IMG/VR virus record: IMGVR_UViG_3300049988_000286
Location: 1 to 64,000 of that record
Direction: 5' to 3' (one strand)
Source: a virus
Taxonomy: Duplodnaviria; Caudoviricetes
Length of the DNA: 64,000 bases
Shown here: in pieces, positions 1 through 64,000 of the stretch
Numbering within the stretch: the stretch's first letter is position 1
Layout of the letters: every line of letters starts with the position of its first letter
Notes under the pieces: generated by a model
Database searches by the model: none
What the model saw: only the letters and a program-made list of their open reading frames with translations
What the model was told of the DNA's origin: nothing
Program-made: the position numbers and the translations under genes

Positions 1-1
1 C

Positions 2-577
2 ACCGATGCTATCGTGACGAGCGGCAATCAGCGTGACAACGGAGGACTGGTCCTATCGCCGCTCGCCATTGCGAGCGTTAACACACGATCAAATGGTCGA
101 TCGCAGATTGGTCAGCGCTCCAATGCCCCTACCAATCCGCTGCTCGCCTTCATCGTCGAACCCACACCAGCGTCGCAACTCACCCCGGAACTCGTCTATG
201 GGCGGGTGAAGTTCCCCTCAATCCGGATCGGTATGGCTCTCGAAGGTACCGCCTTCCCGCCAACGATCCGTGGCACAATGGCGCTTCCGGTTCGGGTGCG
301 CAGCCAGATCATCGGCATCGTCCCGGTCAATGGTGCGATCGTGCGTGCGCTGCCCATTCGGGCGACGATCTCCGGTTTCGCAAAGCCGAATGGTATGCTT
401 CGCGGAACGGTCAAGATTACCGCCAACGGCGTGGTTCGAGTGGTGCCCTTCAACTATGGCACGATCAATCGTCAAGTCATTATTCGTTTCAGCAACGACG
501 CCGGGGATGTCCTCGGAGTCAACAACAATGCGGATCAGTTCAGCACCGGTGATAACGGTGATCTTCTCGGCTATTGA
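2..577 (+). CDS. probable virion structural protein, C-terminal part (frame open from window start)
   Basis: Frame has no stop from position 2; beta-rich G/T/V/I composition; lies upstream of DUF1353 and head-completion genes. Confidence 0.55.
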   Translation, partial: TDAIVTSGNQRDNGGLVLSPLAIASVNTRSNGRSQIGQRSNAPTNPLLAFIVEPTPASQLTPELVYGRVKFPSIRIGMALEGTAFPPTIRGTMALPVRVRSQIIGIVPVNGAIVRALPIRATISGFAKPNGMLRGTVKITANGVVRVVPFNYGTINRQVIIRFSNDAGDVLGVNNNADQFSTGDNGDLLGY

Positions 578-585
578 GGTAACAG

Positions 586-957
586 ATGAGCAGCTTTACC
601 AACGCAGTTTTCGAAGTCACGGAAGAGACTCGCTACGGCAAACCCCTTTATCGGATCGTTGGCGGCTTTCGCTACTACATTGGCCATGTCGGATCATCGA
701 CTTACATCGATGTTCCAGATGGTTTCCTGACCGATGGTCCCTCAATGCCAGCGTGGCTGGCGAAGATCATTCCCGCGCAGACATTGGTGAAGAGCAGCGC
801 CGTCCACGACTACCTGCGCGAGAACCTCCGCTACTCGAAGCCAGAGGGGGACGCCATCTTCCTCACTGCCATGTACGCGGAAGGCACCCCGGCTTGGCTT
901 CGCGAACTAGCCTTCATTGCAGTGCGGCTGGACAACCATCGTCTGCGAGCGAAATAA
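586..957 (+). CDS. DUF1353 family protein
   Basis: VPDGFLTDGPSMP and AVHDYL motifs typical of DUF1353. Confidence 0.8.
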   Translation: MSSFTNAVFEVTEETRYGKPLYRIVGGFRYYIGHVGSSTYIDVPDGFLTDGPSMPAWLAKIIPAQTLVKSSAVHDYLRENLRYSKPEGDAIFLTAMYAEGTPAWLRELAFIAVRLDNHRLRAK

Positions 958-982
958 CTCCACAGATATCCTAAATACCATC

Positions 983-1438
983 ATGGCCGGTGGTAAGAAG
1001 ACATGGAGGGGTGAGTTTACGCCCAAGAACCCGAGCAAGTACATCGGCACCAAAGATATTCAATTCCGATCATCTTGGGAGTTGAAGTTTATGCAGTTCT
1101 TGGATGAGACGCCCGCCATCATTGGTTGGTCGTCCGAAAGCATCTCAATCCCATACACCAATCCCCTCACCGGTAAACAGACGGTGTACGTCCCAGATTT
1201 TCTTATGATCTACGAAGGACCGGGCGGGAAGAAGCAAGCGGAGATGATTGAGATCAAGCCCGCTAAAGAGAACCCATTGCTCGAACAGAAGAAGCGCCTG
1301 TCGAAGCGTGACCAGCTTTCGCAAGTCCTCAACGCTGCCAAATGGCAAGCTGCCGCTAAATTCTGCGCGAAACGATCCATCAAGTTCAGGGTGCTGACGG
1401 AACTCGATCTGTTCCCGCAAGCCAGAAGGAAGAAATGA
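983..1438 (+). CDS. head completion nuclease, T4 gp4-like (TnsA N-terminal PD-(D/E)xK fold)
   Basis: FRSSWELKFM, WSSESISIPY, YVPDF, EIKP motifs; ATG at 983 lies 5 nt after CTAAATA. Confidence 0.85.
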   Translation: MAGGKKTWRGEFTPKNPSKYIGTKDIQFRSSWELKFMQFLDETPAIIGWSSESISIPYTNPLTGKQTVYVPDFLMIYEGPGGKKQAEMIEIKPAKENPLLEQKKRLSKRDQLSQVLNAAKWQAAAKFCAKRSIKFRVLTELDLFPQARRKK

Positions 1439-1935
1439 GCAAAACACTTAACGATCTCTTCGACCTACCGTCGATGGAGGATGTCTTGGACGAGACCGAC
1501 GACAGTGAGACGGAGAACCTACCCGTGGCAGTCAACGATGCCAGCAGTGAGTTGATTTCAACGGCGGAGTTGAAGGCACAAGAGCATGGCGCTGCCATGG
1601 ACGACATCTACAAGTCGGTGCTCAAGCACGCCAACGATGCCGCAGAGTTGGCGTTCGACCTCGATCCCGCGCGCGCTCCCCGGATGCTCGAAGTAGCCGG
1701 TAACCTGTTCAAGGCAGCCATGGATGCCAAGAATTCGAAGCGCGATGCGCAGTTGAAGCTGATGAAGCTGTTGCAGGATCAGCAGAAGCTCGATCTGGAC
1801 CGCCGCCGCTTCCAGCTTGAGAGTGGTGAAGTCGAGAGCGAGAAAGCCGAAGTGGTGATGGTCGAGGATCGCAACGAGATTCTGCGCCGTCTCCGTGCTG
1901 AAGCCGCAGAGACCAAGGCCGATCCGAAAAGCTAA
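1435..1935 (+). CDS. hypothetical helical protein (possible packaging accessory)
   Basis: ATGA overlap with gp4-like gene; coiled-coil-like sequence. Confidence 0.65.
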   Translation: MSKTLNDLFDLPSMEDVLDETDDSETENLPVAVNDASSELISTAELKAQEHGAAMDDIYKSVLKHANDAAELAFDLDPARAPRMLEVAGNLFKAAMDAKNSKRDAQLKLMKLLQDQQKLDLDRRRFQLESGEVESEKAEVVMVEDRNEILRRLRAEAAETKADPKS

Positions 1936-1959
1936 ATACAGCATCCCAGAGGTGAGCAA

Positions 1960-2538
1960 ATGAATTTCAAAGAATACTACGAGGCGGTTCAGAAGACCTA
2001 CAAGTTCCGGATCAAGACCATCTATGAGATCGATGAAGATACCATGGATGTGATCGAAACGGTGATCAACAAGTATCGTCCCACCGATATCAGTCGTCCC
2101 AAGAAGATGATGTTCCAGACGCAGCCGCTGGGTTTTACTGGCGTGAAGAACGTCGAGATTCACTTCGTGGATGTCGTGTTGAGCGTCCCTGCAACAGAGT
2201 ATGTGCTTGCCTGTGACCTCCGTCAGAGTTTCGGGCTCGACATCGCTTCTGATCTCATCCAAGTCTCTGGCGACGAGGAAGAGCCCGTCGAGGAGAAGGA
2301 GCCCACCTCGTTGCTCCTCGATCCCACGATGAGCGAAGCCCCCGCCGTCAACGCGGAGGAGCATTTCGGCGACGAGTACAACAAGAGCTTCCTCGCCTAT
2401 GTGGCGAAAGTCGAGGCGGAGCGCGAGCACAAGAAGCAGATTGATGCCCCTCACCCGATCACCAAGTGGGGACAGCAGCCCGATCCCACCGCTGATCTCG
2501 ATACCACTGACTTCAACGCGCATTTGAAGGACAAGTAA
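1960..2538 (+). CDS. hypothetical protein
   Basis: SD GAGGTG, upstream CTAAATA at 1932; 192 aa ORF in operon. Confidence 0.7.
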   Translation: MNFKEYYEAVQKTYKFRIKTIYEIDEDTMDVIETVINKYRPTDISRPKKMMFQTQPLGFTGVKNVEIHFVDVVLSVPATEYVLACDLRQSFGLDIASDLIQVSGDEEEPVEEKEPTSLLLDPTMSEAPAVNAEEHFGDEYNKSFLAYVAKVEAEREHKKQIDAPHPITKWGQQPDPTADLDTTDFNAHLKDK

Positions 2539-3134
2539 TGGAATTCGAGGAAAGCAAACTCGCCGAGTTGCGCAAGCTGCTCAATGGCGTGAACCTCGAT
2601 GATGGCTACATCGGTCGCGGTGTCATGCTCACGCAGCAGGGTCAGCGCAAAGTCGCAGATCGCTTCGAGATCGATCTCGCTGCTGTGCCACAGATGCTGC
2701 AAGCCGTCTCCGCCTATGTGCGCCGCGATATGCTCTCGGAGCAAGTCGATCGCTACAGCTTTGAGGCAGACTTCATGGGCAATCTGACGCTGCGCGACAA
2801 TCAGGCGGGACGCGAGCGTTTCATCCAAGGTGATGAGGCGTTCAAACTCGACAATGAACTATCAAAGTATCCGGATCGCCAGCAGGAAATCATGTCGCAA
2901 TATTTTGATGAGCCCCTCGTCGAGGGAGTAGAGGATGATCTGCCCCGTGGTGGCGGCACCTTCAACTTCCCCTACAAGGGCAAGTTCGCCACGGCCCGGT
3001 TCGGCGTAGAGGGCGGAGAGTTCCGAGTGAGCGTCATCAGCCTCCGCGACGCCGAAGATAATGAAACCGATATCGACGAAGCTTTACAAACGAAGCTGGA
3101 TGCCGTCGCGATGACATGGGTGGACAAAGTATGA
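2538..3134 (+). CDS. hypothetical protein
   Basis: TAATG coupling to previous gene; 198 aa. Confidence 0.7.
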   Translation: MEFEESKLAELRKLLNGVNLDDGYIGRGVMLTQQGQRKVADRFEIDLAAVPQMLQAVSAYVRRDMLSEQVDRYSFEADFMGNLTLRDNQAGRERFIQGDEAFKLDNELSKYPDRQQEIMSQYFDEPLVEGVEDDLPRGGGTFNFPYKGKFATARFGVEGGEFRVSVISLRDAEDNETDIDEALQTKLDAVAMTWVDKV

Positions 3135-3928
3135 ACCGCTTCCTCGATCTTCTCCGCAACTTTCGCGGGGGCGATGACATGGCTGATGCCGACACGGCTC
3201 CGCGCGGCTACGAGCACGCAGACGCAGAGCATTACAAGGCCCGCATGGAAACCGGCTTCTTCGGTCGCCGGGGCGCTGGTGCGCTCCTGATCGCCAAGGA
3301 CACCGGGCGCATCATGTTCGTGCTTCGGTCAGCGAAGGTCGATCAGCCCTTCACTTGGGGGAACGTCGGTGGTGCGATCGATGAGGCCCACGCCAACGAG
3401 CGCCCCGTTGATGCAGCCGAGCGCGAAATCTATGAGGAGACCGGCTACAACGGCGCACTAACCCTCGTGCCCCTACTGGTCTTCCGCCACAACGATTTCA
3501 CCTACTCGAATTTCCTCGGTATCGTTGAGCGAGAGTTCAAGCCCGTGCTGGGCTGGGAAGCCGACCGAGCAGTTTGGGTGAAGCCCGGTAACCTCCCCAA
3601 GCCGCTGCACTTCGGTATGAAGTCGCTCTTCGGTGATGCCGCGAGTGCCAAGACGATCCGGCACTACGCCTCCATGTTCGCCAAAGGCGACACGGCCATC
3701 GGCGAAAGCGAGGAGATCACCGAGGAAATCGATGTCAGCGCTGCGATTAAGCAGGGCGAGGACATCGCCAATGAGATCAACAAGCGCGCCGAGGCACAGG
3801 CGAAGGCGATCAAGGCCGGAGTCAACCCCGCCGATACAGTGGAGCCCAATGGTGAACCGAAGAAGGTTCAGCCCCGCCCCGGTGCCACGACGGGCAAGAA
3901 GTCACTCAACCCGATCGGGACGAAGTAA
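3131..3928 (+). CDS. NUDIX hydrolase with low-complexity C-terminal tail
   Basis: Nudix box GGAIDE...AAEREIYEETGY; ATGA overlap. Confidence 0.85.
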   Translation: MNRFLDLLRNFRGGDDMADADTAPRGYEHADAEHYKARMETGFFGRRGAGALLIAKDTGRIMFVLRSAKVDQPFTWGNVGGAIDEAHANERPVDAAEREIYEETGYNGALTLVPLLVFRHNDFTYSNFLGIVEREFKPVLGWEADRAVWVKPGNLPKPLHFGMKSLFGDAASAKTIRHYASMFAKGDTAIGESEEITEEIDVSAAIKQGEDIANEINKRAEAQAKAIKAGVNPADTVEPNGEPKKVQPRPGATTGKKSLNPIGTK

Positions 3929-4246
3929 CAGAAACTGGTTGAGGTACTGCTCGATCCATTCGGCAGCCACGACATTCATCGAATGGACGGTGAAGGTGAA
4001 CTCATCATCGAGTATCACTTTCCCGTCCATTACCATATCGGTGAGCCAGCGCGCGCAGAAGCGCCCCTCACCCATGCCGTCGCCGAGATCGTTGTCAAAC
4101 GAGATATGCCGGATAGGCACACGTGCTGCCAGAACCGTCGCTTCGAATTCGTCCTGCGTGCGCACGATCGTCCACTCCGCGCCCTTGGGCAAAGGGGTCC
4201 AAGTCACTTGGGCGGGCCAGCGTTCGTCATCGAGAAAAATCCACAT
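3902..4246 (-). CDS. cyclic-phosphate-processing receiver (REC-like) domain protein
   Basis: IFLDDER...VRTQDEF...ISFDNDLG...HSMNVVAA pattern. Confidence 0.75.
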   Translation of the reverse strand: MWIFLDDERWPAQVTWTPLPKGAEWTIVRTQDEFEATVLAARVPIRHISFDNDLGDGMGEGRFCARWLTDMVMDGKVILDDEFTFTVHSMNVVAAEWIEQYLNQFLLLRPDRVE

Positions 4247-4379
4247 ACTGGATCATAGCACGCACGTCGTAGTTCGGAAACTGCAAAGAGCGTGTCGATG
4301 AATATTGAGACCACCCCCGGCCTTCCCGTAGAAGAATCAAGTGGTCAACGAGATCACGCCTATGAAAGAGAGTATATCA

Positions 4380-4613
4380 ATGTCGAGTGTTACCACCCAG
4401 ACCCTGATCAAGAAGATGACCGAGGGCGCTGTCACTTTCAAGTTCAAGAAGGTCGATGGTTCGGTCCGTGAGGCCACCGGTACCCTGAACACCGATCTCA
4501 TGCCCGCTGGTTCGGCCAAGATCGAGATCGGCGAGAACGACGCCGCCATTCCGTTCTACGATCTCGTGAACGAGGGCTTCCGTTCGTTCCGTCGCGACTC
4601 CGTGATCGCCTAA
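4380..4613 (+). CDS. SH3-fold/WYL-like small protein
   Basis: VTFKFKKVDGSVREATGTL...FYDLVNEGFRSFR. Confidence 0.75.
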   Translation: MSSVTTQTLIKKMTEGAVTFKFKKVDGSVREATGTLNTDLMPAGSAKIEIGENDAAIPFYDLVNEGFRSFRRDSVIA

Positions 4614-4689
4614 CGGCAGGAAGCCCGCACGCCCGACCTTCGTGATGATGTCGTCTCCTTTGTGTTGTGTGAAAATGGTCGGGCGGGGG

Positions 4690-4720
4690 AAGGGGAGCGG
4701 TTCTGCCGCTCCCCTTTTCT
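4690..4720. terminator. intrinsic terminator between convergent genes
   Basis: AAGGGGAGCGG-ttctg-CCGCTCCCCTT followed by TTCTT. Confidence 0.7.
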
Positions 4721-5407
4721 TTATGGCTTCCAGAGCCGGTAGATGTCCTCCCAATCTCCGGCGAACAGATCGAGGCTTTCCATCTCGGCTTCCGGGTAGA
4801 GGTCCGCAAATGATGCTCGCGCCTTGCGATCACGGTTCTGTTCCGCGAGCGCCACACCACGCTGTTGAGCAGCACTCTTCTGCGAGGGGGTCAGTTTGCG
4901 CGTCACGGGCTCGGTGTAGCGGACACCATGCTGCTTGAACGCTTGAACCAGCGTCTCCGCCGCCTTCGTGCCCTCCACATAGCGGACAAGATCGAGCACC
5001 ACTGCGCAGTAGCGCCAGCCGTGCCACGGACCCACCTGAAACAATTCCTGACGGCGCGATCCGTCCCGGTAGCGAAGTAGCCGCCCACCATTGCCGCTCT
5101 GACGGTAGAGGATGATGTGCGCGATGGCGCGCAACACCGACATGGTATCGCGACATCCGCGCGGGAAGGTCACCCACCGCTCACTGGGGTGCGCCGTCGC
5201 CCGACTATAGCCGCGACCATCCCGCACATCGATCGGCCATGTCGAGAAGACTACTGCATCGCCGTAGCGCCGCACCAGCGTCGCGCGATCAAGCCGTGCT
5301 AGATAGCTATGAACGTCCTTCATTTCCCCCATGCGCGTGGTGAACGGCTCCATAGCCTTCCATGCCTTGAAGAACTTCGAACGCTGTGTATCCCTGCCGC
5401 GATTCAT
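4721..5407 (-). CDS. Rv0185/SprT-like metallohydrolase homologue with degenerate HEXXH
   Basis: N-terminal RDTQRSK, VLRAIAH in place of HExxH, downstream HGWRY. Confidence 0.5.
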   Translation of the reverse strand: MNRGRDTQRSKFFKAWKAMEPFTTRMGEMKDVHSYLARLDRATLVRRYGDAVVFSTWPIDVRDGRGYSRATAHPSERWVTFPRGCRDTMSVLRAIAHIILYRQSGNGGRLLRYRDGSRRQELFQVGPWHGWRYCAVVLDLVRYVEGTKAAETLVQAFKQHGVRYTEPVTRKLTPSQKSAAQQRGVALAEQNRDRKARASFADLYPEAEMESLDLFAGDWEDIYRLWKP

Positions 5408-5432
5408 ACTGCCTCCTAGTCAACGATGCGCC

Positions 5433-5460
5433 CTTATAGCAGTTCGCGCCAGTATGTCAA
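5433..5460 (-). promoter_or_regulatory. sigma70-type early promoter
   Basis: TTGACA...TATAAG on minus strand, then SD AGGAGG before ATG at 5407. Confidence 0.75.
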
Positions 5461-5579
5461 ATCGGTCTAAAAATGACCCGATAGTATAGCGGTAGGGAAT
5501 ACTTGAAACTATACTTGAAATAGACCGATCAGGCATTCAAATATGGCGGTGAAATATTTTTTCACAGTATAGTTTCCCG

Positions 5580-6716
5580 ATGCTTACTTTCACGCCTCAC
5601 ACGGTGCGCCACATCGACGAAATCCTTCCCCATATTGCTGACAAGCCTGAAATCGGACACAGCATCAAGGACGGCTATCAGGTGCTCGACTACAACTTCG
5701 CCACTGCGACGACGTTCGACAACTGGCAAGCGCGAGAGTGCCGGGGGATTAAGTTCGATCTTGCAGGTAACATCATCGCTCGTCCCTATCAGAAATTCTT
5801 CAACGCCTTGGAGAAGGAGGAGACGCAGCTTGCGGAACTGGATTTCACCGCGCCGCATGTCTTGCTGGAGAAGCTCGATGGCTCGATGGTTCACTCAATC
5901 CTCGTTGATGGACGGTTGCGGCTGATGACCCGTAAGGGTTTGAGCGATGTCGCCCTAAAGGCAGAGCAATTCCTCAACCGCGAGATCGAGGCCGGGGGTG
6001 GACTTGCGCGGTTGTTCGAGCAAACCGGCTACGCCGTCACCGACTACACCTTCATCTTCGAGTATGTGGCACCCCACAACCAAATCGTCGTCTTCTACGA
6101 GGATGAGCGCCTGATCTTGACGGGAATGCGCGAGATCGTCTCGGGTCGGTATGTCCCCTACGAGGCGATGTGCGCGTTGGCGGAAGCGGAGGGCGTGCCC
6201 GTGGTGCAGCCGTATTGCGACACCTTCTCCATGGAGGAGGTGCGCGCAGACGTGGACCGGGAGGGCTTGGTGATCCGCTGGCGCGACGGCGCAATGGCGA
6301 AGGTGAAGGCCGATCTCTACTGTCTTCGCCACGGCGCGGTTGATTCTGTCTCGCACGCCCATGGCGTGATTGAACTCGCCATGGCGAAGACGCTCGATGA
6401 TGTCCTCCCGAACCTGTCGGGCGAGTTTCTCGATCGTGTCACCGCCTATCACGATGCTTTCTTTGCAGCGGTGGCGGAGCGGCGTCGGTGGCTCATCTCG
6501 ACGGTGGAGGCACTGGATCACCTCGACCAGAAGGCGTTCGCCGCTCACGTCATGGATGATCCGCTGCGAGGCCTTCTGTTCGGCTATCGCAAGGTTCGTG
6601 ACGCTGATAAGGTCATCAACGGAGTTATCGAGCGCACCAGCTTCAAGGGAAAGCGGTTCGCCGAAATGTGCGAGGAGTTGGCGCTGCCGTATGAGGAGGA
6701 TTTGGGGCGCTGGTAG
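5580..6716 (+). CDS. rnlA: RNA ligase 1 (T4 Rnl1-type)
   Basis: ARECRGIKF, RPYQKFFN, motif I EKLDGSM, FEYV, motif IV EGLV, KVK. Confidence 0.85.
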   Translation: MLTFTPHTVRHIDEILPHIADKPEIGHSIKDGYQVLDYNFATATTFDNWQARECRGIKFDLAGNIIARPYQKFFNALEKEETQLAELDFTAPHVLLEKLDGSMVHSILVDGRLRLMTRKGLSDVALKAEQFLNREIEAGGGLARLFEQTGYAVTDYTFIFEYVAPHNQIVVFYEDERLILTGMREIVSGRYVPYEAMCALAEAEGVPVVQPYCDTFSMEEVRADVDREGLVIRWRDGAMAKVKADLYCLRHGAVDSVSHAHGVIELAMAKTLDDVLPNLSGEFLDRVTAYHDAFFAAVAERRRWLISTVEALDHLDQKAFAAHVMDDPLRGLLFGYRKVRDADKVINGVIERTSFKGKRFAEMCEELALPYEEDLGRW

Positions 6717-6717
6717 C

Positions 6718-6942
6718 ATGTGGGCTCGTGCAATCGGAGAAAACCGATCGCCGAGTGTCAAGGAAGGTTTTTTGCGGGAGATCGATGACGCGATCGAGGC
6801 GTGGCACCAAGGCCGTGGGCGAGAGGAGGCGCTTCTCGATCATTTGCGCAAGACCTTCCCCGCTTGTCCGTGGACGCCAGAACAGTGGGAGGATTATTTC
6901 GCTACCGAGACGATCCCGGTAGCGAAAACAATTATCGGTTAG
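6718..6942 (+). CDS. hypothetical protein
   Basis: ATG immediately after ligase stop; 74 aa. Confidence 0.5.
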   Translation: MWARAIGENRSPSVKEGFLREIDDAIEAWHQGRGREEALLDHLRKTFPACPWTPEQWEDYFATETIPVAKTIIG

Positions 6943-8987
6943 CCGTAATAGGTTTTGAGCAGCCCCGTGGCGGCAGCGCGAATGCGTTCCTCGGGGAGTT
7001 CATCGACCTGAACAGTCCGAACAAAACCATCGGGGATGCGCTCATACATATCGCGTAGCCATTGCTTCACGTCATCGAGCGGCATGGTGTCAAAATCGAC
7101 TTCCGGTGCCTTTGCCATCTCGCCTACATCGACTTCATCGAGAACGCAGCTAATCGCGTAGTCATCATCGAAGCCTGACCAACCGTAATAGGGCTCTTCA
7201 ACCTTGAAAATTGCCTCGCCTTCATCGCTACCGAATAGGAACGGACCGATCTCGGAGGCATCACTGTACTCGTATTCATCGTCGTTGCCCACCATTGCGG
7301 CATCCGCGACTGCGCAAGCTTCTTTGACCGAGCACACGACCTTGACTGGGCTATCCCACACCCAAGCGTCCTCGCCTTTTGAGTTCTTGAACGTCTTGAA
7401 GACGAGATGACCGTGCTTGACCTTCAAGTCCTTGATTTCTTTGACGAGCGATTCATGTGCGTCGCTTTCTGCACCCGATTCCATCCCGGAGATAACCGCA
7501 CCCTTGATGCTATGATAGATATCTTGAGCATATTCTTCGAGGAAACGCGTCAAGGCCCCGGTGTCGCTGGGATCGAAGTCCTCGAAGTCTTCTTCATCCA
7601 ACTCCGCCTTGGCGATCTCCGTAGCTTTATTCGCGAGGCCAATGAGCGCTTGCATGGGAAGAGAATCCAACAGGCTCTCGACATCGGTATCAGACGCGCT
7701 GTTGAAGTCATAGTCGAACAACCGGTCACCATCAGAACTGGCGAGCGCATTGGCAGTTTTGTCATCTGTAAGGTCGCTCACCATGTCGGCGATATCTTTG
7801 AACTCGACCAGCACCAAAGCGTCGGCTTCATCGTCCCACTTCGCGCTGTTGGCCCAACTCGGCAGGTGCTCCTTAATCGACGCCAGAATGGCGGCGCGCA
7901 ACTCGGGAGAGTCACCCTGCTTCTTCAAGCGAGCCTCGAAGTCTCCGAGGTGGGGATGCGCATCGATCAGCGCATCACGGTCCTCGTCCTTCAAATCCTT
8001 CATCGAGAAGTTGTTTGCGGGCGCGTAGCCTCCGCCCCGGATGCCTTTGATGATCGGCAGCTTGAGGAGTGCGACGATGTAGGGGTGGTAGCGCTCTGCT
8101 GGCTTCTCGTTGGCGCGACCCTTCATTTCACCGAGGAAGCCGTCGTGCTGAAGGATGAAGGTCAGAAAGACCTCATAATAGTCCGTGCCATCGACGTTAT
8201 CCTTGAAGCGACGGAGGCTCAAGATGCGATCACCGGATCGAGCCCCGGCGTTACCGCAGTGCCCCATGGCATTCGCCTCCTCGGAGCAATAGCCGCGACC
8301 GAGCATCACCCAGCACATCTTATTGTCCATCTTGAGAATGATTTCGTCGCCCTCGTGGAGCGTCAACGCTGATTTGGTGCGCGTCTTGAACTCATCCTCC
8401 AAGGCTTCCAGTTCCTGCAAGACGACGGGGAGGCTTTTGCTACCGAACTGATAGGCTTGAATCTTGCTATACGGCATGCCGAGGAAGTGGAAGATGATCT
8501 TGCGCTTGATGATCCCCGTGGGATCGTCGTTGCTTGCCACATAGGGCTCACCCATGATCTTCTGGTACTCGCCCTGATACTTGGCTTGGAGGCGTTTCAC
8601 CTCACCGATGAAGGCGTGGTACTGCTCGGTCTTCTGCACCTTGGTGGCATCGTCGTGTTGGTCGTAGATACCGATGGAGCCGTTGAAGTCGCTGACGCTC
8701 CATCCCGCGATGCGATCGAAGAGCCACAGGCGAATGATGCGTGCCGCCCATGCCTGACGGTCGCTTTTGCGCAAGAGACGGATCGCCTCCTTGGCTGCTG
8801 CGACCTTTTCGAGGATCATGTCCTCGTGGTAGCGCTGCCCCAAGGCTTCCAAGGTGGAGAACATGGCCTCGAAGTGCTTCCCTTCGAGCAAGGCCTGTTG
8901 CTCCATGAGGAGGAGGGAGGAGGGCTGCGATGCGGGTGTCGGGGAGACGGTCTGGGTGTCGTTGAACAAGTCGATGAAATTGCGCAT
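6939..8987 (-). CDS. 682 aa late protein, putative internal virion protein
   Basis: CTAAATA-N4-ATG start; N-terminus MRNFIDLFND; acidic C-terminus. Confidence 0.75.
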   Translation of the reverse strand: MRNFIDLFNDTQTVSPTPASQPSSLLLMEQQALLEGKHFEAMFSTLEALGQRYHEDMILEKVAAAKEAIRLLRKSDRQAWAARIIRLWLFDRIAGWSVSDFNGSIGIYDQHDDATKVQKTEQYHAFIGEVKRLQAKYQGEYQKIMGEPYVASNDDPTGIIKRKIIFHFLGMPYSKIQAYQFGSKSLPVVLQELEALEDEFKTRTKSALTLHEGDEIILKMDNKMCWVMLGRGYCSEEANAMGHCGNAGARSGDRILSLRRFKDNVDGTDYYEVFLTFILQHDGFLGEMKGRANEKPAERYHPYIVALLKLPIIKGIRGGGYAPANNFSMKDLKDEDRDALIDAHPHLGDFEARLKKQGDSPELRAAILASIKEHLPSWANSAKWDDEADALVLVEFKDIADMVSDLTDDKTANALASSDGDRLFDYDFNSASDTDVESLLDSLPMQALIGLANKATEIAKAELDEEDFEDFDPSDTGALTRFLEEYAQDIYHSIKGAVISGMESGAESDAHESLVKEIKDLKVKHGHLVFKTFKNSKGEDAWVWDSPVKVVCSVKEACAVADAAMVGNDDEYEYSDASEIGPFLFGSDEGEAIFKVEEPYYGWSGFDDDYAISCVLDEVDVGEMAKAPEVDFDTMPLDDVKQWLRDMYERIPDGFVRTVQVDELPEERIRAAATGLLKTYYG

Positions 8988-9005
8988 GTGGTATTTAGGC
9001 AGAGG

Positions 9006-9635
9006 TTACCGATGCGCGAGGTAGAACAGGGTAGCATCTTCGTCGTTCTTGAAACCGACAGCGTGCGCGTAATGGTGCTCAACAACTGTGCCCGACACAG
9101 GATCATGCTCGCGGTCTCGCACCACCTCGACGAAAAAGTCTTTTTCTCCGATGCTACGCTCACACCAAGTGCGCACCGCCGTATCCTTGAACCTGTTATA
9201 CCCGAGCACGAACCACGTCCACGACTCGCCGCGCCCGCCTATGTCGGGGCGGTTGTCGATCGTCCTGTAGCATTTCAGTGGCCCAGTAAGCCGCTCATCG
9301 ACCATCAACTCGGAGCCATGATAGAATATCGCATCACTAGCGCCGTCTCGGAGAACAAAGACCTTCCCGTTACCGGGTAGCTGATACTCTACCACGCCCT
9401 TGGCACCGCGATTGAACCCCGCACTCTGGCGTACAGTGATCCGAATCCCGCGCGGGAAGAAAGGACTGTTGCTCCAATAGATCGCGGAGCGACGCTCACG
9501 CTCTTCCTTCTCGCGAAGATCAGCCGCCGTCGCATTGCGCCATATGACGGGCGAGAACCCATGACCGACCTGCATGATGACGCGGCGGAAGGGCCATATG
9601 CCCTTGACTACATTCTGGTAAATGGGAGCGCTCAA
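9006..9635 (-). CDS. hypothetical protein with KOW-like region and C-terminal FxxExDA family domain
   Basis: Ends WCERSI...FKNDEDATLFYLAHR. Confidence 0.65.
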   Translation of the reverse strand: MSAPIYQNVVKGIWPFRRVIMQVGHGFSPVIWRNATAADLREKEERERRSAIYWSNSPFFPRGIRITVRQSAGFNRGAKGVVEYQLPGNGKVFVLRDGASDAIFYHGSELMVDERLTGPLKCYRTIDNRPDIGGRGESWTWFVLGYNRFKDTAVRTWCERSIGEKDFFVEVVRDREHDPVSGTVVEHHYAHAVGFKNDEDATLFYLAHR

Positions 9636-9922
9636 AACTCTGCCTCGATTGCTCGCTCAAAGACGAGTGGTTGCGACCAAAAGGTCAGGGGATTGTGGAT
9701 GAGGTCGAACATCATGGCGCTCGCCTCATCGGAGAAAAAGATGAAATTGATGCAACCCACGTCGAAGTTCTCGAAGCCGCAGCCGACGATATTATCGTGC
9801 CCGATGGTGTCGAAGACTTCCTCCGCCAGCCCCGCCCTATAGGCACTACGAAGGAAGTGCATCGCCATCCAGAACGAGCGTTCGCGGGAGCCGAAACCAA
9901 TTGCTGATCGATACACCTTCAT
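9632..9922 (-). CDS. FxxExDA-family small protein
   Basis: TGATG coupling to ligase-like gene; FFSDEASAMMFDL. Confidence 0.6.
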   Translation of the reverse strand: MKVYRSAIGFGSRERSFWMAMHFLRSAYRAGLAEEVFDTIGHDNIVGCGFENFDVGCINFIFFSDEASAMMFDLIHNPLTFWSQPLVFERAIEAEF

Positions 9923-10548
9923 CAGAAGGAGTAAGCCTTGCGTGTGCGACGGCACTTGATCTGTCCTACGGTGTTGGACTTCTGTCGCGTGCAGAGGGAG
10001 AGCTTCTGCTTGGGATTCTTGAGGACCAGCCCCTCCTGCTCCTCGCCCTTGAGGTTTGCGAATAGCGTCGCGAAGCCCTCGTCGTATTCGACTGGTAACC
10101 AGAGGTTCGGGTTGACCACGAAGTGAGTCATGGTCTCCGTGGCATCATCGGTCATCAGACGATCGTGGAGGATATCCTGACGCTCCTCCTGCGTGGCCCC
10201 AACAAGATACTCGCCATCGTTGACCAGAATATCGTTGACGTAATTGACCTCGCGCAGTCCCGCCACTTTGTTGTGGAGCAACTCGGCCACGAAGACATAC
10301 CAGCCTGTGCCGGGCAGATCGGTGAAGGCGCGCATCACCTCCGGGGTCGGGGTCCACGCCTTGTGGACCTCGTTGTGGCGGTTCATGGCGATGATCGACT
10401 TGTCGGGAGCGACGGCGATCACCGAACAGGTGCCATTTAATTTCGCCTGTGCGATGTAGCCCTGTCGCTGGAAAGTATGAAGGAGCGTCGGGTCAACCGC
10501 GATCTCGGGACGTGGGGGCCACAGGTAGGCGAATTCATCGTAGCGCAT
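9922..10548 (-). CDS. ATP-dependent ligase adenylation-domain-only protein
   Basis: Motif I QAKLNGT, III AEL, IIIa VNDIL, IV EGLVLK, V KCRR; 208 aa with no OB domain. Confidence 0.7.
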   Translation of the reverse strand: MRYDEFAYLWPPRPEIAVDPTLLHTFQRQGYIAQAKLNGTCSVIAVAPDKSIIAMNRHNEVHKAWTPTPEVMRAFTDLPGTGWYVFVAELLHNKVAGLREVNYVNDILVNDGEYLVGATQEERQDILHDRLMTDDATETMTHFVVNPNLWLPVEYDEGFATLFANLKGEEQEGLVLKNPKQKLSLCTRQKSNTVGQIKCRRTRKAYSF

Positions 10549-10591
10549 CGCGATCTCCTAATCGCCCTGATAACCGATCGGCGAACTATCG

Positions 10592-10963
10592 TCAATCCTC
10601 TTCCACGCGCTCCGCCTCGATGATTTCGACGAGTTGTTCGATCATCACCATCAACCCGATCTTTGATGCCAGCGATGGTCGATCGCTGGGTCCGATGATC
10701 TCCTTCGCTCGTGCGAGTACCGTTGCTTGCGCTGCCTTGGCTTCCTCATAGGGGAGACGGGCCGGGAAACCCCTCATGCGAGCGCTGATGTAATAGACCT
10801 CGCTGCTATGCCGCATCGCAATTGGATTGAGGCCCCACATCGGAAGGCCGCTTCCGTCACGCTGTCCCGATGCCGCATAACGACGCAACTCTTCGATCAA
10901 CGCGTCCGGTTGGTCGAACAAGACGCTATCATGGTCGAGTTCGATCAGTGACCGAAAACCCAT
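10592..10963 (-). CDS. hypothetical protein
   Basis: Coupled in minus-strand operon. Confidence 0.6.
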   Translation of the reverse strand: MGFRSLIELDHDSVLFDQPDALIEELRRYAASGQRDGSGLPMWGLNPIAMRHSSEVYYISARMRGFPARLPYEEAKAAQATVLARAKEIIGPSDRPSLASKIGLMVMIEQLVEIIEAERVEED

Positions 10964-11259
10964 CAGCCGATCGCTTGGTTGAGATCAGGACGGAGGTGCA
11001 CCGGCACCCGCTTGAAGGCGCGATCGAGCAGAGCGTCGTTCTCCTCGTGGTAGCGTAACGATGCGGCTTGCACGAGATCGGCATCGTCGAGGCCCGCCCC
11101 GTCAAAGGTATCGCGCGTTGCTTCGTGGATGATCGTGAACGCCCGAACCCGATCCAACCACGGCAACGCGGCGAACCACTGCGCCATCGGCTGTCCGCGA
11201 TAGTCGAAGAGCCGTGTTGCGACGATCATCGCGCGCTGCTCAATGTCCTTCATGCTCAT
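10963..11259 (-). CDS. hypothetical protein
   Basis: ATG overlaps stop of upstream gene. Confidence 0.6.
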   Translation of the reverse strand: MSMKDIEQRAMIVATRLFDYRGQPMAQWFAALPWLDRVRAFTIIHEATRDTFDGAGLDDADLVQAASLRYHEENDALLDRAFKRVPVHLRPDLNQAIG

Positions 11260-11996
11260 ACGCGAATTCCTTGCCCGAACCATGACGGGGTGTTCTGCTC
11301 CGTCATTTGGATGGCCTCTACCCGGCCGATTAACAAATTCTCGGTGTATTCTACCATTTGTTCGTAGCAGCCGCAGCAGTGGCCGTGAAGCTCGGTGTCG
11401 GCGTTGCCATCACTCTCATAGAGGATAGCCCAGCGATGCCCCTCCGGCGCGGGATGCGCGCGGTAAACCTTCTGCTCCGGCAGGACCGATACCGTCCCCT
11501 TGGGGACTTCTTCAAGCGAGAACGTCCAGATGTAGTAGACGATGTGGTTGTCGTCAAAGTCGCCGGTCTCGTCCTCCTCGTAGCCCACGTCGGTGTTCTT
11601 GAAGCGCACCGCCGTTTTGCCCGCAGGAGGGGTGGGCCACGGCGAGGCGTCCAGTCGAGCTACCACGCCGACAAGGCCCACGGTGGGGGCTTCCTCGCCA
11701 CGCCAGTCGATCTGCGCCTCGTTGATGCGCACGGTTGCGCCGACCGGGAAGCTCTTGGGGCCATGTTCGATCTTCTCGGCGATGCGGCGCTCATGATCGG
11801 CGATCAACCGAAGCGCGGTGGTGGCTTCGAGAAGATCAAGCTGGACCTCCCGGTATTCCTCGCTGCCGCGCTCGTAGCGTTCCAATCGCATCGTGTTCGT
11901 CTCGACGATCAACTCAACCGTCTTGGCGAGTGATTCCGAAATCCCTCGATTGTCGGCAAGGATTTCCTTCACGAGTTTGAGAATGCTGTCACTCAT
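11256..11996 (-). CDS. hypothetical protein (coiled coil plus SH3-like region)
   Basis: ATGA coupling; 246 aa. Confidence 0.6.
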   Translation of the reverse strand: MSDSILKLVKEILADNRGISESLAKTVELIVETNTMRLERYERGSEEYREVQLDLLEATTALRLIADHERRIAEKIEHGPKSFPVGATVRINEAQIDWRGEEAPTVGLVGVVARLDASPWPTPPAGKTAVRFKNTDVGYEEDETGDFDDNHIVYYIWTFSLEEVPKGTVSVLPEQKVYRAHPAPEGHRWAILYESDGNADTELHGHCCGCYEQMVEYTENLLIGRVEAIQMTEQNTPSWFGQGIRV

Positions 11997-12181
11997 ATCC
12001 CGAACCTCTCGCGGCAACGCATCACCATGGCGGCGACATCCTTGGGTTCACGCTCGAAGAGATGGGCGACCATCATCACCGGCACGACGTAGCTCATCTC
12101 TTCGTCGCCCAACTCCTCCTCGCCGTTCATTGCGAGGTACTCCACGGCTTCGCGGATACCGATTTGGCGGGCGCGCGTCAT
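11993..12181 (-). CDS. hypothetical protein
   Basis: Coupled 62 aa ORF. Confidence 0.55.
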   Translation of the reverse strand: MTRARQIGIREAVEYLAMNGEEELGDEEMSYVVPVMMVAHLFEREPKDVAAMVMRCRERFGI

Positions 12182-12768
12182 CCGCCGATCAACTCAACGT
12201 AACGGTCGCGGAACGTCTTGAAACTCGGAACCTGCTGCGTGTCGAACTTGGTCCCGGTGTCGGTCAGCACCTTTCGCGTTTCCTCGACCATCTGCTCGGA
12301 ACGAAGCGTGAGCACAGCCGCGAAAAAACTCTCCGCCGTCGCGGTGGTGACCTGACCCTCGTTCTCCTTCGCCTCCGCCAGCAAGGCATCGCGGACCGCC
12401 TCGAAGGACTCGGGAAGCGTGTTCTGCTCCGCCAGCGCCGCCGCAGCGCGCTTGATGTTCTGGAAACCGAAGGCCGCGCCCATGCGCGCGATCCCATCGA
12501 CTACCGAATCCATCTTGTCGCCGCCGAACATGCGCTCGACCGTATGACGCACGGCATCGCGGCGCAGATCATCCATCGTCTCACCGTTGTAGCGGACGAA
12601 GAAATACTCCTCGCGCTCCGCCTCGTCGCCGCCCCAAGCCGTCGCCATCATGAGGATGCCGCCGACATTCTTGGCGATCGGCTCACCCCGAATGATACCG
12701 TCGAGGAAGGACTGCTTCGATTCCGCGACGAGATCGTCGAAGCTGTCGATGTTGATGCGCTTGCCCAT
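12178..12768 (-). CDS. hypothetical protein
   Basis: SD GAGG; downstream of promoter at about 12797-12822. Confidence 0.65.
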   Translation of the reverse strand: MGKRINIDSFDDLVAESKQSFLDGIIRGEPIAKNVGGILMMATAWGGDEAEREEYFFVRYNGETMDDLRRDAVRHTVERMFGGDKMDSVVDGIARMGAAFGFQNIKRAAAALAEQNTLPESFEAVRDALLAEAKENEGQVTTATAESFFAAVLTLRSEQMVEETRKVLTDTGTKFDTQQVPSFKTFRDRYVELIGG

Positions 12769-12796
12769 GGTGATTTCCTCGTTGATATCGCTCCTC

Positions 12797-12822
12797 TATA
12801 AACGATTTAAGCGAACTGTCAA
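12797..12822 (-). promoter_or_regulatory. sigma70-type early promoter
   Basis: TTGACA-gttcgcttaaatcgtt-TATAGA on minus strand. Confidence 0.7.
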
Positions 12823-13211
12823 TCGTCTTTCCACTTCGGTGCGCCCCTAACCGCATCCGGCTGCACCTCTGCGCCGGTTTTCGTGTCGGCGAGGTACTGA
12901 CGGTCGTAGGGAGCGCGATCTCCGGCACGAGGGCAGTCGTGCATCTGGTTCTTGTTCAGCGCCACGTACTGGTCGTCGAATTTGCTCCCACTGGTGATCC
13001 ACCAGCGGCAGCCGAACTGATCCTCAACCTTGAAGTAACGCCCGCGCGAGAAATCAGGTTGGCGGTAGCGCTCTGCGTGCTTGACCTCGCCTCGCGCTAC
13101 CGCATTGCTGACCGCCTTCTCGCTCTCCTGCTGATACTCGACGAACCGATCTCCACGATGCGGCGCGCTACAACTAGCAAGGAGGAGAGACATCAGAACA
13201 AGGCGTCGCAT
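12819..13211 (-). CDS. putative lipoprotein
   Basis: MRRLVLMSLLLASC lipobox-like signal. Confidence 0.6.
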   Translation of the reverse strand: MRRLVLMSLLLASCSAPHRGDRFVEYQQESEKAVSNAVARGEVKHAERYRQPDFSRGRYFKVEDQFGCRWWITSGSKFDDQYVALNKNQMHDCPRAGDRAPYDRQYLADTKTGAEVQPDAVRGAPKWKDD

Positions 13212-13507
13212 CAGTGCCCTTTCGGTGAATATCCAGCGATGTGCTGGGAGAGTGATTCGCCACGAGTGCGCAAACCACTATACAGCCAGATTGGCCATGT
13301 CGCTGCCAGCAGATAACACTGCGGGTCGCGGAGATATTTGCCAGACTGCGGGAAGGTGAAGAGGGCAAGGGCGATCGGTAGGCCGATGGCGTACACGATG
13401 AGCGAATCCCTCCACCCTAGAGTGACGGTAACGCCGACGAAGGTGACGGTAATAAGGACCGTCACGAAGATCGACATGAAGTTATAAACAGCGGCTCGAA
13501 CCATCAC
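13211..13507 (-). CDS. small membrane protein
   Basis: Two to three hydrophobic segments. Confidence 0.6.
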   Translation of the reverse strand: MMVRAAVYNFMSIFVTVLITVTFVGVTVTLGWRDSLIVYAIGLPIALALFTFPQSGKYLRDPQCYLLAATWPIWLYSGLRTRGESLSQHIAGYSPKGH

Positions 13508-14088
13508 TTTCCCTTCACCAGCGCGGACAGTCGCTGCGCCATGGCATCGATCTTCTCCACGCCCTCGATCGTCTCCTGAAACGAACCCTCGGCGAGATCA
13601 GCGGCGGTGTCGAGCAACGCGGCGATCATGCGGTCCTTTACCCAGCGATCACCATCGTCGGAACCTCGAATCATCTCCTCCGCTATCTTGCGTAGAAGCC
13701 CGCCCGCGTTCACACGGCTGTAGCTTCTATATTCGAGATTGTAGAGTTCATCGTCGCTGCCCTGAACAACAATGTCGCCTTCGAGGAAGTCGAGAATTGC
13801 GCTCGTGGCGGGATGATCGGACAACGGATTGTTCAGCAGCGAGAACTCGACATCGCCGTTGGTCTCGCTGGGATGCAGATGCGTGTAGATCGCAGGGGAG
13901 GAATGGCCCCCCACTGCGAAATGCTTCTGTCCCACTATCCCGTAGTATCCCGCCACGCCGCCGTAGACGCGATCAAGATCGACCCACGTGTTACCGTGGA
14001 TGATCGAGGTGTCGAGTATCGAGGCTTTCACACCTCGATACTGCCACAAGCCGACATAATCCTCCGGCTTCATCTTATATCGCGTCAT
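13504..14088 (-). CDS. hypothetical protein
   Basis: SD AGGGG before ATG at 14088. Confidence 0.6.
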   Translation of the reverse strand: MTRYKMKPEDYVGLWQYRGVKASILDTSIIHGNTWVDLDRVYGGVAGYYGIVGQKHFAVGGHSSPAIYTHLHPSETNGDVEFSLLNNPLSDHPATSAILDFLEGDIVVQGSDDELYNLEYRSYSRVNAGGLLRKIAEEMIRGSDDGDRWVKDRMIAALLDTAADLAEGSFQETIEGVEKIDAMAQRLSALVKGK

Positions 14089-14092
14089 CCCC

Positions 14093-14752
14093 TTACGCCT
14101 CGGTGGTCTCGGGCTCGGGCGACATGATGGTGTCGAGGATCGCCCAGAAATCACCCTCGATCTTCGGCGTGATCGACATCGTGGACACGAGCGGCAGGAG
14201 CAGTTCCATCTCCTCGGCGGTCTTCTTGAACACCGCGTCCATCGACTCCTCGGTGGCGATGTCGATCGAGACCTCCTCCTGCTTCATCAGGAAGTCCTCC
14301 GGGAGATCGACGTTGGCGAGTGCCTCCTCGACCTTGGCATGGATCGCCATGTCGTGGGTGTAGGCGGGATTGATGATGAACGCTTCGGGCGTCTTCACGA
14401 CGCGATCGAAGCCGATCTCATGCTTGCCCAGAATGACCTTCTCGTCGTCCGTCAGCTTCGAGGCCGACGAACGGCCCTTCAACTGGCACGAACCCTCCGC
14501 CGCGCCCTCGACGCCCTTGAAGTTGTCGGGGCGCTTCTTGCTCTCCGTCGCCTTGTCGATGAAGTGAGTGAGCATTTGACCCTTGAGGCCCGCCTCCTCG
14601 ACCGCCGCCAAGGCTTCGAGCGACTTGATCGCCGCCTTGATGGCCGAGAACCGCTCCATGCCGGTCAGTGCGACCTTCTCGGCCTTGGGCTTCTTCGAAG
14701 TCGGGGCCGGAGCCGAGATCACCGCTGCGCTACCGAAAAGACCCTTGGCCAT
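14093..14752 (-). CDS. hypothetical protein
   Basis: SD AAGGA; 219 aa with typical codon use. Confidence 0.7.
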   Translation of the reverse strand: MAKGLFGSAAVISAPAPTSKKPKAEKVALTGMERFSAIKAAIKSLEALAAVEEAGLKGQMLTHFIDKATESKKRPDNFKGVEGAAEGSCQLKGRSSASKLTDDEKVILGKHEIGFDRVVKTPEAFIINPAYTHDMAIHAKVEEALANVDLPEDFLMKQEEVSIDIATEESMDAVFKKTAEEMELLLPLVSTMSITPKIEGDFWAILDTIMSPEPETTEA

Positions 14753-14901
14753 GCTGAATTCCTTGTTTGCGTTTGTCTTGCCCCCCTTCTAGCAGAAACA
14801 GAGTTCGGGTCAAGCGCCAAATCGTTTTTCGTTGATTATTTTGTAATGGGTGGAGCGATGGGGGCGTTTATAATGAGCGTCACGCTGATCGCGGCACTCC
14901 A

Positions 14902-15525
14902 CTAATCTAATGATTGATGGAGAGCCAGAAATTGATCGTTGTATTTCCGAATCCTTCGGAGTGCACCGCCGTAGCAACGAAAACGATCTCGCGAAGAAGC
15001 ACCTTCATCAAGATTAGTGAGGCAACCACCGCGACCTAGTAAGCCGAAGATGTCGATTAGCTTACTCTCGAAGGCGAGCGCTTGATTCATAGTAAGGTCG
15101 GACTTCAACACTTTTATTTCGGGTGAAAGTTTAGCCATAGCGATCTTTTCACAGCACTTACGGTGCGTTTCGTTTCGTTTCGTGTCATAGGCACGTCGCC
15201 CATGCCCCATGCCGATGTAAAACGGTTCGAAAAACATCCCGTAAGAAGCAGCGAAAGCACCAAGCCCTCTGGACACGTTGAGTTTACGGGTAGGATCGCA
15301 GTGTGCGTAAACATAGAAGTGCTTTTCGCCGTCAGAGTCATCGTTATAAAGATGATCGATATCTGTGTCGCAAATCTCCAATGCCGCTTCAAAGATATCT
15401 CGATTCTTTTCCTTCTTGGTGACTCTCGTTGTATCTAATTGCAGCATACGGGTTTTGCATTTTTGGAAAACCGCTTTGACGCTCTCGTAGCTGTCCCAGT
15501 CAATTTCAAATGCTCTCGTTTTCAT
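14902..15525 (-). CDS. GIY-YIG (LEM-3-like) putative homing endonuclease
   Basis: FYVYAHCDP...PFYIGMG...RRAY...ESKLI...GGCLTN; AT-rich; abuts tmRNA gene. Confidence 0.7.
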   Translation of the reverse strand: MKTRAFEIDWDSYESVKAVFQKCKTRMLQLDTTRVTKKEKNRDIFEAALEICDTDIDHLYNDDSDGEKHFYVYAHCDPTRKLNVSRGLGAFAASYGMFFEPFYIGMGHGRRAYDTKRNETHRKCCEKIAMAKLSPEIKVLKSDLTMNQALAFESKLIDIFGLLGRGGCLTNLDEGASSRDRFRCYGGALRRIRKYNDQFLALHQSLD

Positions 15526-15526
15526 A

Positions 15527-15555
15527 TTGACACGCTTTGATCCACGGTATAAATA
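15527..15555 (+). promoter_or_regulatory. promoter for tmRNA (TTGACA plus overlapping TATAAATA)
   Basis: TTGACA at 15527, TATAAATA at 15548. Confidence 0.6.
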
Positions 15556-15559
15556 GGTC

Positions 15560-15905
15560 TTGTAGCCGATTATGAGGGTTCTACCCTCGTTGAGATCGGA
15601 CGCCAATATGTTTTGCGGACGAAAGTTCAAATCTTTCCGACTCCACCATGACCCTAGTTTCCTGTACCGGCAGAGAAGCGTTACCACGTAAGAGGTGGGT
15701 CATGATGGGGTCGAGCCGGGATCGACGGGAAACGGAAAGGCTTCGAAAGGTTACAGGGTGGCTCCCACAGCCTCGTTTTAATTGTCAACGACAACGACAT
15801 TCGCATGGCGATTGCGGCGTAAGCCCAATCCCCCAGCACGGTTGAGCGGCACCGGGTAACAGAAGCCGCTCGGGAGGGATCGTGGGAAACCACGGTCCCT
15901 TTTTT
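15560..15905 (+). ncRNA. ssrA: two-piece (circularly permuted) tmRNA
   Basis: T-arm GAAAG-TTCAAAT-CTTTC and acceptor 3' strand CGACTCC-A-CCA end at 15648. The 5' strand GGGGTCG...GGGATCGACGGG starts at 15707. Tag frame 15784-15822 reads VNDNDIRMAIAA*. Terminator at 15876-15905. The 5' limit is approximate. Confidence 0.9.
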
Positions 15906-16025
15906 CATGTCTGCGCACGATCGTTTTTGCCCATTGCGCCCAAGGATCACCTCCGCTAGTAAACCAGATCAATCGATCGGCATTAAAGTAGTGCTATATA
16001 AGAGGTAGTAGAAACAGGACGCAAT

Positions 16026-17222
16026 ATGGCTGCCACCAAGTTACTGACAGTATTGAACGCGATCGGTCGAGAGTTGACGGCCGAACTTGATGTTTCAAAG
16101 CTAGTAGATAAGATCGTTCACCATGGTGTAGAACTCACGAATGCCGATTTTGCGGCGTTCTTCTACCACGGTAAGGGCGAACAAGGCGAGGTGTTGGAGT
16201 TCGAGGCCGTTGCTGGCGCTCGGCTGGAAGACTTTGGTGATATCGGTCGTCCATCGGCGACCAAGCTTTTGGCCAGTCACCTCGAAGATGGCGTAACACG
16301 CGTCAACGATGTGCTGATTGATCCGCGTTTCGGCCATGGTGTGCATGGCGGAATGCCACCCAATCATCTTCCAGTCCGTTCCTACATGGCTGTTCCGGTG
16401 TTGGACAAAACGGTCGCGGGTGGACGCTTCGGTAGTATTCTTCTCGGTCACCCCGAGCCCAATCGCTTCACTGACTTGGACGAGCAGATCATCATCGGAT
16501 TAGCGGCATTGGCCGCAATCTCGATGAACAATGCCACCCTGTACGCAGAGGCCCAGCGCGAATTACAAGAGCGGCGAGAAGCCGAGACGGCGCTCCGGGA
16601 TGCACTCGACCGTCAGAAGCTTCTCCTTGACGAACTCAACCATCGAGTGAAGAATACCCTCTCCTCCATCCAGTCAATTGCGATCCAGACCAAGAACTCA
16701 ATCTCGGTCAAATACGATGAACCCACCATCGAGCAGTTCTACTTCGCGTTTGAATCACGCCTCCTGTCTTTGAGCCGCGCACATGATCTACTCGTCAAGG
16801 GTGCATGGGTGGGTGTTGGTCTCGACGAAGCGATACGGGCAGCAGTCGGTCCCGTCATGGTCAATCAAAACCGTATCAGCGTGTCGGGGCCACCGATTAT
16901 CTTGAGCCCTAACGCCGTGGTGACCATGAACATGGCCTTCCACGAACTCGCCTGTAATGCGCTCAAATACGGCGCTCTCTCGTCCGAGGATGGTAGTATC
17001 CGGGTGGGATGGAACACCGATGGTAAGACGGTGGAGATCACGTGGAAGGAACGCGGCGGACCAAAGCTTAACGAGCCGTTGAGTAGCGGATTTGGCACAC
17101 GCCTCATCGAAAGGGGAGCGATGCGCGAACTCGGAGGCTTGGCAAAGCTCCATTTTGACCGTAACGGTCTGCGTTGTGTTATGACAGTTCCTGTATCAAG
17201 CAAAGTGTCGGTGGTAGTATGA
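16026..17222 (+). CDS. GAF-HWE sensor histidine kinase
   Basis: GAF (HLPVRSYMAVPV...GHPEPNRF), H-box ELNHRVKNTL, HELACNALKYGALS, WKERGGP, GFGTRLI. Confidence 0.93.
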   Translation: MAATKLLTVLNAIGRELTAELDVSKLVDKIVHHGVELTNADFAAFFYHGKGEQGEVLEFEAVAGARLEDFGDIGRPSATKLLASHLEDGVTRVNDVLIDPRFGHGVHGGMPPNHLPVRSYMAVPVLDKTVAGGRFGSILLGHPEPNRFTDLDEQIIIGLAALAAISMNNATLYAEAQRELQERREAETALRDALDRQKLLLDELNHRVKNTLSSIQSIAIQTKNSISVKYDEPTIEQFYFAFESRLLSLSRAHDLLVKGAWVGVGLDEAIRAAVGPVMVNQNRISVSGPPIILSPNAVVTMNMAFHELACNALKYGALSSEDGSIRVGWNTDGKTVEITWKERGGPKLNEPLSSGFGTRLIERGAMRELGGLAKLHFDRNGLRCVMTVPVSSKVSVVV

Positions 17223-17569
17223 AGGTTATGATTGTCGAAGACGAGACCATGGTGAGCATGTTGGTCGAGGACATGCTCATTGATGCCGGGCACACGCCGG
17301 TAGGCCCCGCTGCTTGTGTCGCGGACGCCTTGGCCCTGATTGACACAGAGACCTTCGACGCAGCGTTGCTCGACATCAACCTCGGCGGGGTGGAGACTGC
17401 GTTCCCGGTCGCGGATCGCCTCGATGAACTTGGTATCCCGTACGCGCTCGTGAGCGGCTACGATCCCACCGGGATCGACACGCGATACTCCCACGTGCCA
17501 AAGTTGCAGAAGCCGTTCTCGCATGGGGCTTTCCGCCTCACGATCGCGAGTTTGGGTGAGCGAGTATAA
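17219..17569 (+). CDS. single-domain response regulator (receiver only)
   Basis: MIVEDE, ALLDINLGG, VSGY, LQKPF; ATGA coupling to the kinase. Confidence 0.92.
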   Translation: MKVMIVEDETMVSMLVEDMLIDAGHTPVGPAACVADALALIDTETFDAALLDINLGGVETAFPVADRLDELGIPYALVSGYDPTGIDTRYSHVPKLQKPFSHGAFRLTIASLGERV

Positions 17570-17629
17570 AAAAATTATCGTCACTGAAAATAGTGGTTGA
17601 CCGGTCACCGAACTCTGCTAGAAGGGGGT

Positions 17630-17838
17630 CATCGAAACGAAGCAAGCTTCGGATCAACCAACGCAGGAGGCGATTATGTAACGGCAAGGGCCAACCCTTC
17701 TAGGAGCCAAGGGTTTTTAGTGACAGAAAGTCAGCGGCGCGCGTGATCATCGCGCAGCCTTCGGCGCAGAGCGCCAAGAGGAAGTGTTATCATCATCACT
17801 CTAACCTAGACGCCATCGAGCAATCGGTGGCGTCTTTC
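17630..17838 (+). ncRNA. candidate structured small RNA containing SD-AUG-UAA
   Basis: TTGACC/TAGAAG promoter at 17597-17624; several hairpins; terminal stem AGACGCCATCGA-gcaa-TCGGTGGCGTCT then TTC. Confidence 0.45.
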
Positions 17839-17855
17839 AGTTCAAGGAGGGCGCG

Positions 17856-18038
17856 ATGGGAAAATGGTCACAACTCGGGCTGGCAATCTCGCAGCGCGTG
17901 CATCACGCCCCGGTGAAAACCGTGCGGGCTACGAACAAGCCTCGACGCAAGAAAACTCCGCCTTCCCCGACGCTGTTCGAGATGTGCGGACGAGACCGCG
18001 ACCCTCTCGACGATCCCTTGGACGATCTTTACCGCTGA
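17856..18038 (+). CDS. hypothetical protein
   Basis: Strong SD AAGGAGG; 60 aa. Confidence 0.55.
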   Translation: MGKWSQLGLAISQRVHHAPVKTVRATNKPRRKKTPPSPTLFEMCGRDRDPLDDPLDDLYR

Positions 18039-18370
18039 TCCCGCCGTCCCGGCACACCCATGAGGCGGAACATCACAGCGTCGGTCTCTTCGAAGAAGTG
18101 CAGCCGCATCCGATCGATGGTTGCGCCCCGACCGCCGATGTAGCGTCCGGTCACGTACCAAGGCGAGCCCTCATAGTCGAGCCACGCCTCCTCGATTACG
18201 CGGTCATAAACATCATCGAGCGTCAACGTGACGCTGGTCGCGCACTTACCCCAATAATCGGCCCGGTAATCGTAGGCGCGCATAACAGGCTGCTGGCGAT
18301 GGCCTTCGCGAGGGAAGCCCATTGACCAAAGGTCATTGTCGGCAATCAGGTAGTCGGTCAGACTGATCAT
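18029..18370 (-). CDS. FxxExDA-family protein
   Basis: FFEETDAVMFRLMG. Confidence 0.65.
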   Translation of the reverse strand: MISLTDYLIADNDLWSMGFPREGHRQQPVMRAYDYRADYWGKCATSVTLTLDDVYDRVIEEAWLDYEGSPWYVTGRYIGGRGATIDRMRLHFFEETDAVMFRLMGVPGRRDQR

Positions 18371-18708
18371 TCGCCTAATCCCCACATGCGCATCATGGCG
18401 TAGTCGGAGCGACTCTCGAACCAGAACTCATCAATGACAATGACGGTAAATCGCTGTCCGAATGAATCCGTCTCTTCGGCACTGCGGCCCATGACGAGCC
18501 ACCGTGCCTCCGTCTCGAAGTCGAGGAGGTCTTCATTGATTTCGTCAAGATTGCCCGTGATCTTGTGCTGTAGCACTTCCCTCATCGCGGCGGCACGGGC
18601 GTAGCGGCGCAGGAGCGGGCGATCGAGATGATTGACCGGGATCATCATGCGCGACTTCCCATCGCGGAATACTGGTCGCCGTTCATTGAAGAGTCTGCTC
18701 GTGAACAT
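18367..18708 (-). CDS. FxxExDA-family protein
   Basis: FESRSDYAMMRMWG. Confidence 0.6.
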   Translation of the reverse strand: MFTSRLFNERRPVFRDGKSRMMIPVNHLDRPLLRRYARAAAMREVLQHKITGNLDEINEDLLDFETEARWLVMGRSAEETDSFGQRFTVIVIDEFWFESRSDYAMMRMWGLGE

Positions 18709-18779
18709 CACACCCGCGATACTCGCTAGTTCGCAGCCGGGCAATTGTTTTCTCCGCCCCGGCGTGATATCCGTGCATC

Positions 18780-18989
18780 ATGTTCAGCAAGATCGAGATT
18801 ACACGCATCGGAGAGCGCTTCCACGTGCGGTTCGATCGCGTCATCAGCGAGAACCTCACCCAGTATAGCGAGATGCTGCTGTGGCTTCGAGATAATTGTT
18901 CGAACGACTTCAGGATCGTCAACAATACGACGATCGCGCTCTCGACGGAGGAAGACGCCACCCTGCTGGTTTTACGCTGGCAATCCTGA
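18780..18989 (+). CDS. FxxExDA-family protein (array member 1)
   Basis: WLRDNC...STEEDATLLVLRW. Confidence 0.7.
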   Translation: MFSKIEITRIGERFHVRFDRVISENLTQYSEMLLWLRDNCSNDFRIVNNTTIALSTEEDATLLVLRWQS

Positions 18990-19012
18990 CCGACATGTGG
19001 TAGCCGAACTAC

Positions 19013-19243
19013 ATGGACGGATTGATCTTCGGTGAGACCACTGCGGTCAACGGCGGCTGGACGGTCGCTGTCAGCTATGGAGCGGGTCTGCTGTCGATCC
19101 TTCCTCTCGCTAATCCACCCGTGGTGGAAGAGATATCCAATTGGTGCGATGATCGTGGCATTGAGGTCTTCGTCGCCGATTGGCGGCATCTCGGTTTCCC
19201 CACCGAGACCGATGCCATGATGTTCGTGCTCGCCAGTCGATGA
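19013..19243 (+). CDS. FxxExDA-family protein (array member 2)
   Basis: WCDDRG...FPTETDAMMFVLA. Confidence 0.7.
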   Translation: MDGLIFGETTAVNGGWTVAVSYGAGLLSILPLANPPVVEEISNWCDDRGIEVFVADWRHLGFPTETDAMMFVLASR

Positions 19244-19461
19244 AGGCCGCGTTACTATCTGGCTCGGACAACGGTTGGACCGTTCAGTTCATCCGGGATG
19301 CGCCATTGTCGCCTTACAACTTCGATTCGCCGAAAAACTTCAACGCGATAATGGAGTGGTTGGCCGATAATGTGCCGAATGGTCGGTGTCGCGTTGGTTG
19401 GTCGGCGATCTTTTTCGATGATGAAGCCGATGCGCTTATCTGCTACACGGCCTTCCGATGA
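19240..19461 (+). CDS. FxxExDA-family protein (array member 3)
   Basis: WLADNV...FDDEADALICYTAF; ATGA coupling. Confidence 0.7.
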   Translation: MKAALLSGSDNGWTVQFIRDAPLSPYNFDSPKNFNAIMEWLADNVPNGRCRVGWSAIFFDDEADALICYTAFR

Positions 19462-19655
19462 GGCCTCGGATTACTCGTGGCTTCACGGATGAGTATCAGC
19501 GCCACTGGTTCGAGTTTTCTAACTTCATCCCTTTGCTTCCCGTGATGGCGTGGATCGATACCAATCTCCCGCCAGAGAGTTACATCCTCTTCGGCTGTAT
19601 GTTCCAGATCACTGACCCGCATCACGCTACCTTGTTCGAGTTGACTTGGCGATGA
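19458..19655 (+). CDS. FxxExDA-family protein (array member 4)
   Basis: WIDTNL...ITDPHHATLFELTW. Confidence 0.7.
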   Translation: MRPRITRGFTDEYQRHWFEFSNFIPLLPVMAWIDTNLPPESYILFGCMFQITDPHHATLFELTWR

Positions 19656-19858
19656 TGGGACGGATCATCGCCGTTTTTCCGATGCAGACGGGTGAATCGT
19701 GGTTAGTCTGCTGGGACGTGCTGGGCTTTCAGGATTACCTAGAAAGCGTAAAACCTTGGTGCACGGCGAACCTCGAAGATCACGACTACGAGGTCTCGTC
19801 CAGCATCAGGGTCTATAGCGAGGAGGACGCCACGTTGCTGCGATTGAGGTTCGAATGA
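19652..19858 (+). CDS. FxxExDA-family protein (array member 5)
   Basis: WCTANL...VYSEEDATLLRLRF. Confidence 0.7.
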   Translation: MMGRIIAVFPMQTGESWLVCWDVLGFQDYLESVKPWCTANLEDHDYEVSSSIRVYSEEDATLLRLRFE

Positions 19859-20130
19859 CGGAACGCTTCCTCTACTCGGAGACCGGGTTCGTCCCCGCGA
19901 AATTATTTCAGTTCCTGCCCATGGCTACCCGCCACGCCATGCTGGCTAACATCGTCACGGCGCAGAACCTTACTGGATCGGCGACAATGATCGGTGACGA
20001 CATGGTGGGAGCAATCGATCGTTGGTGCGTGACTAATTGCACGGCGAGGTGGTGCTACATGGACAGTTGCATCATGTTCGAGTCGCCGGTGGACAAAGCG
20101 CTCTTCCTCACTGCCCGTCCCCAGACATGA
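19855..20130 (+). CDS. FxxExDA-family protein (array member 6)
   Basis: WCVTNC...FESPVDKALFLTA. Confidence 0.7.
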   Translation: MTERFLYSETGFVPAKLFQFLPMATRHAMLANIVTAQNLTGSATMIGDDMVGAIDRWCVTNCTARWCYMDSCIMFESPVDKALFLTARPQT

Positions 20131-20183
20131 CACCAATTTCCATATTGCGTCTCCTGCCCGCGACCTGATAGCGCATTGTCATC

Positions 20184-20450
20184 ATGGCCACAACAGAGAT
20201 ACACCTACGCGCAACGGAGATGCACTGTGTGCCGCAATGGTGGTCAACAACACCTATCGATCGGTGGGCGGTGTTCTTCGCGATTGAGGAGGAGGGGGGA
20301 ATGGTGTCCGACACCTTCCTCCATACTGGCGCGCGGATGATGATCACTCGCTGGTGTCAGGAGAATTGCTCGGGCCAATATCGGATTGATGATGATTGTG
20401 TCCGCTTCGATCTGGAAGCCGACGCCGTGCTCGCCATGGTGGCGTGGTAA
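20184..20450 (+). CDS. FxxExDA-family protein (array member 7)
   Basis: WCQENC...FDLEADAVLAMVAW. Confidence 0.7.
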   Translation: MATTEIHLRATEMHCVPQWWSTTPIDRWAVFFAIEEEGGMVSDTFLHTGARMMITRWCQENCSGQYRIDDDCVRFDLEADAVLAMVAW

Positions 20451-20469
20451 AAATGCCGGTGGTTCCCCA

Positions 20470-20742
20470 ATGATCTTTGCAACAGAGATACGCGACGGAA
20501 GTCACGATCGCCCGATCTACGCGCGCCGGCACAATCAAGCTTGGATTGTTCCGTTTCGACAGGATGACGGTGACCGTCACTCACAACTCTACCCTCTGAC
20601 CGATAACTATTACGAGAACAAAGCCTTGCTCTACCGATGGATAGAAGAAAACGGTTGTGGTGACCATCACATGTTCAGCGATGCTCTGGGGTTCGAGCAC
20701 GAGGCCGATGCCATGATGTGCTATCTGGCGTGGCGGCGATGA
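20470..20742 (+). CDS. FxxExDA-family protein (array member 8)
   Basis: WIEENG...FEHEADAMMCYLAW. Confidence 0.7.
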   Translation: MIFATEIRDGSHDRPIYARRHNQAWIVPFRQDDGDRHSQLYPLTDNYYENKALLYRWIEENGCGDHHMFSDALGFEHEADAMMCYLAWRR

Positions 20743-20996
20743 GGGATTTTCGCGCAACCGCGAAGATGCGCTTCCCCACGCAACCCGGCGTCATGGGTCA
20801 CTATGTCGTCTTCATTGTCGCGGGACCGGGGGCGATGGAACCCGTCGATCCATTCTCCTTCAAGGACTCCGACCAGACCAAACAAATCCATGATTGGCTC
20901 GCAGACAATGCAGCGGGGACTTACCGCCTTGCGCCGCAGGGTGTGATCTTCGACAACGAGGATGATGCCGTCTTCTGCTTCATGGCGTTTCGATGA
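20739..20996 (+). CDS. FxxExDA-family protein (array member 9)
   Basis: WLADNA...FDNEDDAVFCFMAF. Confidence 0.7.
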   Translation: MRDFRATAKMRFPTQPGVMGHYVVFIVAGPGAMEPVDPFSFKDSDQTKQIHDWLADNAAGTYRLAPQGVIFDNEDDAVFCFMAFR

Positions 20997-21277
20997 GAGC
21001 GCGGCGATGGGGGCGGTACGGCGGATGGATATCCCCAAGCGAACGGTTCCGATGGGAGGTGGAATTCGTCGTCCAGACGGCGGGGGTGAGGATGAACGGC
21101 AGCATCGACTACTACGATGACTACCCCTTCCATCGCAGTGATATGCCGCACTCGAAGACAATCGAGACATGGCTCCGCGATAACATCCCCGCAGACACCT
21201 ACATAGTTCTCAACGACGCTGTGTTGTTTGAACAAGAGGAGGATGCCATCCTGTGCTTCACCGCATTCGCTAAATAG
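20993..21277 (+). CDS. FxxExDA-family protein (array member 10)
   Basis: WLRDNI...FEQEEDAILCFTAF. Confidence 0.7.
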   Translation: MRARRWGRYGGWISPSERFRWEVEFVVQTAGVRMNGSIDYYDDYPFHRSDMPHSKTIETWLRDNIPADTYIVLNDAVLFEQEEDAILCFTAFAK

Positions 21278-21295
21278 TGGAAAGTGGAGAACAGA

Positions 21296-21712
21296 ATGCG
21301 CAAATTGATCGACCTCATTCTCAATGAAGGTGAACTCACCGTCCCGCAGCAACTCGGACAGTGGGCACGCAGTCATGGTGGTCGCGCAATCGACAAACAG
21401 CGTGTCGCCGTAGAGGCGATGGACACGACGCGGTTCCTCGACGGTAGCGCGATCTTCGTCGTCATCACGGTTGCGCGCGACCAGTCGCAGGGCTTCGTGC
21501 TCAATGTCGATCTCGTCCTTGGAATGCGTGACGAAGCCAAGTTGCTCGACTACACCCGCACCGCCCGCCTCGTCGATGGACATAGTTGGGATCGTGCCGA
21601 GAGTGCCGACGAGACGCTACGCTATGCGGAGCAACTTCGCACCACGGTGAAGACCATCGTTGGACGGCAGCGCCTCGATGCCGCCGTGGCGGAATTGCAG
21701 TCGAGGGGCTAA
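21296..21712 (+). CDS. late protein with MRxxIxL N-terminus
   Basis: CTAAATA at 21270, SD GGAG; MRKLIDLILNEG. Confidence 0.65.
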   Translation: MRKLIDLILNEGELTVPQQLGQWARSHGGRAIDKQRVAVEAMDTTRFLDGSAIFVVITVARDQSQGFVLNVDLVLGMRDEAKLLDYTRTARLVDGHSWDRAESADETLRYAEQLRTTVKTIVGRQRLDAAVAELQSRG

Positions 21713-21719
21713 ATAGAGC

Positions 21720-22076
21720 ATGGCCCACGTCGTTGATCTCACGGACTCGGATGGCGATTACGTCATCATCGGAAAGTCGCTCGTCTTCCCTCATTCGAGC
21801 ACCGATAGCGCACCCAATCCCTTCACTGCGGCAGCGCGCTACAATCCCGCTACCGAGTCGGGTCAGTTCTACATCAACGGCGTCTGGGTAGATTTTGCCC
21901 GCCGTCGCCTCTACCTTGTCGCCGAGCTACCCGCCGGTGCGCCAACGGGAACGACCGCTTTTGCCACCAACGGTCGCAAGGTTGGTCAGGGAGCGGGATC
22001 GGGGACCGGTGTTCCCGTCTACAAAGACTCAACGGGATGGCGCAGATACAGCGACGATACGATCGTCGCCGCCTGA
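21720..22076 (+). CDS. probable virion (tail or decoration) protein
   Basis: CTAAATA-N4-ATG; LYLVAELPAG...GTGVPVYKDSTGWRR resembles tail-fibre repeat modules. Confidence 0.6.
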   Translation: MAHVVDLTDSDGDYVIIGKSLVFPHSSTDSAPNPFTAAARYNPATESGQFYINGVWVDFARRRLYLVAELPAGAPTGTTAFATNGRKVGQGAGSGTGVPVYKDSTGWRRYSDDTIVAA

Positions 22077-22445
22077 TCAGTACAAGGGGTTCGAGGCAAG
22101 GTGCTCCGCGCACTGCTGCACCTCTTCGAGCCACTCCTCCATCGTAGCGGCAGCGACTTCGGAGAAGGTGTCGCCATAACTGCCATAGACGCTATAGCCA
22201 GCCGAGAGACTGAAGAGATCGCCATCGCGAACAAACAGATAGGTGTCGCCCTGCTCCTCGTAGGTGCTCCAACTAACATGTCCGATTAGACGATAGGGAT
22301 CGAGGGCGGCAGCACCATAGGTGTCGCACAGATCATTGCACACACTGGTCCGAGCATTGTCGTCAGCGAAACCACCGACGCTCTCCGCGTCAGACCAGCC
22401 CTCGACGAGAATGATGCGTGCTTCCTCGGGTGCAAACTGACTCAC
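22077..22445 (-). CDS. hypothetical protein
   Basis: Downstream of minus-strand TTGACA/TATAGC promoter. Confidence 0.6.
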   Translation of the reverse strand: MSQFAPEEARIILVEGWSDAESVGGFADDNARTSVCNDLCDTYGAAALDPYRLIGHVSWSTYEEQGDTYLFVRDGDLFSLSAGYSVYGSYGDTFSEVAAATMEEWLEEVQQCAEHLASNPLY

Positions 22446-22500
22446 GGGCTTCTCCTATCGTTGCTATAAACGATTAGGAGAGATTGTCAACCCATGTGGT

Positions 22501-22683
22501 TCATCGACGAGGCTCCTTGTCGAGTTTATGCGCGGTGTCGAAGTCCCCAACAAGGGCAGCGTCGGCGGCTTCCTTCGACCGCCACGGACCGGACCCGAGT
22601 TGGCCCTCTTCTTGAATGGCGAACCAGCCGCCGCGAAAGAGCAATGATTGTGGATAATCGCTCACACCCTCGTCTCCGTTCAT
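22501..22683 (-). CDS. hypothetical protein
   Basis: Coupled small ORF. Confidence 0.45.
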   Translation of the reverse strand: MNGDEGVSDYPQSLLFRGGWFAIQEEGQLGSGPWRSKEAADAALVGDFDTAHKLDKEPRR

Positions 22684-23786
22684 GCCGCCACATCGATGGA
22701 TTCAACGCCGAACACCGTATAGGCGTCGAGCATGTTGTCGCGCCGCAGTCGCGGGAACATGGTCATCAGACTCTCCCCCGCAGCTTGCATCGCGGCGGGA
22801 TCATTACCCTGAAACAGCGCAAGCTGTTCGTCCGCCCGCTGCTTTGCCGCCATCGCGGCTGCACGCGTGGGGTAGAGCATCAAGGGCCATCCGCCGCTAT
22901 GCCCCTCGCGCTCACCGTTCTCGAAATCCGTCACGACCATGTACTGCACCGTCGCGGCCGGGGAAGGCACAGGCTGGAACGTGTTGAGTGCTCGCCAAAC
23001 TTCACGCCGTGCCGCCAGATCAACGGGGCGAAGATCGAGCGCGTCGAAGATGGCGAGGATGCGCGCTCCCCCTTCCATCAGCGCCGTGGGTGCCCAGCGC
23101 CGCATCTGCTCCGCGTAGGGGAGGAGGCGATCGGGGTCGTCGAACCGCTGCGCGCCGCGTAGGTAGAACGAGTTGTAGGGGCTATCACTCTGATATACGC
23201 TGTTTGCCATCCGCGTCGAACATTCCTGAAGCTGTTCCTGCGTCATCCGGAAGTGATAGGAGATGCGCGTCGAATTGCCGGGCTGGTTCCGCTGCCACGC
23301 CGTCACCAGCGCGTGAAGGACTTCGATCTCATCGACGGACAATCCCCGAACGTCGAAGGCCCGCTCTGCCGCCGACGACTTCTCACCATGGACGAGCCAG
23401 TCATAATAACCACGATCATTGGCCCACTTCCACGCAGGGATACTGGACGACGAATGGCTGAACTCGACTTCGAAGACCGACTTGTCCGCACGATCATAGA
23501 CGACCTGAAGTGTCGCGCGCCGCTCTCCAATGGGGCCTGATGGCGCGGCATCGAGATTGACCCGCCTGATTTCGCCCTTGGACAGCCGACGATAGGGCTC
23601 GTCAAACCCGCTGGTATCGTTGCCGCTTTGACGACAACCCGCGAGCAGGGGCCACGCCTTTACATCGGCGAGGGTGAGATTGGGGCCATTGTCGATCTCG
23701 ACTGTGGAAAGCGCCTCCACGCGGGCGATGATGCGGTCGAGACCTTGGTAGACGACGGTTTCATTCATGGCTGGCTCCTTGATCAT
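22680..23786 (-). CDS. hypothetical protein
   Basis: 368 aa ORF, SD GGAGA. Confidence 0.6.
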   Translation of the reverse strand: MIKEPAMNETVVYQGLDRIIARVEALSTVEIDNGPNLTLADVKAWPLLAGCRQSGNDTSGFDEPYRRLSKGEIRRVNLDAAPSGPIGERRATLQVVYDRADKSVFEVEFSHSSSSIPAWKWANDRGYYDWLVHGEKSSAAERAFDVRGLSVDEIEVLHALVTAWQRNQPGNSTRISYHFRMTQEQLQECSTRMANSVYQSDSPYNSFYLRGAQRFDDPDRLLPYAEQMRRWAPTALMEGGARILAIFDALDLRPVDLAARREVWRALNTFQPVPSPAATVQYMVVTDFENGEREGHSGGWPLMLYPTRAAAMAAKQRADEQLALFQGNDPAAMQAAGESLMTMFPRLRRDNMLDAYTVFGVESIDVAA

Positions 23787-23852
23787 CTCCCTATCGTCGA
23801 ACTATTGACACCGCAATGGCTTTGTTCAACAGAGCCGCGATGGAGAACGCCC

Positions 23853-25130
23853 GTGCTTGATGTGAAAATGATCCGCGACAACCCCGAAGCCGTCGAGGCG
23901 AATCTCCGCCGCCGCGATGATCCCGAGACGATGATCAAACGGTTTCACGCCGACGCGGTGTTGGCGCTCAAGGCTCAACAGCGCGCACAAGACGCCCTTA
24001 CCGCCAAGAACGAGAATGCCGCCCAGATCGGACGCACCAAATCGAAGGGTGGTGATGTCTCTGTTCTTCTCGAAGAAGCCGCACGGCTGACGCAAGAGTG
24101 CGACGAGGCAACGCGCTTGAGCGACCTCTACGCGCGCACTCTCCACGAGCAAACGGCGCGCCTCCCCAACCTCCTCGCCGATGATGTCCCCGATGGCAGG
24201 GACGAGACCGACAATGTGGTGGAGCACGTCCATGGTGGAACCCCAGAGCCGAACGGCATGGGGGACAAGCAGCACTTCGAGATCGGCGAGCGCCTCGGTA
24301 TGGACTTCGAAGCCGGTGTTCGCTTGTCGGGATCGCGTTTCACCGTTCTCCGGGACGGGATGGCGAGAATGGCGCGAGCACTCGGACAGTACATGCTTGA
24401 TCAGCATCTCGATCATCACGGCTACCGCGAGGTCGCGCCGCCAGTGTTGGTCAAGGCCCCCGCCCTGTTCGGCACCGGCCAGTTTCCGAAATTCGCCGAT
24501 GATGTCTTCCCAGCCGGTCCTGACCATTTCCTTGCGCCGACCTCGGAGGTGATGCTCACCAATCTGGTCGCGGGTGAGATGCTCGATCCCGCCGATCTCC
24601 CTCTGCGCTTCGCCGCGCTCACCGACTGTTTCCGCCTCGAAGCCGGATCGTCAGGTCGAGACACGCGCGGCCTTATCCGCCAGCATCAGTTCCAGAAGGT
24701 GGAACTCGTCTCGATCGTGGAGCCGGATCGCTCGGAGGAAGAGCATCAGCGTATCGTCCGGTGCGCCGAAACGATCCTGATCAATCTCGGCCTATCGTTC
24801 CGACGTACCCTCCTATGTGCGGGGGATACCGGTTTCTCGGCTGCAAAGACCTATGATCTCGAAGTCTGGATGGCGGGTGCGAAGACCTACCGGGAAATCT
24901 CCTCGGTGAGCAACTGTCGCGATTTTCAGGCACGCCGGATGGGCACCCGGATCAAGCTGGACAAAAAGACCAAGGTGCTCGCCCATACCCTGAACGGCTC
25001 CGGGGTGGCAGTCGGACGAGCACTCGCCGCCGTGGTGGAGCAATACCAAGATGGCGACGATCGGGTGATCATCCCCGAGGTGTTGCGCCCCTACATGGGA
25101 CACACCGAGGCGATCACCGCCACACAGTGA
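23853..25130 (+). CDS. serS: seryl-tRNA synthetase
   Basis: GTG start (M)LDVKMIRDNP with SD GGAG; coiled-coil arm; PTSEV; motif 2 FRLEAGSSGRDTRGLIRQHQF; motif 3 TLNGSGVAVGR. Confidence 0.95.
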   Translation: MLDVKMIRDNPEAVEANLRRRDDPETMIKRFHADAVLALKAQQRAQDALTAKNENAAQIGRTKSKGGDVSVLLEEAARLTQECDEATRLSDLYARTLHEQTARLPNLLADDVPDGRDETDNVVEHVHGGTPEPNGMGDKQHFEIGERLGMDFEAGVRLSGSRFTVLRDGMARMARALGQYMLDQHLDHHGYREVAPPVLVKAPALFGTGQFPKFADDVFPAGPDHFLAPTSEVMLTNLVAGEMLDPADLPLRFAALTDCFRLEAGSSGRDTRGLIRQHQFQKVELVSIVEPDRSEEEHQRIVRCAETILINLGLSFRRTLLCAGDTGFSAAKTYDLEVWMAGAKTYREISSVSNCRDFQARRMGTRIKLDKKTKVLAHTLNGSGVAVGRALAAVVEQYQDGDDRVIIPEVLRPYMGHTEAITATQ

Positions 25131-25135
25131 GAAAA

Positions 25136-25163
25136 GCGCCCGGCTCACTACCGGGCGTTTTTT
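25136..25163 (+). terminator. intrinsic terminator after serS
   Basis: GCGCCCGG-ctcacta-CCGGGCGT then T-run. Confidence 0.85.
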
Positions 25164-25167
25164 ATTG

Positions 25168-25199
25168 TTGACATCCGAAACACCCCTCCGGTATAAATA
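25168..25199 (+). promoter_or_regulatory. promoter of tRNA array
   Basis: TTGACA-18-TATAAA, overlapping TATAAATA. Confidence 0.75.
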
Positions 25200-25424
25200 A
25201 AAACATGAACACGAACACCACCTTTGTCGCCGGTCGAGGCGTCGTAGCAAATCGAGCCAATCGCGGCTAAATTTGGGTGCTCTGGTGCGCCCGAAAGCGG
25301 GCAGCACGAAAAGCTTACACCTGACGGTCGTAAGCAGATTCTCTTCCCACCTTCGGTCCACCTACATCGAGACGCTCTCGCACAAGAGCGTTGCGTGACT
25401 ATGGTGCCGTGTGGGTCTCCCACA

Positions 25425-25440
25425 TGTCTTTGACATTGTT
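25425..25440 (+). promoter_or_regulatory. boxA-like antitermination element in tRNA-array leader
   Basis: TGTCTTTGACATTGTT resembles rrn boxA. Confidence 0.5.
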
Positions 25441-25686
25441 GGTGAACGAATAGAAGTCGATGGTGTCGATCGCAGGGCAAGTCTTGTCCGCGATCGGCGC
25501 AATCGAAGAAAGATATTGCCATGACCTCCAAGTCGTGGCAATGTCTAGCAACTAACCCAGTATCGCCCTCTGATTACTCCGGAGCACGATCGAAAACAGC
25601 TATAAGTCCCTCGGGATGGGTTGCAGTGAAGCGTCGGGGCACGATTATCACAAGATGGTCGTGCCCCGATACTTGACGAGTTTGGT

Positions 25687-25772
25687 CGCGGGGTAGAGGA
25701 GTCCGGTTATCTCGGTCGGTTCATACCCGACGCTGGCGAAAGCCTACGATGGTTCAAATCCATCCTCCGCAA
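25687..25772 (+). tRNA. tRNA-Met(CAT), initiator-like, long variable arm
   Basis: CGCGGGG acceptor with C1:A72 mismatch; GTCGG-TTCATAC-CCGAC; variable hairpin GGC-GAAA-GCC; T-arm GATGG-TTCAAAT-CCATC. Confidence 0.85.
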
Positions 25773-25860
25773 CCCAACTCGTCAAGAACATCTGCGCGGC
25801 TCGCCACGCGTAGTAGAGACGGTCCGTCCGAGACGGGTGCGCGGTCTCTTCGAAACGAAC

Positions 25861-25938
25861 GCGGGTGGCTGCACAAGGGGCGTGCAACAGCCTTCCAAGC
25901 TGATCCGTAAGGGCGGAGTTCGACTCTCCCCATCCGCT
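25861..25938 (+). tRNA. tRNA-Gly(TCC), extended variable region
   Basis: GCGGGTG/CATCCGC acceptor; CAGC-CTTCCAA-GCTG; TTCGACT T-loop. Confidence 0.8.
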
Positions 25939-25981
25939 CGTTTCCCCAGCGACCAAGGTCGCTCCGAAGAACCCCTATGAT

Positions 25982-26057
25982 GCGTCTGTAGCTCAATCAG
26001 GAGAGCGCCGCGTTGACATCGTGGAGGCAGGGAGGGCAGAACTCTCCAGACGCACCA
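25982..26057 (+). tRNA. tRNA-Val(GAC), atypical T-loop
   Basis: GCGTCTG/CAGACGC-A-CCA; CCGCG-TTGACAT-CGTGG; T-loop GGCAGAA. Confidence 0.85.
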
Positions 26058-26071
26058 TAAGTGTTCTTCAC

Positions 26072-26142
26072 GCGGGTAAAGCATTAAGGTGATGCGCAAC
26101 TTTGCCGAAGTTGAGATGAGGATTCGAGTTCCTCTATCCGCT
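26072..26142 (+). tRNA. tRNA-Gly(GCC)
   Basis: GCGGGTA/TATCCGC; CAACT-TTGCCGA-AGTTG. Confidence 0.85.
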
Positions 26143-26188
26143 CCGTATAATAATGAATTGATTTCTGGCGTGTATTATCATCGCTGGT

Positions 26189-26929
26189 ATGGAATATACT
26201 TGTTCATGTTGTCTTGAGCCACGCGCTTACTTGACAAAACGGGCGTTACGAAAGCATCAAGCGAAGTATGATCCGACCTATATCTTTGGCGGCGAGAACA
26301 GCAGGAACGCTTGTTTCACTGCTCGGCAGGTAGCTTACGAGGCAAACCCGCGCAGATGTCAAGTATGTCAGGTGGCCTTAGACTTCGATCGATTTCTTCA
26401 TAACAAAAGAATTCGGTTCTGCTCAAGAAGCTGCTCCGCGACGGGGAATAATAATCGCCGTGGAACCGGCTCGGTTAAAGATGTAACATGTCTAAATTGC
26501 GGTGTGGAATTTAGACAGGGACATCGTGATCAATTCTGTTGCAGCAAAACTTGTGCTGGCCAGTATCAACGCCGTGCAACTGTCATAGAATGGCTTGCAG
26601 GTGGCTCGGGTAGTGAGCCCAAAACTGGTGTGCTAAAAAAATCGATCAGATTATATCTGATCGAGGAGGCAGAACGTAGGTGCAGTGGTTGTGGTTGGTC
26701 GGAAGTAAATCCCGTTACAGGTAACATCCCGCTACAGATAGATCACATCGATGGGAATAGTTTGAACAACGCGCAAAGCAATCTTCGAGTGCTTTGTCCT
26801 AATTGCCATAGTTTGACACCTACCTACGGAGCGTTGAACATCGGTAGTGGAAGGCAACACCGAAGAGAGAAACGGCGTTTAACGATATGCGGCAGTATTC
26901 CCCGTGGTTCCGATCCACGAGAAAGATAA
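26189..26929 (+). CDS. HNH homing endonuclease with Zn-finger repeats
   Basis: FCSRSCS and CCSKTC repeats; LQIDHIDGNSLNNAQSNLRVLCPNCH; AT-rich insertion in tRNA array. Confidence 0.9.
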   Translation: MEYTCSCCLEPRAYLTKRALRKHQAKYDPTYIFGGENSRNACFTARQVAYEANPRRCQVCQVALDFDRFLHNKRIRFCSRSCSATGNNNRRGTGSVKDVTCLNCGVEFRQGHRDQFCCSKTCAGQYQRRATVIEWLAGGSGSEPKTGVLKKSIRLYLIEEAERRCSGCGWSEVNPVTGNIPLQIDHIDGNSLNNAQSNLRVLCPNCHSLTPTYGALNIGSGRQHRREKRRLTICGSIPRGSDPRER

Positions 26930-26979
26930 CTGGAATGAGATCACTTCAAATGCAGGTTCGAGTCCTGTCTGTCGCTCCA
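26889..26979 (+). ncRNA. tRNA-like RNA without canonical D and anticodon arms
   Basis: GCGGCAG/CTGTCGC-T-CCA acceptor and GCAGG-TTCGAGT-CCTGT T-arm enclose a non-cloverleaf 56 nt interior. Confidence 0.65.
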
Positions 26980-26982
26980 TGC

Positions 26983-27073
26983 GCGCCCGTAGCTCAACTG
27001 GATAGAGCACTGGACTACGAATCCAGAGGGTGACTTCGGTCCGTTGTAGGTTCGACTCCTACCGGGCGCGCCA
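26983..27073 (+). tRNA. tRNA-Arg(ACG), long variable arm
   Basis: GCGCCCG/CGGGCGC-G-CCA; CTGGA-CTACGAA-TCCAG; variable hairpin GAC-TTCG-GTC. Confidence 0.9.
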
Positions 27074-27081
27074 ATAAATAC

Positions 27082-27158
27082 GCTCTCGTAGCTCAACTGA
27101 ATAGAGTATCGGACTACGAATCCGAGGGTTGCAGGTTTGACTCCTGCCGAGAGCGCCA
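27082..27158 (+). tRNA. tRNA-Arg(ACG), second copy, short variable loop
   Basis: GCTCTCG/CGAGAGC-G-CCA; TCGGA-CTACGAA-TCCGA. Confidence 0.9.
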
Positions 27159-27200
27159 CTTAATATTGTCCCTGTGTTGACTTTCAGTTAACTTGGGGGC

Positions 27201-27530
27201 ATGGATAACAACACCAGAAAGGCCGCTGTCATCGCGGCACTATCAGAAGGGCTCGACGCCCAGTATTGCGCAGCCTTTGAGGCTGGCTGTCATGAACTGT
27301 TGGACTACACACCCAACAACCTCGATCAGGCAAACTTCCTCAAGCTGTCTCTGCCGATCTATACTCGGGTGGTCCGACTTCATCCGGAAAGGGTCACGGA
27401 AGCCGCCAGCGTCGCGAAGTTTGTCGATCAGGATTCGGTCGAGATCGTGAAGAACCGTCCCGAAGACAATTGGGTGGACAAAGAGGCAGAGTATTGCGCA
27501 GTGCTGGCTGATCGATATCTGCGAGGATAA
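27201..27530 (+). CDS. hypothetical protein
   Basis: SD GGGGG, 109 aa between tRNAs. Confidence 0.65.
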   Translation: MDNNTRKAAVIAALSEGLDAQYCAAFEAGCHELLDYTPNNLDQANFLKLSLPIYTRVVRLHPERVTEAASVAKFVDQDSVEIVKNRPEDNWVDKEAEYCAVLADRYLRG

Positions 27531-27541
27531 GAAGCGTTAAT

Positions 27542-27618
27542 GGGCGGCGGGTCAGCTTGGTGAAGACGACTCCTTTACACGGAGTAGATGTGGGGTTCGA
27601 AACCCTAGCCGCCTACCA
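27542..27618 (+). tRNA. tRNA-Val(TAC)
   Basis: GGGCGGC/GCCGCCT-A-CCA; ACTCC-TTTACAC-GGAGT. Confidence 0.85.
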
Positions 27619-27716
27619 GACACGACTAGGAAAGGTCGGTAACACCCGGATGCTCACGATACGAGCGCTTGGGGGACGGTTGGTCTGACCGTCCCCCGAG
27701 GAGAGTTTCAGAGTTT

Positions 27717-27803
27717 TCCTAGATGGCGGAATTGGTAAACGCAGCAGATTGTTAATCTGCCGCCCGTAAGGGTTTGGGGGATCGTACCCCTCTCTAGGAG
27801 CCA
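27717..27803 (+). tRNA. tRNA-Asn(GTT), long variable arm
   Basis: TCCTAGA/TCTAGGA-G-CCA; GCAGA-TTGTTAA-TCTGC; variable hairpin CCC-GTAA-GGG; T-loop ATCGTAC. Confidence 0.85.
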
Positions 27804-27818
27804 CTCTGTAAAGACCTT

Positions 27819-27894
27819 GGGGTATTAGCTCATTTGGGAGAGCAGTTGCTTTGCAAGCATCAGGTGATCGGTTCGAACCCGATATACTCCACCA
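27819..27894 (+). tRNA. tRNA-Ala(TGC)
   Basis: GGGGTAT/ATACTCC-A-CCA with G3:U70; loop TTTGCAA. Confidence 0.9.
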
Positions 27895-28016
27895 GAATAC
27901 CTCCGAGGAACGCATGGCGTCCGTTCCTTCTATCTGATTTGCACAATACGGTGCTGATTAGTTCCTCGGGGGTCAGAAATATTGACTGTACAATTCGAGC
28001 CGGTCTAGAAGGGCTG

Positions 28017-28220
28017 ATGAGCAAATTTTATAGTATCGTCAGCGTGGCGTCGATCCCATTGATCATCTCAATCTGTAGCAGCCTTTTGGACGGCTTCACG
28101 CTCGGCAACGTGTTCGGCATGATCGCAAGCTTTTTCGCGCAAATATTTGCAGCGTATAAAGCGTGGCCTGATGATTTTAACGTCGATTTGGTCAAAGTAT
28201 TTGAGGATGCTTTGAAGTGA
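28017..28220 (+). CDS. small membrane protein
   Basis: Two hydrophobic segments. Confidence 0.55.
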   Translation: MSKFYSIVSVASIPLIISICSSLLDGFTLGNVFGMIASFFAQIFAAYKAWPDDFNVDLVKVFEDALK

Positions 28221-28226
28221 GAGTTT

Positions 28227-28314
28227 TTCCTTCTACGCTAATGGTAAGCGACCGTCCTGTTAAGACGATGTAATCCCTTTGATGGGTATCCCGGTTCGAG
28301 TCCGGGGGAGGAAG
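28227..28314 (+). tRNA. tRNA-Asn(GTT), second copy, 21 nt variable region
   Basis: TTCCTTC/GGAGGAA-G; CGCT/AGCG D-stem; CGTC-CTGTTAA-GACG; CCCGG-TTCGAGT-CCGGG. Confidence 0.8.
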
Positions 28315-28352
28315 CATACGGAAGCAGAGTCTCGAACCATGCTAAATAAGAC

Positions 28353-29027
28353 ATGGAACAAGACTCTGCTTCATGGTACTATACCGTCTATTGCACCACT
28401 TGCATACCAAACGGTCGCCAATACATTGGTGTTCATAAAACCCAGAACCTCGACGATGGATATCTCGGTTCCGGTCTAGTTCTCAAGCGTGCTCTCAAGA
28501 AATACGGAGTGGATGCGTTCCAGAAGGAGATCATCGGCATCTTCGACACGGCGGAGCAGATGTTCGATATGGAAGCCCAGCTTGTATGTGAGGCTACCTT
28601 ACCTGATCTCTACAATCTGAAATGTGGTGGTCACGGCGGTTTCGATTTCATAAACAAAGAAGGCCGTAACATCTACGATGGTCATGCGGAGATCGTTCGA
28701 GAGAACCTTCGCAAAGGCTGGGAGAATGGCGGGGTCACTTTGAAGAACCGGCTCGCGGCCGATCCAGAGTTTCGAAGACGCTTCACCGAGAAGGGCACCG
28801 CCCGCCTCATGGGCAATAAAATTTGGTTGGGTCGGACACACAGCGCAGAGGCGAAAGCGAAGATTAGCGAAGCGGCGAAGAAGAGAACGCCGCAGCAAAA
28901 CTCGCAATTCGGAACTTGTTGGGTGACGGATGGCGTCGCGAATCAGAAAATCACCAAGGCGATGCTCGAACCTTTTTTGCTGGCAAATAGTGCTTGGCGG
29001 AAAGGTCGTGTATTAGCACCAAAATAA
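28353..29027 (+). CDS. GIY-YIG homing endonuclease (Seg-like) with NUMOD3-type tail
   Basis: TVYCTTCIPNGRQYIGVHKT...YLGSG; LYNLKCGG; GRTHSAEAKAKISEA; CTAAATA-N4-ATG. Confidence 0.9.
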   Translation: MEQDSASWYYTVYCTTCIPNGRQYIGVHKTQNLDDGYLGSGLVLKRALKKYGVDAFQKEIIGIFDTAEQMFDMEAQLVCEATLPDLYNLKCGGHGGFDFINKEGRNIYDGHAEIVRENLRKGWENGGVTLKNRLAADPEFRRRFTEKGTARLMGNKIWLGRTHSAEAKAKISEAAKKRTPQQNSQFGTCWVTDGVANQKITKAMLEPFLLANSAWRKGRVLAPK

Positions 29028-29032
29028 TCATT

Positions 29033-29108
29033 GGGGAATTAGCTCATTTAGGAGAGCGCTTGAATGGCATTCAAGAGGTGTCGAGGGCAGAACTCGAATT
29101 CTCCACCA
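29033..29108 (+). tRNA. tRNA-Ala(GGC), atypical T-loop
   Basis: GGGGAAT/ATTCTCC-A-CCA; CTTGA-ATGGCAT-TCAAG; T-loop GGCAGAA. Confidence 0.88.
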
Positions 29109-29168
29109 TCATCCCTATTCGTTCACCAACCCCTTGACACAGTTCCCTCACTCTCCCATAACGCCTTC

Positions 29169-29282
29169 ATGATACCGAGCGATCCGAGAGATGAGGGCGT
29201 TGCGCCGGTTACTGGACGTGGCTGCGTGCTAGTGATCATCACCGTGCTGATCTTAATTTCGATCTTGATCTGGTTCTGGTAA
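29169..29282 (+). CDS. small membrane peptide
   Basis: 37 aa with C-terminal TM segment, after TTGACA promoter. Confidence 0.45.
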   Translation: MIPSDPRDEGVAPVTGRGCVLVIITVLILISILIWFW

Positions 29283-29333
29283 GGTCGGCGTGGCGGTGGT
29301 TTTTCGCCGCGACCGATTTTGAAAGTCTTCCCT

Positions 29334-30599
29334 ATGACCTATGTTTGTGTGATGTTCCCGTATCCGAGTGGGGCCGGGTTGCATCTGGGTCATTATTACA
29401 ACTACGCGGTCATGGACAGTTATTGTCGTTGGCAGCGTCGATCTGGTGAGGTCTTCCAGCCGTTCGGTTACGATGCCTTTGGTCTTCCGGCGGAAAACTA
29501 CGCGAGAGCCATTGGTGGTGATCCGCGTGAGGTTACGGAAGCGAACATTGACAACTTCCGGCGTCAGATCGCGAACATGCGGACAGAGTACCGGGAGTGT
29601 CTTGTCACTTCGCATCCCAGCTATGTCGAGCAAACGCAGTGGTTGTTCACGCGTTTGCTGGAGAATGATCTCGCCTATAAGGCGGAGGCGGAGGTCAACT
29701 GGTGTGAGGCTTGTGGCACCGTCCTCGCGAATGAACAGGCGCAGGAAGGTATCTGTGAGCGTCATGGCACGCCGGTTGAGCGTCGGCGCATGGAACAGTG
29801 GTTCTTCCGCATCACCGCATATCGGGATCGTCTGATTGCTGGTTTGGACAATCTCGACTATCCTGCTGGGACGATCAAGCAGCAGCGGGATTGGTTGGCG
29901 AATCTTCACGACTGGTGCGTGTCGCGTCAGCGGGCTTGGGGGTGTCCCATCCCCATCGAGGGTGAGACGGATACCCTTGATACATTCGTGGACTCATCGT
30001 TCTATTACCTCGCCTATCAGCACCCGGTGAACGGTGAGACGATGGCGAACGATTATCGCCCTGTTGATCTCTATGTCGGTGGTCCCGAGCACGCTTGTCT
30101 GCATCTCATCTACGCCCGGTTCATCAACATGTTCTTGTTCGACATCGGTATCGCGCCGGAGGAGGAGCCATTTAGGCGTGTCATCCATCAGGGGATGATT
30201 ACCGCCAATGGGGCCAAGATCAGCAAACGAAACAATAACGGCGTAGCGATCGAGAATTACGATCCGGCGGAACTGCGCTTCTACCTGATGTTCCTTGGTC
30301 ACTATTTCGATGGTGGAGACTGGTCCGATCAGCATATCGTCGGTGTGACCAAGTTCTTCCGTCGAATGAGGCTATGGTTGTCGCAAACTGGGAATGATGC
30401 GATCGATATCGAGGCCTTGGTTGAGGCTGTTGACCGCAACGTCGCGGCGTTCAAGTTCAACAAGGTGGTTTCATCGTTTATGGAGTTCTACAACCGCAAC
30501 AAGGCGAAGCGCATCGCAGCGAAGGATGCCAGTGAGATTGCTGGGCTCTTGGATGTTTTCGCTCCCGGCTGGCGGGCGGAGAGTGATAGAGAGGAGTGA
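29334..30599 (+). CDS. leuS: miniaturised leucyl-tRNA synthetase (no CP1 editing domain, truncated C-terminus)
   Basis: MFPYPSG, HLGH (HIGH), GYDAFGLPAEN, Zn motif CEACGTVLANEQ, QWFFRIT, DWCVSRQRAWG, DTFVDSS, GGPEHACLHL, KISKR (KMSKS); 421 aa. Confidence 0.88.
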   Translation: MTYVCVMFPYPSGAGLHLGHYYNYAVMDSYCRWQRRSGEVFQPFGYDAFGLPAENYARAIGGDPREVTEANIDNFRRQIANMRTEYRECLVTSHPSYVEQTQWLFTRLLENDLAYKAEAEVNWCEACGTVLANEQAQEGICERHGTPVERRRMEQWFFRITAYRDRLIAGLDNLDYPAGTIKQQRDWLANLHDWCVSRQRAWGCPIPIEGETDTLDTFVDSSFYYLAYQHPVNGETMANDYRPVDLYVGGPEHACLHLIYARFINMFLFDIGIAPEEEPFRRVIHQGMITANGAKISKRNNNGVAIENYDPAELRFYLMFLGHYFDGGDWSDQHIVGVTKFFRRMRLWLSQTGNDAIDIEALVEAVDRNVAAFKFNKVVSSFMEFYNRNKAKRIAAKDASEIAGLLDVFAPGWRAESDREE

Positions 30600-30714
30600 A
30601 GGCCCGGTGAACCCGGATCATACGGGCAACCGCGTCGATGTCGTCGCGAGGGCTGGAAACTCACCGGGCCTTCCCGGTTTCTGGACACGATCCCAGAGAT
30701 TGTCAAACAAACGC

Positions 30715-30743
30715 TTGACGCCCGACAGTCTTCCGTGTAGTTG
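30715..30743 (+). promoter_or_regulatory. promoter for ncRNA cluster
   Basis: TTGACG-17-TAGTTG. Confidence 0.6.
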
Positions 30744-30777
30744 ATCATCACCGGGCGGCAACGTCGGGTAGACATAG

Positions 30778-30847
30778 GGCACGAGTGGCGGACGGTGACG
30801 CCCTCGCTCGCAAGGCGGAGATACCGGTTCGATTCCGGTTCGTGTCA
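30778..30847 (+). tRNA. atypical tRNA-like gene, loop TC-GCA-AG
   Basis: GGCACGA/TCGTGTC-A; GGCG/CGCC D-stem; ACCGG-TTCGATT-CCGGT; C33, no CCA. Confidence 0.65.
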
Positions 30848-31112
30848 GTGGGGACGCCCACGCTATGTTATACGCCTACTGCTCTGCGGGTAGGGGAGGA
30901 ATACGCCCGAGCGTGCATTGTAACGTGGGGGAAGCGCGGGGTTAGTTTCGATCTTGTAGATCGTCGAGATATCGGCCACACAGCGCACCCTTCAAGGAAA
31001 GCGGGACAGGCACAAAGTAAGACGGGATCATTCCTGCCGTCTTTGTGGTCGAGACAGATTGGTCAGGTGGAGTAAGCTGCGCAGCGACTGTGAGGGCACT
31101 CACGGGAACGAC

Positions 31113-31211
31113 GCCAGACCATGGATGCGGAGACTGCGGGTTCAATTCCCGCACATGGCTTCGGCCGTGATAGCTCAAAGCAAGAGCACCGCATCCAGAA
31201 GATAGGCTGGG
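31113..31211 (+). ncRNA. YrlA-like Y RNA (circularly permuted tRNA mimic)
   Basis: TGGATGCGG stem, T-arm GCGGG-TTCAATT-CCCGC, acceptor stem closed by TTCG, D-arm GCTC/GAGC, closing CCGCATCCA. Confidence 0.75.
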
Positions 31212-31330
31212 GCACCGGCCTTGGGGTTAGTACAAATGCCAGAGTGCGCGAACGTGGCGAGAACACTCGGAAGTATCAGCGGGCTCTAACCCGATTTGAT
31301 GGTGTTGTGGCGAGCACCACCCCTAAACCT

Positions 31331-31825
31331 CTAGAGCGCCGACCAGTCCGTCTCGAAGAAGATCGTGACATCGACGGCTCTGATCGTCTCCACGCCCCTG
31401 ATCTTCGCTGCTGCGATCCGGTGACCGCCTTCGACGATCCGCCAGCCCGTGCCTTGACGACGCACGAGGATCAGCGGCGGGGTTGTGGTCATCTTCGCGT
31501 ACTGCGCCACTACATTGTCGGAGACGCTGCGGTTGGTGTTGTCGATCTCATCGGGGGCGAGATCAATGATCGACACGGGAAACCAGTTCTCGTCCTCGCT
31601 ACCGTCGCCATCTGGGTGATGGTCGATCTCATATCCGAAGATGAACTGCGAGACGTAGGTTTGGTTGAAGGACATGACCCCATGCTCTTCCATCCAATAG
31701 TCCTCGAAGGCGGGACAATTGACCAACAGCATCGCGAGGATATCTTGCTTCGTCTCGTAGGGGAGGGAATCCACGCCTACCTTCTTGATCAGGTGGGCTT
31801 CCATTAGGTTGATCAATTCACGCAT
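31331..31825 (-). CDS. ParB/Srx-like domain protein with MRxxIxLxE N-terminus
   Basis: PPLILVRR...IVEGGHRIAAAKIRGVETIRA; MRELINLMEA. Confidence 0.7.
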   Translation of the reverse strand: MRELINLMEAHLIKKVGVDSLPYETKQDILAMLLVNCPAFEDYWMEEHGVMSFNQTYVSQFIFGYEIDHHPDGDGSEDENWFPVSIIDLAPDEIDNTNRSVSDNVVAQYAKMTTTPPLILVRRQGTGWRIVEGGHRIAAAKIRGVETIRAVDVTIFFETDWSAL

Positions 31826-32268
31826 TATTCTTCACCTCGACCTTTGAGGAATTCCGCTACCCATTCCTTAACCCGTGGGATGCAACTCTTCACCGACGCT
31901 TTGTGGTCGCGCGATCCCCAGAATGCGGTATCGTGGTGGTGAGCGTTCGTGCCGAGAGCCCTGACATCGCTGGCATCGATGTTGAGGTCGATGATCTCGC
32001 CATCGCGGCGGACGAATTGATGATCGGCGTTGCCCTCTAGACGCCCACCGAATATCGCGCGAGCGAACAGGGAAGTGAACTTGCACGACAGGGAGAGATC
32101 ATCGGGCAGGGTTGCGTTAGGCCCGCCGCGTTCACGGGCGCGTTCCTGCCACTTGCGCAGAACGAAGACGCGTGCGGCTTCGATGTTCTCGCTCGTGGGT
32201 TCGAGAAGACCGTCTTTGTCAGCGCGCTTGAAGTCCCGGCCTTCGACTAGGTTGATCCAGTTTCGCAT
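31825..32268 (-). CDS. late protein, MRNWINLVEG N-terminus
   Basis: CTAAATA-N4-ATG; CKFTSLF...HQFV...IIDL suggests a papain- or transglutaminase-like triad (weak). Confidence 0.65.
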   Translation of the reverse strand: MRNWINLVEGRDFKRADKDGLLEPTSENIEAARVFVLRKWQERARERGGPNATLPDDLSLSCKFTSLFARAIFGGRLEGNADHQFVRRDGEIIDLNIDASDVRALGTNAHHHDTAFWGSRDHKASVKSCIPRVKEWVAEFLKGRGEE

Positions 32269-32334
32269 CCTCTATTTAGGGCTGCTTGACACATGTGAGC
32301 GAACTGTATAGAGGGCGGGGAGGAGATAGCCGAA

Positions 32335-32841
32335 ATGTCTGAACTCTACCCCAGCGATCCCGCGCTACGCCAACGCCTCAATAGCTTCGCGCTATCCCCG
32401 ACCCTCAACTCCTTGGTGGGTTGGGTGATGCCCCGTGGCGGCATCGTCTTCACGGAAACGCATGAGCATCGGTCGGCTTTGCCCAAGGAGTGGCAGGATC
32501 GCTACACGGAACTCCTCCACGCAGCGGAGCGCGCGATCGAGGATCAGTTGGAGGAGGAGTATCGCCTCTACCCCGACGAGCATCCCGCCTATCATCGTTT
32601 CGATGCCGACTCGGATGCCGACGATGCCTTGCTGCGACAACTCGCCGAGGAGGGCTACATGCGCTTCGGTATCTGGCGCACCGGCGGGGATGTCCGCATG
32701 GAAGTGACCGCCACCCCGGCGTTGGTGAAGCGCCATGATCTCGCCGTGCGTGAATTAGTCTCGGAGGCCTTGGTGGAAGCCGTTTACCTCGACGAGATTA
32801 CGCAATATGGAACGCGGCGTAAGCGTCTCCGAGGGTATTGA
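32335..32841 (+). CDS. hypothetical protein
   Basis: Promoter TTGACA/TATAGA at 32286-32312; SD AGGAG. Confidence 0.65.
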   Translation: MSELYPSDPALRQRLNSFALSPTLNSLVGWVMPRGGIVFTETHEHRSALPKEWQDRYTELLHAAERAIEDQLEEEYRLYPDEHPAYHRFDADSDADDALLRQLAEEGYMRFGIWRTGGDVRMEVTATPALVKRHDLAVRELVSEALVEAVYLDEITQYGTRRKRLRGY

Positions 32842-32870
32842 TTTCAGTCTCAACATTCAGAGGAAGTATC

Positions 32871-33329
32871 ATGAACGACGCAGCACAGCGTTTCCGCGCC
32901 TCGTTGGAGAAGCGCATCGCCGAGCATCCCAAGGTGGAACCCCACCCCTCCCTCTGTCCGCCGCGTGCGGGCGGGCGTTGGCCGTGGCCGTTCTTCCGTC
33001 TCTCGAACGGGTTCGAGATCGAGTTGAACGAAGTCCTGCGGGTGCGATGCTTGCGAGACTTCGATGGATCGCAGGGTGCGGTGGCTCGCGTCGGTGATGT
33101 GATCGCAGTCCGCGCGGAGCCTCGTTGGTTGGAGTTGGTCAAGTTCGGCCGGGGCAATCGTCGCTACCTCAATGTTCAGACGCCCGCGATCGAGGGTCGG
33201 GACTTCGAGGTCATCGCGAGCGAGAAGATGTGGCTCATCAATGATCAGGCGCGATCGATGGCGGGTATGACCGACGAGGCATTGGCTGCTCGTCAGGAGC
33301 GTGAATGCGGACCCCATACGCAGGATTGA
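32871..33329 (+). CDS. hypothetical protein
   Basis: SD GAGGA. Confidence 0.55.
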   Translation: MNDAAQRFRASLEKRIAEHPKVEPHPSLCPPRAGGRWPWPFFRLSNGFEIELNEVLRVRCLRDFDGSQGAVARVGDVIAVRAEPRWLELVKFGRGNRRYLNVQTPAIEGRDFEVIASEKMWLINDQARSMAGMTDEALAARQERECGPHTQD

Positions 33330-33363
33330 AACAGCGCGTCGCGATCGAGCAGAAGCGGCGTCG

Positions 33364-33693
33364 TTAGTCCGAGTACTTCTCCATGACGCGCTTGATATCG
33401 GCGAAGAATGCGGAAATCTGGCGTGCATCACCATTGATGGTGATCGGAACCGTCTTGGAGAGGAAACCACTAGGCGCGCCGATCTCAACATCAGTGAGAC
33501 CGAATTTCTTTGCGGCGAGGCGCTGAAGCGTCGTAGGCAGCGTCGGGCTCCAGTGAATGCGCCCAATCTCCAACGAGGTGCGAACCCGAGCCGTGCCGGG
33601 ATGACCGGCGAGACGATCGATCGCTGTATCCATATCGAGGATCGGTGCCTCTTCGAGGACGCTTTCGTTGATGATGTTGATGAAATTTCGCAT
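33364..33693 (-). CDS. late protein, MRNFINIINES N-terminus
   Basis: CTAAATA-N4-ATG. Confidence 0.65.
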   Translation of the reverse strand: MRNFINIINESVLEEAPILDMDTAIDRLAGHPGTARVRTSLEIGRIHWSPTLPTTLQRLAAKKFGLTDVEIGAPSGFLSKTVPITINGDARQISAFFADIKRVMEKYSD

Positions 33694-33729
33694 ATGGTAT
33701 TTAGCGTTCGGACCGGCAGGAGAGCAACC

Positions 33730-33948
33730 ATGAAGACCGCCAGTGAGATCATTGCACTGATCCGCGAATACCAAACCGGCTACGCGGCGCAGGACAACAT
33801 CGAGGCGGCTCGGGTCGCCAAGGTTCTGGCTCGACTGCTCGATGAAGCAGAGGGGAGGAAGCCCCCCATGCAGCCACTGCCGTCCGATGTCGTGACTGGA
33901 ACGCCGAATATCGCAGAACTGCGAGAGAAATACTTCGGGAGTGATTGA
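33730..33948 (+). CDS. hypothetical protein
   Basis: SD AGGAG. Confidence 0.55.
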   Translation: MKTASEIIALIREYQTGYAAQDNIEAARVAKVLARLLDEAEGRKPPMQPLPSDVVTGTPNIAELREKYFGSD

Positions 33949-33994
33949 CACAGTTCGCATCATGGTGTAGTTCGCTCTATGAAAGGAATCACCC

Positions 33995-34306
33995 ATGAAG
34001 CAGTTTTTCACCAACCTCCGCGCCCGCATCGAGGGTGCCTCGATCCAGACTCGTTCCATCTACGCGATCGTGACCGCGCTGATCGGCATCACGATCAACT
34101 TCGCCTTCGCCTCGGTCTGCTTCGCGGCGGTGCGGGCGTTCTGGCCCCTGTCGGCGGGCGGGACTGCATGGGGTCTGGGCTTCATGGCTTTCCTCGTCGC
34201 CATCGAGGTCTTGAAGAATGTTGCCAAGGCGGTGATTTCGATTATCTTCGCCTTCCGTGACCTCGCGGTGCAGCGTCGTCTCGATCTTTTCGTAAAGGGT
34301 GCCTGA
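33995..34306 (+). CDS. membrane protein
   Basis: Two TM segments; upstream TTGACA promoter. Confidence 0.65.
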   Translation: MKQFFTNLRARIEGASIQTRSIYAIVTALIGITINFAFASVCFAAVRAFWPLSAGGTAWGLGFMAFLVAIEVLKNVAKAVISIIFAFRDLAVQRRLDLFVKGA

Positions 34307-34788
34307 TGTCCGATCTTCCTGCCGGTTACCTCGTCCGCGTCACCTCGTGGGAGAATGATGCCGATAATTACAAGACCGTGGAACGGGCAGGTTTGAGCGA
34401 GAGCGACGCGCGGTTCTTCATCCGGGCCGCGCAGCTTTTCCGGAGCGTGAACAGGCACGAGTTCGGCGACGCGCCGCGCTTCGGTAATGCGGACATTCGA
34501 GGCGATCGTCCCGGTCGTGCAAACGACGCCGGACTTCCCGACGCCTTGGAGGCGCTGGTGCGCGAGCACAAAGCTGTGTTCGGATCGGTTCCCCAATATT
34601 GGGATACCGACACGTGGAAGAACGAGGCCCAGCACGCCGAGTACCGCGTGGACTACACCCATGAGGTCTTCTATGACCTGATCGGGACGTGGGCGGAAGG
34701 CGAGTATTGGCGCGTCTATGAATCGCACGTGGTGTTGTTCGTGCCAGAGGTGATTCGTGATGTGACGGCCTCGTTCGCCACGGGATGA
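34306..34788 (+). CDS. hypothetical protein
   Basis: TGATG coupling. Confidence 0.65.
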   Translation: MSDLPAGYLVRVTSWENDADNYKTVERAGLSESDARFFIRAAQLFRSVNRHEFGDAPRFGNADIRGDRPGRANDAGLPDALEALVREHKAVFGSVPQYWDTDTWKNEAQHAEYRVDYTHEVFYDLIGTWAEGEYWRVYESHVVLFVPEVIRDVTASFATG

Positions 34789-35012
34789 GGTTGCTCGCCT
34801 CGCCTCCGATGCCATTCGGGCAGCAGCACATCGTTGCCATCCGGGGCTTTCGCGATCGTTGCCGCACAGCCTTGAAGCATTGGCTTCGAGAGAATGGATA
34901 TCTGACCGCAGAGATCGGGATGGATATTGGCATATGGTGCAACGTCTATTTCACCGATTCCCATGAGGCCGATCTGTTCTATCTCACCTTTGCGTCGGTG
35001 AGGACGCTGTGA
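34785..35012 (+). CDS. FxxExDA-family protein
   Basis: WLRENG...FTDSHEADLFYLTF. Confidence 0.65.
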   Translation: MRLLASPPMPFGQQHIVAIRGFRDRCRTALKHWLRENGYLTAEIGMDIGIWCNVYFTDSHEADLFYLTFASVRTL

Positions 35013-35236
35013 TTCAGTCACGGCGGATATTCTTCCACGGGTATGCGAAAAGGTGGGCATGTGCCTTGCGTGAACCGAGCCTCCGGGTTTCTTCGACCGC
35101 GATGGATGTGCGTCGATGGCTAGATCAGAATGGTATGCCGCAAGCCAGCGTGGGTAACTCCAAAATGATCTGGTTCGATAGCGAGGATGACGCTGCGTTG
35201 TTCCATCTCGCCTTCGTGACCGGTATGGAATTATAG
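35009..35236 (+). CDS. FxxExDA-family protein
   Basis: WLDQNG...FDSEDDAALFHLAF. Confidence 0.65.
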   Translation: MIQSRRIFFHGYAKRWACALREPSLRVSSTAMDVRRWLDQNGMPQASVGNSKMIWFDSEDDAALFHLAFVTGMEL

Positions 35237-35496
35237 TCTGGACAGTTCGCTATAATCATTTATACAGCGGGTAAGGAGAATCGAGATGTCCAAGTCCCGC
35301 CAGCGTCTCACCTACGGCTTCGCCCTCGGTCAGGATCGCATCGTCGTCACCATCACCGAGGCAAAGTTTGGGTGGACAGTTGTTCGCCGCCGTAACGGTG
35401 TCGAGGAGAGCCGTGAAACCGCCATGGGTTCGCTCATGACGGTGCTCGCGGAGGCCACGTCTTGACGCTATTGTCGAACTGTGAGACAAGCGGGCG

Positions 35497-35904
35497 ATGA
35501 ACCCTAGTGACGAACGCCCCGCGTGGTGGACCGCCTTCATCGATCGCTTCGAGCGTCTCGACAACTTGATCGAGCAGGGCGTCAGTGATGCCGACGATGA
35601 GCAGCTTGCCATCAACACGTCCTCGCAATTCCATGCGCAGAGGTTCGCGGCCCAATTGATCGACTGTCGAAGGCCGGGCGTCTTCATCGACCTTAACGGT
35701 TGCGTGCGATTGGTCTGGGACGCCGGGGAGGAACAGGTCGCGCTGCTCTTCAATCCAAGGGGGAGGGTAGGGTTTGTCTTCCTGCGCCTCGATGGTGAGG
35801 GGGCGGTGGATGATCTTCGCGGAACAGTCCGCGCATCGCTCATCATGCTGTTGATCGAGCGATTTGAGATCAAGCACGTGATGCTCGACAGGAGTGACCA
35901 ATGA
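35497..35904 (+). CDS. hypothetical protein
   Basis: 135 aa ORF, coupled to next. Confidence 0.55.
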   Translation: MNPSDERPAWWTAFIDRFERLDNLIEQGVSDADDEQLAINTSSQFHAQRFAAQLIDCRRPGVFIDLNGCVRLVWDAGEEQVALLFNPRGRVGFVFLRLDGEGAVDDLRGTVRASLIMLLIERFEIKHVMLDRSDQ

Positions 35905-36086
35905 TCGACTTCCATGATTTTGAAAGAGATGGCCAAGGGCGTCCCTACCCCAACGATACACCGGAGCAGTTGCGCGCACGCTCGGAAGACCTTCGCGAGA
36001 GGATCGCGGCCCGGCAGCGTGGCGAGTGGCCCACCTTTCGCCTCCCGACCAAAGGTGATGTGGGCGGCGAGATACCGGGCGGTTGA
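35901..36086 (+). CDS. hypothetical protein
   Basis: SD AGGAG; 61 aa. Confidence 0.5.
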   Translation: MIDFHDFERDGQGRPYPNDTPEQLRARSEDLRERIAARQRGEWPTFRLPTKGDVGGEIPGG

Positions 36087-36313
36087 GATGTTGCTGACCG
36101 GGCTCACCGGCTATCTTGTTTCCCTCGGCAGTGTCGGCCATGAACAAGTAAGGCAAGGGGTCTCTCACCCCCGCGACTGACGGCACCTAGTGCCTCCCAG
36201 AACCTCCGACCGGATTGTGTGTCCATCCACACCGCAGCAACCCAGTGACGATACCCGCGACAGGGGCGATTTTCAATATTGCCCAGCGCCACGGAAGCGC
36301 CTATCACGTCATT

Positions 36314-36455
36314 GTCGGGGAAGCGCATGGAGGTCGTTCCTTCTTTGCATGATAAGCCCGAGGTTGCAGGTTCGAGCCCTGCCTCTCCAACCTGATGGAG
36401 GGTAGCTCAATTGGTAGAGCGCGGAAAAAATACGGTTCCGATTTGCTTCCCCGGC
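36314..36455 (+). ncRNA. yrlA: YrlA-type Y RNA
   Basis: Terminal stem GTCGGGGAAGC/GCTTCCCCGGC; T-arm GCAGG-TTCGAGC-CCTGC; 7 bp acceptor stem closed by ACCTGA; D-arm GCTC-AATTGGTA-GAGC; promoter TTGCCC-17-TATCAC at 36279-36307. Confidence 0.85.
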
Positions 36456-36491
36456 CCTTGACCGAACTACCCCAGCGGGGTAGTTGAAGGC

Positions 36492-36662
36492 ATGACCTAT
36501 ACCCAAACCGCTCCCGGTGGCGCGACGCGCGTTTTCGAGACCTTCATCGACGATGCGGGCTCGACGTGGCTGATCATCATCGAGGGGGAGGATCGGCATG
36601 AAATGTGCCTCAAGCCCAGCGATGTCATGGGTCTGGGGCGTATCTTGGGATTTGGGCGATGA
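36492..36662 (+). CDS. hypothetical protein
   Basis: 56 aa, coupled by ATGA to next gene. Confidence 0.5.
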   Translation: MTYTQTAPGGATRVFETFIDDAGSTWLIIIEGEDRHEMCLKPSDVMGLGRILGFGR

Positions 36663-37144
36663 AGCCCCTCTGGCTTTATCGCCCGCTCCTCAACATTCGC
36701 CCGGTGCTGGAATTTGCGCAACGCGTTGGCGTCACCAAAGTGATGCCGCCCGAGCATCTTCATGCCACGCTCGCGACCGTCCGTCCCCCGTGCGACTGGG
36801 ATGACCTCGCACTCGAAACCGACGAGATCATCATCCCGGCGGGGATGAAGAAAATCCAGATTTTCGGCTTCCACGCCAAGGGACTGACCTTCGGCCACGA
36901 GCGGTTCTCCTCTCGCCATGCCGAGTTGGCGCGCCTCTACCCTGCGATGGATCACGCCTCGTTGCTGCGTCCCCACGTCACCCTCTACCGTGGGGGCAAG
37001 ATGCCGCGCGGAGATGTCGGCTACGAGGGTGAACTTGTTTTCGGTCCCGAGATCGCCGTTGAATTCGATGAGGTAGAAGCGCGTGGCATCAAGCACGTCA
37101 AACTCGCCGATTACCTTAATGCACGCGAGGACGCCTCGGTGTAG
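36659..37144 (+). CDS. 2H phosphodiesterase, Acb1/T4 gp57B-like
   Basis: LYRPLLN...PEHLHATL...CDWD...LLRPHVTL; two HxT motifs. Confidence 0.75.
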   Translation: MKPLWLYRPLLNIRPVLEFAQRVGVTKVMPPEHLHATLATVRPPCDWDDLALETDEIIIPAGMKKIQIFGFHAKGLTFGHERFSSRHAELARLYPAMDHASLLRPHVTLYRGGKMPRGDVGYEGELVFGPEIAVEFDEVEARGIKHVKLADYLNAREDASV

Positions 37145-37153
37145 GTTCGTGGT

Positions 37154-37759
37154 ATGACCATCAATCAAGAACTCGTCGTCTACGACGCCGCTCTCCGCGC
37201 TGACTCTACCCTTCACGATCAGATGATCGAGCATGGCGGTGTCTCCGCCCCTGTGCGGCACCTCGCCGGGGCTGATGTCCCAGATGAGTATTTCAGTGAG
37301 GCGATCAGCGCGATGGTGCAGGAGACCATCGTCATGCTGTTCTACGATCTCCACCGTGCTGCTCGACGACTACGACCCACTGCGACGCTGAATTGGTCGG
37401 CTACCTTCTCCGACGAGATAGAGCTTAAATCCATCCCGGCAAAGATGGTACTAACCGCCAAGGCCTTGAGCGATGATGCCATCTTCGTCGTATCTCCGAC
37501 TGTTCTCACGATCGTTCAGTCCGCTGGTGCATTGCAGCGAGTAGAGAATATGCGCCGCGACGAGAATGAATACTCGATCTCTGGTCACCGAGTATTCATC
37601 GACCCCTATGCTGATGATCAAGCAGCCATCATCGTGGCACAGCGGGGCTGGTTCCATTTCAGCAATGGTTCAATCCACAGTGATGGGCTCATGATGAAAA
37701 ACGACATCGTGACCTCGCTGGTCCCCGATCGTATTGCCATTATCGATCTGGTGCAGTAA
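37154..37759 (+). CDS. truncated T4 gp23/gp24-like capsid-fold paralogue (tentative)
   Basis: TLNWSATFSDEIE, AIFVVSPTVLTIVQSAG, GHRVFIDPYADD resemble the C-terminal half of gp23. Confidence 0.45.
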   Translation: MTINQELVVYDAALRADSTLHDQMIEHGGVSAPVRHLAGADVPDEYFSEAISAMVQETIVMLFYDLHRAARRLRPTATLNWSATFSDEIELKSIPAKMVLTAKALSDDAIFVVSPTVLTIVQSAGALQRVENMRRDENEYSISGHRVFIDPYADDQAAIIVAQRGWFHFSNGSIHSDGLMMKNDIVTSLVPDRIAIIDLVQ

Positions 37760-37805
37760 CGCCGTGGTGTTGCACCGGGCACCCCGAGATACGTGAGGCT
37801 AGCGT

Positions 37806-38078
37806 ATGCAAGGTTTGAGAGAGGCTCCAAGCCCGGCCGATCAGGGATCAAATCCTGAACTGGAGCGGTTCGATTCCGTAGATGCTTCACCATTCCAAAT
37901 CGATCTCGGCATCGACGCCAATGGCCAGATCATGCAATTCAGTGATTTTCAAAGGCAGAGATCGGCTGTCTTGCAATGGTGCAATGATAATTTACCCGCA
38001 GGGTCTTGGCGCTACGGCTACCAAGCGCTTTTACTCGATCGTGAGCAAGACTATATACTCTATACATTAAGCTTTTAG
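37806..38078 (+). CDS. FxxExDA-family protein (start uncertain)
   Basis: WCNDNL...LLDREQDYILYTLSF. Confidence 0.55.
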   Translation: MQGLREAPSPADQGSNPELERFDSVDASPFQIDLGIDANGQIMQFSDFQRQRSAVLQWCNDNLPAGSWRYGYQALLLDREQDYILYTLSF

Positions 38079-38174
38079 GAGGTTGTTTATGTCATCGCGG
38101 GACGCCGGTTAAGTAAAAGGTTTCAGAAGATCGCTCCCCTCTACGCGTATTTCGCGCGTGATTGGCAGCACTGT

Positions 38175-38480
38175 ATGGACTTCACCCCATACGCTCTGCA
38201 AGACCTCTACGTCTATGAGAGCACAGGTCGCGGTCATGTTTGCGCGTGCAACGGTTACGCACACGGCAAAAAGATGATGGATGTAAACCTCGCACAATGG
38301 CGCGAGGACATGTGGAAGACACTTTGGCCATGGGAACTCTACGAAGACCCCCATCTGCCTGATTGGTGGCTGGACAAAGTATTGGGGTTCGAGGGGAGTC
38401 GCCTCTATGGTGTTGACTCCCTTGATCGTCATCCTATACTTGGGACAGCACAGGTGCCGTCCATAGGTGAGACGGAATAG
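38175..38480 (+). CDS. hypothetical protein
   Basis: 101 aa, Trp-rich. Confidence 0.55.
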   Translation: MDFTPYALQDLYVYESTGRGHVCACNGYAHGKKMMDVNLAQWREDMWKTLWPWELYEDPHLPDWWLDKVLGFEGSRLYGVDSLDRHPILGTAQVPSIGETE

Positions 38481-38491
38481 AGGGGGCGGAG

Positions 38492-39121
38492 ATGTTCGGA
38501 CAGTATCGCTCCCTTACCGTCAAAGAGGGACTCGGCTGGCTCAAGACTGGTGCCCCTTCACGCGAGACGATGCTCCTGCCGCACCCCACGGACTATTTCG
38601 ATCTCGACTTTGAGGAGCACGCATCCCGCTACAGGATGCGGGGTAGCTGGGTCCATACCTTGAGTTTCGCCATCCCCTGCCTTGAAGCGATGGAGTGCCT
38701 GAAGGCGCGTTCCGTTGTCGAGGTCGGCGCTGGGACTGGCTACTGGTCGTCCCTCATTGCCCTGCATGGCGGGGATATCATCGCGACCGATATCGAGACA
38801 GGCATATCAGGTTACCGGCACCACATCGGGGCCTTTCATGGTGTGGAGCAACTCTCCGCCACCGAAGCCGCTACCCGCTACCCGGATCGTGATGTCCTTA
38901 CCGTGTGGCCCAATTACGACGAGTCGTGGGCCTATGAGATGGCGTGCACGATTGAGGGAGATCGTCTGCTACATTACGTGGGTGAGGGTTACGGAGGCTG
39001 CACCGCCGACGATGATTTTCACACGCTGATGTCGCGAGAGTTCGATCAGATATCAGAGGTTGCAATTCCGCAGTGGGAGGGTATTCACGATTATCTGACC
39101 ACCTATCGGCGGAAGCGCTGA
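38492..39121 (+). CDS. class I SAM-dependent methyltransferase
   Basis: VVEVGAGTGYW motif I; IIATD; LLHYVGE. Confidence 0.8.
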   Translation: MFGQYRSLTVKEGLGWLKTGAPSRETMLLPHPTDYFDLDFEEHASRYRMRGSWVHTLSFAIPCLEAMECLKARSVVEVGAGTGYWSSLIALHGGDIIATDIETGISGYRHHIGAFHGVEQLSATEAATRYPDRDVLTVWPNYDESWAYEMACTIEGDRLLHYVGEGYGGCTADDDFHTLMSREFDQISEVAIPQWEGIHDYLTTYRRKR

Positions 39122-39123
39122 AC

Positions 39124-39199
39124 GGTCCCGAAGCTCAACTGGATGAGCGGCCGAATCCTAGTCGGAAGGTTGCGGGTTCGAGTCCCGCCGGGACCGCCA
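39124..39199 (+). tRNA. tRNA-Arg(CCT)
   Basis: GGTCCCG/CGGGACC-G-CCA; CCGA-ATCCTAG-TCGG; GCGGG-TTCGAGT-CCCGC. Confidence 0.88.
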
Positions 39200-39213
39200 A
39201 CACGGAGAAGCAT

Positions 39214-39366
39214 GTGGCGACGGCAACGATCACCTTGACGGTCACCGGTGACATCACCGATGTGCGCAGCCTTGAGACGCCCGCCCTCGCCGCGATGTTG
39301 GCCAAACTCCCCAATGTAGCGGAAGTGCAATGCACGGTTAGGATCGCGGATGAAGATCACGAGTGA
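39214..39366 (+). CDS. hypothetical protein
   Basis: SD GGAG, GTG start, 50 aa. Confidence 0.45.
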   Translation: MATATITLTVTGDITDVRSLETPALAAMLAKLPNVAEVQCTVRIADEDHE

Positions 39367-39808
39367 ATCACCCGGAGACTTCGAATCTTCGATCGATCGC
39401 TTCTGCGAGCATCTCCTTACGCTTGAAGGGCCTCTCAAGGTCTCTGGATCGGTTCGGGTCTCTGATGGCCAAGCGACCCTCCTCGGGAGCATCGAACCCT
39501 ATCAGTCGATTCCGGGCTTTCAGTATTTCTACACCAAGGATTGGCCGTGTGGCGATCGTATCTTTGACGTGTCAGAGACGATCAACTTTCGCCTTCTCGA
39601 AGAGGGCAGGTTGGTTTGGTTCTGTATGCCCAGACAGCCACCGTGCACTCATGTCCTGACTCTCGTTTATGGCGTTTGGGCGCACAACAAAGAGCCGGTC
39701 CATAATCGCTTCGCTTTCCGGGGCAGCGACGAGGAGGCCTTTGTTCTCGCGCTCCAATACGGAGCACGCTTACAAAAGGCTTGCGACTTCTTTCGAACTG
39801 TGAGATAA
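39350..39808 (+). CDS. protein with C-terminal FxxExDA-like motif
   Basis: FAFRGSDEEAFVLALQYG. Confidence 0.55.
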   Translation: MKITSESPGDFESSIDRFCEHLLTLEGPLKVSGSVRVSDGQATLLGSIEPYQSIPGFQYFYTKDWPCGDRIFDVSETINFRLLEEGRLVWFCMPRQPPCTHVLTLVYGVWAHNKEPVHNRFAFRGSDEEAFVLALQYGARLQKACDFFRTVR

Positions 39809-39880
39809 ACGCTTATCAGGAGAATAGGCATGAAGTACTGGATCGCCGACGCCCACTAGGTAACCTAGTGGAGAAAACCA

Positions 39881-40372
39881 ATGAACTACACCTACCCCCT
39901 CATCGCAACCTCGCGTAGCAATGAGACCCGCATCTTCCGTGATGCCGATACTTTTCTCGCATTCGCCCGTGACCGTCGCAACGGCGGCGTCGGGGCTTAC
40001 TGGCTAGAGGCTCGCGTCAACCTCTTCAGCGGGAAGAGCCCAAAGCTCTTCCGGGCCTCCGAAGGTGGTCTCTTCGATCGCTGGCGCGAGACCACTCGCA
40101 ACGAGTGGATCGTTCGCGACGATCGTGGTCGTGTTGTTGATCGCGCCGAGATCGCCGCCGCGAAGGGCGACGGTCCCCGTCGCTACTACCGCTACCGCGC
40201 GGATGTCGTCCTCGCTGCCAAGCTGGGGCTCCCCATCCCCGGCACGAGCAATCGTCGCGGTGGCAACAAGCGCTACAGCAAGAACGGGCGCAACGGCACC
40301 TACAACCGCGACAAGGGCCTGTTCCTCTTCGAGGACAACGAGATCGCTCGCGGCAACTTTACTGACCTCTGA
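39881..40372 (+). CDS. hypothetical basic protein
   Basis: SD GGAG, 163 aa, followed by terminator. Confidence 0.7.
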   Translation: MNYTYPLIATSRSNETRIFRDADTFLAFARDRRNGGVGAYWLEARVNLFSGKSPKLFRASEGGLFDRWRETTRNEWIVRDDRGRVVDRAEIAAAKGDGPRRYYRYRADVVLAAKLGLPIPGTSNRRGGNKRYSKNGRNGTYNRDKGLFLFEDNEIARGNFTDL

Positions 40373-40373
40373 C

Positions 40374-40397
40374 AGGTGGCCTTCGGGCCACCTTTTT
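40374..40397 (+). terminator. intrinsic terminator
   Basis: AGGTGGCC-TTCG-GGCCACCT then TTTT. Confidence 0.85.
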
Positions 40398-40433
40398 CTT
40401 TACAGAGTTCGTTTCCCAGTATAGAGACAGGGT

Positions 40434-40784
40434 ATGAAGGATAAAGTCTACACCCTGACCGAACTCATTCCGATATCGGTGGTCTGGGTCTTCACCTTCA
40501 TCGACGGCATGGCAGAATTGTTCATAGACCGCGCGCTGCCCTTTCCCTGCTATCCCGCGATCTTCTTCATCATGTGCGTGATCGTCAACGGCGTAGCGGC
40601 AATGAGGTTTTCGGGGAAGGTTGGGCGGTGCTCGCGCGACCCGTTATGCATCAAGGTCGATGATCGCCCCACGGGTGTGGAGGGACATATGATCCACTTC
40701 TTCGACGGCGATGAGCCGATCGCCAAATTCTTTCGGTACCGGGACGATCAGGAGCGGGTCATGCACCGCTTGTCCGAGAACTGA
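40434..40784 (+). CDS. membrane protein
   Basis: Two N-terminal TM segments. Confidence 0.6.
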   Translation: MKDKVYTLTELIPISVVWVFTFIDGMAELFIDRALPFPCYPAIFFIMCVIVNGVAAMRFSGKVGRCSRDPLCIKVDDRPTGVEGHMIHFFDGDEPIAKFFRYRDDQERVMHRLSEN

Positions 40785-40813
40785 AAAGCCCGGAATCGCT
40801 TCCGGGCTCCTCG

Positions 40814-40999
40814 TTACTTCTTCTTGGCGGTAGACTTCGTGTCGCTGTCCCGATCCTGCATCGACACCCCTGCCTCGCGGTTTTCCTTCAGCCGACCATC
40901 ATGGGCGGCGTCAGTGACCTTGCCTTGACCGTTGTCGTCGTAACGGCGATCGTGCTCGCCATCGATCCGGGTCTGCTCTTGCGCGCGATTGGTCATCAT
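40814..40999 (-). CDS. small hydrophilic protein
   Basis: SD GGAG; 61 aa, charged. Confidence 0.5.
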   Translation of the reverse strand: MMTNRAQEQTRIDGEHDRRYDDNGQGKVTDAAHDGRLKENREAGVSMQDRDSDTKSTAKKK

Positions 41000-41097
41000 A
41001 TCGTCTCCAAGGCCTCATCGGTGAGGCAGGGGAGAAGCGCATCTGCGAGTAAGGTGTTCCCGCCTCGGAGTTGTTTTTACCTTGGGGTAACTTGCGT

Positions 41098-41589
41098 TTA
41101 CTGTGTGAGTTCTACCAAGGGATGATCGAACAACATCTCGTAATCGCCGTCATCGCGCAAATCGTAGAACACACTGGCGTCGATCTCGATGCGGACTAGG
41201 AACCGTGAGAGCGGTGCAATCCCAGTATCGGTGAGGACAAATTCCTCCGACTCTTCGCGACGACGCTCTGGATGGGCACCGTGGTGGTGCGACATGAAGT
41301 CGATCGGCACGAGGCGAAAGCGCTGTCGCAGACGCCGCTGATCGAACACGAACACGACATCCTGTCCCCACGTTCGAGCAAAATCTCGTGAGCGCGACAT
41401 GGAGACGCCGGTGACTTGCTGTCCGCCCGTCGTCTTGTCGCCACCGTGGATCATCAGGTTACGACGGGTCTGTGACGTGCGGGCATCTAGACGATCACTC
41501 TCGATGATCCGCAAAGCACTCATCGCATTGGTGCCGTGATAGAGGTAATCGGGGCGAACGCTGGCTTCGAAGAGATCGGACAGGAGCAT
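41098..41589 (-). CDS. putative ADP-ribosyltransferase-fold late protein
   Basis: LYHGT, GVSMSRS, REESEEFV; CTAAATA-N4-ATG; MLLSDLFEAS. Confidence 0.55.
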   Translation of the reverse strand: MLLSDLFEASVRPDYLYHGTNAMSALRIIESDRLDARTSQTRRNLMIHGGDKTTGGQQVTGVSMSRSRDFARTWGQDVVFVFDQRRLRQRFRLVPIDFMSHHHGAHPERRREESEEFVLTDTGIAPLSRFLVRIEIDASVFYDLRDDGDYEMLFDHPLVELTQ

Positions 41590-41596
41590 GTCCTAT

Positions 41597-42265
41597 TTAG
41601 GACGCTTTCCGATCCACGGTGTAGAAGAGGTGGGTGGCGAACCGGACGATTGGCTTGATGCCGCGTGCCCACGAGGGGTTCACCGCTCGGGTGTGATAGA
41701 AGAGCGCTCCGCGCGTCGTGTCCTTGATGCGGCCGGTGAGCAGCCCCTTGGCGATCTTCTTGGTTTCCAGCCAGCGATCGTAGTCAAGGCTATCATGGGA
41801 GAGTTGTGCGATGTTACGCATCTGGTTGCGGCCGGGATCGCTCTCGTTCCAGCATGAGAAGGCGTAGGGCTTGAGCAACACGGCCGACAGCGTTGAGCCG
41901 AAATTGCGCGATGATGCCAGCCGGTTCAATGCGACATTTCCCACGGCAGTCATTCCCTTCCGACCCGTCGAGCGTCCCTCGCACCACATCGTAAGACGCA
42001 AGAGGCGCTCCTCCGCCGCAGTGTAGCGCGTCTTGAGCGCCACCACCTTGGCCGCGAGGGGCTTCTTGGCGCGCGGCTTTCTCGGCGTCGTCTCCGGGAT
42101 GATCTGGGTGACCGCCCGGCCCAAATACACCGGCACAGGCTTCTCGCGCGGTGCCGCCTCGGTGCGATACGCCATCACGGCGAGACCCAACATATACACG
42201 GCGACGGCGGCTTCGGATTTGCTCAACAACATACGGCCTCTCAATATATCGAACTGCTTAACCAT
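41597..42265 (-). CDS. cell wall hydrolase (SleB/Hydrolase_2)
   Basis: N-terminal TM; TMWCEGRS, AVGNVALNR, YAFSCWN, ALFYH, PSWA, HLFY. Confidence 0.88.
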   Translation of the reverse strand: MVKQFDILRGRMLLSKSEAAVAVYMLGLAVMAYRTEAAPREKPVPVYLGRAVTQIIPETTPRKPRAKKPLAAKVVALKTRYTAAEERLLRLTMWCEGRSTGRKGMTAVGNVALNRLASSRNFGSTLSAVLLKPYAFSCWNESDPGRNQMRNIAQLSHDSLDYDRWLETKKIAKGLLTGRIKDTTRGALFYHTRAVNPSWARGIKPIVRFATHLFYTVDRKAS

Positions 42266-42321
42266 AGTTCGTTCGGTATTGCAAGCTGTGGTTGATAAAG
42301 GGTTAACCGTGTAAATAGGTG

Positions 42322-42783
42322 ATGGTCTTCGACATCATCATGGGCTGGCTGATCGCCGATGCGTTGAGCGGCCTCCTCCACTACGTCCTCGATCATTTCG
42401 GGACCGCCGATACTAACGCGACAGCGAGCATCAGCGACGGTCCCCAGAAGATCAACCAGAGGAGGGCAACCATCCAAACCGCCAGCCATGTGTTGATGTG
42501 GCGAGCAAGGAAACCCCATTGTGTGAAGGCGAGCGGGCGATCGTGATGCTCACGGGCGAACCGTATCGCTCTCTTTCCCACAATCGGAGTTGGCGGCATG
42601 GTCTCCCCCTCTGTGCATTATTGGGCTCATTGCCCCCGCTACGCGCCCCGGTGGGCACGATGGCTCCAACGCTGGGGCGTCTTCCAATCGCCGCGCGGTC
42701 ACGCCCGTCACCATCGCCCTCCCTACACGGCTCATTACTGCGTGCTCACCGACTGGTTGAATCGATTATTGACCCGAAACTAA
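42322..42783 (+). pseudogene. CarF/TMEM189/FAD4-type lipid desaturase interrupted by a 173 bp internal inversion (42415-42587)
   Basis: Plus-strand ADALSGLLHYVLDHFGTADT, minus-strand PIVGK...REHH...TM segment, plus-strand HYWAH...HARHH...YCVLTDWLN. Re-inverting restores one 153 aa ORF. Confidence 0.85.
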
Positions 42784-42802
42784 CCGGGGTCTACACTCCC
42801 GC

Positions 42803-43456
42803 ATGTTTCTCAAATTCCTCGATCTTTCCCTCGCTAGCCGTGTTTTTGTGGTTGGTGATATCCACGGTGAGTTCACCATTTTGGATGACCGCCTCGCCGA
42901 TCTCAAATTTGATTATGAGCGCGATCGACTGTTGAGCGTCGGCGATCTCGTTGATCGCGGACCCGAGTCGGAACGGGCGATCGAATACGCGGTGCAGCCG
43001 TGGTTCGATCATGTTCGTGGCAACCACGAGGAATTGTGCGAAGGCGCGCTGCGCGGCGACATGTGGCAGATGCATCGCAAGAATGGCGGCATGTGGTTCG
43101 ACCTGTTGAGCGATGACGATCGCCGGGAGCATTCCCGCATCCTTAACAATGCTCCCGTGGCTATCGAGGCGCTACTTCCGAGTGGACGGCGGATTGGCGT
43201 TGTTCACGCCGATATTCCGACCAATGACTGGGACGATATGCGCAACCTCGCGCCCGAGATGGAGCGGAGTTGGACGCGCTGGTGCATGTGGAACCGTGAT
43301 CGTCTCTCGAACCCACCCCTAGATGGTATTCGGAATATCGATCACGTCTACTTCGGCCATACCCCGAAGAAGAGCGTCTATCGGGTAGGCAACACATCGT
43401 GGATCGACACGGGCGCTTTCGCTACAAAGAACTTGACGGTGCTCGAAATCAAATAA
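42803..43456 (+). CDS. metallophosphoesterase (lambda NinI/PPP-like)
   Basis: VVGDIHGE, VGDLVDRG, VRGNHE, VVHAD, FGHTP, IDTGA. Confidence 0.9.
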   Translation: MFLKFLDLSLASRVFVVGDIHGEFTILDDRLADLKFDYERDRLLSVGDLVDRGPESERAIEYAVQPWFDHVRGNHEELCEGALRGDMWQMHRKNGGMWFDLLSDDDRREHSRILNNAPVAIEALLPSGRRIGVVHADIPTNDWDDMRNLAPEMERSWTRWCMWNRDRLSNPPLDGIRNIDHVYFGHTPKKSVYRVGNTSWIDTGAFATKNLTVLEIK

Positions 43457-43898
43457 GGGGATCGAACCACAGGACGCCGGGGTCTTGCCGTCTCGGGGAG
43501 GTGATGGTGACCATGAGGGGCAGGTGGCAGCGAAGGCGTAACAGCCAAGCGCTGCTTTCCTCTGTCTGGAACGCGAAGAGCAACGCGCTGCGCTGTTCAA
43601 AACTGAATAGTGCCTCTCCGCAAAACTCGCGGATGAGTTCCGGAAAAGACGAGGCGTTCCAGATGTGTCGCCCCACCCGTTCCAAATAAGTCTCGTCCTC
43701 GGTCGCCTCATAGATGCGAAGGCTCGCCGCAATCGCCTGATCGGTCGAGATGGCTTCAAGAAAGTCGCGATCACGGGCGAGATCGATCTCTACATCTACC
43801 AGCATGGAGTATTTATAAATACGGGATGCGCATCGTTGAAATCCGCTCAAATCCTGATCTGAATCCCAAGGTGAGCGTGCTCGACATGCTTCGACCAT
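43449..43898 (-). CDS. protein with C-terminal FxxExDA-like motif
   Basis: FAFQTEESSAWLLRLR; start uncertain. Confidence 0.5.
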   Translation of the reverse strand: MVEACRARSPWDSDQDLSGFQRCASRIYKYSMLVDVEIDLARDRDFLEAISTDQAIAASLRIYEATEDETYLERVGRHIWNASSFPELIREFCGEALFSFEQRSALLFAFQTEESSAWLLRLRCHLPLMVTITSPRRQDPGVLWFDPLI

Positions 43899-44968
43899 AC
43901 CGGGATCGCGAAGATGCTTTCGTATCTTTCACAAAAATAGAGAAGCTAGGCATAAACCCAAACAGCGCATTCTCGACGCCCGTGGGCATCTACTGCTATC
44001 CCTTGAAGGAGATGTGGTCGATGTATGTCGAGGATCGCGAGCACACGATTGCCCACGATTCGGACGGTATCGGAAAGCTTGTGCCCTTCGCTGGTCAGCA
44101 GCCGTTCGTCACCCTATTCTCCTGCCCGCCGCAGGAGGGTTTGATCAACGACATCGGCGATGTCACACAAGCTGACTTCGATGCCGCCGTGGAAAAAATC
44201 GTCCCAATCTATTCCGACTGGGTGGATCGCACTATGCCGAACTATCGCCAGACGATGCAGAAGCATAGTGATGAATCGATGGACGAGATGTCGAGAAAGG
44301 CAATCACGGGAATCATCAAGGATGGTATGACCTCCTATGGCGCTAATAACAAGACACCCGGTGGACTGCTCTGGTATCTGACTTGGAAACTCTCTAACTC
44401 AATGAGTGGTATCGAGCGCGACCGAGGACTTGCGCGTAATACCGATAATCGCGTGGCGTTTATCTGGAACGCATTGATGCGTCGCATCGGGATCATTGGC
44501 ATCTGTGATCGTAATGGCAAGGGGGTGATCCACGTCGCCGAACCGATGCAAGCCGTGTTCTTCTCGCTGAAGGGACTGCGCGTCATCGCTCGCTTCAACA
44601 ACAAGCACGTGAGCGATGAGCGCAATGCTCATGCCAAAGCAAGAGGTTTGGTGAATACTCAACGTAAACGTAGTCGCGAAGCGGTGTTGTCTTTTGTCGA
44701 AAACAAGCTTTTTGGCCAGCGAATCGATCTTCCCGCAGACGCGAATGTGGTGATCGAACAAGTCCGTGCGTGGCGAGCCGCCAACGGCTTTCCTTCTCAA
44801 CCGGTTACGCGACATCATCTTGTCAGCGAAATCTGCAAACACCTTCCCGGTGTCGAAACCGATACTCTTCTTGTGATGACTGCTGTCCGAGCGATTGATA
44901 ATATCTTTCATGAGGACACAACCGATGGGCAGTTGTCTATCTGGCACGCTATTATTGAAAACGAGTAA
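43826..44968 (+). CDS. 380 aa late protein, putative virion internal protein
   Basis: ATAAATA-N4-ATG; MRIVEIRS. Confidence 0.7.
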   Translation: MRIVEIRSNPDLNPKVSVLDMLRPYRDREDAFVSFTKIEKLGINPNSAFSTPVGIYCYPLKEMWSMYVEDREHTIAHDSDGIGKLVPFAGQQPFVTLFSCPPQEGLINDIGDVTQADFDAAVEKIVPIYSDWVDRTMPNYRQTMQKHSDESMDEMSRKAITGIIKDGMTSYGANNKTPGGLLWYLTWKLSNSMSGIERDRGLARNTDNRVAFIWNALMRRIGIIGICDRNGKGVIHVAEPMQAVFFSLKGLRVIARFNNKHVSDERNAHAKARGLVNTQRKRSREAVLSFVENKLFGQRIDLPADANVVIEQVRAWRAANGFPSQPVTRHHLVSEICKHLPGVETDTLLVMTAVRAIDNIFHEDTTDGQLSIWHAIIENE

Positions 44969-44989
44969 ACCCTCCCCTATAACACCCTC

Positions 44990-45175
44990 ATGGCAAAACA
45001 ATTCTGGGTTCGTGGCGGTATCTACCGCGATACTGATTTCTCCGATCTCATCGAGGGCACCGAGGAGTGTTACGGTCCCTTCCCCAGCGAGGAGGAGGCT
45101 GCGGTTGAGTGGAGTGGGCGCGCCCGCGCCAATATCGATATCTGCTGCCACCGGTTGACTATCGAGTCCGAATAA
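44990..45175 (+). CDS. DUF4170-like protein
   Basis: WVRGGIYRDTDF...YGPFPSEEEA...W. Confidence 0.65.
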   Translation: MAKQFWVRGGIYRDTDFSDLIEGTEECYGPFPSEEEAAVEWSGRARANIDICCHRLTIESE

Positions 45176-45226
45176 AGCTTGACGAACTGCGGCCGTGATG
45201 GCAAGTCGAGGTCAGGAGACCTTGCT

Positions 45227-45733
45227 ATGATCGATCACCGCCGCATTCTGGATCGTGCAGACGCATTGGCGTTGTCGGGAGTCGATGTAGGCCCCGGCAC
45301 ACGCTGGTTCTTCGCACGTGCCGCCGTGACCATGAAGACCAACCCCAGCGAGGGGCGGCGCGAATACGAGGCGTTCCTGCGTGATCAATACGATCTGCGC
45401 GCCATCGAGGCGCTGAAGGATCGGCATCTCGTCACCACAAAGGTCGGCTATGATCTCGCCGGGGTGCTCTTCCGCGTCGCGGGTTTGTCATCGCAGAACC
45501 TCAATGATCTCTGGATGGGCGCGGAAATTTCGGCGTTTGACATCGACAGTCACGAGCAGGAACTGCTCGACCGCGAGTCGGCGCGCTACGCGAACAATTC
45601 CGCCAACACGGCCAAGGATGCGCTGCGAACCTTCCTCAAGGAGCGCAGCGTCCACTACACCAACGACGAGTTCAACACCCTCTTCGAGACGATGCGAGAC
45701 AACATCGCGCGTGGATCGCAGCCCTCGGCATGA
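45227..45733 (+). CDS. hypothetical protein
   Basis: SD AGGAG after TTGACG promoter. Confidence 0.65.
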   Translation: MIDHRRILDRADALALSGVDVGPGTRWFFARAAVTMKTNPSEGRREYEAFLRDQYDLRAIEALKDRHLVTTKVGYDLAGVLFRVAGLSSQNLNDLWMGAEISAFDIDSHEQELLDRESARYANNSANTAKDALRTFLKERSVHYTNDEFNTLFETMRDNIARGSQPSA

Positions 45734-46335
45734 CCGACATCGCTGAACGCCTCGCCGCTGATCTCCTCAAGAACCTCTCCAAGGATGACTTGCTCACCGA
45801 GTTGAACAAACGTGGTGAGGTAGTCGAGGTGGCTACTGGAGGCCCATCGAGTTGGGACTTCGCCGGAAGCGCGGCGATAGGCAGGTGCCTGTCGTGTCGC
45901 TTCTTCACGATGCGGGACTCGTACAAGTCGGGGTCGGGCAATTGCCAAATCAGAGCACCGGGGGCTACCGGCTTCCCGGCGGTGCGCGCTGGCGCTTGGT
46001 GCGGCGAATGGCAGGAGCGTCTCGCCACCCAACCCCGCTACCACGAACCTCCGATCGAGACCGTGGCGAACCATACTGTTGTGCCGTTCATCCTCGCCGC
46101 GTTCGACGGTATCGAGAAGCTGGCTAAACATCGCCTGTCACAATCCACCAATCGCCATGGTGGTGCGCGAGACACCTTGCGCGAAGACGCGGAGCGGATC
46201 ACCTCTCTGTGCAAGGCGGCGCGCCGCTGTGGCCTCTACCCGCACGCATTGGAGGAATTCACTGCCGCGCTGGACGAGCCGATGCCCTTCGAGGTAGCAG
46301 CGACGATGAAGAAGCTGGGAGCGCGTGATGAGTAA
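45730..46335 (+). CDS. hypothetical protein with CxxC...C motif
   Basis: CLSCRFF...NCQIRAP...WCGEW. Confidence 0.65.
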   Translation: MTDIAERLAADLLKNLSKDDLLTELNKRGEVVEVATGGPSSWDFAGSAAIGRCLSCRFFTMRDSYKSGSGNCQIRAPGATGFPAVRAGAWCGEWQERLATQPRYHEPPIETVANHTVVPFILAAFDGIEKLAKHRLSQSTNRHGGARDTLREDAERITSLCKAARRCGLYPHALEEFTAALDEPMPFEVAATMKKLGARDE

Positions 46336-46648
46336 GCAGTTGGAGCCACATTTCGTCAAGCTTCGTGTCGGCGACCGGTTCGTCCCCTACGCGACCTCGC
46401 GTATCGGCGACGAGTTCATCCCGGTCAAGTTCGAGCATTGGCACGCAGCTAACGATTTCGCGAACAGTCCTGATATCGTCGGCAACTATCTGGTGGAAAT
46501 CCACCCCTTCTACCCCGAATACGCTGATCTCGAACGTCGATCTCTCGACCGAGACATCGAAGCCTTGCGCGAGGATTTGCGCAAGATCGCGGAGAAGGTC
46601 GAAGAAGAGATCACCGCGCTCAACGCCAAGCGAGACCTCATCCCATGA
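46328..46648 (+). CDS. hypothetical protein
   Basis: Coupled; C-terminal coiled coil. Confidence 0.6.
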   Translation: MSKQLEPHFVKLRVGDRFVPYATSRIGDEFIPVKFEHWHAANDFANSPDIVGNYLVEIHPFYPEYADLERRSLDRDIEALREDLRKIAEKVEEEITALNAKRDLIP

Positions 46649-46804
46649 TCCGCATCACTGTCTTCATCGCGCTCCTGACAGCGCCGGGTCAACCTGCTAC
46701 TCGGGTGGAGAACCTGCCTCGCGTCCAAGATTGCATCACGGTGGTGCAAGCATGGAAGGCCCAACAGGCGGGGAACAACGGCTCTTGCGCGAAGGTGGAA
46801 CAAT

Positions 46805-47026
46805 ATGTCCGACGCTGATACTCAAGCCCGTGAGATGATCCGCGATGCCGAGCGTTACCGGGCATTGCGGCAGATGATCATCTCGATCAACAAGGTGCCG
46901 AAGAGCGAAACTCCCCTGTATGAGTTTGCGGTCTCTGACACCATCTATCCCCCGGCACAGGACTTTCTGCGCGCCGACGACATGGCGCAACTCGATGAGA
47001 TCGTGGACGCCGCGCTGGCGCGATGA
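46805..47026 (+). CDS. hypothetical protein
   Basis: RDAERYRALR motif common in phage small proteins. Confidence 0.6.
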   Translation: MSDADTQAREMIRDAERYRALRQMIISINKVPKSETPLYEFAVSDTIYPPAQDFLRADDMAQLDEIVDAALAR

Positions 47027-47298
47027 CACCGTATCCCGACCATGACTTCAACGAGCGTGAACGCTGGGAGGAAGGGGAGGCCGAGTTCTGTGACCGGATG
47101 GTAGAGTTGTGCCTCAAAACGGTCACGGAACAGAGCGAGCGATTATCGAAGGAGGCGAGTCGCGGCGGTCCCGGAGCCCTCTACCTGTCCACGATCGCGG
47201 AGCCGGTGCTCCATGCCACGATCCGGGCTCAAGTCTGGGGACAGATGGCGGACCATCTTCGCCGCTCCCGTATCGCAAGGATTGAGAACCCGCGTTGA
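47023..47298 (+). CDS. hypothetical protein
   Basis: ATGA coupling. Confidence 0.55.
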   Translation: MTPYPDHDFNERERWEEGEAEFCDRMVELCLKTVTEQSERLSKEASRGGPGALYLSTIAEPVLHATIRAQVWGQMADHLRRSRIARIENPR

Positions 47299-47489
47299 TG
47301 TTGTTGCTCGCCCGCGTGAAGAAGCGACGCACGGTAGCCGCACAGCGGTGGCGCGATGCCGTGGCGCTTTCTCGCGCAGGGGTGAGTCGTAGCGAGGCGG
47401 CAGCGAGGCTCGGGATGACCGATGATGGTCTGAAATCATTACTTCATCGCCAAACCAAATCTTCAAAGTGGCCGATCAAAAACGATTGA
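47298..47489 (+). CDS. helix-turn-helix protein
   Basis: GVSRSEAAARLGMTDDGLKSLLHR. Confidence 0.65.
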   Translation: MLLLARVKKRRTVAAQRWRDAVALSRAGVSRSEAAARLGMTDDGLKSLLHRQTKSSKWPIKND

Positions 47490-47531
47490 CCGAACTCTCC
47501 TCGTCAGTTATGCCGATGTTGGAGAAACGAT

Positions 47532-48344
47532 ATGAGCAAGATGTTCCCAACCGCGAGCGAGCGGACGACTCGTCGGGCTGCCCTGTATAAGCGCCTCGAC
47601 GCCTTTCTGGATAATCATGTCCCCAGCGATGGCGGCTACGCGCCCGCGACAGATGAGGATGTTCAGTTCATGCAAGGCGTCTTCGAGGAGATCGCCGATT
47701 TGAAGTTCGGCCGCGATCCGGATGGTGATCAGGTGCTCGGCACCGTGGCGTGGAATCGGCGACGCGGACGGATGGAAACCTTCTTCTTCCCGCACGATCC
47801 CAGCGAGCGAACGCTCGGTCGCGAGCCCACGCCGCTCGATCAGATCACGCACGAGAACCAGATGGCGCGCGCCACTGGGTTCATGGCATCGGTTCTCCAT
47901 CGTCATCTCGACCGGATCAGCATGGAGAGTGATATGCGCCGTGATGCTGCCATGAAGGTGGTCGATGGTGAAACCTTTGTGGAGGCATATCGCGTAACGC
48001 TCGCCCGTGATCCCATCGCTGCCGAGAAGATGCTCGATGACGAGATGGCGAAGCGCACTCCCCTGTTCGACAAACGCGGACCCATCCACAACATGATGCG
48101 CGAGGAATTTGGCGCGGTCATGGTCGAAGAGACTCGCGTCGCCGGGATGGCGATCGATCACGTCCTGTCAATGCTCGCCACGGCTCACGTCACGGATCGC
48201 CAGATCGAGAAGGAGGTAGCAGATACCATCATGCCCGCCTTGGCGCGCTTCGGAAAAGCAACCTTCAAGGATCAGGTAGAGCGCTGGAACTCCCTCTACA
48301 ACGAACGGCGACGCGCCCGGATGCTATTGACTACCGCGTCGTAA
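47532..48344 (+). CDS. hypothetical protein
   Basis: SD GGAG; 270 aa. Confidence 0.7.
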   Translation: MSKMFPTASERTTRRAALYKRLDAFLDNHVPSDGGYAPATDEDVQFMQGVFEEIADLKFGRDPDGDQVLGTVAWNRRRGRMETFFFPHDPSERTLGREPTPLDQITHENQMARATGFMASVLHRHLDRISMESDMRRDAAMKVVDGETFVEAYRVTLARDPIAAEKMLDDEMAKRTPLFDKRGPIHNMMREEFGAVMVEETRVAGMAIDHVLSMLATAHVTDRQIEKEVADTIMPALARFGKATFKDQVERWNSLYNERRRARMLLTTAS

Positions 48345-48380
48345 ACCATTATCGAACTCTGATTATCAAAGGAACACTGT

Positions 48381-48686
48381 ATGGCGACTGCACTCAAGGC
48401 TGTGAAACCAACCGCTATCGCGTCGGCGATCCAGACCATCACCTCGATGCGTGACACGATCGCGGAGGCGCTTCCCAACGCCGAAGTGACTGCCAGCTTG
48501 AACGAGCGCGGCAACTTCACCGTGACGCTGCGCTTCGTGCTCGTCGAGGATCGGGAACTCGCCATGATGAAGATGACCCACGGCCTCGTCGGCGATCTCT
48601 CCTTCGCCGATATCTCGGCTGTTGCTGATCAGAAGAACGCACCCGGCAAGGGGCGGCTGCTCGTCAACGCTTCGGTGCTCGGGTGA
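48381..48686 (+). CDS. hypothetical protein
   Basis: SD AAGGA. Confidence 0.65.
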   Translation: MATALKAVKPTAIASAIQTITSMRDTIAEALPNAEVTASLNERGNFTVTLRFVLVEDRELAMMKMTHGLVGDLSFADISAVADQKNAPGKGRLLVNASVLG

Positions 48687-49102
48687 GCGAACCGTTCGAG
48701 ATCATCAACGAAACCGCCTCCATGATGGAAGGTCTCCGGAACGGAGAACCGATCACCAAGGAGGCGGCAGGGGTGTTGCTGGACAAAATCGCGACGCTTC
48801 GCAGCTACACCTTCAAGGCTGTCCGTATGGACTTCTACAACGAACTCCGTGATGCCGCCGACGTGGGCTTCGTCAAGCTAGTCGAAGTCCGCGATGGCCT
48901 CAATCAACTCCATGCCGACCTCCAGCAATACCCGGAGCGGGATAGTCGCAAGATCGAGAAAGCCAGTTTCGCGGCGGTACTCGGTGACGACATTGAGTTG
49001 TCGCGTGACGACATCGCGATGCTCAAGCGGCGGTATGACGATCGTATCGAGCGTCTGGCACTCGCTCTCAATGAGGGGCTGCATAAACCGCGTTACTCCT
49101 GA
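48683..49102 (+). CDS. hypothetical protein
   Basis: GTGA coupling. Confidence 0.6.
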   Translation: MSEPFEIINETASMMEGLRNGEPITKEAAGVLLDKIATLRSYTFKAVRMDFYNELRDAADVGFVKLVEVRDGLNQLHADLQQYPERDSRKIEKASFAAVLGDDIELSRDDIAMLKRRYDDRIERLALALNEGLHKPRYS

Positions 49103-50130
49103 ACCGGCCGGAAGGCATTGTCGTGGAGGTTGGCGAACCGTTCCGGTCCGAGGGCAGCCTTAGTGGCCGTGAGTGTGTCGGGATGCATCCAGTCCCGTGA
49201 CGCCACAGCGATCTTGAGCGCGCAATCGTCGGTGGTCCATAGGCGATGGAACAACCCCTGTTCGGTGGCGGGGGTGCTGCCGACGATCAGATAAGGCGGT
49301 GTGATCATGATGCTGCTACCGGCATGGTAATGGCTTGATCGACCAGCGCTGCGTTCGATCATGTCATCGTGATCAAATGGCGCGATGACTTCCTTGCGCG
49401 TCACCGCATGGATGTAAGCCAATAGTCGGCTCTCAATCGAGAACGGGATGTGGGCGGCATTGTCGATCAGGATGTAGTCGTAATACTCGCCCACGAAGGC
49501 GGCATTGGACAACGCCTCGAAGGTCATGACCTTCACCGACGCATCGTCAATCTCCTTGGCGAGGTGAGTGACGAGGCGGTAATTGCTCGTCACCAGCAAG
49601 ACGTGTTTGCCCTGTGCGGCACGCTCGCGCGCGAACGCTATCATGAATGTCGTGAGACCAGCGCCGCGCGACGAATTGATCACCACATCGTTGCTACGCG
49701 CCGCCTCGGCGATCTTGATCCACAGCGGGCGCAGATGATCGTCTTCGGTCAGGCGGGGGCCGGTGATGCGGTAGCGCTCAACGAGGAAGTCTGACGGGTT
49801 GAAGCCATCAGAGAAAACCGGTGTCACTGCGCCTTCGAGCGCCTCTGGGACGATCGCTGCCGCCATATCGCGAAGCTGCTCCTCAAGGTGCACATGAACG
49901 CTCTCATCGGGGACGATGCCCGCAAGATTGGCGATCTCCTCCACCTCTTCGGAATGCTCTGGCAATTCAATGTCGCTGACCGGCGTGAGGGCAGTGGTGG
50001 TATTGGCGCGCGTTGCGACAGAATCACCGAGGAGGTAAGCCTCGACGATCGCGGCCTTGGCCATCATATCTTCGAAATTATAGGCAAAACCGCGCGCAGC
50101 CTCGATGGCTTGTAGGCGTGTATCAATCAT
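49093..50130 (-). CDS. degenerate terminase-ATPase-like protein
   Basis: VVINSSRGAGLTT (Walker A-like), YILIDNAAHI (Walker B-like, E to N), IVGSTPATEQGLFHRLW; no nuclease domain. Confidence 0.6.
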   Translation of the reverse strand: MIDTRLQAIEAARGFAYNFEDMMAKAAIVEAYLLGDSVATRANTTTALTPVSDIELPEHSEEVEEIANLAGIVPDESVHVHLEEQLRDMAAAIVPEALEGAVTPVFSDGFNPSDFLVERYRITGPRLTEDDHLRPLWIKIAEAARSNDVVINSSRGAGLTTFMIAFARERAAQGKHVLLVTSNYRLVTHLAKEIDDASVKVMTFEALSNAAFVGEYYDYILIDNAAHIPFSIESRLLAYIHAVTRKEVIAPFDHDDMIERSAGRSSHYHAGSSIMITPPYLIVGSTPATEQGLFHRLWTTDDCALKIAVASRDWMHPDTLTATKAALGPERFANLHDNAFRPVQE

Positions 50131-50203
50131 GTTATTCTCCAATTCATTTCTGTATGGTAGTGAGATCGTTTCCGTCTCCCTTTATTTAGTTAAGTGAGCA
50201 TTT

Positions 50204-50794
50204 ATGTTGAATTTAGAGCACATGATGGAGCGATATGGAATAAAACTATTGGTGCTCTATCGTCGTTGCCATAATGGATATAATCGTGACCAGAACAGAA
50301 TAGCGATCTTCGAGTTTAGCGACTGGCGAGACATAGAGCGGCTCATCATGTGCGCCGACTACCCCTTCAAGCGGGGAGGGACTATCCTGAAGAGGATGAT
50401 TGGTGACGTTGATCGTGTCGGTCTCTTCCATACCAGCACGATTGATTACCTTTATGAGCGCTCGGCAAGTGTTGCCCCCGTCGAGTTCACGGTGTCATAT
50501 ACCTTGGTCAACCGCAGCTATATCGCGCGTGAGTATGACAACGTGATGATGTTGTTGGAGGGAGCATCGAAGGGTCAACAGAGCGGACGGCTCGCGCTGA
50601 TCACCAATAAGGATATGGCTGATGAACTCGATTGGCTCGGCGATTGGACTATCTGGATAAGCCCATCCTTCACCGCTGTAATCAAACTTTGGCCCTATCG
50701 TCGCATCGACGATCACGAACTCACGCTCTTTCGACTGCGCTGGGGACATTTGCTCCTTGCCCCGATGGAGAGTTCGAGTTACGCTGCGGTATGA
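50204..50794 (+). CDS. protein with C-terminal FxxExDA-like motif
   Basis: IDDHELTLFRLRWG. Confidence 0.6.
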   Translation: MLNLEHMMERYGIKLLVLYRRCHNGYNRDQNRIAIFEFSDWRDIERLIMCADYPFKRGGTILKRMIGDVDRVGLFHTSTIDYLYERSASVAPVEFTVSYTLVNRSYIAREYDNVMMLLEGASKGQQSGRLALITNKDMADELDWLGDWTIWISPSFTAVIKLWPYRRIDDHELTLFRLRWGHLLLAPMESSSYAAV

Positions 50795-51420
50795 ACCAAT
50801 TTCAAAAGCGCAAAGTCATCCTCCAGACTCTCCTTCAAGGGGAGGGCTACTATGATGCCTTGGCGGTGATGCACTACTGTGAACCTCACCACGCGGGAAC
50901 GCGCAAAGACGGGTTCACGCCCGAGTACTCCCACCAGATCAACATCGCGACCTTCGCCCTCGATCTTCCCGATCTCATGTATCGGCAGGACGTGATCGCA
51001 ACGATCTTCGGCCACGACACCAGCGAGGATGCTGGCCGGAAGTGGACGAAGATCGCCCGGCGGGTTCGTCGCTCCAAGAAGGCGCGCAAGCGTGTCGCTC
51101 GGGCGATCAAGAACATGACCAAGGAGTGGAAGGGTCAGCGCATCCCAGACGCTGATCTCTTCGCCAAGATGGCCCGCGATCCCGTCGCGTCGATCGCCAA
51201 GGGCTGCGACCGCATCCATAACCTGTCTTCGATGGTTGGTGTGTTCACGCCCGCGAAGCAGCGCGAATACATCCGGGAAGTCAGGGAGTTGTTCCTGCCG
51301 ATGCTCAAGCTGGCGCGGCGGCGCTTCCCCCATCAGGCGCGCGCCTACGAGATGATCAAGTTCGTCCTCATCTCGCAGATCACCCTGATCGAATCCGCCC
51401 TCAATGGAGCAGAGGCATGA
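50791..51420 (+). CDS. HD-domain (p)ppGpp hydrolase-like protein (RelA/SpoT HD, Mesh1-like)
   Basis: HAGTRKDGFTPEYSH, FGHDTSED, AKGCDRIHNL. Confidence 0.8.
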   Translation: MNQFQKRKVILQTLLQGEGYYDALAVMHYCEPHHAGTRKDGFTPEYSHQINIATFALDLPDLMYRQDVIATIFGHDTSEDAGRKWTKIARRVRRSKKARKRVARAIKNMTKEWKGQRIPDADLFAKMARDPVASIAKGCDRIHNLSSMVGVFTPAKQREYIREVRELFLPMLKLARRRFPHQARAYEMIKFVLISQITLIESALNGAEA

Positions 51421-51623
51421 ACGACCTTTTGGACAACAAAGAGCCCACGGTGTCGGCTCACGATCTCGCGCGCGAGCATACGCGGCGATGGCGCGACGCT
51501 GGGGAGATGATCGCCGCCGTGGCCTTCTCCGCTATGGCGCTGGGCGGTCTTCATTATCATGTCGAGTATGCGGGATGGCTGATCTTCTTGTCGGTCATCA
51601 TCGTGTGGCGACGAGTCGCATGA
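51417..51623 (+). CDS. small membrane protein
   Basis: Two TM segments. Confidence 0.55.
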   Translation: MNDLLDNKEPTVSAHDLAREHTRRWRDAGEMIAAVAFSAMALGGLHYHVEYAGWLIFLSVIIVWRRVA

Positions 51624-52087
51624 AGGCGCTCCTGACCGAAATCATCTGGTTCGAAGGCCCCGCCCTGATCGCGTGCGATCATCGCTGCGACAAGGCGTGG
51701 GGGATGAATGGTCGCCTCGCGACAATCGGTAGCTATGCTCCTGCACAGATTCAGCTATCCGACGATGATGACGACCACGTTAACCTTGCCGATGCGGAGG
51801 TGGGCATAGCCCCGGAGGACACAGGCTGGTCCGAAGGACCGGACGGCAAGCCGTGGTTCCCGGAACGACACAATCGCTGGTGTGCCCGAGAGTGCGAACG
51901 CTCCTCGATCATCGATCCCGGTGATGCAGTGAAGATAACCGATTATCGGCAGAGGGTGTTCAACATACCGCATCTCCACGATGCCGAGAATGCCGTGATC
52001 GATTTCGGGTTCTCATTCCAGCCGAGCGGTCAAAAACACGCATCATTCATCGAGATAGATGTTGACACCTCGGAGACCATCAAGTAA
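51620..52087 (+). CDS. hypothetical Cys-containing protein
   Basis: CDHRCDKAWGMN...NRWCARECERS. Confidence 0.65.
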   Translation: MKALLTEIIWFEGPALIACDHRCDKAWGMNGRLATIGSYAPAQIQLSDDDDDHVNLADAEVGIAPEDTGWSEGPDGKPWFPERHNRWCARECERSSIIDPGDAVKITDYRQRVFNIPHLHDAENAVIDFGFSFQPSGQKHASFIEIDVDTSETIK

Positions 52088-52103
52088 ACCGATGATGTCT
52101 TGA

Positions 52104-52177
52104 CGCGAGGTGGTGAGATTAGTCCGTCCGGTTGCAAGCCGGGAGTAAGCTGGTGAAAGCCCCGGCCCCCGCGACCA
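52104..52177 (+). tRNA. atypical tRNA with GCA anticodon, weak D-arm
   Basis: CGCGAGG/CCCCGCG-A-CCA; TCCGG-TTGCAAG-CCGGG; T-loop TGAAAGC. Confidence 0.6.
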
Positions 52178-52185
52178 AGACATGT

Positions 52186-52262
52186 AGCGCTGTGTCCAGA
52201 GTGGTTATGGACTCTCCCCGCAAGGGAGAGATACGTGGGTTCGATTCCTCCCAGCGCTGCCA
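52186..52262 (+). tRNA. atypical tRNA with CC-GCA-AG loop
   Basis: AGCGCTG/CAGCGCT-G-CCA; TCCA/TGGA D-stem; TCTCC-CCGCAAG-GGAGA. Confidence 0.7.
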
Positions 52263-52273
52263 ATCTATTTTGA

Positions 52274-52364
52274 GTGTCGGTGGCGGAGTCCGGCCGAACG
52301 CACAAGACTGCAAATCTTGCGAGGGCTTCCCTCCACGCCGGTTCAAATCCGGCCCGATGCTCCA
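52274..52364 (+). tRNA. tRNA-Cys(GCA), long variable arm
   Basis: GTGTCGG/CCGATGC-T-CCA (U73); CAAGA-CTGCAAA-TCTTG; variable hairpin GAGGG-CTTC-CCTC. Confidence 0.85.
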
Positions 52365-52374
52365 TAAATAGAAG

Positions 52375-52926
52375 ATGCGAGACATCATCGCGCTGATCGA
52401 AAGCGCTACCCTTCCGTTCAATCTCAACGACCAATTTGTGGCCAAAGTGCAAGCATACTTGCACGAGCATCTCGGTGATTGGGCCGATGATTTCCCTGAT
52501 CTCAAGCTGGCGATTATGCAAGCGTGGCAGTTGATCCACGATGAAGGCGTGCCAGACAATGGTGTGATCGAGGTTTATCGCGAGGAACTTCGTCCAAGTG
52601 AGCAGATCGCCAACCACAACTACGGCACCCTCGGTGCTTGCTGGTCGTGGGATGCCAATGGGGCGGGAACATGCCACCATGAAAACGCATATGACGAGCA
52701 CGGCCGGGAAAATGTCGAGGCCATTGTGTTCATCGGCGAGGTCTCGCTCTCCGATGTCGAATGGGTTCAGACCATCGCGAAGAATCTCGTGCTCAAGAAC
52801 GAGCGCGAGATCAACATCCGGGACGGCGCACGGGTGAGGCTTGAGGGTCAGTATAAGGCTGGCGCTCGGGGCTACGAACCGCTAGCCGATCAGGTATATC
52901 AAATCAGCAATATCAACGACTTCTAA
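52375..52926 (+). CDS. late protein, MRDIIALIES N-terminus
   Basis: ATAAATA-N4-ATG. Confidence 0.7.
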   Translation: MRDIIALIESATLPFNLNDQFVAKVQAYLHEHLGDWADDFPDLKLAIMQAWQLIHDEGVPDNGVIEVYREELRPSEQIANHNYGTLGACWSWDANGAGTCHHENAYDEHGRENVEAIVFIGEVSLSDVEWVQTIAKNLVLKNEREINIRDGARVRLEGQYKAGARGYEPLADQVYQISNINDF

Positions 52927-52995
52927 CGGAACGAACTCTCCTTGCCGTAAGTTAGATGGTCTGCTACCGGGGTAGAAATTTTGCGGGATTCGCGA

Positions 52996-62263: not shown

Positions 62264-62728
62264 TTATTTAACGTCAGGCTTTCCTCTACCGCGAACTTTC
62301 TTGGGTTTCGTTCCGGTCGTTCCCATCTGCTTTTTTTGAGCACGCCGAGCTTCCGCCCTAGCACTTGCCTCTGATCCAGTTTTCTTCTTGTGGCACTCGT
62401 GGCAGAGAGTGGCCAAGTTATCCATCATCCAGAATTCAATTCGCCCCTCTGCCTCAATGAGGGGACGGATGTGATCCATGTCCCAGCCACGCTCACCGCA
62501 CTTGGTGCCACAGCCGATGCAGTGACCTCGATCACGCTTCCACACCGCCTTGCGGGTCTCTTGGGGCCAGTAGATCAGCTTGTAGGTCTCGATGCAGTCC
62601 TTATGCCAACCAGCGCGTAGGTTGATCCGCCCATCCTTCTTGTAGATGGGCTGCCCGCAGTATCGGCAGTCGCCCTTGGGCGCGGTGTCGTAGTAGATGG
62701 GCTTTGGCGGGGCGCGGTGTTTCTGCAT
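62264..62728 (-). CDS. HNH endonuclease (late)
   Basis: CRYCG, RDRGHCIGCG, WDMDHIRPL, NLATLCHECHKKKT; CTAAATA-N4-ATG. Confidence 0.88.
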   Translation of the reverse strand: MQKHRAPPKPIYYDTAPKGDCRYCGQPIYKKDGRINLRAGWHKDCIETYKLIYWPQETRKAVWKRDRGHCIGCGTKCGERGWDMDHIRPLIEAEGRIEFWMMDNLATLCHECHKKKTGSEASARAEARRAQKKQMGTTGTKPKKVRGRGKPDVK

Positions 62729-62735
62729 CGAATAT

Positions 62736-63161
62736 TTAGGCCAGCCACCGCGCAACGGCTTTAAGCGCCGTAAGCTTTTGCACGTCCGCATGAGTGTGGA
62801 CGAGCAACACCAAGCCGTTCTTTAGGTCGAGCGTGCGCATCTCGTCATCCCATTCCCGCTCCATGGCGGCAAAGGGGCTCGCGGGATCACGGATCAAGAA
62901 GACTTGCCAACCCGCGTATTCGGGATTGCCATGACGGGAGATGATTCCTTCCCAAGCCCCCATCGCAGCAAGTCTTTGTGCAGTCTCTGGATGGATAGCC
63001 GAGTTGGCCTCCCACAGCCACACCGTCTTTCCATCCGTGAGACCGCGCATTGATCCCGATTGTTTGATCAGGTTGGTGATGTGCGACAGCATGGGGTTCA
63101 GATATAGGCGATGCCCCGATACCATGATCTGTTTCGCTTCAATGATTTGCGTCCACCTCAT
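62736..63161 (-). CDS. late protein, MRWTQIIEAK N-terminus
   Basis: CTAAATA-N4-ATG. Confidence 0.65.
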   Translation of the reverse strand: MRWTQIIEAKQIMVSGHRLYLNPMLSHITNLIKQSGSMRGLTDGKTVWLWEANSAIHPETAQRLAAMGAWEGIISRHGNPEYAGWQVFLIRDPASPFAAMEREWDDEMRTLDLKNGLVLLVHTHADVQKLTALKAVARWLA

Positions 63162-63186
63162 CGCGTATTTAGGCGTAAATAGCCGC

Positions 63187-63585
63187 ATGGATCAAAGCAA
63201 AGCCGTGGCGGAGTGGACGCTTGACCTTTTTCCACTAGCGGACCAGCCGCGACTCTCCCTCGCCGATTGTCAGGCGCTCGTTGATCGTGCTTGGTGGTTC
63301 CATCGTGGAACACCCAATGGCCCGAAGGTCTGTCCGATCGAACTCCGTCATGCTCTCGCAGTCGGGGGTCGTATCCTTCTGCCCTCGTGGGCAATGGTAG
63401 CGTCGGTGGTCCTCCATGAGGTCGCGCATTGCCTCCTCATGACGGAAAACAATTTTGTCGCCCGTGAGAGCGGCCATGATCCGGCTTTCGTCTCGCTAGT
63501 GGCTGATCTATATCGTCAGCATCTCGGCACGGGCATGACGGTCATGCGCCTAGCCGCCGATCGTCATGGAGTACGCGGCCTGTGA
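63187..63585 (+). CDS. SprT/Rv0185-like zinc metallopeptidase
   Basis: VVLHEVAH...GHDPAF. Confidence 0.7.
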   Translation: MDQSKAVAEWTLDLFPLADQPRLSLADCQALVDRAWWFHRGTPNGPKVCPIELRHALAVGGRILLPSWAMVASVVLHEVAHCLLMTENNFVARESGHDPAFVSLVADLYRQHLGTGMTVMRLAADRHGVRGL

Positions 63586-63779
63586 TCCTAACGCTTCGAT
63601 GCCATGACGAAGATTGCCTTGTCGTCGGGCGTATCCCAATTTCGATTTGGCATTGTGACACATGGATTTGTCCCGAATGCTTCACCGAAACGCGGCTGTG
63701 GTCGAGAATAGTGCTAGGTGAGCCAACAGAGGTGAGCGCAAACATCGAGGGCCAATCCCCGGTCGATGAGGCGGCGTGA
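63582..63779 (+). CDS. small Cys-containing protein
   Basis: GTGA coupling; CHDEDC, CPEC. Confidence 0.45.
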   Translation: MILTLRCHDEDCLVVGRIPISIWHCDTWICPECFTETRLWSRIVLGEPTEVSANIEGQSPVDEAA

Positions 63780-63998
63780 GACCCACGGTGGTTTAGCCCA
63801 GAACAGGGTCGCATCCTTGGGTTTGATCGCCAAGCACCATTCTGTGAACAGGACTGCATTGTCGATTACCAGTTCATACTGGGCCGCGCCGGAAAAATCA
63901 TCGGTGAGCACTCGATCGGTCCGGAGCTTCTCCGGCACCCCACCCTCATAGACCTCATCGTTGATGATCACGGTGCGCGGCGGGAAGATACTCTTTCC
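63714..63998 (-). CDS. hypothetical protein, probably partial at window end
   Basis: Frame open to window edge. Confidence 0.45.
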   Translation of the reverse strand, partial: GKSIFPPRTVIINDEVYEGGVPEKLRTDRVLTDDFSGAAQYELVIDNAVLFTEWCLAIKPKDATLFWAKPPWVSRRLIDRGLALDVCAHLCWLT

Positions 63999-64000
63999 CC

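What the first reader, a model, noticed from the sequence alone, without database searches (positions are those of the whole stretch)
18029..21277. Tandem array of 10 (plus 2 divergent) highly diverged paralogues; about 20 family members in the window
Seen: 65-115 aa ORFs, mostly ATGA-coupled, sharing W-[LCI]-x-x-N followed 15-25 residues later by F-x-x-[ED]-x-DA-x-x-[FLC]-x-[LM]-x-[WF], with variable N-termini. More copies or fused domains occur at 9006, 9632, 34785, 35009, 37806, 39350, 43449, 50204, 57709, 58512 and 59784. Inference: one small alpha/beta scaffold expanded into a diversified repertoire, consistent with an arms-race family such as anti-defence binders or host-protein or RNA adaptors. 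I cannot name a characterised family for it.
Basis: partly seen in the sequence, partly recalled or inferred. Interest (0 to 1): 0.75.

Follow-up and report, generated by a model that had tools for sequence, protein, structure and literature searches.

The report
Expanded small-protein family in a megaphage
A 500-kb T4-related phage from leaf surfaces carries about 45-50 very diverged copies (12 in this array) of one small protein domain that matches no catalogued family, probably a set of intracellular binders aimed at host proteins, though nothing tests that function yet.

Summary
The array is real. Ten plus-strand genes (18780-21277, 65-94 aa) share one C-terminal module. Seven junctions in the locus are ATGA overlaps, counting the minus-strand pair.

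- **Window count:** a profile built only from homologues outside this genome finds 14 members in the window and 48-49 in the 499,572-bp genome. Reversed or shuffled ORFs give none. The two minus-strand "divergent" copies are only weakly supported.
- **Fold:** AlphaFold gives a confident strand-strand-helix-strand-strand-helix sandwich. It resembles DCoH only generically.
- **Databases:** no match in Pfam, PHROGs, NCBIfam, PADLOC or PDB sequences. About 1,500 metagenomic clusters do match; every context sampled is a large phage.
- **Evolution:** copies are under purifying selection (pooled dN/dS 0.22). A 542-kb relative keeps the flanking kinase at 64% identity but has no one-to-one orthologues in its array.
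- **Properties:** mostly acidic, with no conserved catalytic residues. The three Atu_ph07 members were absent from its published virion proteome.

My best reading, at about 40%, is a diversified intracellular binder repertoire for host takeover or anti-defence. Other first readers noted this family in other windows of the same genome.

The parts
18780..18989 (+). Family member 1, 69 aa
   Evidence: Outside-genome profile A3, E 5.5e-14. Start codon.
19013..19243 (+). Family member 2, 76 aa
   Evidence: A3 profile, E 4.2e-9.
19240..19461 (+). Family member 3, 73 aa, ATGA-coupled. This is the protein that was modelled.
   Evidence: A3 profile, E 8.9e-12. AlphaFold pLDDT 89.9, pTM 0.77, strand-strand-helix-strand-strand-helix.
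19458..19655 (+). Family member 4, 65 aa, ATGA-coupled. The DA dipeptide is replaced by HA.
   Evidence: A3 profile, E 1.5e-3. Genome-built profile, E 4.9e-10. dN/dS 0.62 against a strain contig, from only 7 changes.
19652..19858 (+). Family member 5, 68 aa, ATGA-coupled
   Evidence: A3 profile, E 7.4e-8. dN/dS 0.05.
19855..20130 (+). Family member 6, 91 aa, ATGA-coupled
   Evidence: A3 profile, E 2.9e-6. dN/dS 0.26.
20184..20450 (+). Family member 7, 88 aa
   Evidence: A3 profile, E 1.5e-13.
20470..20742 (+). Family member 8, 90 aa. The start is uncertain: ATG 20470 or 20389.
   Evidence: A3 profile, E 1.2e-13. Candidate starts.
20739..20996 (+). Family member 9, 85 aa, ATGA-coupled
   Evidence: A3 profile, E 1.3e-12.
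20993..21277 (+). Family member 10, 94 aa, ATGA-coupled
   Evidence: A3 profile, E 1.1e-11.
18029..18370 (-). Probable distant member, 113 aa, divergently transcribed
   Evidence: A3 profile, E 0.087. hhalign against A3 gives 55% probability, aligned in register over W, F-x2-E-x-DA. The ESM Atlas model is too poor to judge.
18367..18708 (-). Doubtful distant member, 113 aa, ATGA-coupled to the gene at 18029-18370
   Evidence: No A3 hit. hhalign probability 16%. It has an orthologue (34% identity) and a paralogue in the 542-kb relative.
9006..9656 (-). Longer ORF (up to 216 aa) with the family domain at its C-terminus
   Evidence: A3 profile, E 1.9e-5. The N-terminal part has no Pfam family.
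34785..35012 (+). Family member, 75 aa
   Evidence: A3 profile, E 5.3e-7.
35009..35236 (+). Family member, 75 aa, coupled to the previous gene
   Evidence: A3 profile, E 4e-11.
37806..38078 (+). Family member, 90 aa, about 0.7 kb downstream of an Acb1 homologue
   Evidence: A3 profile, E 9.9e-7. Acb1 match.

Best explanation
**What it is (shown).** The array belongs to a phage-specific family of small, soluble, single-domain proteins that matches no catalogued family.
- The domain is about 70 residues: an N-terminal beta-hairpin (W-x-V-x-F), a helix ending W-[C/L]-x2-N, a second hairpin, and a closing helix that starts E-x-D-A-x-L-[F/C]-x-L. Two helices pack on one face of a four-stranded sheet.
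- The conserved residues are mostly hydrophobic. The conserved polar ones are Asn, Asp and, less strictly, Glu, plus one Gly.
- The connector between the first hairpin and the first helix varies strongly in length.
- The family has expanded to about 45-50 genes in this 500-kb T4-related phage. Many sit in translationally coupled tandem arrays.

**Structural reading (inferred).** The hydrophobic residues form the core, and the few polar ones lie near the helix ends. The exposed sheet face varies freely between copies.

**How it probably works (inferred, about 40%).** Each copy is an intracellular binding module made during infection and not packaged into the virion. It uses its variable sheet face and loops to bind and neutralise, or redirect, a different host protein, such as a defence or stress-response component. 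The repertoire is reshuffled quickly between related phages as hosts change.
For: **Family and copy number**
- The outside-genome profile finds 48-49 copies. Reversed and shuffled controls give 0.
- 1,507 cluster representatives match at E<=1e-3. Structural and feature neighbours in the ESM Atlas are clusters labelled 92-100% viral, without a Pfam family.
- No Pfam, PHROGs, NCBIfam, PADLOC or PDB-sequence hit.

**Fold**
- The window member models at pLDDT 89.9 and pTM 0.77.
- The same unit appears twice in a distant two-domain homologue.

**No sign of enzyme or DNA binder**
- Only W, N, F, D, A and L are strongly conserved. Median pI is 5.2.

**Real genes under selection**
- Pooled dN/dS is 0.22 over six genes against strain contigs.

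**Fast turnover**
- The 542-kb relative keeps the adjacent kinase and receiver at 64% identity. Its 10-11-member array has no one-to-one orthologues; best matches are 26-56%, mostly over only part of the protein.
- A 608-kb phage has 29 matches and a 279-kb phage has none.

**Accessory or counter-defence neighbourhood**
- An Acb1 homologue (PF23474, E 5e-8) lies between members at 34.8-35.2 kb and 37.8 kb.
- An Acb2/Tad1-type gene lies 6.7 kb from a member in another phage contig.
- Members in cyanophage-like contigs sit in the auxiliary-gene region.

**Not virion proteins**
- Atu_ph07 gp255, gp258 and gp313 are family members.
- They are absent from the virion ESI-MS/MS table of PMC6102473, while neighbours gp257, gp311 and gp314 are listed.
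Against: - No partner, no expression data and no phenotype exist. No RNA run could be listed.
- Selection between strains is purifying, with no signal of diversifying selection in the small sample.
- The link to Acb1 and Acb2 genes is anecdotal: two loci, no statistics.
- Small proteins are easily missed by gel-based mass spectrometry, so absence from virions is weak evidence.
- The fold is a common two-layer sandwich and says nothing about function.
Confidence: 0.4

Rival explanations
1. Adaptor or assembly-helper family. The conserved Asn/Asp/Glu end of the domain docks on one common machine, such as a chaperone, a protease or the prohead. The variable part selects different clients. Members may also pair with each other, including hetero-pairs made from coupled neighbouring genes.
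For: - A few polar residues (Asn, Asp, Glu, plus Gly) are conserved amid hypervariable positions.
- Tandem two-domain fusions recur in homologues, as expected if the unit normally pairs.
- ATGA coupling would give equimolar neighbours.
- One member in the 542-kb relative carries a copy of the conserved N-terminal segment of the major capsid protein gp23 (Pfam Gp23, E 2.6e-8). An ESM Atlas cluster of 113 proteins shows the same Pfam family in 13% of its members.
Against: - Inter-domain packing in the fusion model is not confident (pTM 0.53).
- The conserved polar residues may be plain helix caps.
- Atu_ph07 members were not found in virions.
- The gp23 fusion is a minority form, and this genome has none.
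Confidence: 0.2
2. Nucleic-acid-binding regulators: a repertoire of small transcription or translation factors, distantly related to AP2-type DNA-binding domains.
For: - The profile picks up a 7-repeat AP2 protein through the last strand and helix. hhalign against those repeats gives 63% probability.
- A roughly 35-copy zinc-ribbon expansion in phage G was proposed to consist of transcription factors (PMC7824862).
Against: - Members are mostly acidic: median pI 5.2, and only 5 of 43 are above pI 8.
- No AP2 Pfam hit appeared in 117 members scanned.
- No AP2 or integrase DNA-binding domain appears among the Foldseek or VIA-align matches.
- The similarity covers only a strand-turn-helix motif.
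Confidence: 0.1
3. Mostly dispensable products of runaway tandem duplication, with little or no function.
For: - Very low identity between copies.
- Copy number differs widely between phages.
- No recognisable function.
Against: - Reading frames are intact.
- dN/dS is 0.22.
- The core is conserved across about 1,500 clusters from very different phages.
- Translational coupling is kept.
Confidence: 0.05

Closest known systems
DCoH / pterin-4a-carbinolamine dehydratase fold (for example PDB 1uso), and the C-terminal domain of the arginine repressor
   Same: Same order of elements (strand-strand-helix-strand-strand-helix) and a two-layer sandwich. This is the best structural match: Z 5.9, 2.4 A over 60 residues. 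In these proteins the fold serves oligomerisation and protein binding (established knowledge).
   Different: - No sequence relation: no Pterin_4a Pfam hit.
- The score lies in the range that the tool's own note calls a common arrangement.
- No conserved histidines.
- The family has its own W-x3-N and E-x-DA signature.
Lineage-specific expansions of small proteins in jumbo phages, for example the roughly 35-copy zinc ribbon of Bacillus phage G (PMC7824862)
   Same: Dozens of diverged copies of one small domain within a single very large phage genome, with function only guessed.
   Different: - Unrelated fold and sequence.
- This family is not confined to one lineage. It occurs in several T4-related megaphages, cyanophage-like contigs and Atu_ph07.
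The other small-gene arrays of this same genome: the 20-copy array at 341.7-348.2 kb (earlier finding e1-5341155) and the 12-copy array at 268.6-273.4 kb (e1-5341137)
   Same: Same genome and same architecture: coupled tandem arrays of diverged 80-120-aa genes that end in a strand, an acidic turn and an amphipathic helix.
   Different: Profile-profile comparison finds no relation to either array (probability below 1%). They are separate families.
Small early host-takeover and anti-defence proteins of T-even phages (IPI*, Arn, Dmd), and the sponge proteins Acb2 and Tad1
   Same: The resemblance is by analogy, from general knowledge. These are small, often acidic, non-enzymatic phage proteins that act by binding one host or defence component, and they are encoded in variable accessory regions.
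   Different: - No sequence or fold match to any of them.
- T4 itself has no member.
- None of those families is known as a 40-50-copy expansion.

Membership tests
The W-x3-N / E-x-DA small-domain family itself (undescribed; defined here by profile A3) | Significant match to a profile built only from homologues outside this genome | tested here: met
   The ten plus-strand array genes score E 5.5e-14 to 1.5e-3. Four further window ORFs score E 1.9e-5 to 4e-11. Reversed and shuffled controls give 0 hits.
The W-x3-N / E-x-DA small-domain family itself | Membership of the two minus-strand genes (18029-18370 and 18367-18708) | tested here: inconclusive
   HMM E 0.087 for the first and no hit for the second. 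hhalign gives 55% and 16%. The ESM Atlas model has pLDDT 0.41.
The W-x3-N / E-x-DA small-domain family itself | Shared predicted fold: hairpin, helix, hairpin, helix | tested here: met
   Window member: pLDDT 89.9. A distant two-domain homologue shows the strand-helix-strand-strand-helix unit twice, at pLDDT 80.7.
Pterin-4a-carbinolamine dehydratase / DCoH (Pfam PF01329) | Sequence match to the family model | tested here: not met
   No Pfam hit for 10 window members (E<=1) or 107 homologues (E<=0.01).
Pterin-4a-carbinolamine dehydratase / DCoH (Pfam PF01329) | DCoH-like fold | tested here: inconclusive
   Top VIA-align match is 1uso, at Z 5.9. It does not stand clear of unrelated folds scoring Z 5.0-5.7. 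Foldseek E is above 0.1.
Pterin-4a-carbinolamine dehydratase / DCoH (Pfam PF01329) | Conserved catalytic histidines | tested here: not met
   No conserved His column in the 150-sequence alignment.
AP2 / integrase-type DNA-binding domain (Pfam PF00847) | Sequence match to the family model | tested here: not met
   No Pfam AP2 hit. hhalign against AP2 repeats of P0095 gives only 63%, over the last hairpin and helix.
AP2 / integrase-type DNA-binding domain (Pfam PF00847) | Basic DNA-binding surface | tested here: not met
   Median pI is 5.2 in the genome set and 5.9 in the homologues.
Known anti-defence families in Pfam (Acb1, Acb2/Tad1 and others) and PADLOC defence proteins | Sequence match to any such model | tested here: not met
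   No hit in Pfam or PADLOC. The Acb1 homologue in the window is a separate neighbouring gene.
Virion or capsid-internal proteins (T4 IPI-type) | Presence in purified virions | tested here: inconclusive
   Atu_ph07 members gp255, gp258 and gp313 are absent from published table S5, while neighbouring genes are present. Small proteins can be missed, and this phage itself has no proteome.

The most novel reading that the evidence does not exclude
The family is a phage-encoded combinatorial binder system. A constant end of the domain (the conserved Asn, Asp and Glu) docks onto one common partner or onto a sister copy. The hypervariable sheet face and connector loop recognise many different host targets. 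Under this reading, translationally coupled neighbours form defined hetero-pairs, and a megaphage carries an antibody-like repertoire of about 50 specificities that is reshuffled between lineages.
Probability: 0.12. Interest if true: 0.85.

Novelty: new variant of a known kind. Interest (0 to 1): 0.5.

Why it matters
- Three unrelated small-gene families together fill roughly a hundred genes of this 500-kb phage. This family is the largest of them and the most widespread outside the genome.
- It has about 1,500 sequence clusters in metagenomes and no entry in Pfam, PHROGs or NCBIfam. That makes it a sizeable piece of phage dark matter that can now be named and searched for.
- If the copies are target-specific binders, they would help explain what megaphages do with their extra coding capacity. 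They would also be a source of new inhibitors of bacterial defence or stress systems.
- A cultured carrier, Agrobacterium phage Atu_ph07 (gp255, gp258, gp313), makes the question experimentally approachable.

Tried and rejected
- **Family libraries.** Pfam, PHROGs, NCBIfam and PADLOC scans, and a PDB sequence search, gave no family.
- **Foldseek.** Nothing below E 0.1 against PDB. BFVD, AFDB and ESM Atlas returned only uncharacterised phage proteins.
- **Word-based homologue search.** It found only near-identical strain variants.
- **The search for related loci.** The kinase alone found no relative.
- **Cultured phages by BLAST.** blastn of the array, and tblastn of two distant members, against cultured phages found nothing.
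- **Cultured phages by profile.** T4, P-SSM2, S-PM2 and phiM12 gave no candidate in the loose first look. This does not prove absence.
- **Expression.** No RNA holder was listed for the array.
- **Reads.** Laying DNA contigs of four runs showed related strains but could not give dN/dS.
- **Promoters and terminators.** Scans were at background level. The T4 late motif TATAAATA is absent from the array.
- **Three-way strain comparison.** The three contigs of the 542-kb relative are identical across the array, so they gave no selection data.
- **One superfamily for all arrays.** hhalign rejected any relation between this family and the two other arrays.
- **AP2 homology.** Considered and not accepted.
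- **Upstream gap.** An Rfam scan of the 17.45-18.15 kb gap found nothing.
Full report
**Setting**

- The window is the first 64 kb of a single 499,572-bp record with 57% G+C.
- It is an IMG/VR virus record that CheckV rates 100% complete.
- The window carries 14 tRNA genes and a tmRNA. It also encodes seryl- and class-I aminoacyl-tRNA synthetase homologues, a T4-type RNA ligase and two histidine kinases.
- Earlier notes of this scan call it a T4-related phage from leaf surfaces. The DNA holders I found are leaf and phyllosphere metagenomes.

**The observation**

- Ten consecutive plus-strand genes of 65-94 aa lie between 18780 and 21277. Six of their nine junctions are ATGA overlaps.
- Two further genes, 18029-18370 and 18367-18708, lie on the minus strand and are also ATGA-coupled.
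- All end in the same module: a helix with W-[C/L/I]-x2-N, then most often 19-20 residues later F-x2-E-x-D-A-x-[L/M]-[F/C]-x-L-x-[F/W].
- Most also have an upstream W-x-V-x-F strand, so the conserved unit is about 70 residues.

**Is it more than chance?**

- An HMM iterated on all stop-to-stop ORFs of the genome converged at 43 members.
- To avoid circularity I built a profile from 107 homologues that are not encoded in this genome (A3).
- That profile finds 49 ORFs at E<=1e-3 and 37 at E<=1e-5. It finds none among the same ORFs reversed or shuffled.
- The six-frame genome search gives 48 matches.
- In the window it supports the ten plus-strand genes and four others: 9006-9656(-), 34785-35012, 35009-35236 and 37806-38078.
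- The two minus-strand genes are marginal, with E 0.087 and no hit, and hhalign probabilities of 55% and 16%.
They share only a generic strand, acidic turn and amphipathic helix at the C-terminus.
- Other arrays of the family lie at 102.3-103.3 kb (5 copies), 284.3-285.3 kb (3) and 390-395 kb (7 or more).

**Fold**

- I supplied the 43 paralogues as the alignment. AlphaFold2 then models the 73-aa protein of 19240-19461 at pLDDT 89.9 and pTM 0.77. The order of elements is strand, strand, helix, strand, strand, helix.
- Foldseek finds nothing in the PDB below E 0.1.
- The exhaustive VIA-align search puts DCoH (1uso) first at Z 5.9, with 2.4 A over 60 residues. ACT-like, MzrA and designed ferredoxin folds follow at Z 5.0-5.7. 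By the tool's own note, that range is a common arrangement.
- BFVD and the ESM Atlas return uncharacterised phage proteins at TM 0.6-0.7.
- A distant homologue with two copies of the domain models as two strand-helix-strand-strand-helix units at pLDDT 80.7. The relative orientation of the units is unreliable (pTM 0.53).

**Distribution**

- An exhaustive HMM search of 1.84 billion cluster representatives gives 1,507 proteins at E<=1e-3. Most are 60-100 aa.
- The consensus of the homologue alignment is W-C-x2-N-C-x-G ... F-x2-E-x-D-A-x-L-F-x-L-x-F.
- At least one hit, a 7-repeat AP2 protein, looks like a motif-level false positive. The count is therefore an upper estimate.
- None of 107 homologues matches Pfam, PHROGs or NCBIfam. 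None of the 43 genome members matches PADLOC. The profile matches no PDB sequence.
- Where sources give a name, it is "hypothetical protein".
- Every sampled context is a phage:
  - a 542-kb contig with the same GAF-HWE kinase and receiver next to a 10-11-member array;
  - a 135-kb contig with a family-B DNA polymerase;
  - two cyanophage-like contigs with heme oxygenase and bilin reductase, one of which holds 8 members in 16 kb;
  - a 608-kb IMG/VR phage with 29 matches.
- A 279-kb phage, two proviruses, T4, P-SSM2, S-PM2 and phiM12 gave none.
- The cultured Agrobacterium phage Atu_ph07 has at least three members, all annotated as hypothetical.

**Evolution**

- Paralogues are 15-35% identical.
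- Between this phage and the 542-kb relative, the flanking kinase and receiver are 64% identical. The array genes have no one-to-one orthologues apart from one minus-strand gene at 34%. Best matches are 26-56%, mostly over only part of the protein.
- The nearest outside relative of any member is 50% identical, and it matches a copy from a different array.
- Two short contigs of a closely related strain align to the window and to the 284-kb array at 92-94% DNA identity. They allow a Nei-Gojobori estimate over six family genes.
- The pooled values are dS 0.23, dN 0.05 and dN/dS 0.22. Single genes range from 0.05 to 0.82, the highest values resting on very few changes.
- The genes are therefore kept by purifying selection while the repertoire turns over on longer time scales.

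**Properties that bear on function**

- Strongly conserved columns are W, V, F, W, N, F, D, A, L and F/C. No histidine, serine or lysine column suggests catalysis.
- The cysteines of W-C-x2-N-C alternate with L, I, V or A. They are therefore core positions, not metal ligands.
- Median pI is 5.2. Only 5 of 43 genome members exceed pI 8.
- Length variation sits mainly in the connector between the first hairpin and the first helix, which runs roughly 10-37 residues.
- Longer members have N-terminal extensions without any Pfam domain.
- I mapped the three Atu_ph07 members to gp255, gp258 and gp313, using gene order and molecular weights of neighbours. They are not in the published virion ESI-MS/MS list. 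Neighbours gp257, gp311 and gp314 are in it (PMC6102473).
- In the window, a gene at 36605-37144 matches the anti-CBASS phosphodiesterase Acb1 (PF23474, 33.1 bits against a cut-off of 27). It lies between members at 34785-35236 and 37806-38078.

**Interpretation**

- Shown: this is a real, phage-specific, uncatalogued small-domain family with a confidently predicted common fold. It is expanded to about 45-50 copies here and under purifying selection.
- Inferred: the copies are intracellular, non-enzymatic binding modules aimed at host proteins. Their variable surfaces are carried on a constant core.
- I put this at about 40%. The alternatives are:
  - an adaptor, pairing or assembly role (about 20%), suggested by recurrent two-domain fusions and by a relative's member fused to the conserved N-terminal segment of gp23;
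  - nucleic-acid-binding regulators (about 10%), weakened by the acidic charge and the absence of AP2-type hits;
  - near-neutral duplicates (about 5%), contradicted by dN/dS and wide conservation.
- The remainder is "something else".

**Relation to other findings of the scan**

- Other first readers noted the same module in other windows of this genome: e1-5341071, e1-5341090, e1-5341204, e1-5341150 and e1-5341229. My genome-wide profile search agrees with them on a large dispersed family.
- Two other arrays have a similar architecture: 341.7-348.2 kb (followed up as e1-5341155) and 268.6-273.4 kb (e1-5341137). By profile-profile comparison they are unrelated to this family (probability below 1%).

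**Novelty**

- The phenomenon of large expansions of small proteins in jumbo phages is known. An example is the roughly 35-copy zinc ribbon of phage G (PMC7824862).
- The family itself matches none of the libraries searched, and the two literature sources checked (PMC7824862 and PMC6102473) do not describe it.
- I therefore rate it a new variant of a known kind, of moderate interest. Interest would rise sharply if partners were found.

Noticed in passing
L020:8568-8927 (542-kb relative, in the syntenic array): One family member carries an N-terminal copy of the most conserved N-terminal segment of the T4-type major capsid protein gp23 (Pfam Gp23, E 2.6e-8, profile positions 3-33). It is nearly identical to this phage's own gp23 segment at 215881-217107. 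An ESM Atlas cluster of 113 phage proteins shows the same Pfam family in 13% of its members. This could be a capsid-directed or decoy form. This genome has no such fusion.
   Followed up: partly
window 36605-37144 (+): A 179-aa gene matches the anti-CBASS phosphodiesterase Acb1 (PF23474, E 5.3e-8, above the curated cut-off). Family members flank it on both sides.
   Followed up: partly
genome 341.7-348.2 kb and 268.6-273.4 kb (outside the window): Two more coupled arrays of diverged small genes. Their C-terminal signatures are V-R-[DE]-R-D-x2-L-x-x-L and G-D-E-H-x-L-T-L-A-x-L-L. hhalign shows they are unrelated to the family studied here. One member of the studied family (347104-347349) sits inside the first array.
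   Followed up: partly
window 17570-18028: A gap of about 460 bp between the receiver gene and the array has no convincing ORF. It has a TTGACC...TAGAAG promoter-like site and a 9-bp long-range helix (CUAGAAGGG / CCCUUCUAG). Folding z-score is only -1.9 and there is no Rfam match.
   Followed up: partly
window 19261-20312 against L052; genome 284310-285897 against L053: Synonymous divergence between two strains jumps from 0.02 to 0.61 between adjacent array genes. This suggests a recombination mosaic inside the arrays.
   Followed up: partly
L049:16857-17090: A 135-kb phage contig that carries a family member also encodes an Acb2/Tad1-hairpin protein, within a run of small genes 6.7 kb away.
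   Followed up: no
P0095 (723-aa protein from the representative search): A seven-repeat AP2-domain protein reaches E 3e-7 against the family profile. The score comes only from summing the strand plus E-E-A-A-L-C-Y helix motif. Some of the 1,507 weak hits are therefore likely motif-level false positives.
   Followed up: yes
window 9632-10144(-), 39320-39808(+), 43449-43928(-), 50198-50794(+), 57697-58272(+), 58512-59063(-): Longer ORFs end in a strand, an acidic turn and an L-x-x-L helix, like the family's last 20 residues. They do not match the profile. This C-terminal motif seems to recur in many unrelated proteins of this phage.
   Followed up: partly

What the first reader, a model, noticed from the sequence alone, without database searches (positions are those of the whole stretch)
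42311..42783. Lipid desaturase gene switched off by a clean 173 bp intragenic inversion
Seen: reverse-complementing 42415-42587 joins ...HFGTADT to PIVGKRAIRFAREHHDRP...MLAVAL and on to VGGMVSPSVHYWAH...HARHH...*. The result is one uninterrupted 153 aa ORF with all His boxes and no base gained or lost. Breakpoints share ACT/AGT within an imperfect inverted repeat (CCGCCGATACT at 42404-42414; AGTTGGCGG at 42588-42596). Known: this His pattern defines the TMEM189/CarF/FAD4 family, and Myxococcus CarF makes plasmalogens used in blue-light singlet-oxygen signalling. Inference: a reversible intragenic ON/OFF inverton or a very recent inactivation. An assembly chimera is also possible. A phage membrane desaturase next to a LOV sensor suggests a light-stress theme.
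Basis: partly seen in the sequence, partly recalled or inferred. Interest (0 to 1): 0.8.

Follow-up and report, generated by a model that had tools for sequence, protein, structure and literature searches.

The report
Phage desaturase gene broken by inversion
A 500-kb leaf-surface phage carries a rare membrane lipid-desaturase gene whose middle 173-179 bases are flipped; a 97%-identical phage from another study has them the right way round, so the flip is real, but it looks more like a recent knock-out mutation than a built-in switch.

Summary
Reverse-complementing 42415-42587 turns three fragments into one 153-codon ORF (ATG 42322 to stop 42783). This ORF matches Pfam PF10520 (Lipid_desat) end to end, has all eight family histidines, and shows no gain or loss at either joint.

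The inverted form is not an assembler error. Logan's separate assembly of the probable source run gives the same sequence at depth 47, and the flanking inverted repeat (11 nt or less) is too short to mislead a k=31 graph.

A roughly 97%-identical relative in a different study has a contig that joins 42413 to 42587 on opposite strands. That is the intact orientation, at the same length. All four listed differences inside the segment are synonymous third-position changes in the restored frame.

Three results argue against a programmed switch:
- The inverted repeat is no better than chance (p about 0.06; 3-nt microhomology p about 0.02).
- The microhomology is not conserved in the relative.
- The 500-kb genome has no resolvase, tyrosine recombinase, IS110-type or large serine recombinase.

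Only contigs were available, so mixed orientations within the sample could not be tested.

Best reading (about 0.6): a recent, one-off, microhomology-mediated inversion that inactivates an accessory gene. A reversible inverton stands at about 0.25 and an artefact at under 0.05. The CarF/plasmalogen and LOV links are not supported.

The parts
42311..42317 (+). GTAAATA, a variant of the phage's gene-start motif (xTAAATA), 4 nt before ATG 42322
   Evidence: Across the genome, 58% of xTAAATA sites have the start of an ORF of at least 100 aa within 40 nt downstream, against 5.7% of random sites. The modal spacing is 4 nt.
42322..42414 (+). N-terminal piece of the desaturase gene (residues 1-31, first His and Asp: H20xxxD24)
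   Evidence: Matches PF10520 profile 1-23 and local HMM positions 3-32. The relative has GTA at 42319-42321, so ATG 42322 is the likely start.
42415..42587 (-). Inverted middle segment (residues 32-88 plus 2 nt), coding on the minus strand. It holds the HH box (H45, H46) and the hydrophobic hairpin.
   Evidence: The minus-strand translation matches PF10520 profile 23-71 and local HMM positions 33-94. The relative's contig carries it in the opposite orientation to the left flank.
42588..42783 (+). C-terminal piece (HxxxH and HxxHH boxes: H99, H103, H127, H130, H131) and the stop codon
   Evidence: Matches PF10520 profile 94-152 at 59.6 bits and is 62% identical to P0001.
42404..42414 (+). Left arm of the imperfect inverted repeat (CCGCCGATACT). 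The last 3 nt, ACT, are the breakpoint microhomology.
   Evidence: A flank repeat this good occurs at 5.9% of random site pairs, and microhomology of 3 nt or more at about 1.8%.
42588..42596 (+). Right arm of the imperfect inverted repeat (AGTTGGCGG). The first 3 nt, AGT, are the breakpoint microhomology.
   Evidence: The relative reads AAT here, so the microhomology is not conserved.
41597..42265 (-). Divergently transcribed neighbour: a cell-wall hydrolase (SleB/CwlJ type)
   Evidence: PF07486, E = 1.1e-17.
42803..43456 (+). Downstream neighbour: a NinI-like metallophosphatase
   Evidence: PF00149, E = 1.5e-12. A Bordetella phage homologue is annotated as a Ser/Thr phosphatase.

Best explanation
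The phage once carried an intact 153-aa PF10520 membrane lipid desaturase, an accessory gene with its own gene-start motif. In the lineage that dominates this leaf sample, one illegitimate event flipped the middle 173-179 bp in place. The likeliest mechanisms are a replication template switch, or breakage and rejoining, at a 3-nt inverted microhomology (ACT/AGT) within a weak imperfect inverted repeat. The flip separates the first histidine (H20) from the HH box (H45, H46) and from the last five histidines. It also places a TGA in the forward frame at 42544-42546, so no functional desaturase can be made. The event is young: no further damage has accumulated, and divergence from the intact relative is synonymous. 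Shown: the inversion, its cleanness, the intact form in a relative, and the absence of a phage recombinase. Inferred: the mechanism, that the event happened once, and the loss of function.
For: The intact orientation exists in a relative about 97% identical, from another study: contig joint 42413|42587 on opposite strands, same length. The inverted form is the consensus at depth 47 in an independent assembly of the probable source run, and no contig of the other form appears. The flank inverted repeat is at chance level (5.9% of random pairs), and 3-nt microhomology occurs in about 1.8% of random pairs. Genome-wide, pairs of the repeat motif number 4 against 5.1 expected. In the relative the right arm reads AAT rather than AGT and the base at 42414 also differs, so the microhomology is not a conserved site. 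No Resolvase, Phage_integrase, DEDD_Tnp_IS110 or Recombinase domain was found in the 499,572-bp record, which CheckV rates 100% complete. All 4 listed differences inside the segment are synonymous third-position changes in the restored frame. [quoted passage not shown]
Against: Only contigs could be laid, not raw reads, so a minority of intact molecules in the sample cannot be excluded (one search states that contigs drop rare variants). A clean inversion with every codon intact is also what a switch looks like. Some known invertible elements use repeats of only 9-11 nt; the thiC intragenic inverton has 11 positions (10.1101/2023.03.11.532203). A host-encoded invertase cannot be excluded. There is only one comparator contig, at depth 5.7.
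Confidence: 0.62

Rival explanations
1. A reversible intragenic ON/OFF inverton. A host-encoded site-specific recombinase, or an unrecognised phage one, flips the segment between the short inverted repeats. The phage population would then hold desaturase-ON and desaturase-OFF genomes, and this sample happens to be mostly OFF.
For: The inversion is exact to the base and flanked by an inverted repeat, with ACT/AGT at the cuts. Both orientations exist in nature among near-identical phages. The segment shows no decay and only synonymous divergence. Premature-stop intragenic invertons with repeats of about 11 nt are documented in bacteria (10.1101/2023.03.11.532203).
Against: The repeat is imperfect (9 matches with two gaps) and not above chance. 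The microhomology is not conserved in the relative. No resolvase/invertase, tyrosine recombinase, IS110/Piv-type or large serine recombinase was found in 500 kb. The repeat motif pairs up no more often than expected elsewhere in the genome. No contig of the ON form appears in the source run. The two orientations are seen in different strains and studies, not within one population.
Confidence: 0.25
2. An assembly or library artefact: the phage DNA is intact and the inversion arose in silico or during library preparation.
For: The record is a metagenome assembly, and both assemblies compared probably derive from the same reads, so they are not independent at the library level.
Against: Logan's k=31 contig of 25.5 kb reproduces all 2,301 laid bases with 0 differences at word depth 47.3. 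A de Bruijn graph can invert a segment only between inverted repeats about as long as k, and here the repeat is 11 nt or less. Random library chimeras do not become a 47-fold consensus at both joints.
Confidence: 0.03
3. The inverted state is itself functional. The pieces would be expressed as separate small membrane proteins or a hybrid: a 75-aa forward ORF at 42319-42546, a 68-aa minus-strand ORF at 42393-42599, and a 61-aa ORF at 42598-42783. Each opens on a start codon: GTG for the 75-aa ORF and ATG for the other two.
For: All three ORFs exist with start codons.
Against: The two ATGs come from a single CATG palindrome at 42597-42600, which encodes an internal Met of the intact protein. All eight histidines are needed for activity in this family (PMC7149458), and they are split across three pieces. 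TGA is an ordinary stop in this genome. No protein identical to the 61-aa piece is on record in the assemblies searched.
Confidence: 0.03

Closest known systems
PF10520 lipid desaturases (TMEM189/PEDS1, Myxococcus CarF, plant FAD4)
   Same: The Pfam match is over the cut-off. The eight conserved histidines have the same spacings as mouse 96/121/122/187/191/215/218/219 (PMC7149458). In the phage they are H20, H45, H46, H99, H103, H127, H130 and H131, with gaps of 25, 1, 53, 4, 24, 3 and 1. The conserved Asp four residues after the first His (mouse D100) is D24.
   Different: The phage protein is 153 aa, against about 270-280 aa. The hydrophobic stretch between the HH box and the HxxxH box is 12 residues shorter. 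The ninth histidine, needed for full plasmalogen-desaturase activity (mouse H131, CarF H113), is absent. In that respect it resembles the plant and alphaproteobacterial homologues, which did not replace CarF (PMC9131029). The substrate is therefore unknown. The gene is broken here.
Short phage and bacterial PF10520 proteins: P0001 (164 aa, beside a terminase on a Logan contig), Erythrobacter phage vB_EliS-L02 (OL955261.1), uncultured 595-kb phage LR756511.1
   Same: P0001 is 62% identical over the C-terminal piece, has the same length class, and aligns collinearly without indels. It has a phage context. There are tblastn matches in 3 of 50,697 phage records.
   Different: Those genes are intact. 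None is functionally annotated: the entries read hypothetical protein or have no annotation, and there is no PHROG family.
Premature-stop intragenic invertons of bacteria (Chanin et al., 10.1101/2023.03.11.532203; for example B. thetaiotaomicron thiC, 11-position inverted repeat)
   Same: A short segment wholly inside a gene is inverted between short inverted repeats. This truncates the product without loss of DNA.
   Different: In those cases both orientations coexist in one culture and invertases are present. Here only one orientation is seen per sample, the repeat is at chance level, no recombinase is encoded, and the carrier is a phage.
[quoted passage not shown]
   Same: An in-place inversion of the spacer between short imperfect inverted repeats, with no gain or loss of bases and microhomology at the switch points.
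   Different: The events described there are mostly much shorter and often make the repeat arms identical. Here the arms remain different and the spacer is 173 bp. The mechanism is inferred, not shown.
Phage invertible segments (Mu Gin/G, P1 Cin/C; from my own knowledge)
   Same: DNA inversion in a phage genome that alters a gene product.
   Different: Those elements are kilobase-sized, swap tail-fibre C-termini, have about 26-34-bp sites and an adjacent serine invertase gene. None of these features is present here.

Membership tests
PF10520 Lipid_desat (TMEM189/CarF/FAD4 superfamily) | Match to the Pfam model above the gathering score (26.4 bits) | tested here: met
   The C-terminal piece scores 59.6 bits and the middle piece on the minus strand 26.4 bits. 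The six-frame match over the locus scores 70.6 bits.
PF10520 Lipid_desat (TMEM189/CarF/FAD4 superfamily) | Eight conserved histidines in the family's spacing (PMC7149458) | tested here: met
   In the restored reading, H20, H45, H46, H99, H103, H127, H130 and H131 have gaps of 25, 1, 53, 4, 24, 3 and 1. The mouse gaps are 25, 1, 65, 4, 24, 3 and 1. The last five are invariant in 52 homologues.
PF10520 Lipid_desat (TMEM189/CarF/FAD4 superfamily) | One uninterrupted coding sequence in the DNA as it stands | tested here: not met
   The forward frame hits TGA at 42544-42546, and the middle third is coded on the other strand. TGA is a normal stop in this genome.
PF10520 Lipid_desat (TMEM189/CarF/FAD4 superfamily) | Four-helix membrane topology with cytoplasmic histidines | not tested
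   The restored protein could not be handed to the folding tool because it is not a letter-for-letter product of the window. Hydrophobic stretches are visible, but no topology prediction was run.
PEDS1/CarF functional subgroup (plasmalogen vinyl-ether desaturase) | Ninth histidine about 9 residues after the HH box (mouse H131, CarF H113). It is essential in CarF and absent from the non-complementing plant and alphaproteobacterial homologues. | tested here: not met
   There is no His between residues 47 and 60 of the restored protein, and position +9 is Trp. This was judged by spacing, not by an alignment to CarF itself. The numbering comes from PMC9131029 and PMC7149458.
PEDS1/CarF functional subgroup (plasmalogen vinyl-ether desaturase) | Enzymatic formation of the vinyl-ether bond, or complementation of a carF mutant | not testable with these tools
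   This needs expression and lipid analysis.
Intragenic inverton (programmed, reversible) | Both orientations coexist within one clonal population or sample | not testable with these tools
   All runs were held as contigs. The source run shows only the inverted form and the relative only the intact form. Contigs drop minor variants.
Intragenic inverton (programmed, reversible) | Flanking inverted repeats that serve as recombinase sites, better than chance and conserved | tested here: not met
   9 matches with two 1-nt gaps, and 5.9% of random site pairs do as well. The ACT/AGT microhomology is not conserved in the relative. The motif is not paired elsewhere above expectation.
Intragenic inverton (programmed, reversible) | A cognate invertase or recombinase | tested here: not met
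   PF00239, PF00589, PF01548 and PF07508 are all absent from the 499,572-bp record at E <= 0.01. A host enzyme is not testable, because the host is unknown.
One-off inversion at short inverted repeats (template switch or illegitimate recombination) | In-place inversion with no base gained or lost, and microhomology at both joints | tested here: met
   The length is unchanged (465 nt), the HMM coordinates are contiguous at both joints, and there is a 3-nt inverted microhomology.

The most novel reading that the evidence does not exclude
The segment is a genuine reversible intragenic inverton in a lytic megaphage that has no recombinase of its own. A host invertase, or an unrecognised phage enzyme, would flip it and so toggle a membrane lipid desaturase ON and OFF across the phage population. 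This would be the first intragenic phase switch of an auxiliary metabolic gene in a phage.
Probability: 0.2. Interest if true: 0.7.

Novelty: new member of a known kind. Interest (0 to 1): 0.35.

Why it matters
If the favoured reading holds, this is a cleanly documented natural knock-out. Two near-identical megaphages would differ by an exact in-place inversion of an accessory gene. That would show the desaturase is dispensable in at least one leaf population, and it would illustrate microhomology-mediated inversion as a route to gene loss in huge phages. The side result may be more useful. Short PF10520 desaturases are rare in phages (3 of 50,697 records), have no PHROG family, and have never been characterised. 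They suggest that some large phages remodel host membrane lipids with an enzyme class otherwise known from plasmalogen and plastid lipid synthesis. If the switch reading were true, it would extend intragenic phase variation from bacteria to phage metabolic genes.

Tried and rejected
- **Sequence relatives to compare orientation:** I searched IMG/VR with the C-terminal piece, the hydrolase and the phosphatase. I also searched JGI metagenome contigs, ran exact-protein look-ups, searched the 5.8-billion-protein set with the hydrolase (next best 52% identity), and searched GenBank phages by DNA. None gave a close relative, so the only comparator is one 643-nt contig in run X9.
- **Word-index protein search:** a search with the 61-aa piece found nothing.
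- **TGA recoding:** I rejected this as an explanation of the single TGA in the forward frame. TGA is the commonest terminator of long frames, and reading it as Trp opens implausibly many frames.
- **Split-gene function:** rejected (see the rival explanations).
- **Pfam scan and fold of the restored protein:** not done, because the restored protein has no reference and may not be typed. A local HMM served instead.
- **Second sequencing-run search:** not used. No further laying of reads was possible, and no run other than X1 holds this strain.

Full report
**Where the locus lies.** The window is the first 64 kb of a 499,572-bp IMG/VR virus record, which CheckV rates complete. The best holder among public runs is a leaf metagenome. 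The locus sits between a divergently transcribed SleB/CwlJ-type cell-wall hydrolase (41597-42265, minus strand) and a NinI-like metallophosphatase (42803-43456).

**Check of the observation.**
- Reverse-complementing 42415-42587 and leaving everything else untouched gives one open frame of 465 nt ending at the stop at 42781-42783.
- The open frame alone is weak evidence, because hundreds of in-frame breakpoint choices also stay open. Homology settles the matter.
- Pfam PF10520 (Lipid_desat) matches the three pieces in collinear order. The forward piece 42319-42414 covers profile positions 1-23. The minus-strand translation of 42396-42599 covers 23-71. The forward piece 42598-42780 covers 94-152 at 59.6 bits.
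- A six-frame search of the whole genome finds only this one locus, again as a forward match plus a minus-strand match.
- An exhaustive phmmer search with the C-terminal piece gave 653 relatives. The best are proteins of 164 and 170 aa in which this piece occupies residues 97-154.
- Aligned with 13 of these relatives, the restored protein shows no insertion or deletion at either joint.
- A local HMM of 52 homologues places the pieces at HMM positions 3-32, 33-94 and 96-153. It scores the restored protein at 186.2 bits end to end, against 133.0 bits for the sequence as it stands.
- The inversion is therefore real in the sequence, exact to the base, and far beyond chance.

**Start codon.** The start is probably ATG 42322, which gives 153 aa.
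- The relative has GTA instead of GTG at 42319-42321.
- ATG 42322 lies 4 nt after GTAAATA. That is the modal spacing of the phage's xTAAATA gene-start motif.

**Is the inversion an artefact?**
- Logan's independent k=31 assembly of run X1 yields a 25.5-kb contig that covers all 2,301 laid bases with no difference, at word depth 47.3.
- A de Bruijn assembler can mis-orient a segment only between inverted repeats about as long as k. Here the repeat is at most 11 nt.
- X1 is probably the source of the record, so this excludes an assembler error but is not an independent sample.

**The intact form exists in a close relative.**
- Run X9, from a different study, holds a phage about 97% identical.
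- Its 643-nt contig lies on the minus strand over 41954-42413 and on the plus strand over 42417-42587. The tool reports this as a joint 42413|42587 on opposite strands.
- Read the other way round, this is left flank, then the reverse complement of the middle segment, then 11 letters (CTAATTGGCGG). Those letters match the right flank of the restored window (TTAGTTGGCGG) apart from one synonymous and one Val/Ile change.
- The relative therefore has the gene intact, with the same length and the same joints.
- All four listed differences between the two phages inside the segment fall on third codon positions and are synonymous in the restored frame. The segment has thus evolved as coding sequence for essentially all of the divergence between the two phages.

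**Switch or mutation?** Four results argue against a programmed inverton.
1. The inverted repeat is not above chance. It reads CCGCCGATACT at 42404-42414 against the reverse complement CCGCCAACT at 42588-42596. That is 9 matches with two single-base gaps, and 5.9% of random site pairs 173 bp apart in this genome do as well. Inverted microhomology of 3 nt or more at the cuts occurs in about 1.8% of random pairs.
2. The repeat is not a conserved site. The relative reads AAT rather than AGT on the right, and its base at 42414 also differs. Elsewhere in the genome the motif pairs up no more often than expected, 4 pairs against 5.1.
3. The 500-kb genome encodes no recognisable invertase. It has no Resolvase, Phage_integrase, IS110/Piv-type DEDD or large-serine Recombinase domain, although the same searches hit the named control genomes.
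4. The two orientations are seen in two different strains, not within one population.

There are two caveats. Only contigs were available, and contigs drop minor variants, so coexistence within the leaf sample was not tested. Bacterial intragenic invertons can also have repeats of only about 11 positions (10.1101/2023.03.11.532203).

**How I weigh the readings.**
- A recent one-off inversion: about 0.6. [quoted passage not shown]
- A reversible switch: about 0.25.
- An artefact: about 0.03.
- A functional split state: about 0.03.

**What the gene is.**
- The restored protein carries the eight histidines that define pfam10520. In mouse TMEM189 these are 96, 121, 122, 187, 191, 215, 218 and 219, each essential (PMC7149458). 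In the phage they are H20, H45, H46, H99, H103, H127, H130 and H131.
- The spacings are identical except for a hydrophobic stretch that is 12 residues shorter. The conserved Asp (mouse D100) is D24.
- The inversion separates H20 from the HH box and from the last five histidines, so the present allele cannot assemble the di-iron site.
- The ninth histidine is missing: there is no His between residues 47 and 60. That histidine distinguishes the plasmalogen-making enzymes (CarF H113, mouse H131) from the plant FAD4 and alphaproteobacterial homologues, which fail to replace CarF (PMC9131029).
- The CarF, plasmalogen and singlet-oxygen story is therefore not supported. The enzyme is best described as a short PF10520 lipid desaturase of unknown substrate.
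- The proposed light theme is also loose. A LOV-type PAS-HisKA-HATPase-REC protein does exist at 52981-54570, but it lies 10 kb and about ten ORFs away.

**How common the gene is in phages.**
- The closest homologue, P0001, lies directly downstream of a terminase-containing gene block on a 15-kb contig.
- By tblastn, only 3 of 50,697 GenBank virus records carry a homologue. These are Erythrobacter phage vB_EliS-L02, a 595-kb uncultured phage, and a Mollivirus. The two phage entries are unannotated or labelled hypothetical; the Mollivirus match is labelled only as a Kua motif.
- No PHROG family matches, and no paper in the library mentions PF10520 together with phage.

**Verdict.** Its cautious alternative, a very recent inactivation, is the best-supported reading, and the switch remains possible but unshown. 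The finding is a tidy natural knock-out of a rare phage accessory gene. It is of moderate interest unless read-level data reveal both orientations in one population.

Noticed in passing
Whole genome; example at window 42311-42317: The heptamer xTAAATA, mostly CTAAATA (97 copies against 27 expected), precedes gene starts. 58% of sites have the start of an ORF of at least 100 aa within 40 nt downstream, against 5.7% of random positions. The spacing to the start codon is most often 4 nt. It looks like a phage-specific promoter or translation-start signal placed almost on top of the start codon.
   Followed up: partly
window 52981-54570 (+): A phage-encoded hybrid histidine kinase with a PAS_9 (LOV-type) domain, HisKA, HATPase_c and a receiver domain. 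It lies 10 kb from the desaturase, not adjacent. I did not check the photoactive cysteine.
   Followed up: partly
window 43826-52087: A run of ORFs of 150-380 aa with no Pfam match at E <= 0.001. The eight scanned, with coordinates as submitted (stop codon left off), are 43826-44965, 45179-45730, 45730-46332, 46365-46835, 47532-48341, 49096-50142(-), 50204-50791 and 51404-52084. The 163-aa ORF at 41098-41589(-), upstream of this stretch, likewise had no match. These are typical megaphage dark matter.
   Followed up: no
GenBank OL955261.1 2346-2807; LR756511.1 54630-55052: Intact short PF10520 desaturase homologues in Erythrobacter phage vB_EliS-L02 (annotated as hypothetical protein) and in a 595-kb uncultured phage (no annotation). 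These suggest a small, uncharacterised group of phage-borne lipid desaturases.
   Followed up: no
Runs X2 (wastewater) and X3/X7 (phyllosphere), laid on window 41500-43800: Short contigs 95-99% identical to parts of this stretch occur in wastewater and phyllosphere metagenomes from other studies, so relatives of this megaphage are geographically widespread. None of these contigs crosses the inversion joints.
   Followed up: partly

Follow-up and report, generated by a model that had tools for sequence, protein, structure and literature searches.

Megaphage G000 encodes four tRNA-shaped RNAs with a GCA anticodon (t1 to t4), three of which (t1, t2 and t4) combine a YY-GCA-AG anticodon loop with a purine at discriminator position 73. 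Judged by their sequences, these three RNAs are neither canonical tRNA-Cys nor selC* or allo-tRNAs. We propose, with a probability of approximately 0.45, that t1, t2 and probably t4 are not working tRNAs and instead act as uncharged bait for a host protein that reads GCA.

Phage genome and coding context

G000 is a 499,572-bp phage record, and the window (the whole stretch of DNA analysed here) is its first 64 kb. The major capsid protein is nearest to those of Sinorhizobium phage Phosso (66.5%) and the PBECO4/121Q group. The genome carries a permuted tmRNA of the alphaproteobacterial type and a CysRS whose database matches are Sphingomonadaceae-like, which together suggest an alphaproteobacterial host. 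At least 40 tRNAs are called in G000, SerRS and a LeuRS-like gene are present inside the window, and Cys codons occur in the long ORFs at 8.5 per 1000. There is no sign of an alternative code: long ORFs end at both TAG and TGA (table 11, a crude test).

Several other features of this genome were recorded. A LeuRS-like ORF of only 426 aa (window 29319-30599) lies just 5' of t4, and a PAS-histidine kinase-receiver hybrid gene (window 52981-54570) lies 3' of the t1-t3 trio. Outside the window, a Trp-type tRNA (402970-403045, minus strand) has an anticodon loop of 8 nt (CUUCCAAU), and two CUA-anticodon tRNAs (102238-102314 and 106351-106425) have A33 and C33, respectively, though TAG terminates long ORFs. 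Two CCA-ended RNAs (G000 73547-73628 and window 26889-26979), both missed by ARAGORN, have good acceptor and T arms and rearranged interiors.

Anatomy of the four GCA RNAs

All four RNAs have the GCA anticodon in a 7-nt loop, a 7-bp acceptor stem and a 5-bp T stem (Table 1). Their loops and discriminator bases are exactly those reported in an earlier sequence-only reading of the window, which had also assigned Cys identity to the U73 copy alone: U73 is found in t3, while t1 and t4 have A73 and t2 has G73. Cloverleaves with a YY-GCA-AG loop occur exactly three times in G000 (t1, t2 and t4) versus zero times in each of 20 order-2 Markov genomes; their presence is not due to chance.

Table 1. Positions of the RNAs, promoter-like sites and genes discussed in the text (window coordinates unless another record is named).
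Feature	Position	Strand	Remarks
Promoter-like site (inferred)	30715..30743	+	TTGACG-17 nt-TAGTTG, read from sequence
t4, tRNA-shaped	30778..30847	+	Loop TC-GCA-AG; A73; G8; first module of a non-coding stretch
YrlA-like permuted tRNA mimic	31111..31216	+	3' of t4, outside the GCA-AG family; Rfam YrlA 33 bits (gathering score 69)
Promoter-like site (inferred)	52062..52090	+	TTGACA-17 nt-TAAACC, read from sequence; 13 nt 5' of t1
t1, tRNA-shaped	52104..52177	+	Loop TT-GCA-AG at 52132-52138; A73; CCA encoded
t2, tRNA-shaped	52186..52262	+	Loop CC-GCA-AG; G73; A1-U72; CCA; called by ARAGORN and Rfam
t3, genuine tRNA-Cys	52274..52364	+	Loop CT-GCA-AA; U73; G1-C72; long variable arm; called by ARAGORN and Rfam
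CysRS, full-length	G000 493212-494084	minus	
U73 CC-GCA-AG tRNA-Cys beside a gene of ~320 aa with PvcA/TyrRS fold	L148:1081-2055	-	Also L179, L241, L077, L222, L763, L767, L768

By sequence, t3 is a genuine tRNA-Cys that is ordinary in its context. It has an Rfam tRNA score of 48.7 bits, and its long arm is common to the Arg, Asn, Met, Gln, Glu and Ile tRNAs of G000 (84-95 nt); megaphage G570 likewise carries a U73 tRNA-Cys with a long arm. t2 scores 35 bits and has a U50/C64 mismatch in its T stem. The acceptor stem of t1 is fMet-like. Neither ARAGORN nor Rfam calls t1, because its D arm is short and without GG and its T loop is TGAAAGCC. Upstream of t1, a consensus scanner that demands T at the last -10 position made no call at the promoter-like site.

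t4 does not encode CCA, having GTG directly after A73, and its Rfam tRNA score (23.2 bits) is under the gathering score of 29. ARAGORN labels it Ala(CGC) in a shifted register, which we rejected: this register needs a G31-G39 mismatch, there is no G3:U70, and the GCA register pairs better. We also rejected t4 as the 5' tRNA domain of a GOLLD RNA, as a search of 30600-31900 gave no GOLLD match at E values of up to 5, although a highly divergent member could escape it; covariance matches in the interval are to YrlA-like RNA and tRNA only. The non-coding stretch at 30745-31325 contains t4, the YrlA-like RNA and additional hairpins. No TROVE/Ro60 protein match was found in the G000 genome.

When isolated anticodon arms were folded, the probability of a 32:38 pair was 0.98 for t1, 0.94 for t2, 0.59 for t4 and 0 for t3. 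The pairing predicted earlier for the two copies lacking U33 (t2 and t4) is thus borne out, but it is not peculiar to them, as t1 has U33 and pairs too.

A phage family with purine 73

A BLAST search with the G000 locus found an RNA annotated as tRNA-Cys in Phosso, with a CC-GCA-AG loop, A73, the same 50/64 mismatch as t2 and a different acceptor stem. Pattern searches found further members in G406 (A73), G407 (G73), G408 (A73), G570 (A73) and contigs L003, L205 and L248. The family includes Phosso and four IMG/VR megaphages besides G000, and the atypical genes are conserved beyond one genome: GCA-AG RNAs recur in other phages. In an alignment of 10 phage RNAs, all ten have GCAAG and a purine at position 73; the search patterns specified the GCA-AG loop, so that its invariance is partly built in, while purine 73 and stem covariation are not. 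Paired cells make up 67/70 of the acceptor stem, 49/50 of the anticodon stem and 48/50 of the T stem, with many pair types. In most relatives the TTC loop is normal and the T stem is paired.

The three tandem RNAs had been described as having unrelated bodies, which is an overstatement: the anticodon arm of t1 is almost identical to that of the G406 RNA (L322), and t2 resembles the Phosso 'tRNA-Cys'. With the loop masked, t2 compared best with GCA-AG RNAs, t1 scored equally against the G406 RNA and an initiator-type Met tRNA, and no clear relative emerged for t4. By these comparisons both t1 and t2 belong to the family; t4 probably does too, attached by loop and discriminator only. In Phosso and G406 the RNA gene stands alone, flanked by a promoter-like sequence 5' and a hairpin 3'.

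Because the members share GCAAG and a purine (A or G) at position 73 but differ in the first acceptor pair (A-U, C-G or G-C), selection appears to act on the loop and against U73, and not for one amino-acid identity. The suggestion of convergence on GCA-AG therefore stands with respect to selection on the loop, but the RNAs look like a family rather than unrelated scaffolds that converged. The same variation weakens the proposal that these RNAs are missense readers or donors of one specific non-Cys amino acid. If another synthetase charged them, they could place an amino acid other than Cys at UGC/UGU, in the manner of systems that mistranslate deliberately. The acceptor end of t2 is Trp-like (G73, A1-U72, G2-C71), which is part of the bacterial Trp identity set (PMC9976931), GCA and CCA are one base apart, and some phage arrays contain C33 tRNAs that apparently work. 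Nevertheless, acceptor identity is not conserved across the family, and the TTC loop is missing from t1 and CCA from t4; moreover, missense reading would harm a phage with this frequency of Cys codons and with its own CysRS and true tRNA-Cys. We consider it very unlikely.

Functionless decay of tRNA-Cys genes would account for the degenerate D and T loops of t1, for the G8 and missing CCA of t4, and for the lack of synteny among genes flanking these RNAs in relatives. However, the stems covary and the loop is invariant across phages whose CysRS proteins are only ~40% identical, and promoter-like sites are present. Decay, in our judgement an extremely improbable explanation, appears largely refuted for the family by this conservation, though t1 or t4 singly may be a pseudogene.

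Searches for further relatives were of limited yield. An exact pattern for the TGAAAG form of t1 had no match in viral contigs, homologues of the downstream 183-aa gene were without these RNAs 5' of them, and a further scan returned tRNA-Ala register matches and non-matches only. A broad pattern control was overrun by canonical tRNAs in shifted register and was left out, and nothing here depends on the unpublished genomes G212 and G037. We found no description of the phage class, or of the bacterial GCA-AG class discussed below, in the searchable literature (few subscription papers covered). Phage GCA-AG RNAs are currently labelled tRNA-Cys (Phosso) or Ala (t4), or are missed (t1).

Association with phage CysRS

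CysRS is encoded by all five near-complete carriers of these RNAs (G000, Phosso, G406, G407 and G570). No CysRS was found in a sixth carrier, G408, which is 57% complete. Conversely, no purine-73 GCA-AG RNA was found in 15 near-complete large phages without CysRS (Atu_ph07 included), and G575 has CysRS and no such RNA detectable by the search pattern. A Fisher test of RNA versus CysRS, calculated with 14 negatives (the final count is 15), gives p = 0.0004; this value is descriptive only, as the test ignores relatedness and ascertainment, the patterns would miss t1-like forms, and the sample is small, biased, made up of related phages and partly found through the RNA itself. A CysRS match was found in only 18 of 50,697 GenBank phage records, of which Phosso alone is clearly a complete jumbo phage.

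This association is equally expected if the phage enzyme, with its need for U73 relaxed, charges the purine-73 RNAs with Cys. Such an orthogonal pair would create a pool hidden from host toxins or editing enzymes, for use by the ribosome or by a non-ribosomal transferase. The G000 CysRS keeps the catalytic Zn ligands and the equivalents of R427/D436/R439 in an alignment, residues which we take to be those that read the anticodon, and the only GCA tRNA found in G407 (72% complete) has G73. On the other hand, identity among the five phage enzymes is only 38-56%, no distinctive substitution relative to cellular CysRS is common to all of them, and no PvcA-like enzyme was found in G000 (this being the transferase family searched for). 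CysRS requires U73 in bacteria, eukaryotes and archaea (PMC9976931). Furthermore, a canonical U73 tRNA-Cys is kept in four of the carriers (G000, Phosso, G406 and G570), and for this reason the purine-73 RNAs are unnecessary for reading Cys codons. We regard charging by a relaxed CysRS as the strongest alternative to the bait proposal, though a somewhat unlikely one. In a CysRS tree the G000 enzyme is apart from the other four; we make no claim of independent origins.

Loop positions 33 and 38

The sequence-only reading had treated U33 as nearly invariant, but in phage tRNAs it is not. In a set of 2120 viral tRNAs with anticodons other than GCA, C33 is present in 117 (5.5%) and G38 in 70; the combination C32+C33+G38 is found in one. 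Some viral arrays contain 9-10 C33 tRNAs, among them the sole Asp and Asn genes of that locus, and a TT-GCA-AG loop with U73 is found in ordinary phage tRNA arrays. Since both C33 and G38 occur in apparently working phage tRNAs, neither by itself implies a non-decoding RNA. The decisive oddity is purine 73, because U73 and GCA are the major determinants of tRNA-Cys identity (Giege and Eriani 2023, PMC9976931), as the earlier reading had correctly stated.

The arrays with 9-10 C33 genes each (viral contigs L703, L684 and L736) are possibly a means of evading uridine-specific anticodon nucleases.

It could also be argued that GCA is not an anticodon here: GCAA may be a GNRA tetraloop capping an anticodon-less mimic whose elbow or CCA end is the active part, for instance against toxins acting on 3' ends. 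Consistent with this, GCAA directly closes a 6-bp stem in a distinct class of phage RNAs (L013, L017, L019/L313), folding of the G407 RNA favours a C33-G38 pair (0.73), which t4 could also form (0.32), and C-GCAA-G caps occur in the variable arms of G000 tRNAs. However, in t1, t2 and most relatives the arm still has 17 nt, the tRNA register and the 32:38 pair. Other GNRA loops are almost absent from this position (one CC-GTA-AG case was seen), and both the CysRS link and the bacterial U73 version described below point to Cys specificity. A GNRA cap is accordingly a very improbable explanation for the family. The tRNA-shaped RNAs with a GCAA-capped 6-bp anticodon stem in place of a 7-nt loop were also seen in L018, L197 and L235, and the contigs carrying them are mostly of phage or metagenome origin.

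A bacterial U73 counterpart

Across all collections, 62 distinct CC-GCA-AG cloverleaves were found, 51 of them with U73. Many bacteria have the U73 form as an additional tRNA-Cys; in one Dialister and one Rhizobium genome, this RNA is an extra gene besides the canonical tRNA-Cys. Most genomes of the Dialister family (G001 and G520-G569; example L049) hold both; the second copy has G38 and C or U at position 33, and usually also two T-stem mismatches (pairs 51:63 and 52:62). It looks like a non-proteogenic Cys donor. As U73 is kept, the bacterial GCA-AG RNAs are presumably cysteinylated.

At five loci, the U73 RNA lies 0-51 nt from a member of one unannotated gene family, whose best matches are mostly Patescibacteria where named. 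In an independent look-up of four such proteins, the RNA was 0-2 nt 5' of the start codon in two. The predicted model of a Patescibacteria-type protein (pLDDT 92.8) matches PvcA isonitrile synthase (Z 16.4, rmsd 4.1, 268 aligned), followed by TyrRS and cyclodipeptide synthases (Z 6-8). A likeness in predicted fold does not by itself show function; the joining of the tRNA gene to a PvcA-fold gene suggests a dedicated Cys-tRNA substrate, and we consider the L148-type pair, mostly from Patescibacteria, a candidate Cys-tRNA-dependent enzyme cassette. G000 contains no PvcA-like homologue, and PADLOC gave no real match for the PvcA-like protein or its flanking ORFs.

An extended proposal would unite the two groups: an undescribed bacterial Cys-tRNA class (GCA-AG, U73) would serve an enzyme of PvcA/CDPS fold, or some other non-ribosomal pathway, while megaphages that supply their own CysRS and tRNA-Cys would make unchargeable purine-73 copies of it as RNA inhibitors. 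We consider this distinctly unlikely in its full form. The bacterial class may nonetheless point to an unstudied non-ribosomal use of Cys-tRNA, with the candidate enzyme adjoining.

In Myroides (L034:4500-4910), three CC-GCA-AG U73 RNAs are in tandem, two of which end in CGA, not CCA.

Proposed function

We propose that t3 is a working tRNA-Cys, charged by the host or phage CysRS, and that t1, t2 and probably t4 are mimics of tRNA-Cys. These would be expressed as cloverleaves compatible with the L shape, usually with a CCA end, in which the YY-GCA-AG loop is tightened via the 32:38 pair and the major CysRS determinant U73 is swapped for a purine. They would bind proteins that read the GCA anticodon arm yet remain uncharged, and could serve in a conflict over Cys-tRNA, either as bait or as competitor. 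The partner may be a tRNA-Cys nuclease or modifier, the CysRS of the host, or a host enzyme whose substrate is the bacterial U73 RNA. An uncharged binder of a GCA-reading protein is suggested because the anticodon part and the avoidance of U73 are conserved and acceptor identity is not. EF-Tu reads the T stem, the site of the 50/64 mismatch in t2 and the Phosso RNA.

In favour of a decoy we count the co-occurrence with phage CysRS, the canonical tRNA-Cys present in four carriers, the stand-alone genes of Phosso and G406, the T-arm alterations of t1, t2 and the Phosso RNA, the rarity of C32+C33+G38, the conserved bacterial U73 second copy and the adjacency of the U73 RNA to the PvcA/TyrRS-fold gene. 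Against it, charging of the RNAs by CysRS explains the CysRS link as simply, C33 and G38 each occur in apparently working phage tRNAs, and G575 has CysRS with no such RNA by the search pattern. In addition, one would expect an anticodon-nuclease bait to reproduce the canonical loop, A38 included, and not an altered one. If the RNAs are uncharged bait, phage tRNA genes include decoys besides replacement tRNAs, and Cys-tRNA would be a point of conflict worth a synthetase, a tRNA and mimics to a megaphage. Phosso is a cultured phage on Sinorhizobium meliloti, which makes the ideas about both the decoy and the bacterial class directly testable.

Comparison with known systems

Canonical bacterial tRNA-Cys(GCA) shares with these RNAs the GCA anticodon, the 7/5 cloverleaf and CCA, and t3 also has its U73; t1, t2 and t4 differ by A73 or G73 and by G38, and t2 and t4 also by C33. 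The change of loop (G38, with or without C33) is relative to the CT-GCA-AA of canonical genes from other genomes. The selC* tRNA-Cys and allo-tRNAs are likewise non-canonical tRNA-Cys-related RNAs of bacteria and phages; their acceptor branches are 8/4 or 9/3 (Mukai et al. 2017, PMC5389517), whereas t1-t4 are all 7/5.

The staphylococcal non-proteogenic tRNA-Gly is charged by its cognate synthetase and gives Gly to Fem transferases (Rietmeyer et al. 2021, PMC7826273). Like the phage RNAs, it exists as extra altered copies beside a canonical gene, and in S. aureus it has TG for TT at T-loop positions 54-55 as in t1 (PMC7826273). Alterations of this region in our set are the TGA at the start of the t1 loop and the 50/64 mismatch of t2, most relatives being normal. 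The bacterial U73 GCA-AG RNA looks like the Cys counterpart of this system. By contrast, the purine-73 phage RNAs are without the cognate discriminator, and no PvcA-like transferase was found in G000; on identity elements, these RNAs do not qualify as a non-proteogenic Cys donor.

Anti-defence phage tRNAs are working, cleavage-insensitive replacements (van den Berg et al. 2023, PMC10264068; such tRNAs are also the subject of PMC11464382 and PMC11555353). They resemble the present RNAs in having altered anticodon loops and in coming from phages rich in tRNA, synthetase and RNA-mimic genes. They differ in that t1, t2 and t4 are predicted to be uncharged, bait and not replacement, next to a working tRNA-Cys. 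The bacterial second tRNA-Cys (CC/CT-GCA-AG) has the same loop as the phage RNAs and similar bodies (acceptor GAYGCGG and T stem GTAGG in several members), but it keeps U73, and the Patescibacteria-type loci adjoin a PvcA-fold gene that is absent from G000.

In a Rhizobiales sample, G653, G807 and G837 contain a tRNA-Gly(UCC)-like RNA with the loop CG-UCC-AG (C32, G33, G38), which may be a Gly counterpart of the 32:38-paired arrangement.
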